Part shown: piece by piece, positions 1 through 64,000 of the stretch
Numbering within the stretch: position 1 is the stretch's first letter
Layout: each line of letters opens with the position of its first letter
Virus record (IMG/VR): IMGVR_UViG_3300045988_126226
Coordinates: 3,035-67,034 of that record
DNA: 64,000 bases
Direction: 5' to 3' (one strand)
From: a virus
Notes under the pieces: model-generated
What the model was told of the DNA's origin: nothing
What the model saw: the letters and a program-made list of their open reading frames with translations, nothing else
Databases searched by the model: none
Translations under genes and position numbers: made by a program

Positions 1-6684: not shown

Positions 6685-8181
6685 ATGGCTAGCTATACCA
6701 TATCCAGTCTTAGTGAGACTGGTGCTATTTTTGAAGCAACAGACCTTAGTTCCGATAATGTTCAAAGACAAATGGCAGTAACTATAAATGGAAATACTGT
6801 ATGGGGTGATGCAACTACTGGCGTACCTTGGGTGCATGTTCTTGGTTTAAGTCCTGGAACTACTTATGATTATACTGTTTGGTTATAGTATTATACTGGA
6901 GGCCAATGGAATACAGGAGGAATTTGGGATGGCACTCTTACTACCCCAGGATCAAGTGGCGGTGATGGAGGAGATGGGGGCGGATCTGGCAACATTGATC
7001 CAATGTATGCTTGCTATGATGTCACAACTGGAAGTTATATAAATGGTTGGATGCAAGGTAGCTTTGGTATGACTGCTCCTTCTTATGGTAGTAGTTATAC
7101 TTATTTAGGATATTGCCCTGGTAATTCAGAATAGGAATGTTTAAATTATTATATTAGTAATGGTACTACATGGGATCAAGATTCCACTTATAGAGTAGCA
7201 GATTGTAGTTATGTTATATTCTTTTATAGACAAAATTTATCCTATGCTTATATAACATATTATTATAATGGAGGATCTGGTAGTTATAATAATGGATAGC
7301 AATATACTTTTTCAAGCACAACTCAGCCTTGGGACATATATTTAGATACACCTTCACTCTCTGGGTATAATTTTTTAGGATGGACAACAGATAATTCATC
7401 AGCTTATGTAAGTAGTCCTGTGCAAGCATATAATGGTTCAACTTATACATTATATGCTATGTGGTAGCGTATTTATTACTATACTTATATAACCTATCAT
7501 TATAACGGAGGATCTGGTAGTTATAGTGAAGGATAGCAAGTAAGCTATTTAAATGTTAATTCTAGTCGAACTATTACTTTAGACACTCCAACAAAAGCAA
7601 ATTATACTTTCTTAGGTTGGGGAACTAGTTCTTCTTCAGCTGATATTGGCACGCAATTATAGGTATCATCAACAAGTCCTGTGTATAAAACTCTTTATGC
7701 CGTTTGGCGTAGAAATACAATTACTGTAACTTATAATGCAAATGGCGGTTCTGGCGGTCCAGGATCATAGACGGTTAACACCAATTCTTCTTTCAATATA
7801 AATGGATCTAATTATCCCACTCGCAATAATTATATTTTTAAAGGATGGTCTACATCGTCTTCGGCAAAAACTGCAACTTATAAAAAAGGAGCAACACCTT
7901 CAATTTCTACTGGTACATCTAATATAACTTACTACGCGGTTTGGTGGCCCGCGTTTACTTGGAAAGATTATTCCAGAAGTGAAGCAAATACTTTCGCAGG
8001 ATATATAAATACTTATTTAAACAGTTCAATTACTACTATAAATGATACTAATCCCCTACGTTTAGTAGTTTGGTTTAACGCTATAACAACTGCTTTAGGA
8101 AATAATATTAAAGTAGCATCAGGTGATGCTAGTTTTAAAACATAGTTAGATACTTTATTAACCGCATACAACAATTATTAA
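6685..8181 (+). CDS. Flg_new (Listeria-Bacteroides repeat) domain protein, 3-4 repeats; about 8 in-frame TAG; likely virion surface/adhesion protein
   Basis: strong RBS AAAGGAGG; single frame open 6685-8181 if TAG is sense; repeats of YTITYNGGSGSY..GWTT..TLYAMW; TAG falls at the conserved Q of the GS-Q-TV repeat motif. Confidence 0.5.
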
Positions 8182-8285
8182 AATTAATTGGCCTACTGAG
8201 ATTTTCAGTAGGCCAATTTTTTATATTCATAAAGAATATTTTTTTATATTATTTAGAATGATGTAATAAAAGAGGAGGCAATAAG

Positions 8286-8558
8286 ATGTATACTTTAACA
8301 CATCAAAATGGTAAAGTTAATTATGGATTAAAAAAATTCATAGTTGATTCTGTTGAAGATATTGAAAAAATTCCAACAATTTCGTTGCTCCCTGGCAGTA
8401 CTGCTTTTATTCCTAAATCATCAAAATTATATATTTATCAAGATAATAATACTTGGGTTGAATAGAAATCCAATAGTAATAATAGCAGTGGCGGTGGAAG
8501 TACCGAACCTTCTAATCCTGATAATACATACATTTGGGATGGCGGTAGTATTGATTAA
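8286..8558 (+). CDS. hypothetical protein (90 aa, 1 in-frame TAG)
   Basis: RBS AAGAGGAGG then ATG 8286; TAA stop. Confidence 0.4.
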
Positions 8559-8572
8559 GGAGGTGCGTTTAA

Positions 8573-9835
8573 TTGGCTGATGTTTATATGAAATCAAAGT
8601 TCTATTTTAAACGCGGAAAGGCAGCTTCTTGGATTGAGAAAAATATTCTCTTAGGACCTGGCGAGCCTGGTTTTGAAATAGATACTGGTCGATTAAAGGT
8701 TGGCGATGGTATTCATTAGTGGAATAATCTTCCTTATCTTGCAGAAAATGAGATAAAGAATGAAATAAATAAATATTTTAGTGATGTCGCTTATTTTATT
8801 GGATAGAAAGAATCTTTACCTGAAGATCCAAATACTAAAGAAGGTACAATGTGCTTAGTTGGTGAAGATTTTTATATTTATGATGGTGAAAAATGGAGAT
8901 TATTACAAGGTAAATCTTCTCAAGGAACTGTTGAAGTTATAAAAATTAAAGGTGAAAACCAAGGACTACCTGCTGATGAAGTAGAAATTAATGGAACAAA
9001 ATATTCTACTATTGAAGAAGCAATTCAAAATGCTTCTAATAATGATACTATAATTTTGTAGAAAACAGTTAAAAATATTGATATTCCAAAAGGAAAAAAT
9101 ATTAATATTGATTTAAATAATATTAGTATCTTAAATAATGAAGACAATCCAGTTAAAATTAATAATAACGCTTCTTTAATTATTTCGGGAGAAGGATGCG
9201 TTGAATGTAATAAACATGGTAAAGCATCTATTGAGAATAATGGAAATACAACTATTATAAATGGTGAGTATAAACGTTCTATTGATGAAAAAGGTAATGG
9301 ATATTATGTAATAGTAAATCATGGTGAAATGTCTATTTATGATGGAATATTCTCCTCTCCGGGCGGGTTATCTAGTATGATTGAGAATGGATATTACGAT
9401 TATCTTTCTCAATACCATTTAGGCGAGTCCGCGGAATATCCTAAATTAATTATTAATGGTGGTACTTTTATTAATGCTTATACTACTATTAAAAATGATG
9501 ATGCTGGTATTTGTGAAATTAATGGTGGTAATTTTTATGGTATGCTTTATAACGTTGGTAAAAGTTTAACTATAAATGATGGTTATTTCTATACTGATGA
9601 TGGTTATGAAATTATTCAATGTAAAAAGAATAATGATGATATTAATGCTGGTATTTTAACTATTAATGGAGGAATTTTTGAAACTACTTGCGATAAAATT
9701 CTTTCTAGTATAAATAATGCCAAAATTATTATTAAAGGTGGAAAATTTAATAAACCTCTTCCCGAAGAATTTATTGCTTCTGGATATAAACAAAAATTAG
9801 TAAATAATTATTATAATATAATAAAGGAGGGATAA
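8573..9835 (+). CDS. tail fibre/spike protein: conserved N-terminal tail-fibre motif plus C-terminal beta-helix (pectate-lyase-like NGG repeats); 3 in-frame TAG
   Basis: TTG start 7 nt after AGGAGG; N-terminus GPGEPGFEIDTGRLKVGDG.H(TAG)WNNLPY shared with 4 paralogs; repeated INGG.F segments. Confidence 0.5.
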
Positions 9836-9836
9836 T

Positions 9837-10223
9837 ATGGCGTTTAATGTTGTCTATGCAGATAAAAATAAAATTAAATCCAGCATCAAACAAGGTATTA
9901 TTCCAAAAGAAAGTCTAATTTTAACAACTGATGAAAATTAGTCAGAGGCTTATTATTATGATGATGAAGGTAATTTAAAATATATTACCAAAAAGACTTC
10001 TTTTGATTCTATAATTGAAGCTCGCACTTGGATCGCAAAATATGATTATAAGGGTGAAGTAATTTCAATTTTTTAGAATAAACAATGGACTCCCTATTTG
10101 GTTAATGAAGATAATAGCATTACTGAAATTGGTAAAACTTCTTAGTATTCATTAATAGATGGCGGAAATGCTTAATTTTTTTTTATTAAGGAGGAAATTT
10201 TAATATGGCTGGAAATACTTTAA
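9837..10223 (+). CDS. hypothetical protein with probable frameshift near 10138-10145 (homopolymer TTT); 2 in-frame TAG
   Basis: ATG after AAGGAGGG; frame 0 runs into next gene; deleting one T in AAAACTTTC gives ...EIGKTSQYSLIDGGNA then TAA. Confidence 0.3.
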
Positions 10224-11452
10224 AAACCCGTATTCAACTCCGCAATGATGAAGCAGCCACTTGGGTTGAAAAAAACCCTGTGCTGTTAAAAGGTGAAATG
10301 GGTATTGAAGTTGACACTGGTAAAATTAAGATTGGTGATGGGACTAAAGCTTGGAATGAACTTAATTACTCCGGTGTCGATGAGAATGCTATTAAATCTA
10401 TTATTAATAGCAATCGTGATAAAGTTTCTGTCTTAACTCTAACTGAAGGTAAGACCGATGCCGATATGCTAGCAACAATTGCCACCCCTGTTTAGGGAGA
10501 TATGGCTGTTGTTGAAAATACGTTTGTTGAGGGTAAAACTTCTCGTACTGCGTATTTCTATAATGGCGCTAATTGGGCCGCTTTTGATGGTAATTATCGT
10601 GCTGATAATGTGTATTTTGATGACGATATTACTTATACTGTTGCCATTGGTACTCTTGCTCAGCCCTCTGGCTCTGCTAAATTTGCTGCTAAGGGTAAGA
10701 ATGTTGAATAGGTACTCTCTTCTTTAATGGCTCAGGAGGTCAATCCTTCTAAGTCTAATCCTGCTGTATCCTTTACAGCTGAAGGCGGTTTTGGTACTTT
10801 TGAGATTGGTACTAAGAAGAATTTGACCTATACAGCAGCTCTCTCTACTGGTAATTATACCTATGGTCCTGCTACTGGTATCACTGCTCAAACTTGGGAA
10901 GTTAATTGTACTGGTGTTGCTGATAGTAAGTCCACTGCAACTGGTTCTTTTGAGAATATTGTTGCTGAGGCCACTTCCAAGAAGATTACTGCCAAGGCTA
11001 CTTATAATGAGGGTGCGGTTCCTAAAACTAATCTTGGTAATCCTTATCCTGAAGGTAAGATTAAAGCTGGTAGCGCTACTGCAAATTCAAAAACTCTAAC
11101 TGGTGTCCGTTATATGTTTTGGGGCCCTATGTCCAGTGTTGATATGGCTCTGAACTCTGCTAATATCCGCGCGCTTGTGCATAAACAGGCTAGTGGCACT
11201 GGTACTCTTGGTACATTCGGTGCTGGTGCTGGTGCGAAGAAAGTTGTTGTTGCCGTTCCTGCTGGCCGCAAGATTACTAAGGTTCTTATGCCTAGCGCAC
11301 TCAATGCTGATGTTACTGCTCTATTCGTAAAACAAGGTACTCAAGTTGATGTTGAAGGTGCTAATGGTTATACTGCGGCTAAATATGATGTATATGTTTA
11401 TCAGCCTGCTTCTATTGATGCTGGCGAGACTTATGCTGTCACCATCGGCTAA
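10205..11452 (+). CDS. tail fibre protein (N-terminal conserved fibre domain), 2 in-frame TAG
   Basis: RBS AAGGAGG; MAGNTLKTRIQLRNDEAATWVEKNPVLLKGEMGIEVDTGKIKIGDGTKAWNEL; TAA stop. Confidence 0.55.
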
Positions 11453-11475
11453 TTTGAAGGAGGTAAATATATAAT

Positions 11476-14061
11476 ATGGCTGTTATTATAAATGATGCTG
11501 CTTATATGGGTTTCCCACTTTCTATTAAACGTGGTAATCCTGCTCCTGTTGATACCACTGCGGTATGGTATAGTAAAGCAGAACTCGAAACTTATGCAAA
11601 ATCTGGCGCTACCGCCTATGTTGGTCAGATTTTAACTTTAGTTGCTGATAATAAATGTGAAGCTTATATGATTAGCAATGAGGCTGGTACTCTTGTTAAA
11701 CTTGCTTCTACCACTGCTTCTGGCGATCTTGCTTCTGATGTTTCTACTCTTCAGGGCCAAGTTGCTTCTCTTATTAAAAAAGTTGGCTCTGCTACTCAGG
11801 GTGAAACTGCTGCTACTGGTTTATATGCTCTAATTGAAGCCGCCCAGAAGCAAGCAGATAAAGGCGTCGCTAATGCTAAGACTGCTGATGATAAAGCTGT
11901 TGCGGCATAGACTAATGTAGATGCCCTTGAAGCTGTTGTCGGGACTGATGATACTGCTGGTCTTCGTAAACGTATTAAAACTAATGAAGATGCTATTGGT
12001 GTTTTGAATGGCACTGGTGAAGGTTCAGTTACTAAAGCTGTTAATGATGCTATTAACGATTTTGCTACCAAAGCTACTGAAAATGGTACTATTGACACCT
12101 TTAAAGAATTAGTTGATTGGGTCGCGGGCCATCCCGATATTGTTAATGGTTTAACTGGTGATATTAATAAATTAAAAGCTATTCTTAAAGGATTTGGTAC
12201 TGCTGAAGGCCAATCTCCTGAAGTAAAAGCTTATATTGATAGCGCTATTAAAGCTCTTAAGATTGGCGACTATGCTAAGGCAGCTGATTTAACTACTCTT
12301 GCCGGACGTGTTAGTGTAGTTGAAAAACTTCCTGCAGCTGGTATTACTGCTGAAGATATTGAAAAGTGGAACGCAAAGCAAGATGCTGGTAATTTTGTTG
12401 ATCAATCTGCTTACGATACTAAGATGAAAGCCCTTGAAAAGGCTGATAATGATAATACAACTGCTATTGCTGCTGTGAAAAATACGGCTGATGCTGCTGT
12501 TGTTGCTAACAAAGATATTACCGCTGGTACTGCCACAAAGATTACTTATGATGCCAAAGGTCTTATAACTAAAGGCGAAAATCTTGCTGTTTCCGATATT
12601 CCTACTCTTGGTATTTCCAAAATTGATGGTCTTCAGGATGCTCTTGATAGTAAACAAAATAATTTAACCTTTGATGGTGAATATAATTCTGGCACTAATA
12701 AAGTTGCTACAGTAAGTACAGTTAATACCGCAGTTGATAATTTACGTCATACTCTTGGCGGTGAAGATGGCCAGACTGATGTTGACACTAAAGATAGTGA
12801 AACTATCCATGGTGCAAAGATTTATGCGGATGAAGTTGGTAAGACAGCTAAAGCTTATGCTGACAGCTTAGTTGGTGATACTTCTGCTATTGGTAAGAAA
12901 GTTGCTGCTCTTGAAGGTAAAGTTGATGTTAATAGCGTAAGTAGTGCAATTAACACAGCTAAATCTGAAGCTATTGCAACTGCTGGCACTAATGCTGATA
13001 CTAAAGTTGCTACTGCTAAGACCGCTATCCTTGGCGAAGGACATACTGGTACTGTAAAAGAAGCTTATGAGCTTGCTGCTTCTAAGGCTACTATGGCTCA
13101 AGTCGAAGCTAAGGGCTATGCTGTTAAGACTGAGGTTGACACTGCTGTTGCTGATGCAAAGAAGACCGGTACTGATGCTCAGACTGCTGTTAATACATTA
13201 AGTGATAAGGTTGGCACCATTCCAGCAGATAAGACAATCGTTCAGATGATTGCTGATGCTCAAAATGCTGCTACTTATAATGATAGTGCTGTTAAGGCAA
13301 GTATTAAGACCAATACAGATGCTATTGCTAAATTAAATGGTACTGATACTGTTGAAGGCTCTGTAGCTAAGACTGTTAAAGATGCTGTCGCTGCTGAACA
13401 AACACGTGCAGAAGGTAAAGAACAAGCAAATGCTACTGCTATTGATGGTGTTAAATCTCGTGTTGATGCCTTCCTTGCAGCCGCAGAAGTCGGCGACGCC
13501 GCAGTTGATACCTTAAAGGAAATTCAAACTTATATCACCACACATGGTTCTGCTGCAGATTAGATGGTTAAAGATATCGCGGCTAATAAGAAAGCAGTCG
13601 AAGAGGAAGCTACTCGTGCTAAAACTGCTGAAGGTACTAATGCCACTGCTATTAGTGATGAAGCTACTCGTGCTAAAGCAGCTGAAAAAGCTAATGCTGA
13701 TGCGATCGCTGCTGAGACCACTCGCGCTAAAACTGCTGAAAAAGCTAATGCTGATGCAATCGCTGAATTAAAGAAAGCTGATTATGCTGGTATTACTTCT
13801 GAAAAGATTGCTAAGTGGGATGCTGCTCAAGCTAATGTAATTGAAAAGATTCAGGTTAATGGCACTGAAATTGCAATTAGTGAAAAGATTGTTAATATTC
13901 CTCTTGCTACCGCAGCTCGCGCTGGTTTGATTATTAGCTCTAATGCTGAAAATGCTATTAGCGTTTCTGATACTGGCGTAGCTACTGTTAATAATATAAA
14001 TGTTAATAAATTAGTTCAAACCGCTGGTGATGAACTTATTCTTAACGGTGGAAATGCTTAA
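11476..14061 (+). CDS. long fibrous tail fibre protein (Ala/Thr-rich, 861 aa), 2 in-frame TAG
   Basis: RBS GAAGGAGG; continuous frame through TAG at 11908 and 13561; low-complexity fibrous repeats. Confidence 0.5.
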
Positions 14062-14077
14062 TTAAATAAATAATAAA

Positions 14078-14112
14078 TAAAGAGGGGAAATAAATCCCCT
14101 CTTTATTTCATA
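14078..14112 (+). terminator. rho-independent terminator
   Basis: AAAGAGGGGA-AATAAA-TCCCCTCTTT then TATTT. Confidence 0.7.
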
Positions 14113-14145
14113 TATAGATACTTTTAAATATGGAGGTTCTTAAAA

Positions 14146-15489
14146 ATGGCTAATACAACATTTAATACTCGTATTAAATTAAAGTATGACACTCTGGCCA
14201 ATTGGACTACTAATGAAGCAAAAGTTTTATTAGCTGGTGAAGTTGGTCTTTGTTATGTGCCTTCTGTGACTTCTGGAACTACTACAACTGCTCCTACTGT
14301 TTTATTTAAAGTCGGTGATGGTAAAACAGCTTGGGGAAAATTACCTTGGGGTTCCGGTCTTGCCGCGGACGTTTATGATTGGGCTAAATCAAATACAAAA
14401 CCATCTTATGATTATAGTGAGATTAAAAATACTCCCACTATGACTGTGGATACTAATACTACTTATAAATTAGTTCAAGATGGTACTGATAAACATAAAT
14501 TTACTTTACAAAGTAAAGAAAAGAATAGTGAAAATTGGGTTTCAGTATCTACTATTACTATTCCAGATAACAACAATAACCAAACTATTACTGTTGGATC
14601 TACTTCCTTTGGAACAAATGATGCTGTAAAGTTAGTTGCTGGTGATGGAATTACTATTACTCCTGATTCAACTGGAAAAACAATCACAATTACTGCTGGT
14701 AAAGTTGCTAATGCCACTCATGCCGATAATGCAACTAATGCTACAAGTGCTAATAAAGTAGCTAATGCTTTAACTCTTCAAGTTGGTGGTACTACTAAAG
14801 CTACATTTGATGGTTCTTCTGCGAAAACTTTTAATATTACCGCAGGAGATCTTGGTCTTAGTTCTGCGATGCATTTTATTGGCGCTGCTACTGTTGCTAT
14901 TACCGAAGACTCTAAAGTTGATCCAAAAATCACTGGTTATACTTTTGCTAATGCTCAAAAAGGCGATGTAGTTCTTTATAACCATTTAGAATTTGTGTGG
15001 GATGGCACTAAGTGGGAAAAACTTGGTGATGATACTTCTTACGCTTTAAAGACTATTACTGCTACTGCTACTGATGATGATGTAGTAGTTTTAACTGGTA
15101 CTTCTGGTTCTAACGGCGTTACTTTTGATGCTAAGCACGCTAAAAAAGGTCCGACTGGTGGCGCAACTAAGGGCGCAACCGCGAACGTAAGTGTTTCTGG
15201 TTATGGTGCTTCTGGTTCTATCAAAGTTCCAAAAGTTATAGTTGATGAATATGGTCATACTACTGGCTTAACCGAACAAACGTTAACTATTACAATGCCA
15301 AGTGCGCAGACTCTTCCTGCAGCGGGAAGTGTTGCTCCTAAAAATCTTGGAACTGCCACTGTTGGTACTTCTGCTAAGTATGCTCGTGAAGATCACGTTC
15401 ATAAGATGCCAACTTTAGATGAAATTGGTATTAATACCAATGCTAATTATGTTATCTTTGATTGTGGAACTTCTACAGTAAATATCTAA
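14146..15489 (+). CDS. tail fibre protein paralog (447 aa)
   Basis: N-terminus MANTTFNTRIKLKYDTLANW..GDGKTAWGKLPW shares the fibre N-domain; RBS GGAGG. Confidence 0.5.
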   Translation: MANTTFNTRIKLKYDTLANWTTNEAKVLLAGEVGLCYVPSVTSGTTTTAPTVLFKVGDGKTAWGKLPWGSGLAADVYDWAKSNTKPSYDYSEIKNTPTMTVDTNTTYKLVQDGTDKHKFTLQSKEKNSENWVSVSTITIPDNNNNQTITVGSTSFGTNDAVKLVAGDGITITPDSTGKTITITAGKVANATHADNATNATSANKVANALTLQVGGTTKATFDGSSAKTFNITAGDLGLSSAMHFIGAATVAITEDSKVDPKITGYTFANAQKGDVVLYNHLEFVWDGTKWEKLGDDTSYALKTITATATDDDVVVLTGTSGSNGVTFDAKHAKKGPTGGATKGATANVSVSGYGASGSIKVPKVIVDEYGHTTGLTEQTLTITMPSAQTLPAAGSVAPKNLGTATVGTSAKYAREDHVHKMPTLDEIGINTNANYVIFDCGTSTVNI

Positions 15490-15492
15490 TTA

Positions 15493-15528
15493 AAGGCTCT
15501 CTTAATTAAGAGCCTTTTTCTTTTTTTG
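15493..15528 (+). terminator. rho-independent terminator
   Basis: AAGGCTCTCTTAATTAAGAGCCTT then T-run. Confidence 0.65.
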
Positions 15529-15750
15529 GTCGAATTCAATATATTAACGTTTCCAAAAAATTAATATATAATGTAGATAGAAAATTTAAGTTTGAAATTG
15601 ATAACTTAAAATCTACAAATATATATATTCTTGGTTTTACTCTTTTGGAAATGATTATTGAGAAAACTATTTTTTTAAATGGTGTTACTTCTAATTATAC
15701 AAAAGAGGTAACACCATTTTTTTTATTTCTTAAAAGAAAGGAGATAATCA

Positions 15751-16542
15751 ATGAAAATATTATTACAAAATAAAAATATTGTTCTTGCTAATAATAGTTT
15801 AATTTCTATTAATAGTGATAATATCACGGAGAATGGTAATTTAGTAAGAATTACAATTCCTGAGACCCCTAAAAAAGGTTCTATTATAAATATGAACTTA
15901 GATGGAACCGAGAGATAGTATAGAGTATTGAATGTTAATGGAAATGTTTGTAAAGTATTAGGAATGTTTGATGATTTAACGAGTAAATATAACAGTACAA
16001 GTATGACTACTACTTTTGGAAGCACTACGGCTCAGAAATATGAAGGTTCTACTTTAGATACATATTTGAATACGACTTGGTATAATACACTATCAAGTGA
16101 AGCAAAGAATGCTATTGTACCAGAAAATGTGGTTCAGTATTGTTATAAATACTATGGCAAATCCGATACACCTAATACTCCAACTTACACATATTAGTAT
16201 CAATATAACTGGTCTAATTCAAACTATGAAAATGCTGACGATGTAGGTAATGTTGTAGTAGGTAATAGAAATATATTTGTCTTAGATTTAAAAGATATTT
16301 TTGATTATATTGGTAAAGTATGTATTACATCTGATGAACTAATGATAATGTTCTGGAATAGTACAACTAAAGTATCTAAATATCTACAGTTGCGATCCTC
16401 TATTTCCGCCCTTTCTGACTATGCTTGGGTTGTGATTGGCGGCGGTGGTAATTTGAGCAGTGATAGTGCTACTCTTATTCATGTCGTGCGGCCCGCGCTT
16501 AATCTTGATATGTCCAAAATCCAGTATACACTTGTATCTTAA
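15751..16542 (+). CDS. hypothetical virion protein (264 aa, 2 in-frame TAG)
   Basis: RBS AAAGGAGA; one frame open across TAG at 15916 and 16195. Confidence 0.4.
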
Positions 16543-16556
16543 GGAGAATTCTTAAT

Positions 16557-16928
16557 ATGAAAAGTTTATTAAAAATAAATAATTCTTTAGTGCGCGCGAA
16601 AGTTGCTCCTGACCCTCCTATTGCTCCAAAAGAAACATGGGTGATTAATGATACTTATTCTTCTGCCATTGAATTTACTGTTTCTTCGTTAAATTTTATC
16701 TCAAATGGGAAGAATTTTACTTCAATAGCAATTCGAATTGGCCCTATGGGTTCAGCTTATATCAAGTACAATAATACAACAGTAAATAATATTATGGTTA
16801 ATACTCTAGATACAGGTATAAGGGGGACAGCGTCTTGGATCAATTCTACTTACCGCACTATCACATTTTTAGAGCCCCCAACTGGTGACCTGCTCACCTG
16901 GCTCCAAGCTAATGCAGTAAAACAATAA
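16557..16928 (+). CDS. hypothetical protein (123 aa)
   Basis: RBS AAGGAGAA; TAA stop. Confidence 0.4.
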   Translation: MKSLLKINNSLVRAKVAPDPPIAPKETWVINDTYSSAIEFTVSSLNFISNGKNFTSIAIRIGPMGSAYIKYNNTTVNNIMVNTLDTGIRGTASWINSTYRTITFLEPPTGDLLTWLQANAVKQ

Positions 16929-16953
16929 AAATTTTTAAAGAAAGGAAAATACT

Positions 16954-18048
16954 ATGGCTAATAAAACATACCAAGGTCGTATAGTCCAAAAACATGATAG
17001 TTCTGCGAATTGGGCGAAAGCGACTAATTTTATTCCTTTAAAAGGCGAAATTATCATCTATGATGATTTAAAGAAAATAAAAATTGGCGATGGAACAACT
17101 AAGGTTAATGATTTAGATTTTAGTTCAAGTAATGGACTCCCTGAAGGCGGAACCGCAGGTGATACTTTAGTAAAAGACACTGACGGCGGAAAATGGGAAA
17201 CTCCGGTTGAAGCTACTCTTGTTTCTCTTCCAACAGGTATTTTAAAGAGTGATGGTATTACTATTAGTAAGGCAATCGCCGGCACTGATTATGCGACTGC
17301 GCCTAATAAATATACTTTTACAGTGACCAGTGCAACGCAATCAGTTTTTACTATTCCATTTGATTTTGAAGATAGTGGTGCTTTAACAGTATTTTATAAT
17401 GGTGTTATGATGAAAGAAACTGAGAACTATACAATTTCTGGTAAAACAATTTCTTTAGTAGGCTTTAATGCTGAAAAAGATGATTATATCACTGTTATGG
17501 GCATCGAAGGAGTAGCTTCTATTAATGTTGATGAAAAAGTTGCAATAATTCAAGAAGCGGTTTCAAAAGCAGAAACTACTATTGACACAAAAGTTAATAA
17601 AGCTTTATCTACTATTGATAATAAACTTTCTACTATACCTGATGATGTAACTCAAGCTGTTTATAAAAATAAATCTAATATAATGACTGCAAATGGTAAA
17701 ATTACTATGGATAATTCATATACACCAAGTGCGAATGGAGATATAGCAACAAAGAAATATGTAGATAATGCAACCCCAGCAACATTTACCGCCTCTAAAG
17801 CTGGTACAGTACCTGCTTCAGGTGGAGGAACTGCAAAATATCTACGAGCAGATGGTACATGGAATGTTGTCCCAACAACTCCTGTGATAGGAACATCTAC
17901 TTCATATGCTATTTATATTGGAACAACAGCTCCTGCTTCAGGTACAACGCCACTCCTTTGGATTGATACTACTTCTTCTACTGGATTTCTTAAATATAGA
18001 AGCTCTAATACCAGTGCCTGGACCGCCGTCCCTGTCGCTTGGAGCTAA
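16954..18048 (+). CDS. tail fibre protein paralog (364 aa)
   Basis: N-terminus MANKTYQGRIVQKHDSSANWAKATNFIPLKGEIIIYDD..IKIGDGTTKVNDL. Confidence 0.5.
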   Translation: MANKTYQGRIVQKHDSSANWAKATNFIPLKGEIIIYDDLKKIKIGDGTTKVNDLDFSSSNGLPEGGTAGDTLVKDTDGGKWETPVEATLVSLPTGILKSDGITISKAIAGTDYATAPNKYTFTVTSATQSVFTIPFDFEDSGALTVFYNGVMMKETENYTISGKTISLVGFNAEKDDYITVMGIEGVASINVDEKVAIIQEAVSKAETTIDTKVNKALSTIDNKLSTIPDDVTQAVYKNKSNIMTANGKITMDNSYTPSANGDIATKKYVDNATPATFTASKAGTVPASGGGTAKYLRADGTWNVVPTTPVIGTSTSYAIYIGTTAPASGTTPLLWIDTTSSTGFLKYRSSNTSAWTAVPVAWS

Positions 18049-18061
18049 TAAGGAGGTATAA

Positions 18062-18518
18062 TATGTCTAAACCTAGAATTTTTTTACAAATGGCTGAAAA
18101 TGGAGGAGTATTTGTCGGGACTTATGGAAGTACTCCCTATTCTGAAATTGTAGAGCATTTTAAAAAAGGAGATATAATTTGTATTAAAAAAAATATTACT
18201 GATAATGAAGCTGGTGGGGCAGAAACTGTGATTACCTATCAATTAAATGAAGTATTTAAAGACCATAATAATTACAATTTTTATTTTAAGTCTTTTGGTG
18301 CAATAGATTCCCCTTCAATTGATTCATCTAATACTTGGTCTACTGGAAATTTTAATAATTATGTGCCAAAATCTGGAATAACTATGACAGGTCCTCTTAT
18401 TGCTCAATCTAATACAAATTATACCACACCTCAAGTCCGCAATATTATAATGTCCACTTCTGCTCCAACAGCTGCTGACGGTAAAAATGGAGATATTTGG
18501 ATTCAATATAGTGAATAA
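18062..18518 (+). CDS. hypothetical virion protein (152 aa)
   Basis: RBS AAGGAGG then ATG 18062. Confidence 0.4.
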
Positions 18519-18532
18519 AAGGAGGGGTAATT

Positions 18533-19855
18533 TTGGCAGCTCCTGAAGTTAGTAAACCAATAGTAAGTCCTAAAGCAGGACATTATACTCTTGTAAATAT
18601 GTTAAATAATCCTAGCTTTGAAAATATGGGATGGGTAGCTAATTCCTCATGTACTGTGGCATTTGATTCTTCTAAAAAAAGAAGTGGAAGTTATTCTTTA
18701 AAAGTGACTTCCACTTCATCAAGTGAGTCTCTAATTGTAACTACTGATTCATATAAAATAACTAAAAACCATATTTATTATGTACGTGTTTATATATATT
18801 AGAATACCGCTGGTGATGTTGGAGCTATGCAATGTTATTGGCCAATAGCAGAACCTTTAATGGGCACATGTAATACCAATAGTTCTTTTATTAAAAAATG
18901 GCAAATGATGAGCTGGTATAATACTCGTTCTAATTGGTCTACAGGCGGAAATTATCAATTTCGTTTTGACTTTGAAAATATGGCATCAGGAAAGGTTGCT
19001 TGGATCGATGATGCAATGCTCATAGATTTAACCGAATGTTTTGGGTCAGGTAATGAACCTGATAAAACTTGGTGTGATTCTAATATTCCATACTTTGAAA
19101 AAACATATATTTATGGTACTAAATTAAGTATTAAAACTTCTACATGGAAAGATCTTTCTAGCGGTTTAATTAAAATACCTACGATTCCACAAACCTGCAC
19201 TCCCCTTGAATATATTGAAGGAACTGGCACACAATATATTAATACAGGCATAACACCTACTCAAAATACTTCTTTTTCTTTTGGTGTCTATATGAAGGAA
19301 ATAACTGGTGCTTGTATTATAGGATGTAATACTGGCAATGATAATAATGACTTTCGTATCTTTAATTATAATGGATAGATATATTGGGATATACAAACAA
19401 GTCGATTAATTGGCGTGACAAATAGTTTTCCAATTAACCAAAAATTTGAATTTGAAGTAGGAAATAATTATGTTAAAAAAAATGGAACAACTGTTTTAAC
19501 GGGAACAACTATTTCGTCTTTCACTGGTGATTGTCCAATACAAATATGGCGCGACAACCCAACCGGTTCATCTACTTGCGCGAAAGGTAAAGTATATTAT
19601 TTAAAAATATATAATAGTGGAACGCTTGTTAGAAATATGCTACCTTGTAAAAATGAAAGTGGTATAGTTGGTATGTATGATATTATTGAAAAAAAATTTT
19701 ATAATAACAATGGAACAGGTACATTTATTGCCGGCCCGATAAAAACACATTGGAAAAATTTTAAAAATGCTTCTATGAAACAAAATGGCGTTTGGACTAC
19801 ATTTTTATTACTTCTTAAAAAAGGAGGAATTTATTCTTGGCAATTTATGATTTAA
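18533..19855 (+). CDS. putative receptor-binding/tail-tip protein (440 aa, 2 in-frame TAG); C-terminal module paralogous to the next gene
   Basis: RBS AAGGAGGGG; frame continuous through TAG 18800 and 19376; shares LEYIEGTGTQYINTG and C-terminal LVRNMLPCKNESGIVGMYD...GTGTFIAGPI with 19837..21372. Confidence 0.45.
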
Positions 19856-21372
19856 CAATTATAACTCCCTCGAATATTAAAACAGGAGATATTTTAAATT
19901 GTCCTTATAGTGGAACTTATAAATAGATAATTCTTTTGCCCGGGAAATATAAATTTGAATGTTGGGGCGCTCAAGGTGGAGGTAATTCTTCAAGCCTTGG
20001 TGGCAATGGAGGTTATAGTATAGGAGTAATAACATTAAGCAATCAACAAAATATTTATTTATATACTGGCGGGGCCGGAGGAAATGCTATTGCTGGTTTT
20101 AATGGAGGCGGAAGCGTTCCTTCTTCTTCGTATATTTCTGGTGGCGGAGGTGGCGCTTCTGATATTCGTATTGGATCAAATTCTCTTTATGCTCGTGTAA
20201 TCGTTGCTGGTGGTGGCGGTGGCGGAGAAGGTGAAGCGGCTGGATATTATGGAGGGGCTGGTGGAGGTTCCTCTGGAATAAATGGTCGTGGATATGGATC
20301 ATATGGAGCTGGTATGGGTAGTTCTCAAACTGCAGGAGGATCTAGCGCTTATGGAGGAACTAATAATATAGGAATGTCTTTTTCTGCTTCTTCTTTTGGA
20401 TAGGGGGCAAGTATAACAATTGCTTCATGGTCTGATAGGGGATTTATAGGAGGCGCAGGGGGTGGCGGCTGGTATGGTGGAGGAGCTGGTGGAGCTGTCA
20501 GTGGAGGCGGTGGAGGTTCTGGTTATATCTACACTTCATCAACAGCTTCTAATTATCCATCTGGATGTCTTCTAAATTCTTCTTATTATTTAGCAAATGC
20601 TCAAACTATTGTTGGTGATACTGCATTTACTTCTCCCACAGGGGTGAATGAAATTGGTCATACTGGTAATGGATATATTAGGATTACAGTAATAGAAGCT
20701 AAAAATAATTTATCTATATATATTAAAAATAACGCCTGGAAAGAAAACAATGAAATTTTATTTAAAAAGACAAATTGGATAAATCACAAAGATATTTATA
20801 TGAAATTTAATCCATAGTCTTTACTGCCGAGTGGATATACTGCATTAGAATATATAGAAAGTACAGGAACACAATATATTGATACTGGATTAACTGTAAA
20901 TAAAACTGATTCATATGAAATGATTCTTATTGCTCATTTAACTAATAATGACAATTGGGCAGGAGCCAATAGTTATTTACAATTTCAAGCAAAAATAGGA
21001 AATAATAAAAAAAGCAAAATAGATATTAAATATATAAATAAAATTGAGACAATCTTTGTTGATGACCAATAGGTTAGTTCAACAGATTGGAGCACTTCTT
21101 ATAATGGGACAAATGTAAAACTTGGTATATTTAGACTCGGAGATACAAATAATACTTGGTATTCGTAGACAGGTCAAAGTGGTAAACTTTATTCCTGCAA
21201 AATTTTAAATAATAATAATTTAATACGTAATTTTGTTCCTTGCAAAAATGCATCAGGAATTTTAGGATTATATGATGCAGTTAATAATGTGTTTTATACT
21301 AATGCAGGAACAGGTACTTTTACGGCTGGTCCAATAGCAACTGCATCTTGGGTGAAAATAGGAAATTTATAA
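19837..21372 (+). CDS. Gly-rich tail fibre protein (511 aa, about 5 in-frame TAG), TTG start overlapping the previous gene
   Basis: AAAAAAGGAGG then TTG 19837; poly-Gly/Ala/Ser region; C-terminal domain paralogous to 18533..19855. Confidence 0.45.
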
Positions 21373-21386
21373 GGAGTAGATCTATT

Positions 21387-21830
21387 GTGGAACATCATAT
21401 TAAAATTTTTTTCTTTTTAGATCAAGAAGATTTTGGTGATAAACGTAATTGTTCTTTAACGAGTATAACATCTATTTGTTATACTCGTTTTAGGAATCCT
21501 TCTGAAAGAGAAATCTATAATATAGTTGAATCTATTGGAAAAAAATATTGTTATAATGATAAACGAGGAACTAATCCTTTACTTATTAAAAATATTTTTA
21601 ATAAATCTTTAGAATATTTTTCTAAACAAAAATGTCAAACTCATTCAAATTATTTAAAAGAATTTGGATATAATTTTACTACAATTAAAAATTTAATCGA
21701 TATGAATAAACCTGTTATTCTATCTTTCTGGAAATGTGAAAAATATTCTAATCATACAATTACAATAATTGGATATGATGATAAAACACAAGATTTGATA
21801 ATCGCAGATAATTGGTCCAAAAGACCATAG
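21387..21830 (+). CDS. hypothetical protein (147 aa), possibly a papain-like peptidase
   Basis: GTG after AAGGAG; no firm motif. Confidence 0.3.
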   Translation: MEHHIKIFFFLDQEDFGDKRNCSLTSITSICYTRFRNPSEREIYNIVESIGKKYCYNDKRGTNPLLIKNIFNKSLEYFSKQKCQTHSNYLKEFGYNFTTIKNLIDMNKPVILSFWKCEKYSNHTITIIGYDDKTQDLIIADNWSKRP

Positions 21831-21888
21831 AAAATCAATTATAAAAATATTTCAACAATTTCTTCAATAAACTACTTTTAAAAATTTT

Positions 21889-21917
21889 TTGACATTTTAA
21901 AAAAAATAATATATAAT
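21889..21917 (+). promoter_or_regulatory. conserved phage promoter
   Basis: TTGACATTTTAAAAAAAATAATATATAAT. Confidence 0.6.
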
Positions 21918-22050
21918 ATATATAGAAAGTTGAGAGAGAAAGATTTCAAAAATTTTTTTTCTTATACTTTTTCTTTCGGCAACGAACTCTTTAATTGATA
22001 AGTTAAAGAGATTGGGAGAAAGAGCGCGGGAACTGCGTTAGTGCCGATAT

Positions 22051-22125
22051 GCTGGATTAGCTCAGCGGCAGAGCGCCACTCTTGTAAAGTGGAAGTCGAG
22101 GTCTCGGAATCCTCATCCAGCTCCA
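22051..22125 (+). tRNA. tRNA-Thr (anticodon TGT) with a 9-nt T loop, CCA encoded
   Basis: acceptor GCTGGAT/ATCCAGC 7/7, D arm GCTC-AGCGGCA-GAGC, anticodon stem CCACT/AGTGG loop CTTGTAA. Confidence 0.5.
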
Positions 22126-22168
22126 TTAATCAAAAAGATTAAAATAAATGTGTAAAAGGTGTAAAATT

Positions 22169-22519
22169 ATGAATTATTCTCTGGACAAGTATAAGTTTTA
22201 TGAGTACAACGATCCCAAGGGTAAGAAGACTGTGAGTGCGGTTTCCACGTATGCCGGTCGGACAGTTAAGGGTTATGCTAAGTGTGATCCTCGTGATAGT
22301 TTTAATGTTGAAAATGGTAAGAAGCTCGCGGCCGCGCGTTGTAATGCGAAGGTTTCCACAAAGCGTATGAAGCGCGCTGAGTATAAGATGAAGGAAGCTC
22401 AGGCTCTTCTTGATCAGGCTCAGGCTCATTACGATAAGATGGTGAATTATTTCAACGATGCTTCTCGCGATAAGTCTTTTGCCGAGAATGAGGTAAATTG
22501 TCTCCTTAAGGAGATGTAA
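22169..22519 (+). CDS. hypothetical protein (116 aa)
   Basis: ORF with TAA stop followed by a terminator. Confidence 0.35.
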   Translation: MNYSLDKYKFYEYNDPKGKKTVSAVSTYAGRTVKGYAKCDPRDSFNVENGKKLAAARCNAKVSTKRMKRAEYKMKEAQALLDQAQAHYDKMVNYFNDASRDKSFAENEVNCLLKEM

Positions 22520-22524
22520 TAAAT

Positions 22525-22552
22525 AAGGAGAAGATTTTCTTCTCCTTTATAT
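22525..22552 (+). terminator. rho-independent terminator
   Basis: AAGGAGAAG-ATTTT-CTTCTCCTT then TAT. Confidence 0.6.
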
Positions 22553-22647
22553 GGTAGGGTGCCGAAGTGGACATAACGGCCTAGACTTGAAATCTTGTGT
22601 GCCGGCTTTGAACCGGCCCGTGGGTTCGAATCCCACCCCTACCGCCA
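22553..22647 (+). tRNA. tRNA-Ser (anticodon TGA), type II, G73, CCA encoded
   Basis: acceptor GGTAGGG/CCCTACC 7/7, anticodon loop CTTGAAA, variable-arm hairpin GCCGG-CTTTGAA-CCGGC, T arm GTGGG-TTCGAAT-CCCAC. Confidence 0.6.
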
Positions 22648-22650
22648 TAT

Positions 22651-22744
22651 GCGGTCGTGCGATAATTGGTAGTCGGCTCGCCTGGAAAGCGAGTGTCGGC
22701 GTTCATAGCGTCGATTGTAGGTTCGAGTCCTACCGACCGCGCCA
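22651..22744 (+). tRNA. tRNA-Ser (anticodon GGA), type II, G73, CCA encoded
   Basis: acceptor GCGGTCG/CGACCGC 7/7, anticodon stem CTCGC/GCGAG loop CTGGAAA, T arm GTAGG-TTCGAGT-CCTAC. Confidence 0.6.
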
Positions 22745-22769
22745 ACTAATTTAATAAGGAGGATATTAT

Positions 22770-23063
22770 ATGAAATCTAATTCTCGTGCTTATAATCGTG
22801 ATGTGTCCAAAAGAAAAGCGTTGAGAAAGCGTAGAATCACCAAAGAAGTGTATGGTGATCTTACTCATCCCTATTATGATAATCTCCATCAATTTAGTAA
22901 AAATAAAATTCATTGTTCATGTCCTATGTGCTCAGCCAAGAGTAAGAATAGAGGAAGAAGACGCGAAAAAGCGTGGAATTATTCTCCTACTTATAATTGG
23001 AAGATTGCGGATTTGCGCAAATTCAATAAGATGGATATGAGTTGTGAGGACGCGGGCGTGTAA
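22770..23063 (+). CDS. hypothetical basic protein (97 aa)
   Basis: RBS AAGGAGGA; TAA stop then hairpin. Confidence 0.4.
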   Translation: MKSNSRAYNRDVSKRKALRKRRITKEVYGDLTHPYYDNLHQFSKNKIHCSCPMCSAKSKNRGRRREKAWNYSPTYNWKIADLRKFNKMDMSCEDAGV

Positions 23064-23081
23064 AGTAAAAATACTTTACAC
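23058..23081 (+). terminator. hairpin terminator sharing the GTAAAGT..ACTTTAC motif with the terminator at 849
   Basis: GTGTAAAGT-AAAAAT-ACTTTACAC. Confidence 0.45.
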
Positions 23082-23107
23082 CAATTTCCGCAATTTTTTG
23101 ACATTTT

Positions 23108-23136
23108 TAAAAATTTAATATATAATATATAGAAAA
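23108..23136 (+). promoter_or_regulatory. conserved phage promoter
   Basis: TTGACATTTTTAAAAATTTAATATATAAT. Confidence 0.6.
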
Positions 23137-23137
23137 T

Positions 23138-23272
23138 GAAAAAGAAAAGAAGAAAAATGCGACCACAACCACCTTGGTATTTTTCTTTTGACACTGATAA
23201 TTGTTATCGTTGTAAAAATAAAAATGGTTGCGGTGGTTGTAAATTCTTAAAAAGGTATATTCATACTAAGTA
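23138..23272 (+). CDS. small basic Cys-rich (zinc-ribbon-like) protein, 44 aa
   Basis: ATG shortly after promoter; CYRCKNKNGCGGCKF. Confidence 0.25.
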
Positions 23273-23281
23273 AAAGAAAAT

Positions 23282-23310
23282 TTGACATTTTATAAAAAAT
23301 ATTATATAAT
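23282..23310 (+). promoter_or_regulatory. conserved phage promoter upstream of the intron-containing tRNA-Leu
   Basis: TTGACATTTTATAAAAAATATTATATAAT. Confidence 0.6.
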
Positions 23311-23537
23311 ATTTATATAAAATGAAGAAAGACCTTATCAGCAAATATAAGAATAAAATCTTTACCAAACTTCAAGGATGTTATTTGAGGTCTTGTAAAT
23401 ATTATCTAAAGCCCGCGAGAGAAAAAATAGACGGACTGAGCGTCAGTAATTCTGGCTGGAACTTGAAGAGGAAGTTGTTGGCTGACATTAAAGCTGATAT
23501 CCGCGGGCGTGGCGGAACTGGCAGACGCCTGGGACTT

Positions 23538-24301
23538 TGATGTATTCTATCCGTGTCAAAATGGATACTACTATTTAATAGTAGAGAGTGCCTAAGAGGA
23601 AACTCTTAGAGTAGAAGCTGGCTAAAACGGCGAAGGCGAATACAGAACGCCGTGCTAAATTTTGGCATACATTTCTAAAATTGGACGACACTAATTAATT
23701 TATTTCCTTTAATTTTATATATAATAGAAATTAAAGGAGTTGATTAATTTGCGTAATGATATTTTAGAAAGAAAAGATGAAATATTACAATGGATTAGTG
23801 AAAACCGTTCAAAAGCTTTTATGGCAAGAGAATTAGGTTGTAATCCAAAAACTATTAATCCTATTTTAGCAAAATTAGGAATTGAATATTCTGGGAATTA
23901 GAGTGGAAAAGGTATTTCAAAACCTAATAGTGATTATATGTCATTAGAAGAATATTTAAAAAATAGTTAGGATATTCAAAGTAATAAAGTAAGAATTAAG
24001 TTATTGCGAGAAGGGTATAAAGAACATAAATGTGAAAATTGTGGTTTAACTGAATGGTTAGGTTAGCCTATTCCATTAGAGTTGCATCATAAAGACGGCA
24101 ATAGAAATCATAATGAAATTGAAAATTATCAATTATTATGTCCTAATTGTCATACTTTCACAGATTCTTATCGCGGTAAAAATAGTGCCAAATAAATGTG
24201 TAGAGAGTATACACCAGCTATCTAAGTCTGAATAAGATATGGTAAAGACGTACTCCAGACTACAACACAGAAATGTGGCTATGGTGACATAGAGTAGTAA
24301 G
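23538..24301 (+). mobile_element. group I intron (764 nt) in tRNA-Leu(UAA), carrying an HNH homing endonuclease ORF
   Basis: insertion at the classical U34/A35 site of tRNA-Leu(UAA); exon ends in U, intron ends in G; GNRA-capped hairpin CTAAGAG-GAAA-CTCTTAG and other hairpins at 23566-23650. Confidence 0.5.
23750..24195 (+). CDS. intron-encoded HNH homing endonuclease (148 aa, 3 in-frame TAG)
   Basis: RBS AAAGGAG then TTG 23750; CENCGLTEWLG(TAG)PIPLELHHKDGNRNHNEIENYQLLCPNCH; TAG aligns with K/Q of the WNGK/WQGK motif. Confidence 0.55.
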
Positions 24302-24684
24302 AAAATCCCATGAGGTAAACCCTCGTACGAGTTCGATTCTCGTCGCCCGCACCATTAAATAATAATAGCTAACGGCAGTTGCCTCTAATGAAAATTAGAT
24401 AGACGGGTCGGGGTTGACATAGACAGGTCAACAGGTAGTACAGCAGTAGGTAACAAATCTGCAAGTCGAAATAAGTTGGGAAAACCAAATGATACGGCTT
24501 AGTCCTTCGTAAGAAGTTGAAGAGAGATTTTAGGTAAAAGATAACAACTTTTAACTGCTCTTCGTAATTGACCATGAAACCGGGTCATAGCTACCATATT
24601 ATTATTTAAGTTAATCTAAAAGGAGTGAGTCCAATGGGTTCTCGAATGGTTATCTTTTAACATCTTTTAAAGGAGGTTAAAAGA

Positions 24685-24996
24685 ATGAGTAGAAGTAGAA
24701 AAAAGACACCTTATAGTGGCGATCGCAAAGATCGCGGATATAAGAGATATGCAAATAAAAAAGTTCGTCAAAAATTAAAAAATTCTGAAGAAATTTATAA
24801 TTACAAAGAGTATAAAAAACTTTTTTGTTCTTATGATATTTGCGATTATTATACCATAGAAGGTGATTTTGAAACTTTTTATAAAAATGAAATTTCACGT
24901 TGGTATCGTTGGCGAGTATATCCTTATTTAAATTATGAATTTCCTACTCGTGAAAAAGCATATCAAGATTATATGCGATATTACATTAGGAAATAA
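24685..24996 (+). CDS. hypothetical basic protein (103 aa)
   Basis: RBS AAAGGAGG; TAA stop. Confidence 0.4.
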   Translation: MSRSRKKTPYSGDRKDRGYKRYANKKVRQKLKNSEEIYNYKEYKKLFCSYDICDYYTIEGDFETFYKNEISRWYRWRVYPYLNYEFPTREKAYQDYMRYYIRK

Positions 24997-25002
24997 GAAA
25001 AT

Positions 25003-25031
25003 TTGACATTTTTAAAAATTTAATATATAAT
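25003..25031 (+). promoter_or_regulatory. conserved phage promoter
   Basis: TTGACATTTTTAAAAATTTAATATATAAT. Confidence 0.6.
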
Positions 25032-25119
25032 AAATATATAAAACGTACAAAATTTTTTTCAATTCTTATTCTCTTTATTGATTGTTTAGCATTTTCAACA
25101 ATATAAAGAAAATGCTTAC

Positions 25120-25195
25120 GCAGGATTGGTGTTAGCGGCTAGCATTCCGGTCTTCCAAACCGGCGGGGCCAGTTCGAATCTGGTATCTTGCTCCA
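25120..25195 (+). tRNA. tRNA-Gly (anticodon TCC), CCA encoded
   Basis: acceptor GCAGGAT/ATCTTGC (one G-U), anticodon stem CCGGT/ACCGG loop CTTCCAA, T arm GCCAG-TTCGAAT-CTGGT. Confidence 0.55.
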
Positions 25196-25566
25196 TAGTT
25201 ATTAATTCGGTCTATGATAAATCGCGATGCCTGATTAATTAACTACATAGAGCCATACAGCAAATTCTTTTTACTGGGTTTCCAGTGCTATTAACTTATT
25301 TTAAGTTTCTACTAAAAAGGATTGATGTAAAATCAAATGCTTGTAGGTCTATGAGTATGATATAATAAGTAATATAAATGGCTTGGCTCTAGAATTTAAA
25401 GTCGTTTATATGAAAATTGTATTAGAAAATAGACGATTTGTTCTCTTTGGAGGATTGTTTGAAAAAACTAAAAAATTAAGAGAGCAGGTTAGATTATAAA
25501 TAACTATTAAAGACGCATCCAGCAACTGATCTTTTACGTTGTGATGAAATTTAAAAAGAAGAGCGT

Positions 25567-25709
25567 CTTGTCTCACGCGGTTGTAGCTCAGGGGTAGAGC
25601 AGTAGCCTTGATGAAATAGTATAATGAAATACATTTCTTATGAAAAGATATGAGTTCAAATCTCATTTTCATCACCATTAAGCTATTGGCCGAGGGTTCG
25701 AATCCCTCC
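25567..25709 (+). tRNA. split tRNA-Lys (anticodon TTT) with a 68-nt tRNA-like insertion (25600-25667) in the anticodon loop between positions 34 and 35; halves sum to 75 nt
   Basis: 5' half 25567-25599: acceptor GCGGTTG, D arm GCTC-AGGGGTA-GAGC, anticodon stem GTAGC, CTT. 3' half 25668-25709: TTAA, stem GCTAT, variable TGGCC, T arm GAGGG-TTCGAAT-CCCTC, acceptor CAACCGC 7/7, A73, CCA. Joined loop CTTTTAA is 7 nt. Confidence 0.5.
25600..25667 (+). ncRNA. inserted mini tRNA-like element nested in the tRNA-Lys anticodon loop
   Basis: own 7-bp acceptor GATGAAA/TTTCATC, D arm GTA-TAATGAAA-TAC, T arm ATGAG-TTCAAAT-CTCAT, A73, CCA; anticodon arm degenerate with no variable loop. Confidence 0.4.
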
Positions 25710-25835
25710 AACCGCACCATAAGTTGAAAGTAATATTATTTATTGCGCAATAACATAGGTTAAGTTGGTAGACTAATTTAATTATAAATTTAATTAGTTT
25801 ATCAACTTTATTTTTTTATAAAGGAGAATAGTAAT

Positions 25836-26147
25836 ATGATAAATACGAATGATTTTTTAAATTTTTTAAATACTCTTTCTGCTGGTTTTGATATTCGTGG
25901 TGATGTAGTAGATACTACAGAATTAATCAATAATAAACATTTTATTACTATTGATACTTGTTATACTAATGATACTGGACGTTATGAAACTGGTATTAAA
26001 ATAGATAATGATGAATGGATTATTGTTGAAAGCTATCCTAATAGAGCATCTGCGGTAATTGGTCATGATGAATGGATTAAAAGATGTAATACGCTTCCTA
26101 TTGAATTATTAAACATTCAAGATGGTGAAATTTATATTTATGAGTAA
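25836..26147 (+). CDS. hypothetical protein (103 aa)
   Basis: RBS AAAGGAGAA; TAA stop. Confidence 0.4.
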   Translation: MINTNDFLNFLNTLSAGFDIRGDVVDTTELINNKHFITIDTCYTNDTGRYETGIKIDNDEWIIVESYPNRASAVIGHDEWIKRCNTLPIELLNIQDGEIYIYE

Positions 26148-26162
26148 TTAATTTATTCATAT

Positions 26163-26239
26163 GGCAAGGTACTCAAGTGGTTTAAGAGGACGGTCTGCAA
26201 AGCCGGTATTCGTGAGTTCGAATCTCACCCTTGCCTCCA
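26163..26239 (+). tRNA. tRNA-Cys (anticodon GCA), CCA encoded
   Basis: acceptor GGCAAGG/CCTTGCC 7/7, anticodon loop CTGCAAA, T arm GTGAG-TTCGAAT-CTCAC, U73. Confidence 0.55.
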
Positions 26240-26248
26240 ATATTTTTT

Positions 26249-26320
26249 ATATAAAGTATTATGTTCAATGTTTTTATAAAAATCTTAATTAATTTTTATA
26301 AAAACATTGAACATAATATA
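26249..26320 (+). repeat. perfect inverted repeat (22-bp arms) around TCTTAATTAA
   Basis: ATGTTCAATGTTTTTATAAAAA ... TTTTTATAAAAACATTGAACAT; may act as a terminator or operator upstream of the R-M-like operon. Confidence 0.6.
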
Positions 26321-26375
26321 TAAAAAAATGACTTTAGCTAAAATTTTTTGTATAATATAAAGAAGGGGAGAAGAT

Positions 26376-26987
26376 ATGGAATTTCAACAGTTGTTTGCTG
26401 ATCAATTTAAAGCAGTTGCAGAAAAAAAATATGGTCCTGCCACGACTCGCTCTTCCAAATTGTTAGAACCAATTCATTCTAAAATTGCTGAACTGGTAGA
26501 AAAAGAAGGTTTTTCCACTCGAAGTCTATGCAATTCAGAATATGAGTTTATTGGGGCTTATGGCTCTAAGAAAGTTGATATTGCCATTTTTAATGGTGAT
26601 AAATTCGTAGGAGCTATCAATTTTAAGGGAATTCGCTCTGAATATAATAAAAATGCAAATAATTATTATGAAAATATGAAGGGTGAATCTGATTTATTTA
26701 TAAATGCCGGTATCCCTATTATGCAAATAATTTTTATTCCCACTAAGGTTCATCATAAAAAGAGTAACGGTGAAGTAGTTTTTGAGACTCCTACTCAAAA
26801 AAACAAGGATAATTATAAAAACTTTTTAGCCTATAAATCTGCTTATTGGGATTTATTAACTTTTATCCCATATTATTTTGAAGTAGATTATGATAACTTT
26901 ACTGCACAATATTGTGAAGATAATATCTCTCCTTGTTTAACTGATGCAATTATGCAATTTATAGGAGGTTTAAAAGAAAATGTTTGA
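26376..26987 (+). CDS. hypothetical protein (203 aa), candidate restriction endonuclease partner of the downstream methyltransferase
   Basis: RBS GAAGGGGAG; stop overlaps the ATG of the MTase (operon); no firm motif. Confidence 0.3.
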   Translation: MEFQQLFADQFKAVAEKKYGPATTRSSKLLEPIHSKIAELVEKEGFSTRSLCNSEYEFIGAYGSKKVDIAIFNGDKFVGAINFKGIRSEYNKNANNYYENMKGESDLFINAGIPIMQIIFIPTKVHHKKSNGEVVFETPTQKNKDNYKNFLAYKSAYWDLLTFIPYYFEVDYDNFTAQYCEDNISPCLTDAIMQFIGGLKENV

Positions 26988-28158
26988 TAAAGTAAAAAAC
27001 TATGGTCAAGTTATGACCCCAGATACTATTGTCAATCATATGATTGATATTTTAAATTTAACTCAAAAAGAGATTGATACGTCTCTATTTTTAGATAATA
27101 GTTGTGGTGATGGAGCATTTATTACGGGACTTTTAAATAAAGGTATTCCAAAAGAACATATTTTTGCTATTGACATTGATGCTGATATTATCGAAAAAGT
27201 GCAAAATATATTACCATCAGATAATGTAATTTTAGGTTCAGCTTTTAAACAGACTGAATGGTTTGGTAAATTTGATTATGTTATTGGAAATCCGCCATAT
27301 GTGCGCATCCACAATCTAATGCCAGAGACAAAACAAGAAATTGAACAATATTCTTATTGTTTTGGTATGTATGATTTATATTATGCCTTTTATGAAGTTG
27401 GTCAAAAATTTTTGAAACCAACTGGAAGTCTACTATATATTTCTCCGCTTTCTTTTATTCAAAATACTAGTGGTAAAAAAATGAGAGAAGATATTGAAAA
27501 AAATAATTTACTTTGGTATTTTGAAGATCTCACAAAAGAGCAATTATTTGATGGATTTTCCACATATACTGGTATTGTTGGATTATCAAAAGTAAAAATA
27601 AGTATTCAAATCCCTTGGAACAATACTAGAGAGAAAATTGGATTATCTTATGAAAGTCTGCAAAATGGTATCGCAACATTAGCAGACCGAATTTTTATTA
27701 AAGATAATTTTAATGATTTGGAGGATACTTTTATCCACCCCATTATTAAAGCTGGTACTCAGGAATGGAAAGAGTGTATTGTTCCACCTCGCACAGAAGA
27801 AGAATTGAAATCAGCACCTAAGACTTACGCTTATATGTTGGCTAATAAAGAGCGTCTAGAAAATCGTTCTATTTCTGGTAATACAAAATGGTTTGAATTT
27901 GGTCGTTCTCAAGGTTTAGTTAATATGAATAAAGAAAAATTAGTTATTTCAACAACAATTATCCCCGATAAAATTCCTTATGTAAGAGTGGGTCCAGAGG
28001 TTTTTGTATATTCTGGCTTATATGCAACTGCTGATGATTTAGATAAATTAGAAGCAGAATTAAATAGCCCAGAACTCTTAGAGTATCTAGTTGAAAACGG
28101 AAAACCTATGAGGGGCGGTTATTATCAAATTACTAGCACAATGTTAAAAAATTATTAA
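26980..28158 (+). CDS. N6-adenine DNA methyltransferase (gamma-class; motif I DNSCGDGAF, motif IV NPPY)
   Basis: LDNSCGDGAFITG ... DYVIGNPPYVRIH; 392 aa. Confidence 0.6.
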   Translation: MFDKVKNYGQVMTPDTIVNHMIDILNLTQKEIDTSLFLDNSCGDGAFITGLLNKGIPKEHIFAIDIDADIIEKVQNILPSDNVILGSAFKQTEWFGKFDYVIGNPPYVRIHNLMPETKQEIEQYSYCFGMYDLYYAFYEVGQKFLKPTGSLLYISPLSFIQNTSGKKMREDIEKNNLLWYFEDLTKEQLFDGFSTYTGIVGLSKVKISIQIPWNNTREKIGLSYESLQNGIATLADRIFIKDNFNDLEDTFIHPIIKAGTQEWKECIVPPRTEEELKSAPKTYAYMLANKERLENRSISGNTKWFEFGRSQGLVNMNKEKLVISTTIIPDKIPYVRVGPEVFVYSGLYATADDLDKLEAELNSPELLEYLVENGKPMRGGYYQITSTMLKNY

Positions 28159-28180
28159 TCGTCTTTTATAAAAATCTTAA

Positions 28181-28209
28181 TTGATTTTTATAAAAAAATA
28201 ATATATAAT
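28181..28209 (+). promoter_or_regulatory. conserved phage promoter
   Basis: TTGATTTTTATAAAAAAATAATATATAAT. Confidence 0.6.
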
Positions 28210-37024: not shown

Positions 37025-37795
37025 ATTATTTTATCACAGGTTAGCGATACTCATGGTAAAGTGGCCGAACGTTTAGAAACTTTAAGATCTAAGCATCCCG
37101 ATCTTAAACCGGCGGAAACCGCGTTAATTATTCTTGGTGATGCCGGATTTAATTTTTATCTTAATAAATCTGACTATAAGAATAAAAAGCAAGTAAATAA
37201 TATGGGATATATTGTTTACTGTCTTCGTGGAAATCATGAAGAACGCCCTGAAAACATCCCTGGAATGGCTATTATGGTAGATCATGATATCCATGGTGAA
37301 GTATATGTAGAGTCCATGTTTTCTAATATTCGTTATCTCATGGATGGAAATGTTTATGATTTTGGCATTTTTAGTACTCTATGTATCGGCGGAGCTTATT
37401 CTGTCGATAAGTGGTATCGTCTTCAAAATTTTCGTCAATCTAATGGTTGGTGTGGATGGTTTGCGGAAGAACAACTTTTCCCTGACGAAATGAACCATAT
37501 TACTAAGAAAGTAAAGAATAATTACTTTGATTTTGTTCTTACTCATACTTGTCCTCGCTGTTGGGAACCTACTGATCTTTTTATTAGTGGAATTGACCAA
37601 TCTGCGGTTGATAAATCTATGGAAGACTGGCTAGATAAATTAAAAAATCAAATTAATTTTACAGTTTGGTGTTTTGGCCATTATCATGCGGACCGCACTG
37701 AAGATGAAGGGGTAGAACAATATTTTTATGATATTGAAGAATTAACAAGTATTTGGGATAGAACTTTAAAGTATATCCCTCGGAATTTAGAATAA
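37025..37795 (+). CDS. calcineurin-like metallophosphoesterase; annotated GTG at 37061 but the MPE motif I (SDTHG) lies upstream, in frame with and immediately after the stop of the inserted endonuclease gene
   Basis: ...ILSQVSDTHGKVAERLE..ILGDAGFN..LRGNHE..GHYHAD; no canonical start codon before DTHG. Confidence 0.5.
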   Translation: MILSQVSDTHGKVAERLETLRSKHPDLKPAETALIILGDAGFNFYLNKSDYKNKKQVNNMGYIVYCLRGNHEERPENIPGMAIMVDHDIHGEVYVESMFSNIRYLMDGNVYDFGIFSTLCIGGAYSVDKWYRLQNFRQSNGWCGWFAEEQLFPDEMNHITKKVKNNYFDFVLTHTCPRCWEPTDLFISGIDQSAVDKSMEDWLDKLKNQINFTVWCFGHYHADRTEDEGVEQYFYDIEELTSIWDRTLKYIPRNLE

Positions 37796-37804
37796 AATGT
37801 AGAA

Positions 37805-38080
37805 ATGTGTTATTCAATTATATTGTCAAAATCGGCTAAAAAGTTTTATGATAAAGCCAATGAAAAAATTAAAAGAAATTTAGAAAGAACATTTTTAACC
37901 TTATCCCCAGAAGTAGATGAAAAGGTTAAAAATGTTGATAAGAAACGCGATCAATCAAATACTTATCGCAGACGATTAGGCCATTATCGAATTGTTTATC
38001 AAAAACAAGGAGATATTCTTTTAATAACTCATTTGGATACAAAAACTAATTTCAAATACAAAAAAACTGGTTGCTTTTAA
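37805..38080 (+). CDS. RelE/ParE-family toxin-like protein (91 aa)
   Basis: SKSAKKFYDKANEKIKRNLERTFLTL...RRRLGHYRIVYQKQGDILLITHLDTKTNFY matches the RelE/ParE pattern yRIiY...ilRigHRkd.Y. Confidence 0.45.
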   Translation: MCYSIILSKSAKKFYDKANEKIKRNLERTFLTLSPEVDEKVKNVDKKRDQSNTYRRRLGHYRIVYQKQGDILLITHLDTKTNFKYKKTGCF

Positions 38081-38085
38081 CTTTA

Positions 38086-38110
38086 TTGATTTTATATAAA
38101 AAATATAATA
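38086..38110 (+). promoter_or_regulatory. conserved phage promoter
   Basis: TTGATTTTATATAAAAAATATAATATAAT. Confidence 0.55.
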
Positions 38111-38240
38111 TAATATTTATAGAAAGTTAAGAAAGGAAGAAAAAATTATACCAGGAAGGTCTAGAACAACCACTCGTCCAGAAGTTAATGCGGATTATAA
38201 GTTTAGAATTTTAGATGTATTAAATAATACAGATGATTCT

Positions 38241-38504
38241 ATGACTCTTGATGAAATCCGCATGAATGATATGATTTTGCGCCCATTGTCTAATCAGAAA
38301 ATTAGTCGTTTAATTAGCGACCTTATTGATTTTGGTTTAGTCCAAAAGGGTAAATCTAAAAGTCTTGGTCGAATGATGTACAAAGCAACATCAAAAATGC
38401 GGGAACAGGGGTATGAAGTTGATGACCCCGTAGATTTTGAGTATAGTTATGCCACTCAAAATTGGGAATTGGAAGAGGAAAAGAAGATTAAGACGTGTGG
38501 GTAA
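38241..38504 (+). CDS. hypothetical protein, possibly winged-helix (start may lie upstream at a non-ATG codon)
   Basis: frame open from 38109; first ATG 38241. Confidence 0.3.
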   Translation: MTLDEIRMNDMILRPLSNQKISRLISDLIDFGLVQKGKSKSLGRMMYKATSKMREQGYEVDDPVDFEYSYATQNWELEEEKKIKTCG

Positions 38505-38572
38505 AAGTATGTAATTTTCTTTTTATATTTTTTATTTAATATAGAACAAAAAGTATAAAAAGGAGTGACGAT

Positions 38573-39322
38573 ATGAGTTTAATTGATTTAAGTGGTTAGA
38601 AATTTGGACGTTTAACTGTATTATATCGAGATATAGAAGAAGAAAAAAAGAAAAAAGATAGAAGTGCTATATGGAAATGTAAATGTGATTGTGGTAATTT
38701 TAAATCAGTGGTAGGGAAAGATTTAAGAATTGGAAAAACTCAATCTTGCGGATGTCTACAAAAGGAAAGAACTAGTAAAATAAATAGCAGTCAATTAATT
38801 GGAAAAAAATTTGGAAAACTAACTGTAATTTAGTAGCTTCCTTCAAAAAATCATAGAACATATTGGTTATGTAAGTGTGATTGTGGAAATACTTGTGAAG
38901 TATGTGCTAGAGAACTGAACCAAGGAGATACTAAATCTTGTGGTTGTTTATTTTCTAAAGGAGAATACAAAATAGCTACTATTTTAAATAAATTATAGAT
39001 TGCTTATAAAAAAGAATATATTTTTCCAAACTATAAAAATGCCAGATTTGATTTTGCTTTATTCGATAAACAAAATAAAATCTTTTGTTTAATTGAATAT
39101 GATGGAGAATAGCACTTTTTAGAAAAAGTGACAAATTCAGGATGGAATACTAAAGATAGATATGAAAATATTGTTCATCCTAAAGACATAGAAAAGAATA
39201 ACTATTGTAAAGAAAATAATATTCCTTTATTAAGAATACCTTATTATGATTATGAAAAATTAAATGAAAATTATTTAGAAAGGGAAATAAAAAAATGTAT
39301 AGAGCGTATGTTACAAAAGTAA
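38573..39322 (+). CDS. homing-endonuclease-like protein (zinc-finger repeats plus DUF559/Vsr-like nuclease), 5 in-frame TAG including a TAG-TAG pair
   Basis: RBS AAAGGAG; IDLSG(TAG)KFGRLTVL, IWKCKCDCGN, YWLCKCDCGN, EYDGE(TAG)HFLE, PLLRIPYY. Confidence 0.5.
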
Positions 39323-40665
39323 AAAATATACGACCCGCAGAAAATGCCGATAGATTAAATCTTTGCGAAGCTTTTGGTAATACTGTGGTTGTAGATAAAA
39401 ATGTAAATGAAAATGATTTATATATTTATTTTCCTTGTGATGGACAATTATCTTTAGAATTTTGTTTAAATAATAATCTTCTAAGAAAGTTGCCTGATGG
39501 GACCCCAAGCTCTGGTTATATGGATCCTGACAAAAGAAATGTCATAGCAATTAAATTAAGAGGTAATAAAAGTGATGGTTTAGTTTTACCTCTTAATTGC
39601 GTTTCTTATACTGGAGTTCTTCTTAATGAGTTGACCGAAGGTTTTGCATTTACTACTCTGAATGGACATGAGATTTGTAAAAAGTATATTCCTATGCGTC
39701 AGAATCGTCAGGGCCATGTAAGCGAGGGGAATCATGTGCGCAAGAAGAAAGCTCCTATTGCCCCTCTGTTTATCGAGCATGCTGATACGGAGCAGTTGGC
39801 TTATAACCTTGATGCCTTTAAGCCGAATGACCTTATTGAGATTACTCTAAAGATGCATGGCACTTCTCAGCGCACCGGCTATCTTCCTATGTTTAAGGGT
39901 TATAAGAGAACTCTTTTGGATAGAATTATGCGTCGTGATGGCACTCCCATTTATGAATATGGATATGTATCTGGCACTCGTCGCACTGTGCTGAATGACT
40001 GGGAGGGTGGCTTCTATGGTTCTAATATGTTCCGTAAGAAGCACGCAGATTTCTTTGAGGGTAAGCTCCATAAGGGCGAGGAAGTCTATTATGAGGTTGT
40101 TGGTTTTACCGATGAGGGTATGCCTATTATGTCCTCTGCTTCCAATAAGAAGCTGAATGATAAAGATTTTCTTAAGAAGTATGGTGAAACTACTACCTTC
40201 TCTTATGGCTGCTCTTGCACTGGTTATTATACCTATGGTGATGGTAGCTATGATGTCCTCCCCAAGTCTGACTTCTATGTTTATCGCATGACTATGACTA
40301 ATGAAGATGGGGATGTTGTTGAATATACTCCTGATTTCATGCGCTATCGTTGTGAGCAGATGGGCTGTAAGTGTGTTCCTGTTCTATGGAGAGGTTTTTT
40401 GGATGACACTACTGATTGGAATGACGCAGGTATGACTGCTGGCGAGCAGGTTAAAGAAATTGCTGAGCGGTATTATGATGGTCCCGACCCGATTGGTAAG
40501 ATCCATGTTCGTGAAGGCGTTGTAATTCGTATTCTTAATCGTCCGAAGTTCTGTGCTTATAAGCATAAGAATTTTGCCTTTAAGTGTCTTGAAGGCTTGG
40601 TAAAAGCAGAAGAGACCGCCCCTGATATGGAAGAGGCCGAAGAGGTGCAAAATGACGAAACTTGA
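39295..40665 (+). CDS. ATP-dependent RNA ligase, Rnl2-superfamily-like (456 aa)
   Basis: motif I-like EITLKMHGTS (KxHG, Rnl2-type rather than KxDG), motif IV-like REGVVIRI; no internal TAG. Confidence 0.45.
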   Translation: MYRAYVTKVKNIRPAENADRLNLCEAFGNTVVVDKNVNENDLYIYFPCDGQLSLEFCLNNNLLRKLPDGTPSSGYMDPDKRNVIAIKLRGNKSDGLVLPLNCVSYTGVLLNELTEGFAFTTLNGHEICKKYIPMRQNRQGHVSEGNHVRKKKAPIAPLFIEHADTEQLAYNLDAFKPNDLIEITLKMHGTSQRTGYLPMFKGYKRTLLDRIMRRDGTPIYEYGYVSGTRRTVLNDWEGGFYGSNMFRKKHADFFEGKLHKGEEVYYEVVGFTDEGMPIMSSASNKKLNDKDFLKKYGETTTFSYGCSCTGYYTYGDGSYDVLPKSDFYVYRMTMTNEDGDVVEYTPDFMRYRCEQMGCKCVPVLWRGFLDDTTDWNDAGMTAGEQVKEIAERYYDGPDPIGKIHVREGVVIRILNRPKFCAYKHKNFAFKCLEGLVKAEETAPDMEEAEEVQNDET

Positions 40666-40843
40666 TGAATTGATGGAACATTTGTCATTAGATGCAGAGT
40701 GGGCTTCCGCTAATGAGTGGGAAGCCCCTATCTGCCTTTATGATGACATTCTTGATGCTCTTACTATTTTAAGAGTTATAGCAATTCTTAAAATGACTGG
40801 AACATTAGACCAAATTGAATATGTCTTGGAGGATTATCTATGA
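40652..40843 (+). CDS. hypothetical small protein
   Basis: ORF overlapping the ligase stop. Confidence 0.3.
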   Translation: MTKLDELMEHLSLDAEWASANEWEAPICLYDDILDALTILRVIAILKMTGTLDQIEYVLEDYL

Positions 40844-41238
40844 CCGATGAAGCTGTAAATCAAGCTAAAAATGATACATATGAAATTAGAGAGCGAATTC
40901 CTATCGCTCTTTGGGATAAAGTAAGCGAAGATTTAACACGAGATCAATGTTATTCTTATTGGCAGTATTGCCTTGAATGTGTCCAACAGATGGCTGACGC
41001 TTGGGAAGAAGTTAATGGTGAAAATCTTATTTGGGTTCCAGGCCATTATGAAAAGAAAGAAGAATCCAAGAGCAAAGATGTCCCAATTACTGAAGTAGTT
41101 AAGAAATGTGAGTGTTATCATTTAAGAGATGATAAAACCGCAGAATGTTGGGGCACTAAGGAACGTGAAATTTGTTCTTGTGGTGGCGATTCAAGATTTT
41201 GTAATTTCTATTATAACGGAGATAAAATTAGTGGTTAA
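40840..41238 (+). CDS. hypothetical protein with Cys-rich C-terminus (132 aa)
   Basis: ORF. Confidence 0.3.
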   Translation: MTDEAVNQAKNDTYEIRERIPIALWDKVSEDLTRDQCYSYWQYCLECVQQMADAWEEVNGENLIWVPGHYEKKEESKSKDVPITEVVKKCECYHLRDDKTAECWGTKEREICSCGGDSRFCNFYYNGDKISG

Positions 41239-41727
41239 AAATCTTACCTATTATAAAAATAAAAGTCTATTAGACTTATCCCCTAAAATTGTAATTTGTC
41301 ATCAGGTAAATTGTCAAGGCGTTATGGGCGCGGGTCTTGCCAAACAAATTCGTATTCGTTGGCCGGAAGTCTATGTAGATTAAAAAAAACTATCGAAAAC
41401 GCGGAAGCGCAAGTTGCAGGATTAGAAAATCCGCCTGATGACATTTTGCTTGGCGCGGTTGCTTGCACTACTACCGTAGATGGTCATAGAGTAGCAAGTT
41501 TATTCGCCCAATATGATTATGGATATGGCCCGCGCAGATATACTAATTATGAAGCATTTGCTAGCTGTTTAGAAAATTTAAATAAATTAGTTCCTGACTA
41601 TGTTCCGATTGCTTTTCCTTATAAAATTGGGTGTGGTCTTGGTGGAGGAGACTGGGATATTATTCAATTAATGATTAGAAAAATTCTCCATCACGAAGAT
41701 GTTTATATCTGTCAGTTGGAGGATTGA
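41231..41727 (+). CDS. macro-domain protein (ADP-ribose binding/processing) with a frame change at an A8 run (41382-41389)
   Basis: GTG 41231; IVICHQVNCQGVMGAGLAKQI macro N-motif in frame 2, continuing in the -1 frame after AAAAAAAA as ...ILLGAVACTTTVDGHRVASLFAQ...GCGLGGGDWD. Confidence 0.4.
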
Positions 41728-41728
41728 A

Positions 41729-42235
41729 ATGAGCGTTGTCGCTGCGAAAGTTTATGATGATAGAATTGTAATGAGTGCTGATAGTATTCTTACTAATGGC
41801 TATGAGAAGGAACCTAATGTTAATTTTGCTAAAATTGCTAAGATTAACGACATGATTCTTGGCGGAGTTGGTTATGGTGATGAACAAAGCTTAATGTGGC
41901 TTTATATGGAGAATCATCAGCCAGTTGAAGCTAATGAACGAGAAATCCTTAATTACATTATTGAATTTTCAAAATGGAAAAATACTCTTATCGGTGATGG
42001 ATTTCTAAAAAATGAATTTCTTATTGCCTATAAAGGACATCTTTTCCATATTTGTAAGTTTATGGTAAGAGAGATCAAAGACTATTTTGCTATTGGAGCG
42101 GGTGCTCCCTATGCAACAACCGCGTTATACTTGAAACACGATCCAGAAGAATCAGTAAAAGTTGCGTGCGATATTTGTTGTTTTGTAAGCGAGCCAATTA
42201 AAACTTTTATTCAAGAAAAAGGAGATAAGGAATAA
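41729..42235 (+). CDS. HslV/proteasome-beta-like Ntn-hydrolase peptidase (Ser1 variant)
   Basis: RBS GGAGGA; MSVVAAKVYDDRIVMSADS ... FAIGAGAPYATTALYL ... ACDICCFV parallels HslV TTIVSV..GDGQ ... GSGGPYA ... AGDICIYT. Confidence 0.45.
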   Translation: MSVVAAKVYDDRIVMSADSILTNGYEKEPNVNFAKIAKINDMILGGVGYGDEQSLMWLYMENHQPVEANEREILNYIIEFSKWKNTLIGDGFLKNEFLIAYKGHLFHICKFMVREIKDYFAIGAGAPYATTALYLKHDPEESVKVACDICCFVSEPIKTFIQEKGDKE

Positions 42236-42249
42236 TTCTTATCTCCTTT

Positions 42250-42278
42250 TTGATTTTTTTAAAAAATTATTATATAAT
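42250..42278 (+). promoter_or_regulatory. conserved phage promoter
   Basis: TTGATTTTTTTAAAAAATTATTATATAAT. Confidence 0.55.
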
Positions 42279-42307
42279 ATTTATATAAAAAGAAAGGTGA
42301 TATTATT

Positions 42308-42535
42308 ATGAATTATATCGTTTCTAAGGAAAGACTTCTTGAACTTCTTAAAGCTGAAAATGAGCTTAATGTTCTTGAAGGAGACGGCGTTGATAACTGG
42401 ACATGGTATATGGAAGGTCGAAGACAATATCTTAAAGAAGGCGCTGAAATGTATGGTGTCAATATTGATGACAATGAAGATTTTGATTTTGAAGATTTAG
42501 CCGAATTGGATCTTCAGAACTTTGAGGAAATTTAA
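42308..42535 (+). CDS. hypothetical acidic protein (75 aa)
   Basis: RBS AAAGGTGA. Confidence 0.3.
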   Translation: MNYIVSKERLLELLKAENELNVLEGDGVDNWTWYMEGRRQYLKEGAEMYGVNIDDNEDFDFEDLAELDLQNFEEI

Positions 42536-42979
42536 ATGATTGATAAATTTGAAGGAGATTTTGCTTTTTTAAGCAACTTTTTTTACTCTCCAATTACAAT
42601 AGAAGGAAAAAGATATCTCACGGTAGAAAACTATTTTCAGGCAATGAAAGCAGCGAACCCCGGGGACGCAGAAGAAATTAGACTGGCTCCTACTCCTGGC
42701 AAATCCAAAAGATTAGGAAGACATTGTGTAATTCGTAAAGACTGGGAAGACATTAAAGAAGATGTTATGTATAAAGGCGTAAAAGCTAAATTTACACAAA
42801 ACCCAACTTTGCGGACTGCCATTGAGAAAACTGGAGAAGCTTGGCTTGAAGAAGGAAACACTTGGCATGATAATACATGGGGTGTATGTCATTGTATCCG
42901 ATGCCAAGATACTATGGCACATAATAAACTTGGAAAAATTCTAATGCGAGTAAGAAAAGAATTAAAAGAGGGAAATTAA
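42536..42979 (+). CDS. NADAR (YbiA-like, DUF1768) domain protein
   Basis: FLSNFFYSPITIEGKRYLTVENYFQAMKA...RKDWEDIKEDVMYKGVKAKFTQNPTLRTAI...WGVC. Confidence 0.5.
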   Translation: MIDKFEGDFAFLSNFFYSPITIEGKRYLTVENYFQAMKAANPGDAEEIRLAPTPGKSKRLGRHCVIRKDWEDIKEDVMYKGVKAKFTQNPTLRTAIEKTGEAWLEEGNTWHDNTWGVCHCIRCQDTMAHNKLGKILMRVRKELKEGN

Positions 42980-43177
42980 ATGTATTATTTGTTTTTAGCT
43001 TTGTTTTGGGCTTGTTTTGCCATTTGGTGTTTTTGCTTTATCCAGTGGATTCAATGCACTTTTATTAAAAAGTATAAAGACACTGACAAAATGCTATATT
43101 GGAATATTTGGATTTTAGCAAGTTGCTTAGGACTAAATATTTGCAATCTATTTATGAAACTTACAAGAGTGGGATAA
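42980..43177 (+). CDS. small membrane protein (65 aa)
   Basis: hydrophobic ORF. Confidence 0.25.
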   Translation: MYYLFLALFWACFAIWCFCFIQWIQCTFIKKYKDTDKMLYWNIWILASCLGLNICNLFMKLTRVG

Positions 43178-43197
43178 TTTCTCACTCTTGATTTTTT

Positions 43198-43226
43198 TAT
43201 AAAAATATATTATAATATATATATAA
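43198..43226 (+). promoter_or_regulatory. conserved phage promoter
   Basis: TTGATTTTTTTATAAAAATATATTATAAT. Confidence 0.55.
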
Positions 43227-43248
43227 ATTAAGAAAGGATTGATATTTT

Positions 43249-43968
43249 ATGAATAAAACATATGCGGTTAGCGATATTCATGGTATGAAACCTCTTTGGG
43301 ATCAAATTATGAAATACCTCGACCCAAGTGATACTCTTTATTGTCTGGGCGATTGCGCAGACCGCGGAAATGATGGCTGGGAAATCATTAAAGATGCTCT
43401 TGCCGATAAAAGAGTTATTTATCTTAAAGGTAATCATGAAGATATGCTATTTGAAGCTATGAAAGATTATCTTAAAGATGAAAATTTTAGTCAAGCATAT
43501 GCTCTTCTTTGTAATAACAGTGGAGCAAAAACATTTGAAGATTGGCAAATTGGAGAACATGCCAGTCCTGGTTGGTATCGTGAGCTTGCTAAACTTCCTC
43601 TGCAAGAAACTTATGTGAATAAGAATAATCAAATTATTCTTCTTTCTCATGCTGGTTATACTCTTGGCGATAGTCCTAATTCTTATAATTTAATTTGGAG
43701 TCGAGATCATTTCTATGATCCGTGGCCCGAGGGCCCATCCGCGGACCGCACTTTCTGTATTCATGGCCATACGCCTTTTCTGCTGATGCCTAATTATGAT
43801 CCTTATATTGCAGTAGGTAAAAGCTATAAAGATTTTAATTTGGAAAATATGAATCATTTTTGGTATTGCGATGGCCATAAGTGCGATATTGATAATGGTT
43901 CTTTTGCCACTGGAAAAACTTGTCTTATTGACCTTGACACATTCGAGACTATTGAATTTACTATGTAA
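43249..43968 (+). CDS. PPP-family Ser/Thr phosphatase-like metallophosphoesterase
   Basis: AVSDIHG ... LGDCADRGNDG ... LKGNHE. Confidence 0.55.
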   Translation: MNKTYAVSDIHGMKPLWDQIMKYLDPSDTLYCLGDCADRGNDGWEIIKDALADKRVIYLKGNHEDMLFEAMKDYLKDENFSQAYALLCNNSGAKTFEDWQIGEHASPGWYRELAKLPLQETYVNKNNQIILLSHAGYTLGDSPNSYNLIWSRDHFYDPWPEGPSADRTFCIHGHTPFLLMPNYDPYIAVGKSYKDFNLENMNHFWYCDGHKCDIDNGSFATGKTCLIDLDTFETIEFTM

Positions 43969-43979
43969 GGAGAAAAATA

Positions 43980-44258
43980 ATGGTTAGAGGTATGAAATAT
44001 CATATTTATGAAACAAAAGAGGGTGTTAATCCACTCTGTTGGGATGATAAAGCTCTTGAATTTGACACTATTGAATCTGCTTGTAGATTTTTATGTGATC
44101 TTTTTAAAATTGTAAAAGATACTAACGAGGAAGAAATTCATAAAAATGCTACTGTTAAACACGATATACTTTACTATGATGGTGGTTATCTTGATGCTAC
44201 AAATTTAACTGTTGAATATGATGCTGAAGAATGTGAAAATCATTTAAAGGAAATATAA
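43980..44258 (+). CDS. hypothetical protein (92 aa)
   Basis: ORF. Confidence 0.3.
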   Translation: MVRGMKYHIYETKEGVNPLCWDDKALEFDTIESACRFLCDLFKIVKDTNEEEIHKNATVKHDILYYDGGYLDATNLTVEYDAEECENHLKEI

Positions 44259-44267
44259 AGATCTTTA

Positions 44268-44296
44268 TTGATTTTTTATAAAAAATAATATATAAT
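44268..44296 (+). promoter_or_regulatory. conserved phage promoter
   Basis: TTGATTTTTTATAAAAAATAATATATAAT. Confidence 0.55.
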
Positions 44297-44329
44297 ATAT
44301 ATATAAAGTAAAGAAAGGAATTGATAAAA

Positions 44330-44527
44330 ATGAACGATTATGATGATATTTCTTTGGTGGTTGCGAGTGTAGCTTTTATGTTCATTGAAGTAGCTATTAT
44401 GCTATTTATTTGGAACACCGCTCTTATTCCTTGGTTTTGCTTTCCAAGCATTACTTATTGGCAGATGTTTGTCATTAAGATTTTTATTAATATTGCGGTT
44501 CCTTCTCATTCAAGAGCAAAGGAGTGA
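44330..44527 (+). CDS. small membrane protein
   Basis: ATG 44330; hydrophobic. Confidence 0.25.
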   Translation: MNDYDDISLVVASVAFMFIEVAIMLFIWNTALIPWFCFPSITYWQMFVIKIFINIAVPSHSRAKE

Positions 44528-44799
44528 TACAAATGGCCTCTTATGAAAACCATGATTTTTACTGTATGAATTGTGGACGAAAAGGAATTCCTTTATCTCG
44601 TCGAGTAAGTCTTCAGCATGGTAAATTTCATCGTAAAAAGTTGTATTGTATTTATTGCAAAGAAGAAGTAAATCATATTGAATGTAAAACTCCAGAAGAA
44701 GTAGAAGAGTTTAAAGAAAATTTTGAGAATGGGGTGTATAAAGATGAAGCAAAAAAATCTTTGGATTATGTGCGGAATACCTCTTTTGGCAAAACCTAA
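44524..44799 (+). CDS. zinc-binding small protein (91 aa)
   Basis: CMNCGRKG...CIYCKEE. Confidence 0.3.
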   Translation: MIQMASYENHDFYCMNCGRKGIPLSRRVSLQHGKFHRKKLYCIYCKEEVNHIECKTPEEVEEFKENFENGVYKDEAKKSLDYVRNTSFGKT

Positions 44800-44855
44800 C
44801 AATCATTACTAAATAAATTTTAAATATAATAGTTCAATATAAAGGAGATTATTAT

Positions 44856-45338
44856 ATGAAATTAGTTTGTTAGCATTGTGGTAAAGAGTTTGAAGGATCT
44901 CGCAGAGACACTAAATATTGTTCTCAATCTTGTTAGGCGAAAGCTTCAAGATTGCGTCGAAGTCAAGGCATAAATATTTCTGAAAAAATTTGTGCTAAAT
45001 GTGGAAAAAAATTTATAGCAAAAGAAAATGCCTATAATAGAAGATATTGTTATGAATGTGTTCCATTAGTGCCGAAATCTGGAGCAGGGCAAAGAGCATT
45101 AATAAAAAAATGGGCTTTAGAATATAAAGGAAATAAATGTGAAATTTGCGGATATAATAAATGTTCTGAAGCACTTGATTTTCATCACTTAGACCCTCAA
45201 GAAAAAGATTTTAATTTAAGTGATAGAAATTTAATTTTAGATTGGCAAATTATTAAAAAAGAATTAGATAAATGTCAATTAGTGTGTGCTAATTGTCATA
45301 GAGAAATCCATAGTAAAGAAAAGAAAGGGGATGATTGA
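44856..45338 (+). CDS. HNH endonuclease with N-terminal zinc finger (2 in-frame TAG)
   Basis: RBS AAAGGAGA; MKLVC(TAG)HCGKEF...CEICGYNKCSEALDFHHLDPQEKDFNLSDRN...CANCHREIH. Confidence 0.5.
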
Positions 45339-45858
45339 ATGAATACTAGAAAAAATCTTTGGATTATGTCTGGTATTCCTTAGTCTCGGCTCGGGTAAAA
45401 GCACGTTCCTTAAAAATCGTTGGCCTCAATGTGGTTGTGTTGTTTCTCGTGATGCTCTTCGTTTTCAAATATTAAATGATGATGAAAGCTATTTCGCCAA
45501 AGAAGAAAGTGTATGGCATGCTTTTGTTGAAGCAATCACTCTTTCTTTAAGAGACTATGATGATGTGTATGCGGATGCCACGCATCTTGGACCCGGCTCC
45601 CGCAAGAAACTCCTCAAAGCAATTAATGCAAAAGGATATGCAAATCTTAATGTGAATGTTATTTATTTTAATGTTCCTGTTGAAGTTTGCATTGAGCGCA
45701 ATAAACAGCGTGATGGTCGAGCGCAAGTTCCAGAAGAAGTAATTCGGAGTATGGCAAATTCTTTTACTCCTCCCACTTTTAAAGAATATATTAAATATAA
45801 CCTTATCCAAGAGGTTAACGAAAAAGGAGAAGTGATTCATACATGGCAATCTTTTTAA
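45339..45858 (+). pseudogene. polynucleotide-kinase-like P-loop kinase, disrupted (1 TAG plus 2 frame changes)
   Basis: frame 0 MNTRKNLWIMSGIP(TAG)SRLG stop; frame 2 KSTFLKNRW...HAFVEAIT stop; frame 1 LSLRDYDDVYADATHLGPGSRKK...; P-loop-like GIP.S.LGKSTF split across frames. Confidence 0.35.
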
Positions 45859-46403
45859 CCAGTGATATGCACTTTGGACATGATCGAGAATTTATTTGGA
45901 AAGCTCGTGGTTATTCTTCAATTAAAGAAATGAATGAAGATTACGTCGAGAAATGGAATAGCATCATTTCTGATGAAGATGACGTTTATATTCTTGGTGA
46001 TCTAATGCTTGGAGAGCCTTCTAATATTGAATATGTTAAACGTCTTAAAGGCAAATTCCATATTGTATTTGGCAATCATGATACAGCAACTCGACAGAAG
46101 CTTTATGCGGATTTACCTAATGTTGTTGAAATGGATTGGGCGATTATGCTAAATTATCGTAAATACCATTTCTTTATGACCCATTTCCCTTGTATGACTG
46201 GCAATCTTGAAAGAGAAAATCTTCATCAAATGACTTTGAATCTTTACGGTCATACTCATCAAACCACTAATTTCTTTGAAGATCGACCTTATATGTATCA
46301 TGTAGGTGTTGATTCTCATCATGGCTATCCCATTAATCTTGATGTAATCATTGATGCTATGAAAGCCAAAGTTGAGGAATGTAAATCATTTCTTGATGAA
46401 TGA
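45843..46403 (+). CDS. metallophosphoesterase (186 aa)
   Basis: LTSDMHFGHD ... ILGDLMLGE ... VFGNHD ... GHTH. Confidence 0.5.
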   Translation: MAIFLTSDMHFGHDREFIWKARGYSSIKEMNEDYVEKWNSIISDEDDVYILGDLMLGEPSNIEYVKRLKGKFHIVFGNHDTATRQKLYADLPNVVEMDWAIMLNYRKYHFFMTHFPCMTGNLERENLHQMTLNLYGHTHQTTNFFEDRPYMYHVGVDSHHGYPINLDVIIDAMKAKVEECKSFLDE

Positions 46404-46413
46404 GGAAAACTAA

Positions 46414-46677
46414 ATGGCACTTTATGATTATAAAGGTAATGATTTAACAAAAAAACTCATTACTGGAAAAATGTCCTATGAAGATTGGGGAAAATTAATA
46501 ACAAGACAAATGGAAGAAGCAATTTACAAAGAAGTAAAAGAAAAATTGGAACAAGGTCCATTGGGTGTAGAAATCTCTTTCTTATGGGATGAAGATGGAG
46601 AATTTGAACATAATGGATACTACAATTCGATTGATGATGCTATTGAGGCATTATTCAAATATAAGTATAAAATTTAA
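46414..46677 (+). CDS. hypothetical protein (87 aa)
   Basis: ORF. Confidence 0.3.
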   Translation: MALYDYKGNDLTKKLITGKMSYEDWGKLITRQMEEAIYKEVKEKLEQGPLGVEISFLWDEDGEFEHNGYYNSIDDAIEALFKYKYKI

Positions 46678-46703
46678 AATTAAATAAATAAGGAGAATTA
46701 TTT

Positions 46704-48089
46704 ATGCCCGCTATTATTTCATTTATCCTTCCGGCAATTCCTGTAGTTCTTATTGCGCTACTGGTAATTTTCATTTTCCTCAATGGTTATGTAAAGGCTC
46801 CGCCTGATATGGCTTATATCATCAGTGGTGTCCATAAGAAACCTCGAATTCTTGTTGGTAAAGCTGGCTTGAAGATTCCTTTCTTCGAACGTCTGGATAA
46901 GCTGGCTCTTGGCGCAATTCAGATTGATGTAAAGACCGGATCTGCGGTCCCTACTGCCGAATACATTAATGTTCGTGTTGATTCTACGGTTTCTGTTCGT
47001 GTAGGTAGAGATCCTGAAATGATTGCCCTCGCCGCTCAGAACTTCCTTAACGTAGGCCGTGATGAAATTTCTCGTAAGATTAACGACCTTCTTGAAGGTA
47101 ATATTCGTGAGATCGTCGGTCAGATGAAGTTGACTGATATGGTTAGCGATCGTAAGCTGTTTAGTGAGAAGGTCCAGGAGAACGCAGTTCCTGATCTGGC
47201 ACGTTATGGTCTTGAGTTGATTACCTTTAACGTTCAGAACTTCTCTGATGATAATGATGTTATCACTAACCTCGGTATTGATAATGTCGCTCAGATTAGC
47301 AAAAACGCGGCAATCGCTAAGTCTAATGCGGAACGCGAGATTGAGGTCGCTCGTGCGGAAAATGCTAAGCAGTCTAATGACGCTAAGGTTAAGGCCGCTG
47401 AGGAAATCGCAATCCGCAATAACGATCTTGCTATTAAGCAGGCTCAGTTGAAGCAGGAAGCTGATACTAAGAAAGCTCAGGCAGAGGCAGCCGCTGGCAT
47501 TGAGTCTGAAAATCAGCGTAAGCTCAAGGATGTTGCTGCAACTAATGCAAATATCGCAAAGGCTGAGCGTGAAGCTGAACTGAAGCAAAAGGAAATCGAG
47601 CTTAAGGAATACGAACTGACTGCATTGGTTCGTAAGCAGGCTGATGCTGATAAGTATGCTGCGGAAAAAGCTGCTGAAGCAGACCTGATTCGTCGTCAGA
47701 AGGATGCTGAAGCTAAGGCTTATGAGATCGAGCAGGAAGCAAAAGCTATGCGTGCTCGCGCTGAAGCGGAAAAGTTCGCAGCCGAGCAGAAAGCTGCTGG
47801 TATTGCGGCCGTTGGTGAAGCTGAAGCCACAGCAATCGACAAGAAAGCAGAAGCACAGAAGAAGATGGGTGAAGCCTCTATCATTGAAATGTATTTCAAT
47901 GCAATGCCTCAAATCGTGGCAAATGCGGCAGCCCCTCTTACCAATGTAGATAAGATCGTCCAGTATGGTGATGGAAACTCTGCTCGTCTTGTAAAGGATG
48001 TTATGGGTTCCGCAAACCAGGTCATTGAAGCAATGTCTGAAAATGGTATCGACATTAAAGAGATGCTTACAAAGGCATTAAATAAGTAA
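46704..48089 (+). CDS. SPFH/band-7 (flotillin/YqiK-like) membrane protein with C-terminal Ala/Glu/Lys-rich coiled coil (461 aa)
   Basis: RBS AAGGAGAA; N-terminal TM helix then VKAPPDMAYIISGVHKKPRILVGKAGLKIPFFERLDKL...GLELITFNVQNF; EAEKFAAEQKAAG repeats. Confidence 0.5.
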   Translation: MPAIISFILPAIPVVLIALLVIFIFLNGYVKAPPDMAYIISGVHKKPRILVGKAGLKIPFFERLDKLALGAIQIDVKTGSAVPTAEYINVRVDSTVSVRVGRDPEMIALAAQNFLNVGRDEISRKINDLLEGNIREIVGQMKLTDMVSDRKLFSEKVQENAVPDLARYGLELITFNVQNFSDDNDVITNLGIDNVAQISKNAAIAKSNAEREIEVARAENAKQSNDAKVKAAEEIAIRNNDLAIKQAQLKQEADTKKAQAEAAAGIESENQRKLKDVAATNANIAKAEREAELKQKEIELKEYELTALVRKQADADKYAAEKAAEADLIRRQKDAEAKAYEIEQEAKAMRARAEAEKFAAEQKAAGIAAVGEAEATAIDKKAEAQKKMGEASIIEMYFNAMPQIVANAAAPLTNVDKIVQYGDGNSARLVKDVMGSANQVIEAMSENGIDIKEMLTKALNK

Positions 48090-48096
48090 TTTAAAT

Positions 48097-48133
48097 AGAC
48101 ACTATGATTTATTTCATAGTGTCTATTTTTTTT
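48097..48133 (+). terminator. rho-independent terminator
   Basis: AGACACTATGA-TTTATT-TCATAGTGTCT then TTTTTTTT. Confidence 0.75.
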
Positions 48134-48264
48134 ATCCCTGATCAACGCGATCGGCCGTAGTTCCAATCACTCACGCCCATAGAAATTTTTTTAATAAAAT
48201 GTTAAATGGTCATTTTTCATTAAAAATAAACCCAGTATTTATAAATAAATTAGGTAAATAAAAT

Positions 48265-48293
48265 TTGCAAAATCAAAAAAATTTTGCTATAAT
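48265..48293 (+). promoter_or_regulatory. promoter (TTGCAA -35 variant)
   Basis: TTGCAAAATCAAAAAAATTTTGCTATAAT. Confidence 0.5.
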
Positions 48294-48318
48294 TTATATT
48301 AAAGAAAGGATGAATAAA

Positions 48319-48771
48319 ATGTCTCTATCCGAAAAAGATGTTTTACTTTTAAAAATTAAAGTTTCTAAAGAGTTAGAAAATGGTATTTTATTTGATGACA
48401 ATGAATTGATTTTATAGTTAAATGAAATTTCTGATATCGAATATCAAGAAACTATTGCAATAATTTTTTATAATATTCAAAATTTTGAAAATCTTAGAAA
48501 TTTAGAATAGATTGACAAATTACAAGATTTCATTAATAAAATTAGTTATCTAAAAAATAATACTCAAGTTTTAACTGCTATTGATTATCTATTTTTAGAA
48601 GTAAAGTTAGATTCAGACACAAAAGAAAATAATATAGAATTCTTTAAGAATTATAAAATAAAAGAAAATAATTCTTTAAGATATTATTCTTTATTAAGTA
48701 GCATATTTATTAAATATCAATTATTTAACAAATTAGATGAATTAGAAAATATTGTAAAAAATTTAATGTAA
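48319..48771 (+). CDS. hypothetical protein (150 aa, 2 in-frame TAG)
   Basis: RBS AAAGGATGA; single frame across TAG 48415 and 48508. Confidence 0.35.
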
Positions 48772-48785
48772 GGAGGACATAACAT

Positions 48786-49547
48786 ATGGCTAATTGTACT
48801 ACATAGGGTTGTGTCGGAACTTGCTTTGTAAGCTGTAGTAATGGATGTGACCATGGTTGTGGCGGTACTTGTTCTCTGTGTGAAACTTGCGGCACTAGCC
48901 AATGCCAAGGAAGTTGTTCAGGAGACTGTGATGGAAATTGCTCTGGATGCGGAGGAGTTTGCCAAGGAAGTTGTTCAGGAGACTGTGATGGAAATTGCTC
49001 TGGATGCGGAGGAGTTTGTAGTAATAGTTGTTCAGGCGGATGTGATGGAGGTTGCTCTGGATGTGGCGGTTCTTGCAGTACCGATTGTAGTGGAAGCTGT
49101 TCTGGCGGATGTGTTGGATGTAGTGTTAGTTGTCGCACCGATTGTAGTGGAAGCTGTTCTGGCGGATGTGTTGGATGTAGTGCTAGTTGTAGGCATGACT
49201 GTTCTGCTTGTACTGGTAATTGTACGGGAGGCTGCGATAATGGATGTACCACTTCAGCTAATGTAAATCTTTATAATTCTATTAATTTAAGAATCGTTTT
49301 ATATGCTGCTGATATTGCAAATATTTATACTATGTTAAATAAAGAATTATCTAGGCGTGGATATAGTACTTTACCTACAAAAGTTTCTTCTAACAGTAAA
49401 GTTAATACAAACTTAAAAAATGAAATATTCACAAATATTTCTAAAATGTAGAACACTTCTTATAATGGAAATGTCTGTACTAAATCTGAGATGCAAAAAG
49501 CAATTACTGCTTTAAAGTCTTTATATTCTAAAATTTTAAAAAGTTAA
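48786..49547 (+). CDS. Cys/Gly/Ser-rich tandem-repeat protein (CSGDCDGNCSGCGG repeats), 2 in-frame TAG
   Basis: strong RBS TAAGGAGG then ATG 48786; 60-bp DNA tandem repeats; about 45 Cys in about 160 aa. Confidence 0.45.
48903..49198 (+). repeat. coding tandem repeats (two roughly 60-bp units, each duplicated)
   Basis: 48903-48960 is nearly identical to 48963-49020; 49081-49138 to 49141-49198. Confidence 0.7.
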
Positions 49548-49573
49548 TTTATAAGATAAAAAGGAGAAAAATA

Positions 49574-49882
49574 ATGAAAACAATTACAGTAAATGCTAAT
49601 AATGTAGAATTAAATGATAAATTAGAACGAGCTTATCAAGATCTTCTTGCTCGTCAAAGTATTATTACTTATATGATGAATAGCACTTCATTTAATAATA
49701 TGGATACTGATAATTATAAAAGATATCATCAAGAATACGTTGAAAAATTTATTGAATATGATAAAATTAGAAATAAAGTTGGAAAATATTATGATTTAGA
49801 AAAATATGGTAATAATGCCTATTGGAGTATTGACTTCCAAGCAAAAATTATTACAATAACAATTAATGATAATGCTGAATGA
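49574..49882 (+). CDS. hypothetical protein (102 aa)
   Basis: RBS AAAGGAGAAAA. Confidence 0.35.
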   Translation: MKTITVNANNVELNDKLERAYQDLLARQSIITYMMNSTSFNNMDTDNYKRYHQEYVEKFIEYDKIRNKVGKYYDLEKYGNNAYWSIDFQAKIITITINDNAE

Positions 49883-51171
49883 GACGTAAATTCGAATAGT
49901 ATAGTGATACAATTCAAAGATTATATCCAGAACTATGGAAAAATGAAAGCGATAAAGTTTTTGATATAACTTTACAGGTCACTGACGCTTGTAATTTAAG
50001 ATGTAGTTATTGTTATCAAACTTGTAAAAAAAATCATTTAATGGATTTTGAAACAGCTAAAAAATATATTGATATGTTAATAGTAAATCCTTAGAAAAAT
50101 GATTACTTTGACCCAGATAATATTATAGGTTTAGTCTTTGATTTTATTGGTGGAGAACCTTTTTTAAATTTAGATTTAATAGATAAAGTAATGGATTATA
50201 CAATTTCTAAATTAATTGAAATGAACAGTCCATTAATTTATTTTACAAGATTTTTAATTTGTACTAATGGAACATTATATTTTGATCCAAAAGTACAAAA
50301 ATTTTTAGATAAATATAAGCAATGGCTATCTGTTTCTATTAGTATTGATGGTAATAAAGAATTGCATGATGCTTGTAGAAAATTCCCTGATGGGTCAGGT
50401 AGTTATGATATTGTTGTAAAAGCAATAAAAGATTGGCGTAAAAAAACCGGAGAATATCCTTGTTCAAAAATTACTTTATCTCCTGATAATGTTATGTATT
50501 TAAATGATGCCGTAAAAGCTCTTTTAGACATAGGATTTACTTCTATATTAGGGAATGTAATTTTTGAAAAAGGTTGGACTTTAGAACACGCCAAAATTTA
50601 CTATAAACAATTACAAGAATTAGGACAATATCTCCTTGATAATAATTTAGAAGAAGATGTATATATTTCATTTTTTGAATATCCAGATTTGAAATTATTT
50701 AGGCCAAAAGATTGGACTAATAAAGATGATCTATAGAATTGGTGCGGCGGAAATGGAAGTATGATTGCTATGAATTATACTGGTAATTTATACCCCTGCT
50801 TACGATATATGGAAGATGCTCTGGGCGATTCCGTCCCACCTCTTATTATAGGAAATGTAAATAAAAATGAAATAGCAACAACAGAAAAACAAAAACAATT
50901 AACAAAAGAATTAAAAGCAATTAATTCTTATACTCAATCTTCTGACGAATGTCGTGAATGTCCTATTGCTAATGGTTGTGCTTGGTGTCAAGCATATAAT
51001 TATCAAGATACTGGAATTCTTAATAAAAGAGTTACTTATATTTGTCCTATGCATAAAGCTCGCGCTCTTGCCAATATTGAATTTTGGAATAAATATTATA
51101 AAAAACATAATATAGACGAAGAATTTCCAAATAATATGAAGCAAGAATGGATAGATGAATTATTAAATTAA
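49879..51171 (+). CDS. radical SAM enzyme with C-terminal SPASM-like Cys cluster (430 aa, 3 in-frame TAG)
   Basis: ATG overlaps the upstream stop (ATGA); DACNLRCSYCYQ CxxxCxxC motif; C-terminal WCGGNGSMIAMNYTGNLYPC ... CRECPIANGCAWCQAYN. Confidence 0.5.
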
Positions 51172-51174
51172 AAT

Positions 51175-51212
51175 AAAGGCGAAAGTATAATGCTTTCGCC
51201 TTTATTTTTTTG
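51175..51212 (+). terminator. rho-independent terminator
   Basis: AAAGGCGAAAG-TATAATG-CTTTCGCCTTT then ATTTTTTTG. Confidence 0.7.
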
Positions 51213-51273
51213 CTTTTTAATAATTTTTATGTTAATATATTTATAGAAATAGATAGAAAGGAGTTCTACTACT

Positions 51274-51711
51274 TTGAAAAAAGAACCTTTATTTAGTTAT
51301 AATCCTGAATCAGGCGAAGCTTCTTGTTTAATTGAAGACAAAGATGGTAATATTATTTATGGTATCGCTAAATGTCATCCTGATGATATGGATATGGCAA
51401 ATGAAAAAACTGGATGTAATTTTGCTTATAAACGAGCTTATATTAAAGTTTTACAAGCCTATAAAAAAGAATTAAAAATTCAACTTGGAGCTTTAAATCA
51501 ATTATATTATTCAATGAATAGAAGCAAATATTTTAATCCTAAATCTTATGAAAATAAAATGCTTCAAAGACAAATTCGCCAAAGACAAGAAGATATTAGT
51601 TATGTAAATGACTCTATTAAAAATGCTAAAGACGAATTAAATTATATTATAAAAGAAAAAGATAAATTTTACCAAAGTATTCGTAAACATCGTAATGAGG
51701 CCAAGAATTAA
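51274..51711 (+). CDS. hypothetical protein (145 aa)
   Basis: RBS AAAGGAG. Confidence 0.35.
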   Translation: MKKEPLFSYNPESGEASCLIEDKDGNIIYGIAKCHPDDMDMANEKTGCNFAYKRAYIKVLQAYKKELKIQLGALNQLYYSMNRSKYFNPKSYENKMLQRQIRQRQEDISYVNDSIKNAKDELNYIIKEKDKFYQSIRKHRNEAKN

Positions 51712-52018
51712 AAATAAAAGCATATAAATTTTTATAAATGTTAAGAGGTAAAAATCTTCAAATCCCTAATGAAAGGGTGAATATTTATTTTAACATTTAT
51801 ATTCGGAATAATATTTATCGCATTTTTATACCCAATAGGAGATAGTTTAGTTAGTTTATTGACAACTTTTCTCGAATTGGTAAAGGGAAAATTAACTCTA
51901 AAAATAGCAGAGTATAATTCCCAAATCGAAAAATTAGCAACCGATACAAAAACTTCAGTTCACGCAGTCGGATTTGCTATACCAAACATAGAAGAGGAAG
52001 AAGATGATGAGTACGAAG

Positions 52019-53266
52019 ATGTATAAATTTTATGATACTTGTAGTTTGCTAATGGCGGTTGATACATTTCTCCAAGAGGAAGAATATACACCTGTTATAT
52101 CTTCTATTACTTTAAAAGAATTAGAAAATATAAAAACATCATCAAATAAAGATGCTGATGTTAAATATTCAGCTCGTAAAGTATTACATAAATTGAATGA
52201 AAACCCTGATAATTATATTATCCAACTATTTAAATTAGATGGATTAAAAATAATTGAAGATTCTAACCTTCCAATTACTGACGATAGTAAAATTTTATCT
52301 ACCGCAATTGAATTTAAATTAGCCCATCCAAATACCATATTTATCACTAATGATTTATCATTAAAAGCGATGGCAAATCTTTTCTTTGACAAAGATCATA
52401 CTCAAAGCATAGATGAAGAATTAATTGATGAATATAAGGGATATGTAGAAATTACAATGTCAAACGCGGAAATGGCTGATTTCTATTCTAATCAATATGA
52501 AAATGTTTATAATTTACATATTAATGAATATTTAATTATAAGAGATAAAGATAATAATATCGTTGATAAAGTATGTTATACTGGTGATGGTTATCGTCCT
52601 ATTTCATTTGGTAATTTTGATTCTGCTCAATTTGGAAAAGTAAAACCTATGAAAGACGACCCTTATCAAGCTTTATTCGCAGATAGTCTTATTAATAATA
52701 CTATTACTATGGTTCGTGGTCCTGCGGGTTCAGGTAAAACTTATTTAAGTTTAGCTTTCTTAATGAATCAATTTGAACGTGGACGCATTGATAAAATTAT
52801 TGTATTTTGTAATACAATTGCCACTAAAAATTCTGCAAAATTAGGTTTTTATCCTGGCACTAGAGATGAAAAATTACTTGATAGCCAAATTGGCAATCTT
52901 TTAATTAGTAAATTTGGTGGTCGCTTAGCTGTTGAACGCATGATTGAAAATGAACAATTAGTTCTTTTGCCATTAAGTGATATCCGTGGTTATGATACTA
53001 CTGGAATGAAAGCGGGTATTTATATTTCTGAAGCACAAAATATGGATATTTCGCTTATGAAATTGACTTTACAACGTATCGGTGAAGATGGTATTTGTAT
53101 CATTGATGGCGATGATAAAACTCAAGTTGATGATATCGCTTTTGCTGGAGCCAATAATGGTATGCGTCGTGCTTCTAAAGTATTTAGAGGATCAGATGTA
53201 TATGGTGAAATTGAATTAAAACAAATTCATCGTTCTAAAATTGCAGCATTAGCTGAACATATGTAA
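52019..53266 (+). CDS. PhoH-like ATPase with N-terminal PIN domain (YlaK-like)
   Basis: MYKFYDTCSLL PIN-like start; MVRGPAGSGKTYLSLAF Walker A. Confidence 0.55.
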   Translation: MYKFYDTCSLLMAVDTFLQEEEYTPVISSITLKELENIKTSSNKDADVKYSARKVLHKLNENPDNYIIQLFKLDGLKIIEDSNLPITDDSKILSTAIEFKLAHPNTIFITNDLSLKAMANLFFDKDHTQSIDEELIDEYKGYVEITMSNAEMADFYSNQYENVYNLHINEYLIIRDKDNNIVDKVCYTGDGYRPISFGNFDSAQFGKVKPMKDDPYQALFADSLINNTITMVRGPAGSGKTYLSLAFLMNQFERGRIDKIIVFCNTIATKNSAKLGFYPGTRDEKLLDSQIGNLLISKFGGRLAVERMIENEQLVLLPLSDIRGYDTTGMKAGIYISEAQNMDISLMKLTLQRIGEDGICIIDGDDKTQVDDIAFAGANNGMRRASKVFRGSDVYGEIELKQIHRSKIAALAEHM

Positions 53267-53269
53267 TTA

Positions 53270-53310
53270 TAAGAAAGAGAAGATTTACTTCTTCTCTTTC
53301 TTTTTTATTT
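53270..53310 (+). terminator. rho-independent terminator
   Basis: AAGAAAGAGAAG-ATTTAC-TTCTTCTCTTTCTT then TTTTATTTT. Confidence 0.7.
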
Positions 53311-53328
53311 TGTGGAAAGGAGGATAAT

Positions 53329-54630
53329 ATGACTAATATTGAAATAACTTGGAATTATTTATATAAACAAATAAAAAACCCTTATGGAACGGCCGGGCTA
53401 ATGGGAAACTTAAAAGCTGAATCAAATTTTAATCCAAAAAATCTTCAAAATAGTTTTGAAAAGACACTTGGATTAAATGACGAATAGTATACAAAACAAG
53501 TAGATAATGGTAAATATACTAATTTTATTTATGATAAAGCTGGATATGGTTTAGCTCAATGGACTTATTGGAGTCTTAAAAAACAATTATATGATTTTAC
53601 AAAAAAGAAAAATACTTCAATAGGAAACTTAAATACACAACTTGAATTTTTAATTTATCAACTTTCTACATATTATCCTACCGTTTGGAATACTTTAATA
53701 AATTGTAAAGATATATAGACTGCTTCAAATATAGTTTTAACATAGTTTGAACGACCAAAAGATTAGAGTTTAAAAATCCAATAGTAGAGATTGTATTATG
53801 GAGTTGAAATATATGATCAATTTATAGGAAAAGGTGAAGATATGAAAATTATAGATAATTTAACAACATCTAATTATCAAAAAGGTAATAATAGAAAAAT
53901 AAAATATATTGTAATACATTATTTTGGTTCTTTAGGAACAGCAAAAAATATTAGTAATTATTTTAAAAATCCTGTCGCTAAATCATCAGCTCATTATTGC
54001 GTTGATGAAAAAGATATTATTTATCGTAGCGTTAAAGATGAAGATATTGCTTGGCACTGTGGCACAAGAAAAGGATATAAGCATCCTGAATGTAGAAATG
54101 CCAATTCTATTGGAATTGAAGTAAGACCCTGTAAAATAAATAAATCTAATATTGTAGCCAGTGATACTGATTGGTATTTTGATCCAAGAGCATTAGAAAA
54201 TACGGTACAATTAGTAAAGCAATTAATGTAGAAATACAATATACCAGCGAACCGCGTTATTCGCCACTATGATGTAACTGGTAAATTATGCCCTCGTCCA
54301 TTATGCGGAACTGACATGAATAGTTATTATAGAACAAGTGGCGATTACCAATGGTAGTTATTTAAACAAAAAATTGGTGATAATATAAATATTAATGAGG
54401 AGGATGAAGATATGACTCAAGATAAATTTAATGAAATGATGGAAGTTTATTTAAATCAACAAGCCGAAAAAAATGCAAGTTCTTGGTCTGATACGGAAAG
54501 AACTTGGGCTGAAAGTAAAGGATATATTAAAGGCGATAATTTAAATCGTAAAATGTATAAAAAATTTATGACTCGTGAAGAAATGATTGTAGTTCTTTAT
54601 AGAATTATGAAAGATAAAGGGTTGGTGTAA
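53329..54630 (+). CDS. endolysin: N-terminal lysozyme-like domain plus amidase_2 (PGRP) N-acetylmuramoyl-L-alanine amidase; about 7 in-frame TAG; in-frame continuation through TAG 54356 into a C-terminal module that has its own strong RBS (54412)
   Basis: RBS AAAGGAGGA; GTAGLMGNLKAESNFNP; IVIHYFGS...AHYCVDEKDIIY...AWHCG...SIGIEV...RHYDVTGKLCP. Confidence 0.55.
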
Positions 54631-54631
54631 T

Positions 54632-55027
54632 ATGAAACAAAAAAGAGAATTTTCTAAAACTCTATTAATTCAAGAATCTGCCTTAATTTGGATTTCAACA
54701 TTAGCATATATTGTTTTAGCATTTTATTGTATTTATAATGGATATATGGGTTCTTTACCCTGGCTTACCGCAAGCGCAAGTCTTCCTTGGGCGGCATATG
54801 GCGTGAGCCAAGTATACTATTATAAAAAATCAATGGCTGAAAATACTAAAGATGGCGTTAAATATGCGTCAGTTATGAAAGAACTTGATGAAGCTTATAA
54901 TAATTATAAAGAAGAATTAAATAATACACCAACAGTAGATAATACTGAAACTACTTCTATGAGTTATTATACCGAAGACGATTATAGCGATAATAGTGAT
55001 CCTATAAATACTGATTATGGTATTTAA
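54632..55027 (+). CDS. holin (two transmembrane helices, charged C-tail)
   Basis: directly follows the endolysin; LIWISTLAYIVLAFYCIY and LPWLTASASLPWAAYGV helices. Confidence 0.5.
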   Translation: MKQKREFSKTLLIQESALIWISTLAYIVLAFYCIYNGYMGSLPWLTASASLPWAAYGVSQVYYYKKSMAENTKDGVKYASVMKELDEAYNNYKEELNNTPTVDNTETTSMSYYTEDDYSDNSDPINTDYGI

Positions 55028-55034
55028 TATAAAA

Positions 55035-55072
55035 TTGGATAGTATATAAAATATACTATCCAATTTTTTTAT
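55035..55072 (+). terminator. rho-independent terminator
   Basis: TTGGATAGTATAT-AAAA-TATACTATCCAA then TTTTTTT. Confidence 0.75.
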
Positions 55073-55165
55073 TTATATCTCTGGGCGCTTCTCTTAAATA
55101 TATTATACAAAAATTTTTTATCTCTGTCAAGTTTTATTTAAATCGGCATTTTAAGCCACGATTTT

Positions 55166-55194
55166 TTGACTTTCCAAAATATTTTTGTTATAAT
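55166..55194 (+). promoter_or_regulatory. conserved phage promoter
   Basis: TTGACTTTCCAAAATATTTTTGTTATAAT. Confidence 0.5.
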
Positions 55195-55234
55195 ATATTT
55201 ATAAAATAAAGAAATATGTTATTGGAGAAAAAAT

Positions 55235-64000: not shown

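Follow-up and report, generated by a model that had tools for sequence, protein, structure and literature searches.

Within the window, by which is meant the whole 64-kb stretch of viral DNA analysed, a tRNA-Leu(UAA) gene is split by an insert that carries the gene for an HNH endonuclease. The main features, with the junction that joining of the exons would give, are:

23282-23310, plus strand, putative promoter, a perfect sigma-70-type consensus (TTGACA-N17-TATAAT, 12/12 match) 193 nt upstream of the tRNA
23503-23537, plus strand, 5' exon of tRNA-Leu(UAA): acceptor, D arm, 5' anticodon stem, C32 U33 U34
23538-24301, plus strand, the insert, 764 nt, read as a group I intron; missing, to the base, from contigs L001, L004 and L006
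23749-24195, plus strand, gene for an HNH homing endonuclease of 148 aa with an N-terminal helix-turn-helix; it lies in the P6 loop, starts with TTG and stops with TAA
24302-24354, plus strand, 3' exon of tRNA-Leu(UAA): A35 A36 A37 A38, 3' anticodon stem, variable arm, T arm, acceptor, A73, CCA
Spliced-exon junction of tRNA-Leu(UAA): GGGACUU/AAAAUCCC

Do the two exons belong together? ARAGORN calls the joined exons tRNA-Leu(taa), 88 nt long; the acceptor is GCGGGCG/CGCCCGC, the variable arm is long, and A73 is followed by an encoded CCA. The split gene was missed in the 64-kb window both by a default ARAGORN run and by the Rfam tRNA model. A brute-force ARAGORN trial of exon joins was uninformative, since nearly every join yielded an anticodon; the junction was settled by intron-less alleles instead. 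Such alleles, with the loop CTT/AAAA, are present in phage contigs L001, L003, L004 and L006. The 5' exon is identical to the 5' part of the unsplit gene in L001, L004 and L006, the flanks of which have 94-97% identity to the window (blastn), and their alignments break exactly at 23537/24302; the insert is therefore 23538-24301, between U34 and A35. An earlier note on this DNA had proposed a tRNA-Leu(UAA), an insertion at U34/A35, an intron length of 764 nt and a promoter at 23282, and all four hold, the promoter as a sequence match, the intron bounds being those set by the intron-less alleles. The window has 8 perfect matches to the promoter consensus, where 0.07 would be expected. Presence of the intron is polymorphic: L001, L004 and L006 are without it, and L002, L005, L007, L008 and L009 have variants of it, in flanks that are 92-99% identical. 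Presence and absence at one site among close relatives is a signature of homing.

The RNA around the endonuclease gene was folded by hand into a P1-P9 structure with the elements that follow (R1 and R2 are covariance models of bacterial introns, to which we return below).

23534-23537, plus strand, exon strand of P1, ACUU, pairing with GAGU at 23586-23589; U23537 forms a U.G wobble at the 5' splice site
23548-23567 and 23568-23584, plus strand, two hairpins within the P1 loop, both with two-sided pair changes (helices 2 and 3)
23586-23589, plus strand, internal guide sequence GAGU, the 3' strand of P1, aligned to the bacterial guide by R2
23592-23609, plus strand, P2 hairpin with a GAAA tetraloop, two-sided changes in 6 of 7 pairs; matched by R2
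23617-23621, plus strand, 5' strand of P3, GCUGG, pairing with 24214-24218 and followed by J3/4, CUAAA
23627-23653, plus strand, P4, ACGGCG/CGCCGU, 100% paired, closing a 15-nt region at the place expected for P5
23661-23668, plus strand, 5' strand of P6, UUUGGCAU, pairing with 24185-24192
24185-24192, plus strand, 3' strand of P6, GUGCCAAA, overlapping the final codons of the HNH gene
24193-24209, plus strand, J6/7 (UAAAUGUGUA) and the 5' strand of P7, G-(A)-GAGUA with a bulged A, invariant in the family
24214-24218, plus strand, 3' strand of P3, CCAGC, crossing P7 to give a pseudoknot
24219-24244, plus strand, P8 with the motif UCUAAG/UAUGG; outer and inner stems covary (helices 9 and 10); matched by R1
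24245-24256, plus strand, J8/7, AAGACG, and the 3' strand of P7, UACUCC
24259-24298, plus strand, P9 domain, a stem ACUAC/GUAGU around two hairpins with loops GAAA and GUGA; helices 11-14 covary
24301, plus strand, omega-G, the terminal guanosine and final intron base, its boundary fixed by the intron-less alleles

Over 18 relatives this structure is 94.5% paired, against 30-44% in slid controls, and pairs with changes on both sides number 37, against 14-19; none of 500 shuffles equalled the observed values of pairing or covariation. The U.G pair of P1 (U23537-G23586) is retained in all 18 of the relatives. The loop of P1 is unusually long, and the two hairpins within it are missing from the bacterial relatives and from the L005-type variant. 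The GNRA-capped hairpin remarked on earlier is P2. In P3 all cells are paired, and three of its five pairs have compensatory changes (GCUGG/CCAGC, GUUGG/CCAAC, GUGGG/CCCAC and GGUGG/CCACC); P4 has one compensatory pair, A-U to U-A, and its strands CGGCG/CGCCG are found also in bacterial introns of Burkholderia type. A P5 helix was sought across the family in 23633-23647, where there is no consistent pairing and a 15-nt loop instead. P6 has two-sided changes in 7/8 pairs and is 98.5% paired; in one relative, L046, this helix is wholly missing. P7 is invariant in the family and therefore without internal covariation, its support being the compensatory difference from the bacterial P7. The layout of what would be its guanosine-binding site (G24203-C24256, bulged A24204, G24205-C24255) is a column-for-column match to the bacterial P7, and R1 aligns J6/7-P7 to the bacterial GUGUAGAGACUA with every pair standard. 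In most relatives the P8 motif is CCUAAG/UAUGG, and the UCUAAG/UAUGG of the window is a putative receptor for a GAAA tetraloop. A candidate P7 made of ACUAC/GUAGU, with CAGACUAC as R element, was rejected because it leaves no G-C guanosine site; those strands suit P9 better, and it is GAGAGUA/UACUCC with its bulged A that matches the bacterial P7.

Is this a group I intron, when the standard model for that class does not see it? The Rfam check with RF00028 (cmscan) that had been proposed for the insert gave no match in the window, either at the gathering threshold or at E<=10, and among the relatives there was none at E<=10 for the ORF-less 349-nt L007 or for the compact (~250-nt) L057 and L059. 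As a positive control, four bacterial loci of the sort on which the models below were trained were scanned, and all score, at 43-56 bits. That some tRNA introns escape RF00028 is in the literature. For two covariance models the training set was confined to bacterial tRNA introns of a type seen by RF00028. These had been retrieved with an 18-mer of the Azoarcus ribozyme, and among the bacterial loci many are tRNA-Leu(UAA) genes interrupted at the identical site, CTT/...G/AAAATCC. R1 spans J6/7-P7-P3'-P8-J8/7-P7', the 3' core, and its sole match in the 64 kb is 24197-24258 (30.7 bits, E=4e-5), where 13/13 pairs are standard and the order P7-P3'-P8-J8/7-P7' is matched full-length; the same model matches every one of the 19 phage relatives whose core is compact. 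R2 spans the 5' part, from the guide through P2, P3 and J3/4 to P4, and its best match in the window is 23573-23635 (E=0.007). The group I reading of the earlier note, which was to fall if P3-P7 could not be detected, is thus borne out twice, by comparative analysis, in which P3, P4, P6, P7, P8 and P9 were found with compensatory changes, and by recovery of the core with the two models. Readings as a group II or a bulge-helix-bulge intron have nothing in their support; group I is indicated by the core, by the bounds of the intron and by its U.G pair and terminal G. Judged by sequence comparison, then, the insert is a group I intron despite the blindness of RF00028, and the resemblance to bacterial tRNA introns suggests the label IC3.

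As aligned, the core is closely similar to that of the bacterial IC-type tRNA-Leu introns, a likeness read directly in the bacterial loci as well as through R1 and R2. Common to both are the U34/A35 site with CTT/...G/AAAATCC, the guide GAGUGC, the GAAA loop of P2, J3/4-P4 as C(A/U)AA..CGG(C/G)GAA, J6/7-P7 as GUGUAGAGA(G/C)UA with its bulged A, P8 as CCUAAG/UAUGG, and J8/7-P7' as AAG..UA(C/G)UCC followed by AGAC(U/C)AC. Unlike these, the phage intron sits in a phage tRNA gene, is AT-rich and without an RF00028 score, has a loop for P5, two added hairpins in the P1 loop and a three-way-junction P9, and carries an HNH gene in P6. An HNH-encoding group I intron of >500 nt is on record in Bacteroidota tRNA-Leu(UAA) (PMC13011429); likened by description, not sequence, it shares with the phage intron the tRNA, the class of endonuclease and a length of >500 nt, but it is bacterial and its gene is in the standard code.

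For the endonuclease gene an ORF at 23750-24195 had been given; the gene and its end stand, but the start is at 23749, one base away, a TTG preceded by AAGGAG. The product matches Pfam PF01844 at 22.2 bits against a cut-off of 21.4, in agreement with the HNH assignment made before, and phrog_10822, an HNH endonuclease, at E=4e-28 over residues 8-147 (PHROGs); the motif HH..N..CPNCH is at residues 110-136. Homologues are present in L005, L027, L021 and L026. The final codons and stop of the gene overlap the 3' strand of P6 and J6/7. When 23300-24600 was compared by blastn with 50,697 phage records, the HNH coding part alone was matched, at 66-78% identity, and the ribozyme had no match; no close relative of the window was found among deposited phages. 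One and the same core is common to introns with an ORF and to those without (L007, 349 nt; L020, L025 and L059, ~255 nt).

Decoding of this gene turns on three in-frame TAG codons, for which the relevant features are:

5414-5503, plus strand, tRNA with anticodon CUA (ARAGORN; Rfam tRNA 56.2 bits)
23899-23901, plus strand, first in-frame TAG; at this codon L027/L033 have Gln and L005 has Arg
23968-23970, plus strand, second in-frame TAG; Ile in the L005-type homologue
24064-24066, plus strand, third in-frame TAG, a short way upstream of the HH...N...H motif; L005/L027 have Glu or Asp here

The three TAGs announced in the earlier note are all present, and since they precede the catalytic motif the full HNH protein should be made only where TAG is an amino acid; in a standard-code cell the product would be just a 50-aa N-terminal fragment. 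Are they instead true stops, marking the decay of a pseudogene within an intron that splices? Homing endonuclease genes often decay after fixation, the L005 and L027 homologues are without TAG, and the residues aligned at the TAGs are not uniform (Q/R, I, E/D). However, the 148 codons have no TAA, TGA or frameshift, homology spans all three TAGs, and the identical three are retained in L008. In near-identical HNH genes TAG is aligned with Gln, a TAG in L021/L035 replacing the Gln codon of L050/L052. Nor is this gene alone in its requirement: conserved proteins of the window need read-through of TAG, for example the lysin (53257-54630), with 8 TAGs in its frame and homologues over its full length, and a rough sum over the table of the window gives ~75 in-frame TAGs in plus-strand ORFs of at least 120 aa. 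The window also encodes the tRNA(CUA), which has an unusually long variable region and is likely the TAG suppressor needed for translation of the HNH gene. Given that the window uses TAG as sense, that homology extends through the three TAGs and that homologues have sense codons at their places, the dependence on TAG decoding that had been claimed is upheld, and a decayed gene we regard as unlikely. The amino acid inserted is probably Gln, to go by the near-identical genes. In lysin homologues TAG is aligned mostly with Q/E/K/R; Q is the commonest residue in 2/8 of the lysin TAG columns, the others having mostly E/K/R/D, and some of the database proteins may be translations with TAG=Q.

Might it be the ribozyme that is dead, genuine in origin but no longer splicing, so that the tRNA-Leu is a dead copy with a decaying intron? 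The failure of RF00028 to detect it, the reduced P5 and the enlarged P1 loop would suit such a history. Against it, every core helix is still paired, with compensatory changes in many phages, J3/4, J6/7, J8/7, the bulged A of P7 and the terminal G are invariant, and the exons are identical to those of unsplit alleles; decay of the intron is accordingly quite improbable. That the insert is no intron but a free-standing endonuclease cassette, or another mobile element, lodged in the tRNA gene without removal at the RNA level has a precedent in ORF-only insertions, one of which is in the tRNA-Lys gene of L001, but is already contradicted by ~310 nt of conserved, covarying RNA structure around the ORF, by retention of that structure in ORF-less versions and by the match of bacterial group I core models to both flanks, in order and on one strand, and can be given almost no credence.

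Very probably, then, a mobile, IC3-like group I intron of the type found in bacterial tRNA genes splits the phage tRNA-Leu(UAA) between U34 and A35 and carries a TAG-recoded HNH gene. How catalysis, homing, the timing of expression and use of the promoter would proceed we infer as follows. Transcription of the tRNA-Leu gene would probably start from the consensus promoter at 23282. The final exon bases, ACUU, would pair with the guide GAGU as P1, with the U.G wobble at the splice site, and with the P3-P9 core folded, a free guanosine bound in P7 would attack the 5' splice site. The terminal G24301 would then take the place of that guanosine, and joining of the exons would yield an ordinary tRNA-Leu(UAA). 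Production of the HNH protein would need TAG to be decoded, probably as Gln, with the tRNA(CUA) of the phage itself; presumably the protein cuts intron-less copies of tRNA-Leu in co-infecting relatives, and repair would therefore copy the intron in.

Classical phage introns, those of T4 td, nrdB and sunY, of Twort and of SPO1/Bastille, are likewise phage-borne and are self-splicing, as the present intron would be; often they have a homing endonuclease gene in a peripheral loop, the ORF running at its end into helices of the ribozyme. However, all of them are in protein-coding genes and most are IA2, whereas the present intron is in a tRNA and has an IC-type core. A 2014 review (PMC3984707) states that every phage group I intron known by then was in a protein-coding gene, although phages have many tRNA genes, and according to a 2025 database paper viral group I introns are mostly IA2. 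For the recoding there is a parallel in the TGA-recoded 'Agate' phages, in which the gene for a group I intron endonuclease is enriched in the reassigned stop codon and where the authors proposed that recoding delays endonuclease production to late infection (Borges et al., bioRxiv 10.1101/2021.08.26.457843). In those phages the reassigned codon is TGA (Trp), and an early protein-coding gene holds the intron; here it is TAG (probably Gln) and a tRNA gene. Each ingredient is thus already known, and what appears to be new is their combination and a large, Rfam-invisible family of phage tRNA introns. Some 45 related introns in viral contigs came from a single 16-mer scan; tRNA genes for Leu(UAA) and an Ile(UAU)-like one are shown to have family introns, and, judged by eye, those for Arg(UCU) and for tRNAs with a CAU anticodon would have them also.

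Only tentatively do we go further, with two linked claims, that a large IC-type intron clade invisible to Rfam, to which this intron belongs, has colonised phage tRNA genes and that the TAGs are a genetic-code lock on its endonuclease. The first, if true, would be contrary to the textbook statement that phage introns are in protein-coding genes only. Since the gene escapes ARAGORN, the Rfam tRNA model and RF00028 alike, tRNA counts for such phages are too low and their introns are not reported; an alignment of the family could seed a model to find them. The code lock, if true, would restrict cleavage of DNA and homing to cells in which the phage's code is already in use, whether in late infection or through co-infection by recoded relatives. 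The recoded endonuclease is a second, independent case, with TAG and not TGA, for the view that stop-codon recoding times selfish nucleases.

Two halves of a tRNA gene lie within 23503-24354 with 764 nt between them, and in that state the gene is detected in the window neither by ARAGORN nor by the Rfam tRNA model. When 23503-23537 and 24302-24354 are joined, ARAGORN draws an 88-nt tRNA-Leu(taa) with acceptor GCGGGCG/CGCCCGC, a long variable arm, A73 and an encoded CCA, the same tRNA-Leu(UAA) that the earlier note had assembled from two exons. Where exactly is the break? Scanning viral contigs with the 5′ exon gave nine, 65-197 kb long, from related phages, in four of which (L001, L003, L004 and L006) the gene is uninterrupted, with the loop ...GGGACTT AAAATCCC.... 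The window's flanks are 94-97% identical to L001, L004 and L006 by blastn and, because these alignments end at 23537 and restart at 24302, the insert is 23538-24301. It starts right after U34, its last base is G, and the 3′ exon opens with A35. Neither its first nor its last base is the same as the adjoining exon base, so the junction is unambiguous, and the U34/A35 site and 764-nt length proposed before are now fixed by natural intron-less alleles.

Is the insert a group I intron, as had also been proposed? The suggested search with the Rfam group I model RF00028 gave no match on the window at the gathering threshold, and none on 23300-24600 at E<=10. The ORF-less insert of relative L007 and compact relatives some 250 nt long were equally without a match. 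According to a 2026 survey, RF00028 overlooks some bacterial tRNA introns, and the survey's authors for that reason used a second, dedicated model (PMC13011429). The silence of RF00028 reflects the model, and does not prove the absence of a group I intron.

Bacterial introns provided a more direct comparison. An 18-mer that we take to be from the Azoarcus ribozyme, GGTGTAGAGACTAGACGG, was used as query and matches at least 120 bacterial contigs; among the matches listed, many bacterial loci have a tRNA-Leu(UAA) gene interrupted at this same site, CTT|...G|AAAATCC, and RF00028 recognises all four loci that were scanned with Rfam (43-56 bits). Two covariance models were built from bacterial sequences only. 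R1, covering J6/7-P7-P3′-P8-J8/7-P7′ (56 sequences, 13 pairs), has a single match in the two strands of the 64-kb window together, at 24197-24258 (30.7 bits, E=4e-5), full length and with all pairs standard, the third P7 pair being G-C in the window and C-G in bacteria. R2, covering guide-P2-P3-J3/4-P4, has its best match at 23573-23635 (18.9 bits, E=0.007). Run on 550 kb of loci, R1 misses none of the 19 phage relatives whose core is compact and has no match in the intron-less loci. By these models both halves of a group I core are inside the insert, in the correct order and on the correct strand, with the ORF between them; the refuting outcome named in the earlier note, which included the lack of a detectable P3-P7 core, is not the one observed.

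Side by side, the phage and bacterial introns have in common the guide GAGUGC, a GAAA-capped P2, GUAGAA ahead of P3, an A-rich J3/4, P4 CGG(C/G)G, (A/U)GC(C/U)AAG past P4′, GUGUAGAGA(C/G)UA, CCUAAG/UAUGG in P8 (presumably the 11-nt GAAA-tetraloop receptor), then AAG..(A/G), UA(G/C)UCC and AGAC(C/U)AC in that order, and the 3′ end G(U/C)(A/G)GUAAG. Unlike the bacterial introns, the phage form is AT-rich, has only a 15-nt loop at the expected P5 site and has longer J4/6 and J6/7, and the window's lineage has two covarying hairpins in the P1 loop (23548-23584). By resemblance to the bacterial tRNA introns, the intron appears IC3-like.

It belongs to a sizeable family. Its conserved 3′ part supplied a 16-mer, ATGTGTAGAGAGTATA, that matches 57 viral loci, and in about 45 of these the 5′ motif CTAAAACGG(C/T)G, also conserved, is suitably spaced from it. 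A structure derived by hand from the family loci was placed on the window as follows.

Hand-derived group I structure of the insert
23534-23537 with 23586-23589, + strand: P1, exon ACUU paired with guide GAGU
23592-23609, + strand: P2, GAAA loop
23617-23621 with 24214-24218, + strand: P3
23627-23632 with 23648-23653, + strand: P4
23661-23668 with 24185-24192, + strand: P6, enclosing the ORF
24193-24209, + strand: J6/7 and P7 5′ strand, P7 being G-(A)-GAGUA
24219-24244, + strand: P8
AAGACG, + strand: J8/7
24251-24256, + strand: P7 3′ strand, UACUCC
24259-24298, + strand: P9, a three-way junction
24301, + strand: terminal G

When 18 distinct family members are aligned, their P6 loops trimmed, standard pairs occupy 94.5% of cells, against 30-44% with 3′ partners slid 1-3 columns, and both sides change in 37 of the 70 pairs, against 14-19 in the slid controls; none of 500 shuffles reached the observed pairing and covariation values, all of which come from the sequences used to derive the structure, many rows being closely related. 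P3 varies as GCUGG/CCAGC, GUUGG/CCAAC, GUGGG/CCCAC and GGUGG/CCACC, and P6 is 98.5% paired though its sequence differs in nearly every lineage; P7 and P1 are invariant within the phage family. At one locus, L020, the 3′ strand of P3 has gone from CCAG to its reverse complement, CUGG, with pairing kept via two G.U wobbles, and in L046 an Ile(UAU)-like tRNA is interrupted by an intron of 235 nt that lacks the P6 helix altogether between P4′ and J6/7. A second subfamily has P3 UCUCC/GGAGA and a large P8 insertion (L011, L015, L017-L019, L022-L024, L028-L032, L036, L039-L041, L043-L045, L047, L048, L051, L053-L055, L058, L062). By eye, its hosts are phage Arg(UCU), CAU-anticodon and Leu tRNA genes, the guide varying to match each exon; at some of its loci the host sequence is not tRNA-like in appearance.

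TTG 23749 is the start of the ORF; it lies nine bases past AAGGAG and aligns with the ATG of the homologue in relative L005. The stop is TAA 24193-24195, and the last codons make up the 3′ strand of P6. With TAG read through, the product has 148 aa, an N-terminal helix-turn-helix and a C-terminal HNH domain (PF01844, 22.2 bits, cut-off 21.4), and residues 8-147 match phrog_10822 ‘HNH endonuclease’ (E=4e-28), in keeping with the intron-borne HNH gene recognised earlier from sequence. Its three in-frame TAGs, likewise remarked then, are at 23899, 23968 and 24064; because all precede the HH...N...CPNCH motif, stopping at the first would leave a 50-aa fragment. In sister-intron homologues the three positions are sense codons for Q/R, I and E/D and, in a second endonuclease lineage, TAG in L021 and L035 is Gln in the near-identical L050 and L052. 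TAG makes up 2% of codons in the HNH gene against about 0.4% in long + strand ORFs (an approximate sum), and the small ORFs around the tRNA have no in-frame TAG.

At 33% G+C the window is AT-rich; its long ORFs, without exception on the + strand, are in many cases broken only by TAG. The lysin (53257-54630) needs eight TAG read-throughs to match homologue length, the positions being mostly Q, E, K and R in the closest homologues, though TAG=Q may already have been used in translating some of these database proteins. There is a tRNA(CUA) at 5414-5503. Homologue sense codons, lysin read-throughs and this tRNA make TAG as sense well supported; the amino acid is likely Gln. For a glutamine suppressor the tRNA(CUA), which ARAGORN labels ‘Pyl’, is oddly built: its variable region is about 21 nt long, U1.U72 is a mismatch, and base 73 is G.

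How does the insert vary among relatives? L008 has a near-copy of the window's form, L002 and L005 have a form of 738 nt whose endonuclease gene contains no TAG (the L009 copy is incomplete), and L007 has a 349-nt form without any ORF. Presence in some relatives and absence in others, among flanks 92-99% identical, is the pattern that homing predicts. One ribozyme is common to ORF-less and ORF-bearing forms, and two unrelated HNH lineages occupy its P6 loop, the usual sign of intron and endonuclease travelling semi-independently.

At least 13 tRNA genes form an array in the window. Perfect TTGACA-N17-TATAAT matches number eight in the window, against 0.07 expected, and five have the extended form TTGACATTT...ATATAAT; one of these is the promoter previously placed upstream of the tRNA-Leu gene, borne out as a perfect consensus.

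Elements around the tRNA-Leu gene
23282-23310, + strand: perfect consensus promoter TTGACA-N17-TATAAT, by sequence match
2988, 21889, 23098, 23282 and 25003, + strand: extended-form promoters, all in the tRNA-rich region
24368-24496: RAGATH-33 RNA (RF03102), Rfam, 126.8 bits, above the gathering score

A 72-codon ORF (23322-23540) begins 12 nt past the promoter's -10 box, crosses the 5′ exon and closes at a TGA made by the first intron bases. Neither Pfam nor PHROG matches it; relatives conserve the region at 96-99%, and it may be no more than the pre-tRNA leader. RAGATH-33, of which no mention was found in the literature searched, begins 14 nt past the CCA; L007 has a copy of identical score after its tRNA, and alignments show the stretch kept in the intron-less L001, L004 and L006.

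Stranger, in our judgement, and quite different from the tRNA-Leu intron, is an insert 1.2 kb downstream, where tRNA-Lys(UUU) (25577-25719) has 68 nt (25610-25677) between U34 and U35. It has no group I core; itself tRNA-like, it begins exactly at position 1 and ends at CCA (53.3 bits alone, E=1e-11, Rfam tRNA model), and it has acceptor, D and T arms and a 4-nt loop replacing the anticodon loop. Its removal leaves a 75-nt tRNA-Lys(ttt). L003, L004 and L006 have alleles without it; L002, L005, L038 and L183 have the same insert, only the base before CCA differing. In the same gene L001 instead has some 486 nt inserted past CTTTT (reverse strand, oriented coordinates about 9780-10266). This insertion lacks ribozyme-like flanks and a terminal G, and nearly all of it is one ORF (VELNSHFKGEITELQ...), by eye similar to a PD-(D/E)XK-type nuclease. 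The window also has an RNA-repair-type gene set (28226-29812, 35136-35942, 37022-37795, 39268-40665, 43243-43968, 45343-45858) including an RNA ligase (phrog_968, E=9e-65), polynucleotide kinase, two metallophosphoesterases, an RlaP-like nucleotidyltransferase and a DUF2828 ‘RNA-binding protein’, which may bear on the tRNA array and the tRNA-Lys insertion. One idea is that RNase P and a 3′ tRNA-end nuclease would excise the 68-nt insert and the phage RNA ligase rejoin the halves.

Group I introns at 34/35 of tRNA-Leu(UAA) are a classical case. One with an HNH gene has already been reported in Bacteroidota (PMC13011429), and a recoded intron endonuclease in phages (bioRxiv 10.1101/2021.08.26.457843). 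A 2014 review placed all phage introns then known in protein-coding genes (PMC3984707); the literature searched, coverage of which was incomplete, turned up no group I intron in a phage tRNA, and such a host gene seems new. So do the IC-type core, viral group I introns having been reported as mostly IA2 (2025 database paper), and the size of the family and its invisibility to RF00028. The best-supported account, as read from sequence, is that ordinary group I splicing of pre-tRNA-Leu would be followed by endonuclease-mediated homing, with synthesis of the endonuclease conditional on the phage's code, the same timing argument that Borges et al. made for a TGA-rich intron endonuclease of Agate phages (bioRxiv 10.1101/2021.08.26.457843).

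Follow-up and report, generated by a model that had tools for sequence, protein, structure and literature searches.

A probable CXXX-repeat peptide maturation system carried by a large gut phage

Between positions 48265 and 51208, the window (the whole stretch of 64,000 nucleotides of viral DNA analysed here) probably encodes a phage version of the system that matures CXXX-repeat peptides (NCBIfam TIGR04114, TIGR04115 and TIGR04116); the phage is a large one from the gut. Taking assignment, mechanism and role together, we favour a reading in which the radical SAM enzyme of this phage-borne system puts multiple thioether cross-links into the Cys repeats of a neighbouring protein, and this protein then becomes a late, surface- or tail-fibre-associated component of the virion. 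The CXXX-repeat system was reportedly defined through comparative genomics by Haft and Basu in J Bacteriol in 2011. The family is already curated in NCBIfam, Pfam and PHROGs; a literature search on the family names, CXXX repeats, phage radical SAM enzymes, thioethers or tail fibres found no relevant experimental or descriptive paper and no characterised TIGR04115 member. New findings on the family are that it is mainly phage-borne, that its substrate is a modular protein and not a short peptide, that the small partner protein appears to be obligatory and is sometimes fused to the enzyme, and that the cassettes tend to lie in tail-fibre modules.

Layout of the candidate cassette

The features of the unit are listed in Table 1. 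The preliminary description of this DNA had concentrated on the Cys-rich gene and the enzyme gene and overlooked two items: the small ORF that separates these two genes encodes a third component, which is conserved, and a fourth ORF lies upstream in the same transcription unit. Promoter-like consensus matches such as the one at the head of the unit are no commoner in this AT-rich DNA than in shuffled sequence. In the window, the cassette is flanked by the SPFH gene on one side and by PhoH and lysin genes on the other, and the tail-fibre cluster is located approximately 27 kb away. A DNA similarity search against GenBank phages gave no match.

Table 1. Features of the candidate cassette and its boundaries (positions in the window)
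Feature	Position	Strand	Basis or detail
Terminator-like hairpin closing the upstream SPFH gene, 5′ boundary of the unit	48093-48128	+	15-pair stem, then T-run
Promoter-like site TTGCAA-N17-(TG)TATAAT	48265-48293	+	consensus match only
First gene of the unit, 150 aa (153 aa if the start is at 48310)	48319-48771	+	two in-frame TAG; 150-aa orthologue in loci L005-L007
Cys-rich CXXX-repeat protein, 253 aa	48786-49547	+	252 homologues; phrog_6085 match; in-frame TAG at 48804 and 49449
Cys-repeat core, residues 4-154, 40 Cys	48795-49247	+	contains both 57-bp tandem arrays
Conserved helical "handle" domain, about 100 aa, E..RR motif (E187, R190, R191)	49254-49544	+	conservation
Small partner protein, 102 aa, divergent TIGR04116 relative	49574-49882	+	full-length profile alignment, E = 0.084
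Radical SAM/SPASM peptide maturase, 430 aa	49879-51171	+	TIGR04115 match; in-frame TAG at 49897, 50092 and 50737
CX3CX2C motif C38, C42, C45 (CNLRCSYC), SAM-binding [4Fe-4S] cluster	49990-50013	+	invariant in five aligned homologues
SPASM region C289-X12-G-X4-C307, C358-X2-C361-X5-C367-X2-C370, C389	50743-51045	+	seven Cys invariant
Terminator-like hairpin ending the unit	51170-51208	+	18-pair stem, then T-run

The product of the first gene had no match in the family profile searches. In most loci of the family an ORF of 145-200 aa adjoins the Cys-rich gene, and this position is conserved across loci; the first gene may be the window's version of this ORF. BLAST clustering, hhalign and iterative HMM searches found no homology between its 150-aa product and the 145-200-aa ORFs adjoining Cys-rich genes elsewhere.

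With TAG read as a sense codon, the Cys-rich gene and the enzyme gene each form one ORF of the full length given in Table 1, and the earlier claim that both use recoded TAG is borne out by their in-frame TAG codons. The window encodes a tRNA with the anticodon CTA (5414-5503), and the TAG positions align mostly with Gln in close relatives (20 Q, 8 T, 3 K). In-frame TAG codons are common to the tail-fibre and endolysin genes, and none are present in the gyrB, PhoH and phosphoesterase genes of the window. Since this TAG use is common to the cassette, tail-fibre and lysin genes, we infer that the cassette genes are late genes.

The radical SAM/SPASM enzyme and its small partner

The enzyme scored 405.8 bits (E = 2e-121, cut-off 350) against TIGR04115 ("radical SAM peptide maturase, CXXX-repeat target family"), with residues 30-402 aligned to positions 4-359 of the 359 profile positions. 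On this profile evidence it belongs to TIGR04115; it also matches phrog_1802 (E = 9e-66). A radical SAM enzyme with a CNLRCSYC motif and a C-terminal SPASM-like Cys cluster had been described before, and both motifs are indeed present with invariant cysteines, all seven of the SPASM region being conserved in five diverged homologues. The Pfam Radical_SAM profile was matched with 42.1 bits against a cut-off of 29.5. The SPASM profile gave 20.8 bits, just under its gathering score of 21.5, but the seven SPASM cysteines are all present. A grouping with QueE-like enzymes, which had been named as an objection, does not hold, since a score above the TIGR04115 cut-off places the enzyme in a SPASM peptide-maturase family.

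The next-best families are formers of thioethers. The PapB-type ranthipeptide maturase profile (NF047865) reached 194.3 bits against a cut-off of 340, and the substrate in the window has CX3C units without a fixed Asp/Glu. The SCIFF maturase profile (TIGR03974) reached 133.8 bits against 425 and aligned from profile position 79 onward; SCIFF substrates are six-Cys peptides of approximately 45 aa, whereas the window substrate has 253 aa and 41 Cys. The anaerobic sulfatase maturase profile (TIGR03942) gave 77.9 bits against 349, and no sulfatase was found among the neighbouring genes of the cassette. The closest solved structure is CteB (PDB 5WGG, E = 9e-22), the maturase of the SCIFF peptide thermocellin, which forms a Cys-to-Thr S-C(gamma) thioether and shares with the window enzyme the radical SAM core and a SPASM domain that holds two auxiliary clusters. 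CteB carries its own RRE, of approximately 95 aa, at the N-terminus. The alignment starts only at CteB residue 97, and the RRE is therefore absent from the window enzyme, which has the separate 102-aa partner instead (fused to the enzyme in some phages).

This partner aligned over the whole length of TIGR04116 ("CXXX repeat peptide modification system protein"), with 13 bits, well under the cut-off of 50. Among 43 members of the partner family, which was collected from 80 loci, five match TIGR04116 (best E = 1.4e-6), which is the only family to recur. The stop codon of the partner gene overlaps the start codon of the enzyme gene (ATGA), and the two genes are, as read from the sequence, translationally coupled. 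In three loci (L050, L056 and L061) the partner is fused to the N-terminus of the radical SAM enzyme. The structure predicted for it combines one strand with a helical hairpin and a beta-hairpin and does not resemble PqqD.

The Cys-rich protein and the family in other phages

The repeat core contains 40 of the 41 Cys of the protein, with 29 CxxxC, eight CxxC and two CxxxxC spacings. The preliminary description was right about the Cys-richness and the tandem repetition, but it had given the number of Cys as about 45 and the period of the near-perfect DNA repeats as 60 bp, where we find 57 bp (19 aa). The array at 48903-49063 has 2.8 copies with 89% matches, copies 1 and 2 being identical, and the array at 49080-49190 has 1.9 copies with 98% matches. 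Orthologues are 196, 215, 234 and 253 aa long, in steps of 19 aa. Residues between the repeat cysteines are mostly S/T, G and G/S/T, and D, N, T and S are all present; no acceptor residue between the cysteines is conserved in the window repeats.

In an AlphaFold2 model of the 215-aa orthologue P0002, which is not the window protein, the repeat core is disordered (pLDDT <50) and the handle is folded into four helices (pLDDT 75-90). A fold search with the handle domain against the PDB returned nothing with E <1. The handle is N-terminal in 28-32 of 82 phage homologues and C-terminal in 27, and Cys cores are as long as 583 aa with 126 Cys. The substrate is built from two modules: a Cys-x3 repeat core that varies in length, and the helical handle, approximately 100 aa long, which can be placed at either end. 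The Cys-rich protein has neither a leader nor a signal peptide; it starts with MANC, the first Cys being residue 4. TIGR04114 matched it with 14.8 bits (cut-off 20), and PF27846 (tSAM_targ_Cxxx_rpt) is recorded on many of its homologues, found with E-values down to 1e-25.

A CxxxC-rich ORF is located on the same strand within approximately 2 kb of the enzyme gene in 76 of 80 IMG/VR loci, and 79 of the 80 have a member of the small-protein family, usually abutting the radical SAM gene. Both are also found in most of the 24 genome loci with an enzyme at least 33% identical. Among 56 loci with more distant radical SAM/SPASM enzymes, in contrast, the Cys-repeat pairing occurs at most once, as a borderline case, and the small protein not at all. 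The neighbourhood comparison, which had been proposed earlier as a check, thus revealed that the pairing is specific, and such a strict linkage argues for an enzyme-substrate pair. The family is mainly phage-borne, with at least 80 IMG/VR loci compared with approximately 24 of 185,579 species genomes in the same search. None of the cultured GenBank phages has the system; a TIGR04115-like enzyme was found there only in two uncultured faecal "Bacteriophage sp." records, and tblastn of one Cys-rich homologue against phages gave no match.

Phage cassettes usually adjoin tail-fibre genes. Around 67 loci, the commonest flanking PHROG annotations are tail fibre, tail collar fibre, virion structural protein and baseplate wedge, and the prophage gene order is baseplate wedge, Phage_tail_fib, radical SAM gene, Cys-rich gene, more genes, holin and lysin. 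Cultured bacteria with the system include Bacterium D16-76 (L116), which has a handle-plus-Cys protein, the small protein and the radical SAM enzyme, and Tissierella pigra WCA3-693-APC-4 (L108). The Cys-rich gene and the adjacent ORF of approximately 150 aa have been duplicated together inside tail modules. One locus (L049) encodes a fusion of the Cys repeats with two ALK_LTK_GRD domains, which match phrog_1589, as does the gene at 20314-21372 in the tail cluster of the window. In another (L001), NifU and ferredoxin genes adjoin the cassette.

Compared with the CXXX-repeat system as curated (TIGR04115 maturase, TIGR04114/PF27846 target, TIGR04116 accessory), the window has an enzyme above the cut-off, a target with Cys at each fourth residue, an adjacent accessory of approximately 90-100 aa and the three genes on one strand. 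It differs in that target and accessory score below the curated cut-offs and in the extra ORF of approximately 150 aa adjoining the target. Phage targets have 200-800 aa and the handle but no short leader or signal, whereas the bacterial precursors seen have 85-115 aa and carry leaders or TAT-like signals.

Possible chemistry and role of the product

In the mechanism that we propose, the handle would dock the substrate onto a complex of the small protein and the enzyme, the small protein taking the place of the recognition domain (RRE) missing from the N-terminus of the enzyme. The enzyme would cleave SAM reductively and then abstract a hydrogen atom from one of the residues that separate the cysteines; the sulfur of a neighbouring Cys would be joined to that carbon, and the reaction would be repeated unit by unit. 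A disordered Gly/Ser/Cys chain would thereby become a ladder of small thioether rings, oxygen-independent and stable to reductants, and the modified component would withstand the proteases and the reducing conditions of the anaerobic gut.

That the modification would be a thioether is extrapolated from the relatives of the enzyme, which itself scores well below the cut-offs of those families. Acceptor residues known in related enzymes are Asp, Asn and Thr (PMC8326336). Freyrasin, the ranthipeptide made by PapB, has six Cys-to-Asp S-C(beta) thioethers. In this system, one SPASM enzyme modifies a repeated Cys motif iteratively (PMC8326336; PMC9413430). PapB represents the second-best family match, albeit under its cut-off, but the motif in PapA is CX3D, whereas position i+4 in the window is another Cys, and the window substrate is approximately five times longer. 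NxxcB forms a Cys-to-Asn S-C(beta) thioether in the NxxC motif of NxxcA, with donor and acceptor a few residues apart and very small rings (PMC8326336). This is the ring geometry that a Cys-x3 repeat would need, but NxxcA is a short streptococcal peptide with a single bridge, unlike the window repeat protein.

Gene context and domain fusions suggest a role in the virion or the tail fibre, and the product might harden such a part. The PHROG label of phrog_6085, "unknown function", counts against a virion protein, as does the distance of approximately 27 kb between the cassette and the tail-fibre cluster in the window. The product could instead be a released RiPP-like molecule, with the handle acting as a long leader or follower and the modified Cys core freed at lysis as a bacteriocin, signal or host-manipulating factor. 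We consider this unlikely, but several observations point to it: every characterised relative of the enzyme matures diffusible peptides (PMC8326336), a handle at either end recalls the logic of leader and follower, and in the window the cassette forms a unit complete in itself, at a distance from the tail genes. Short leader-type precursors (MSYDSKI...) or TAT-like signal peptides are seen in the bacterial members, implying that their products are free or exported. On the other hand, a classical RiPP cluster has a short leader, a leader protease and an exporter, and none of these was found in the operon or its flanks, where no peptidase or ABC-transporter domain is encoded. The great length of the longest cores, the recurrent tail-fibre neighbourhoods, the fusion of Cys repeats to glycine-rich or discoidin-like modules and the joint duplications inside tail modules also argue for a virion component. 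Were the product released, the gut microbiome would have in it an unusual RiPP encoded by a phage.

We give a still lower probability to a chemistry other than thioether formation, in which the Cys repeats serve as ligands for metal or Fe-S clusters in the manner of a metallothionein or scaffold, or in which Cys is converted by formylglycine-type oxidation or to a dehydro residue. The lack of a conserved acceptor and the metallothionein-like composition, with Cys at each fourth residue and Gly/Ser between, would fit this, and a relationship to the anaerobic sulfatase maturase can be detected; however, the scores for this and other families are far lower than those for the thioether formers and also far under the respective cut-offs, and the strict linkage between the enzyme and the repeat protein speaks against it. 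The NifU and ferredoxin genes beside one cassette are compatible with metal binding, but could equally serve the clusters of the radical SAM enzyme itself.

If the favoured reading is true, a thioether ladder would link RiPP enzymology to virion architecture and would supply a naturally occurring scaffold for the enzymatic stapling of peptides at very high density. Extended to a fuller picture, in which phages of strict anaerobes make a surface or tail-fibre part rigid by tens of thioether rings, an oxygen-independent and reductant-proof stand-in for disulfides, using before lysis a phage radical SAM enzyme with a detachable recognition subunit and varying the part by whole 19-aa repeats, the proposal becomes tentative, and we would rather doubt than expect that all of it is right. 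In that case the protein would be the first known virion structural protein matured by a RiPP-type radical enzyme. The capsid of HK97 is stabilised by an isopeptide "chainmail", in which Lys-Asn isopeptides form autocatalytically between subunits. If the structural reading is right, both are virion parts stabilised by irreversible covalent links, but the window system would use a dedicated radical enzyme and intramolecular thioethers.

There is next to no chance that a low-complexity repeat has produced the Cys-rich ORF as an artefact of an alternative frame and that the enzyme has some other target: three frames are open over 48725-49266, among them a 141-aa ORF on the plus strand and a 175-aa ORF on the minus strand, but in eight close relatives the variable columns of the repeat region are concentrated at the third codon position of the proposed frame (46, 46 and 99 columns for positions 1, 2 and 3), copy-number changes comprise whole 19-aa units, and the C-terminal domain is encoded in this frame too. 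The artefact, which the preliminary description had named as a possible refutation, was rejected on the codon-position variation and the 252 homologues. These have 25-80% identity and the same Cys periodicity as the window protein. Because of the third-position variation, the AGGAGG ribosome-binding site and the homologues, the other two open frames are regarded as the artefacts, and the Cys-rich ORF as a real, conserved gene.

The cysteine-rich protein and its reading frame

When TAG was read as a sense codon, four consecutive genes bounded by two strong terminator-like hairpins were found.

Features of the four-gene unit
Feature	Position	Strand	Remark
Terminator-like hairpin	48093-48128	+	5' limit of the unit
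Promoter-like site TTGCAA-N17-TGnTATAAT	48265-48293	+	
150-aa ORF	48319-48771	+	first of four genes
Cys-rich protein, 253 aa	48786-49547	+	AGGAGG site upstream
102-aa ORF	49574-49882	+	third of four genes
Radical SAM protein, 430 aa	49879-51171	+	ATG overlaps stop codon of the 102-aa ORF (ATGA)
Terminator-like hairpin	51170-51208	+	3' limit of the unit

The preliminary description had reported 60-bp tandem repeats and about 45 cysteines for the second gene. Tandem DNA repeats and a Cys-rich composition are indeed present, but the period is 57 bp (19 amino acids) and 41 cysteines were counted, 40 of them within residues 4-154, spaced as 29 CxxxC, 8 CxxC and 2 CxxxxC. The repeats form two arrays, one at 48903-49063 (2.8 copies, the first two identical) and one at 49080-49190 (1.9 copies, 98% matches). 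Close orthologues are 196, 215, 234 and 253 amino acids long, in steps of exactly one 19-aa unit. In the family as a whole, S/T, G and G/S/T predominate at the positions separating the cysteines; the window protein adds D and N.

An alternative-frame artefact had been considered for this ORF and is refuted. In the repeat region of eight close relatives 99 variable columns fall on codon position 3 and 46 each on positions 1 and 2, a ribosome binding site (AGGAGG) is present, and the 252 Cys-rich homologues returned by a search share the periodicity as well as a conserved domain outside the repeats that is read in this frame. The proposed frame is real.

An AlphaFold2 model of the 215-aa orthologue (P0002) has a disordered repeat core (pLDDT below 50); its C-terminal ~100 amino acids fold into a four-helix domain (pLDDT 75-90), for which no fold match was found in the PDB. 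An HMM of this domain, here called the handle, located it N-terminally in 28-32 and C-terminally in 27 of 82 distinct phage Cys-rich proteins. Since the handle occurs at either terminus, the substrate consists of a conserved handle and a variable Cys core in interchangeable order. Other modules are found as well: the protein of one viral locus (L049) joins its Cys repeats to a pair of ALK/LTK glycine-rich domains (Pfam E = 2.9e-97) that match phrog_1589, as does the window tail-cluster gene 20314-21372, and the L076 protein has a discoidin-like domain, weakly matched, and resembles a tail-protein PHROG. Unlike the phage substrates, bacterial precursors of the CXXX-repeat system are 85-115 aa long, with a short leader (MSYDSKI...) or a TAT-like signal (SRREFFK). 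Such signals (SRREFFKK..) are borne by the Cys-repeat precursors beside TIGR04115-like enzymes in three Bacteroidales genomes (L105, L110, L111), which suggests export after cytoplasmic modification.

The radical SAM enzyme and its partner

The proposed radical SAM enzyme with a SPASM-like Cys cluster was confirmed: it passes NCBIfam TIGR04115 ("radical SAM peptide maturase, CXXX-repeat target family") with 405.8 bits (cut-off 350). Alignment with five homologues (38-42% identity to the window enzyme) shows no variation in the CX3CX2C motif or in the seven SPASM cysteines. In the Pfam profiles, Radical_SAM was recovered (42 bits) and SPASM, with 20.8 bits, fell 0.7 short of the gathering score. 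All other families scored far below their own cut-offs, among them PapB (194 bits, cut-off 340) and the SCIFF maturases (134 bits, cut-off 425). Identity as an anaerobic sulfatase maturase was rejected (78 bits, cut-off 349). Among solved structures, CteB, a SCIFF maturase that forms thioethers, comes closest (5WGG, E = 9e-22). The similarity covers CteB from residue 97 onward; the window enzyme therefore lacks CteB's N-terminal peptide-recognition domain. Three homologues of ~795 aa (L049 6792-9191, L082 2362-4737, L086 6843-9233) carry an intein-like insert directly after the last Cys of CX3CX2C (C|LSGDT..., C|LVAGT... and C|LTGDT..., respectively).

The 102-aa ORF matches TIGR04116 ("CXXX repeat peptide modification system protein") weakly and over the full length (E = 0.084), and a database search with it returned close homologues only. 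When the ORFs of 80 related viral loci were searched with iterated HMMs, 79 of the loci proved to encode a homologue (90-140 aa), whose 3' end as a rule meets or overlaps the beginning of the radical SAM gene. TIGR04116 is matched by five of 43 diverse members of this partner family (best E = 1.4e-6) and is the only family that recurs. At three loci (L050, L056, L061) a single ORF encodes both proteins as a fusion, with the partner domain N-terminal to the enzyme.

Distribution, genomic neighbourhood and possible role

IMG/VR was scanned with the enzyme alignment and the best 80 of at least 262 relatives (37-99% identical) were kept. A CxxxC-rich ORF (168-816 aa, up to 126 Cys) lies on the same strand within ~2 kb of the enzyme gene at 76 of these loci, the exceptions being L074, L078, L079 and L088. 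Applied to 185,579 species, each represented by one genome, the scan recovered ~24 loci at 33% identity or more, from Clostridia, Bacteroidales and Aminicenantes; most of them have a Cys-repeat ORF, the small protein, or both. At 56 loci with more distant radical SAM/SPASM enzymes (31% identity or less), only one borderline Cys-rich ORF and no small partner protein were found. The suggested pairing of Cys-rich protein and enzyme thus stands up to the neighbourhood comparison.

Clostridial prophages have the order baseplate wedge, Phage_tail_fib, radical SAM gene, Cys-rich gene, ~150-aa ORF, ~125-aa ORF, further genes, holin and endolysin, and some have two or three Cys-rich paralogues, each adjoining a ~150-aa ORF. 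At most loci the Cys-rich gene has an ORF of 145-200 aa beside it; homology among these ORFs or to the 150-aa ORF of the window could not be demonstrated. At 67 loci the closest flanking proteins with a length of 250 aa or more were annotated with PHROGs, the commonest being tail fibre, tail collar fibre, virion structural protein and baseplate wedge, plus endolysin. In the window, as in its close relatives with contigs of 177-197 kb, the cassette is located between an SPFH/flotillin-like gene and PhoH plus lysin, ~27 kb from the tail-fibre cluster. The SPFH/Band 7 membrane protein directly upstream (461 aa, 46704-48089) keeps this position in L009, a more distant phage (204-kb contig). There (6888-10624 and 15236-17590), the ~150-aa ORF and the Cys-rich gene have been duplicated together, the two pairs flank one enzyme gene, and a second complete set of small protein, enzyme and Cys-rich gene follows ~5 kb downstream. 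At L001 the cassette is closely followed by genes for a NifU-like protein and ferredoxin (11890-12626), and upstream of it is another radical SAM gene (594-1790), unrelated to the first; they may be phage-encoded support for Fe-S enzymes.

The cassette family is already catalogued (NCBIfam TIGR04114-04116, Pfam PF27846, PHROGs 1802 and 6085). At the sequence level, the comparisons establish TIGR04115 membership, three-gene linkage, coupled translation and fusion of partner and enzyme, and a modular substrate. The products of the nearest characterised relatives contain thioethers from Cys to Asp, Asn or Thr, made at C(beta) or C(gamma), or sactionine links, made at C(alpha) (PMC8326336). If the window enzyme acts likewise, it would bind one Cys sulfur after another to a carbon in a residue close by, giving a chain of small rings, and the handle would dock the substrate onto the partner-enzyme complex. 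From the gene context, the fusions, the lack of a leader, protease or exporter, and the TAG codons common to tail-fibre and lysin genes, we infer that the product may be a virion or fibre part, as the preliminary description had suggested. A released RiPP-like product is a plausible alternative to such a part and would agree with leader/follower logic and the exported bacterial versions. Some other chemistry, for instance binding of metal or oxidation of Cys, is a less likely possibility.

In the literature searched we found no description of or experiment on the family, nor an earlier description of its predominance in phages, of a handle able to sit at either repeat end, of partner-enzyme fusions or of the tail-fibre gene association; no cultured phage in GenBank carries the cassette. 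These four features make the system directly testable.

TAG recoding and other features of the genome

In the window, which belongs to a large AT-rich phage genome, all genes lie on the + strand, many contain in-frame TAG codons, and 13 tRNA genes are present. One, with anticodon CTA (5414-5503), is a class-II-like suppressor tRNA of 90 nt with an extra arm of ~19 nt; ARAGORN calls it Pyl, yet the TAG positions of the cassette align mainly with Gln in close relatives (20 Q, 8 T, 3 K). Public gene calls for orthologues also place Q at TAG. Recoded TAG may mark late genes; in-frame TAG occurs in cassette, tail-fibre and lysin genes and is absent from gyrB, PhoH and phosphoesterases. Three endonuclease-like genes (36227-37018, 38573-39322, 56127-56876) are among the TAG-richest (5, 5 and 3 TAG), and TAG recoding is therefore not limited to structural and lysis genes. 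Only the third is annotated (GIY-YIG/NUMOD homing endonuclease).

Two very long antisense ORFs, 30725-33202 (-; 825 aa) and 46758-47912 (-; 384 aa), oppose an 832-aa gene (30761-33259) and the SPFH/flotillin-like gene, respectively. Both regions have raised G+C (0.38-0.41) and no TAG codons, and the ORFs are probably compositional artefacts. An 861-aa fibre-like gene (11476-14061) contains a 54-bp tandem repeat (13606-13766; 3 copies, 79% matches) encoding EATRAKTAEKANA-type coiled-coil units.
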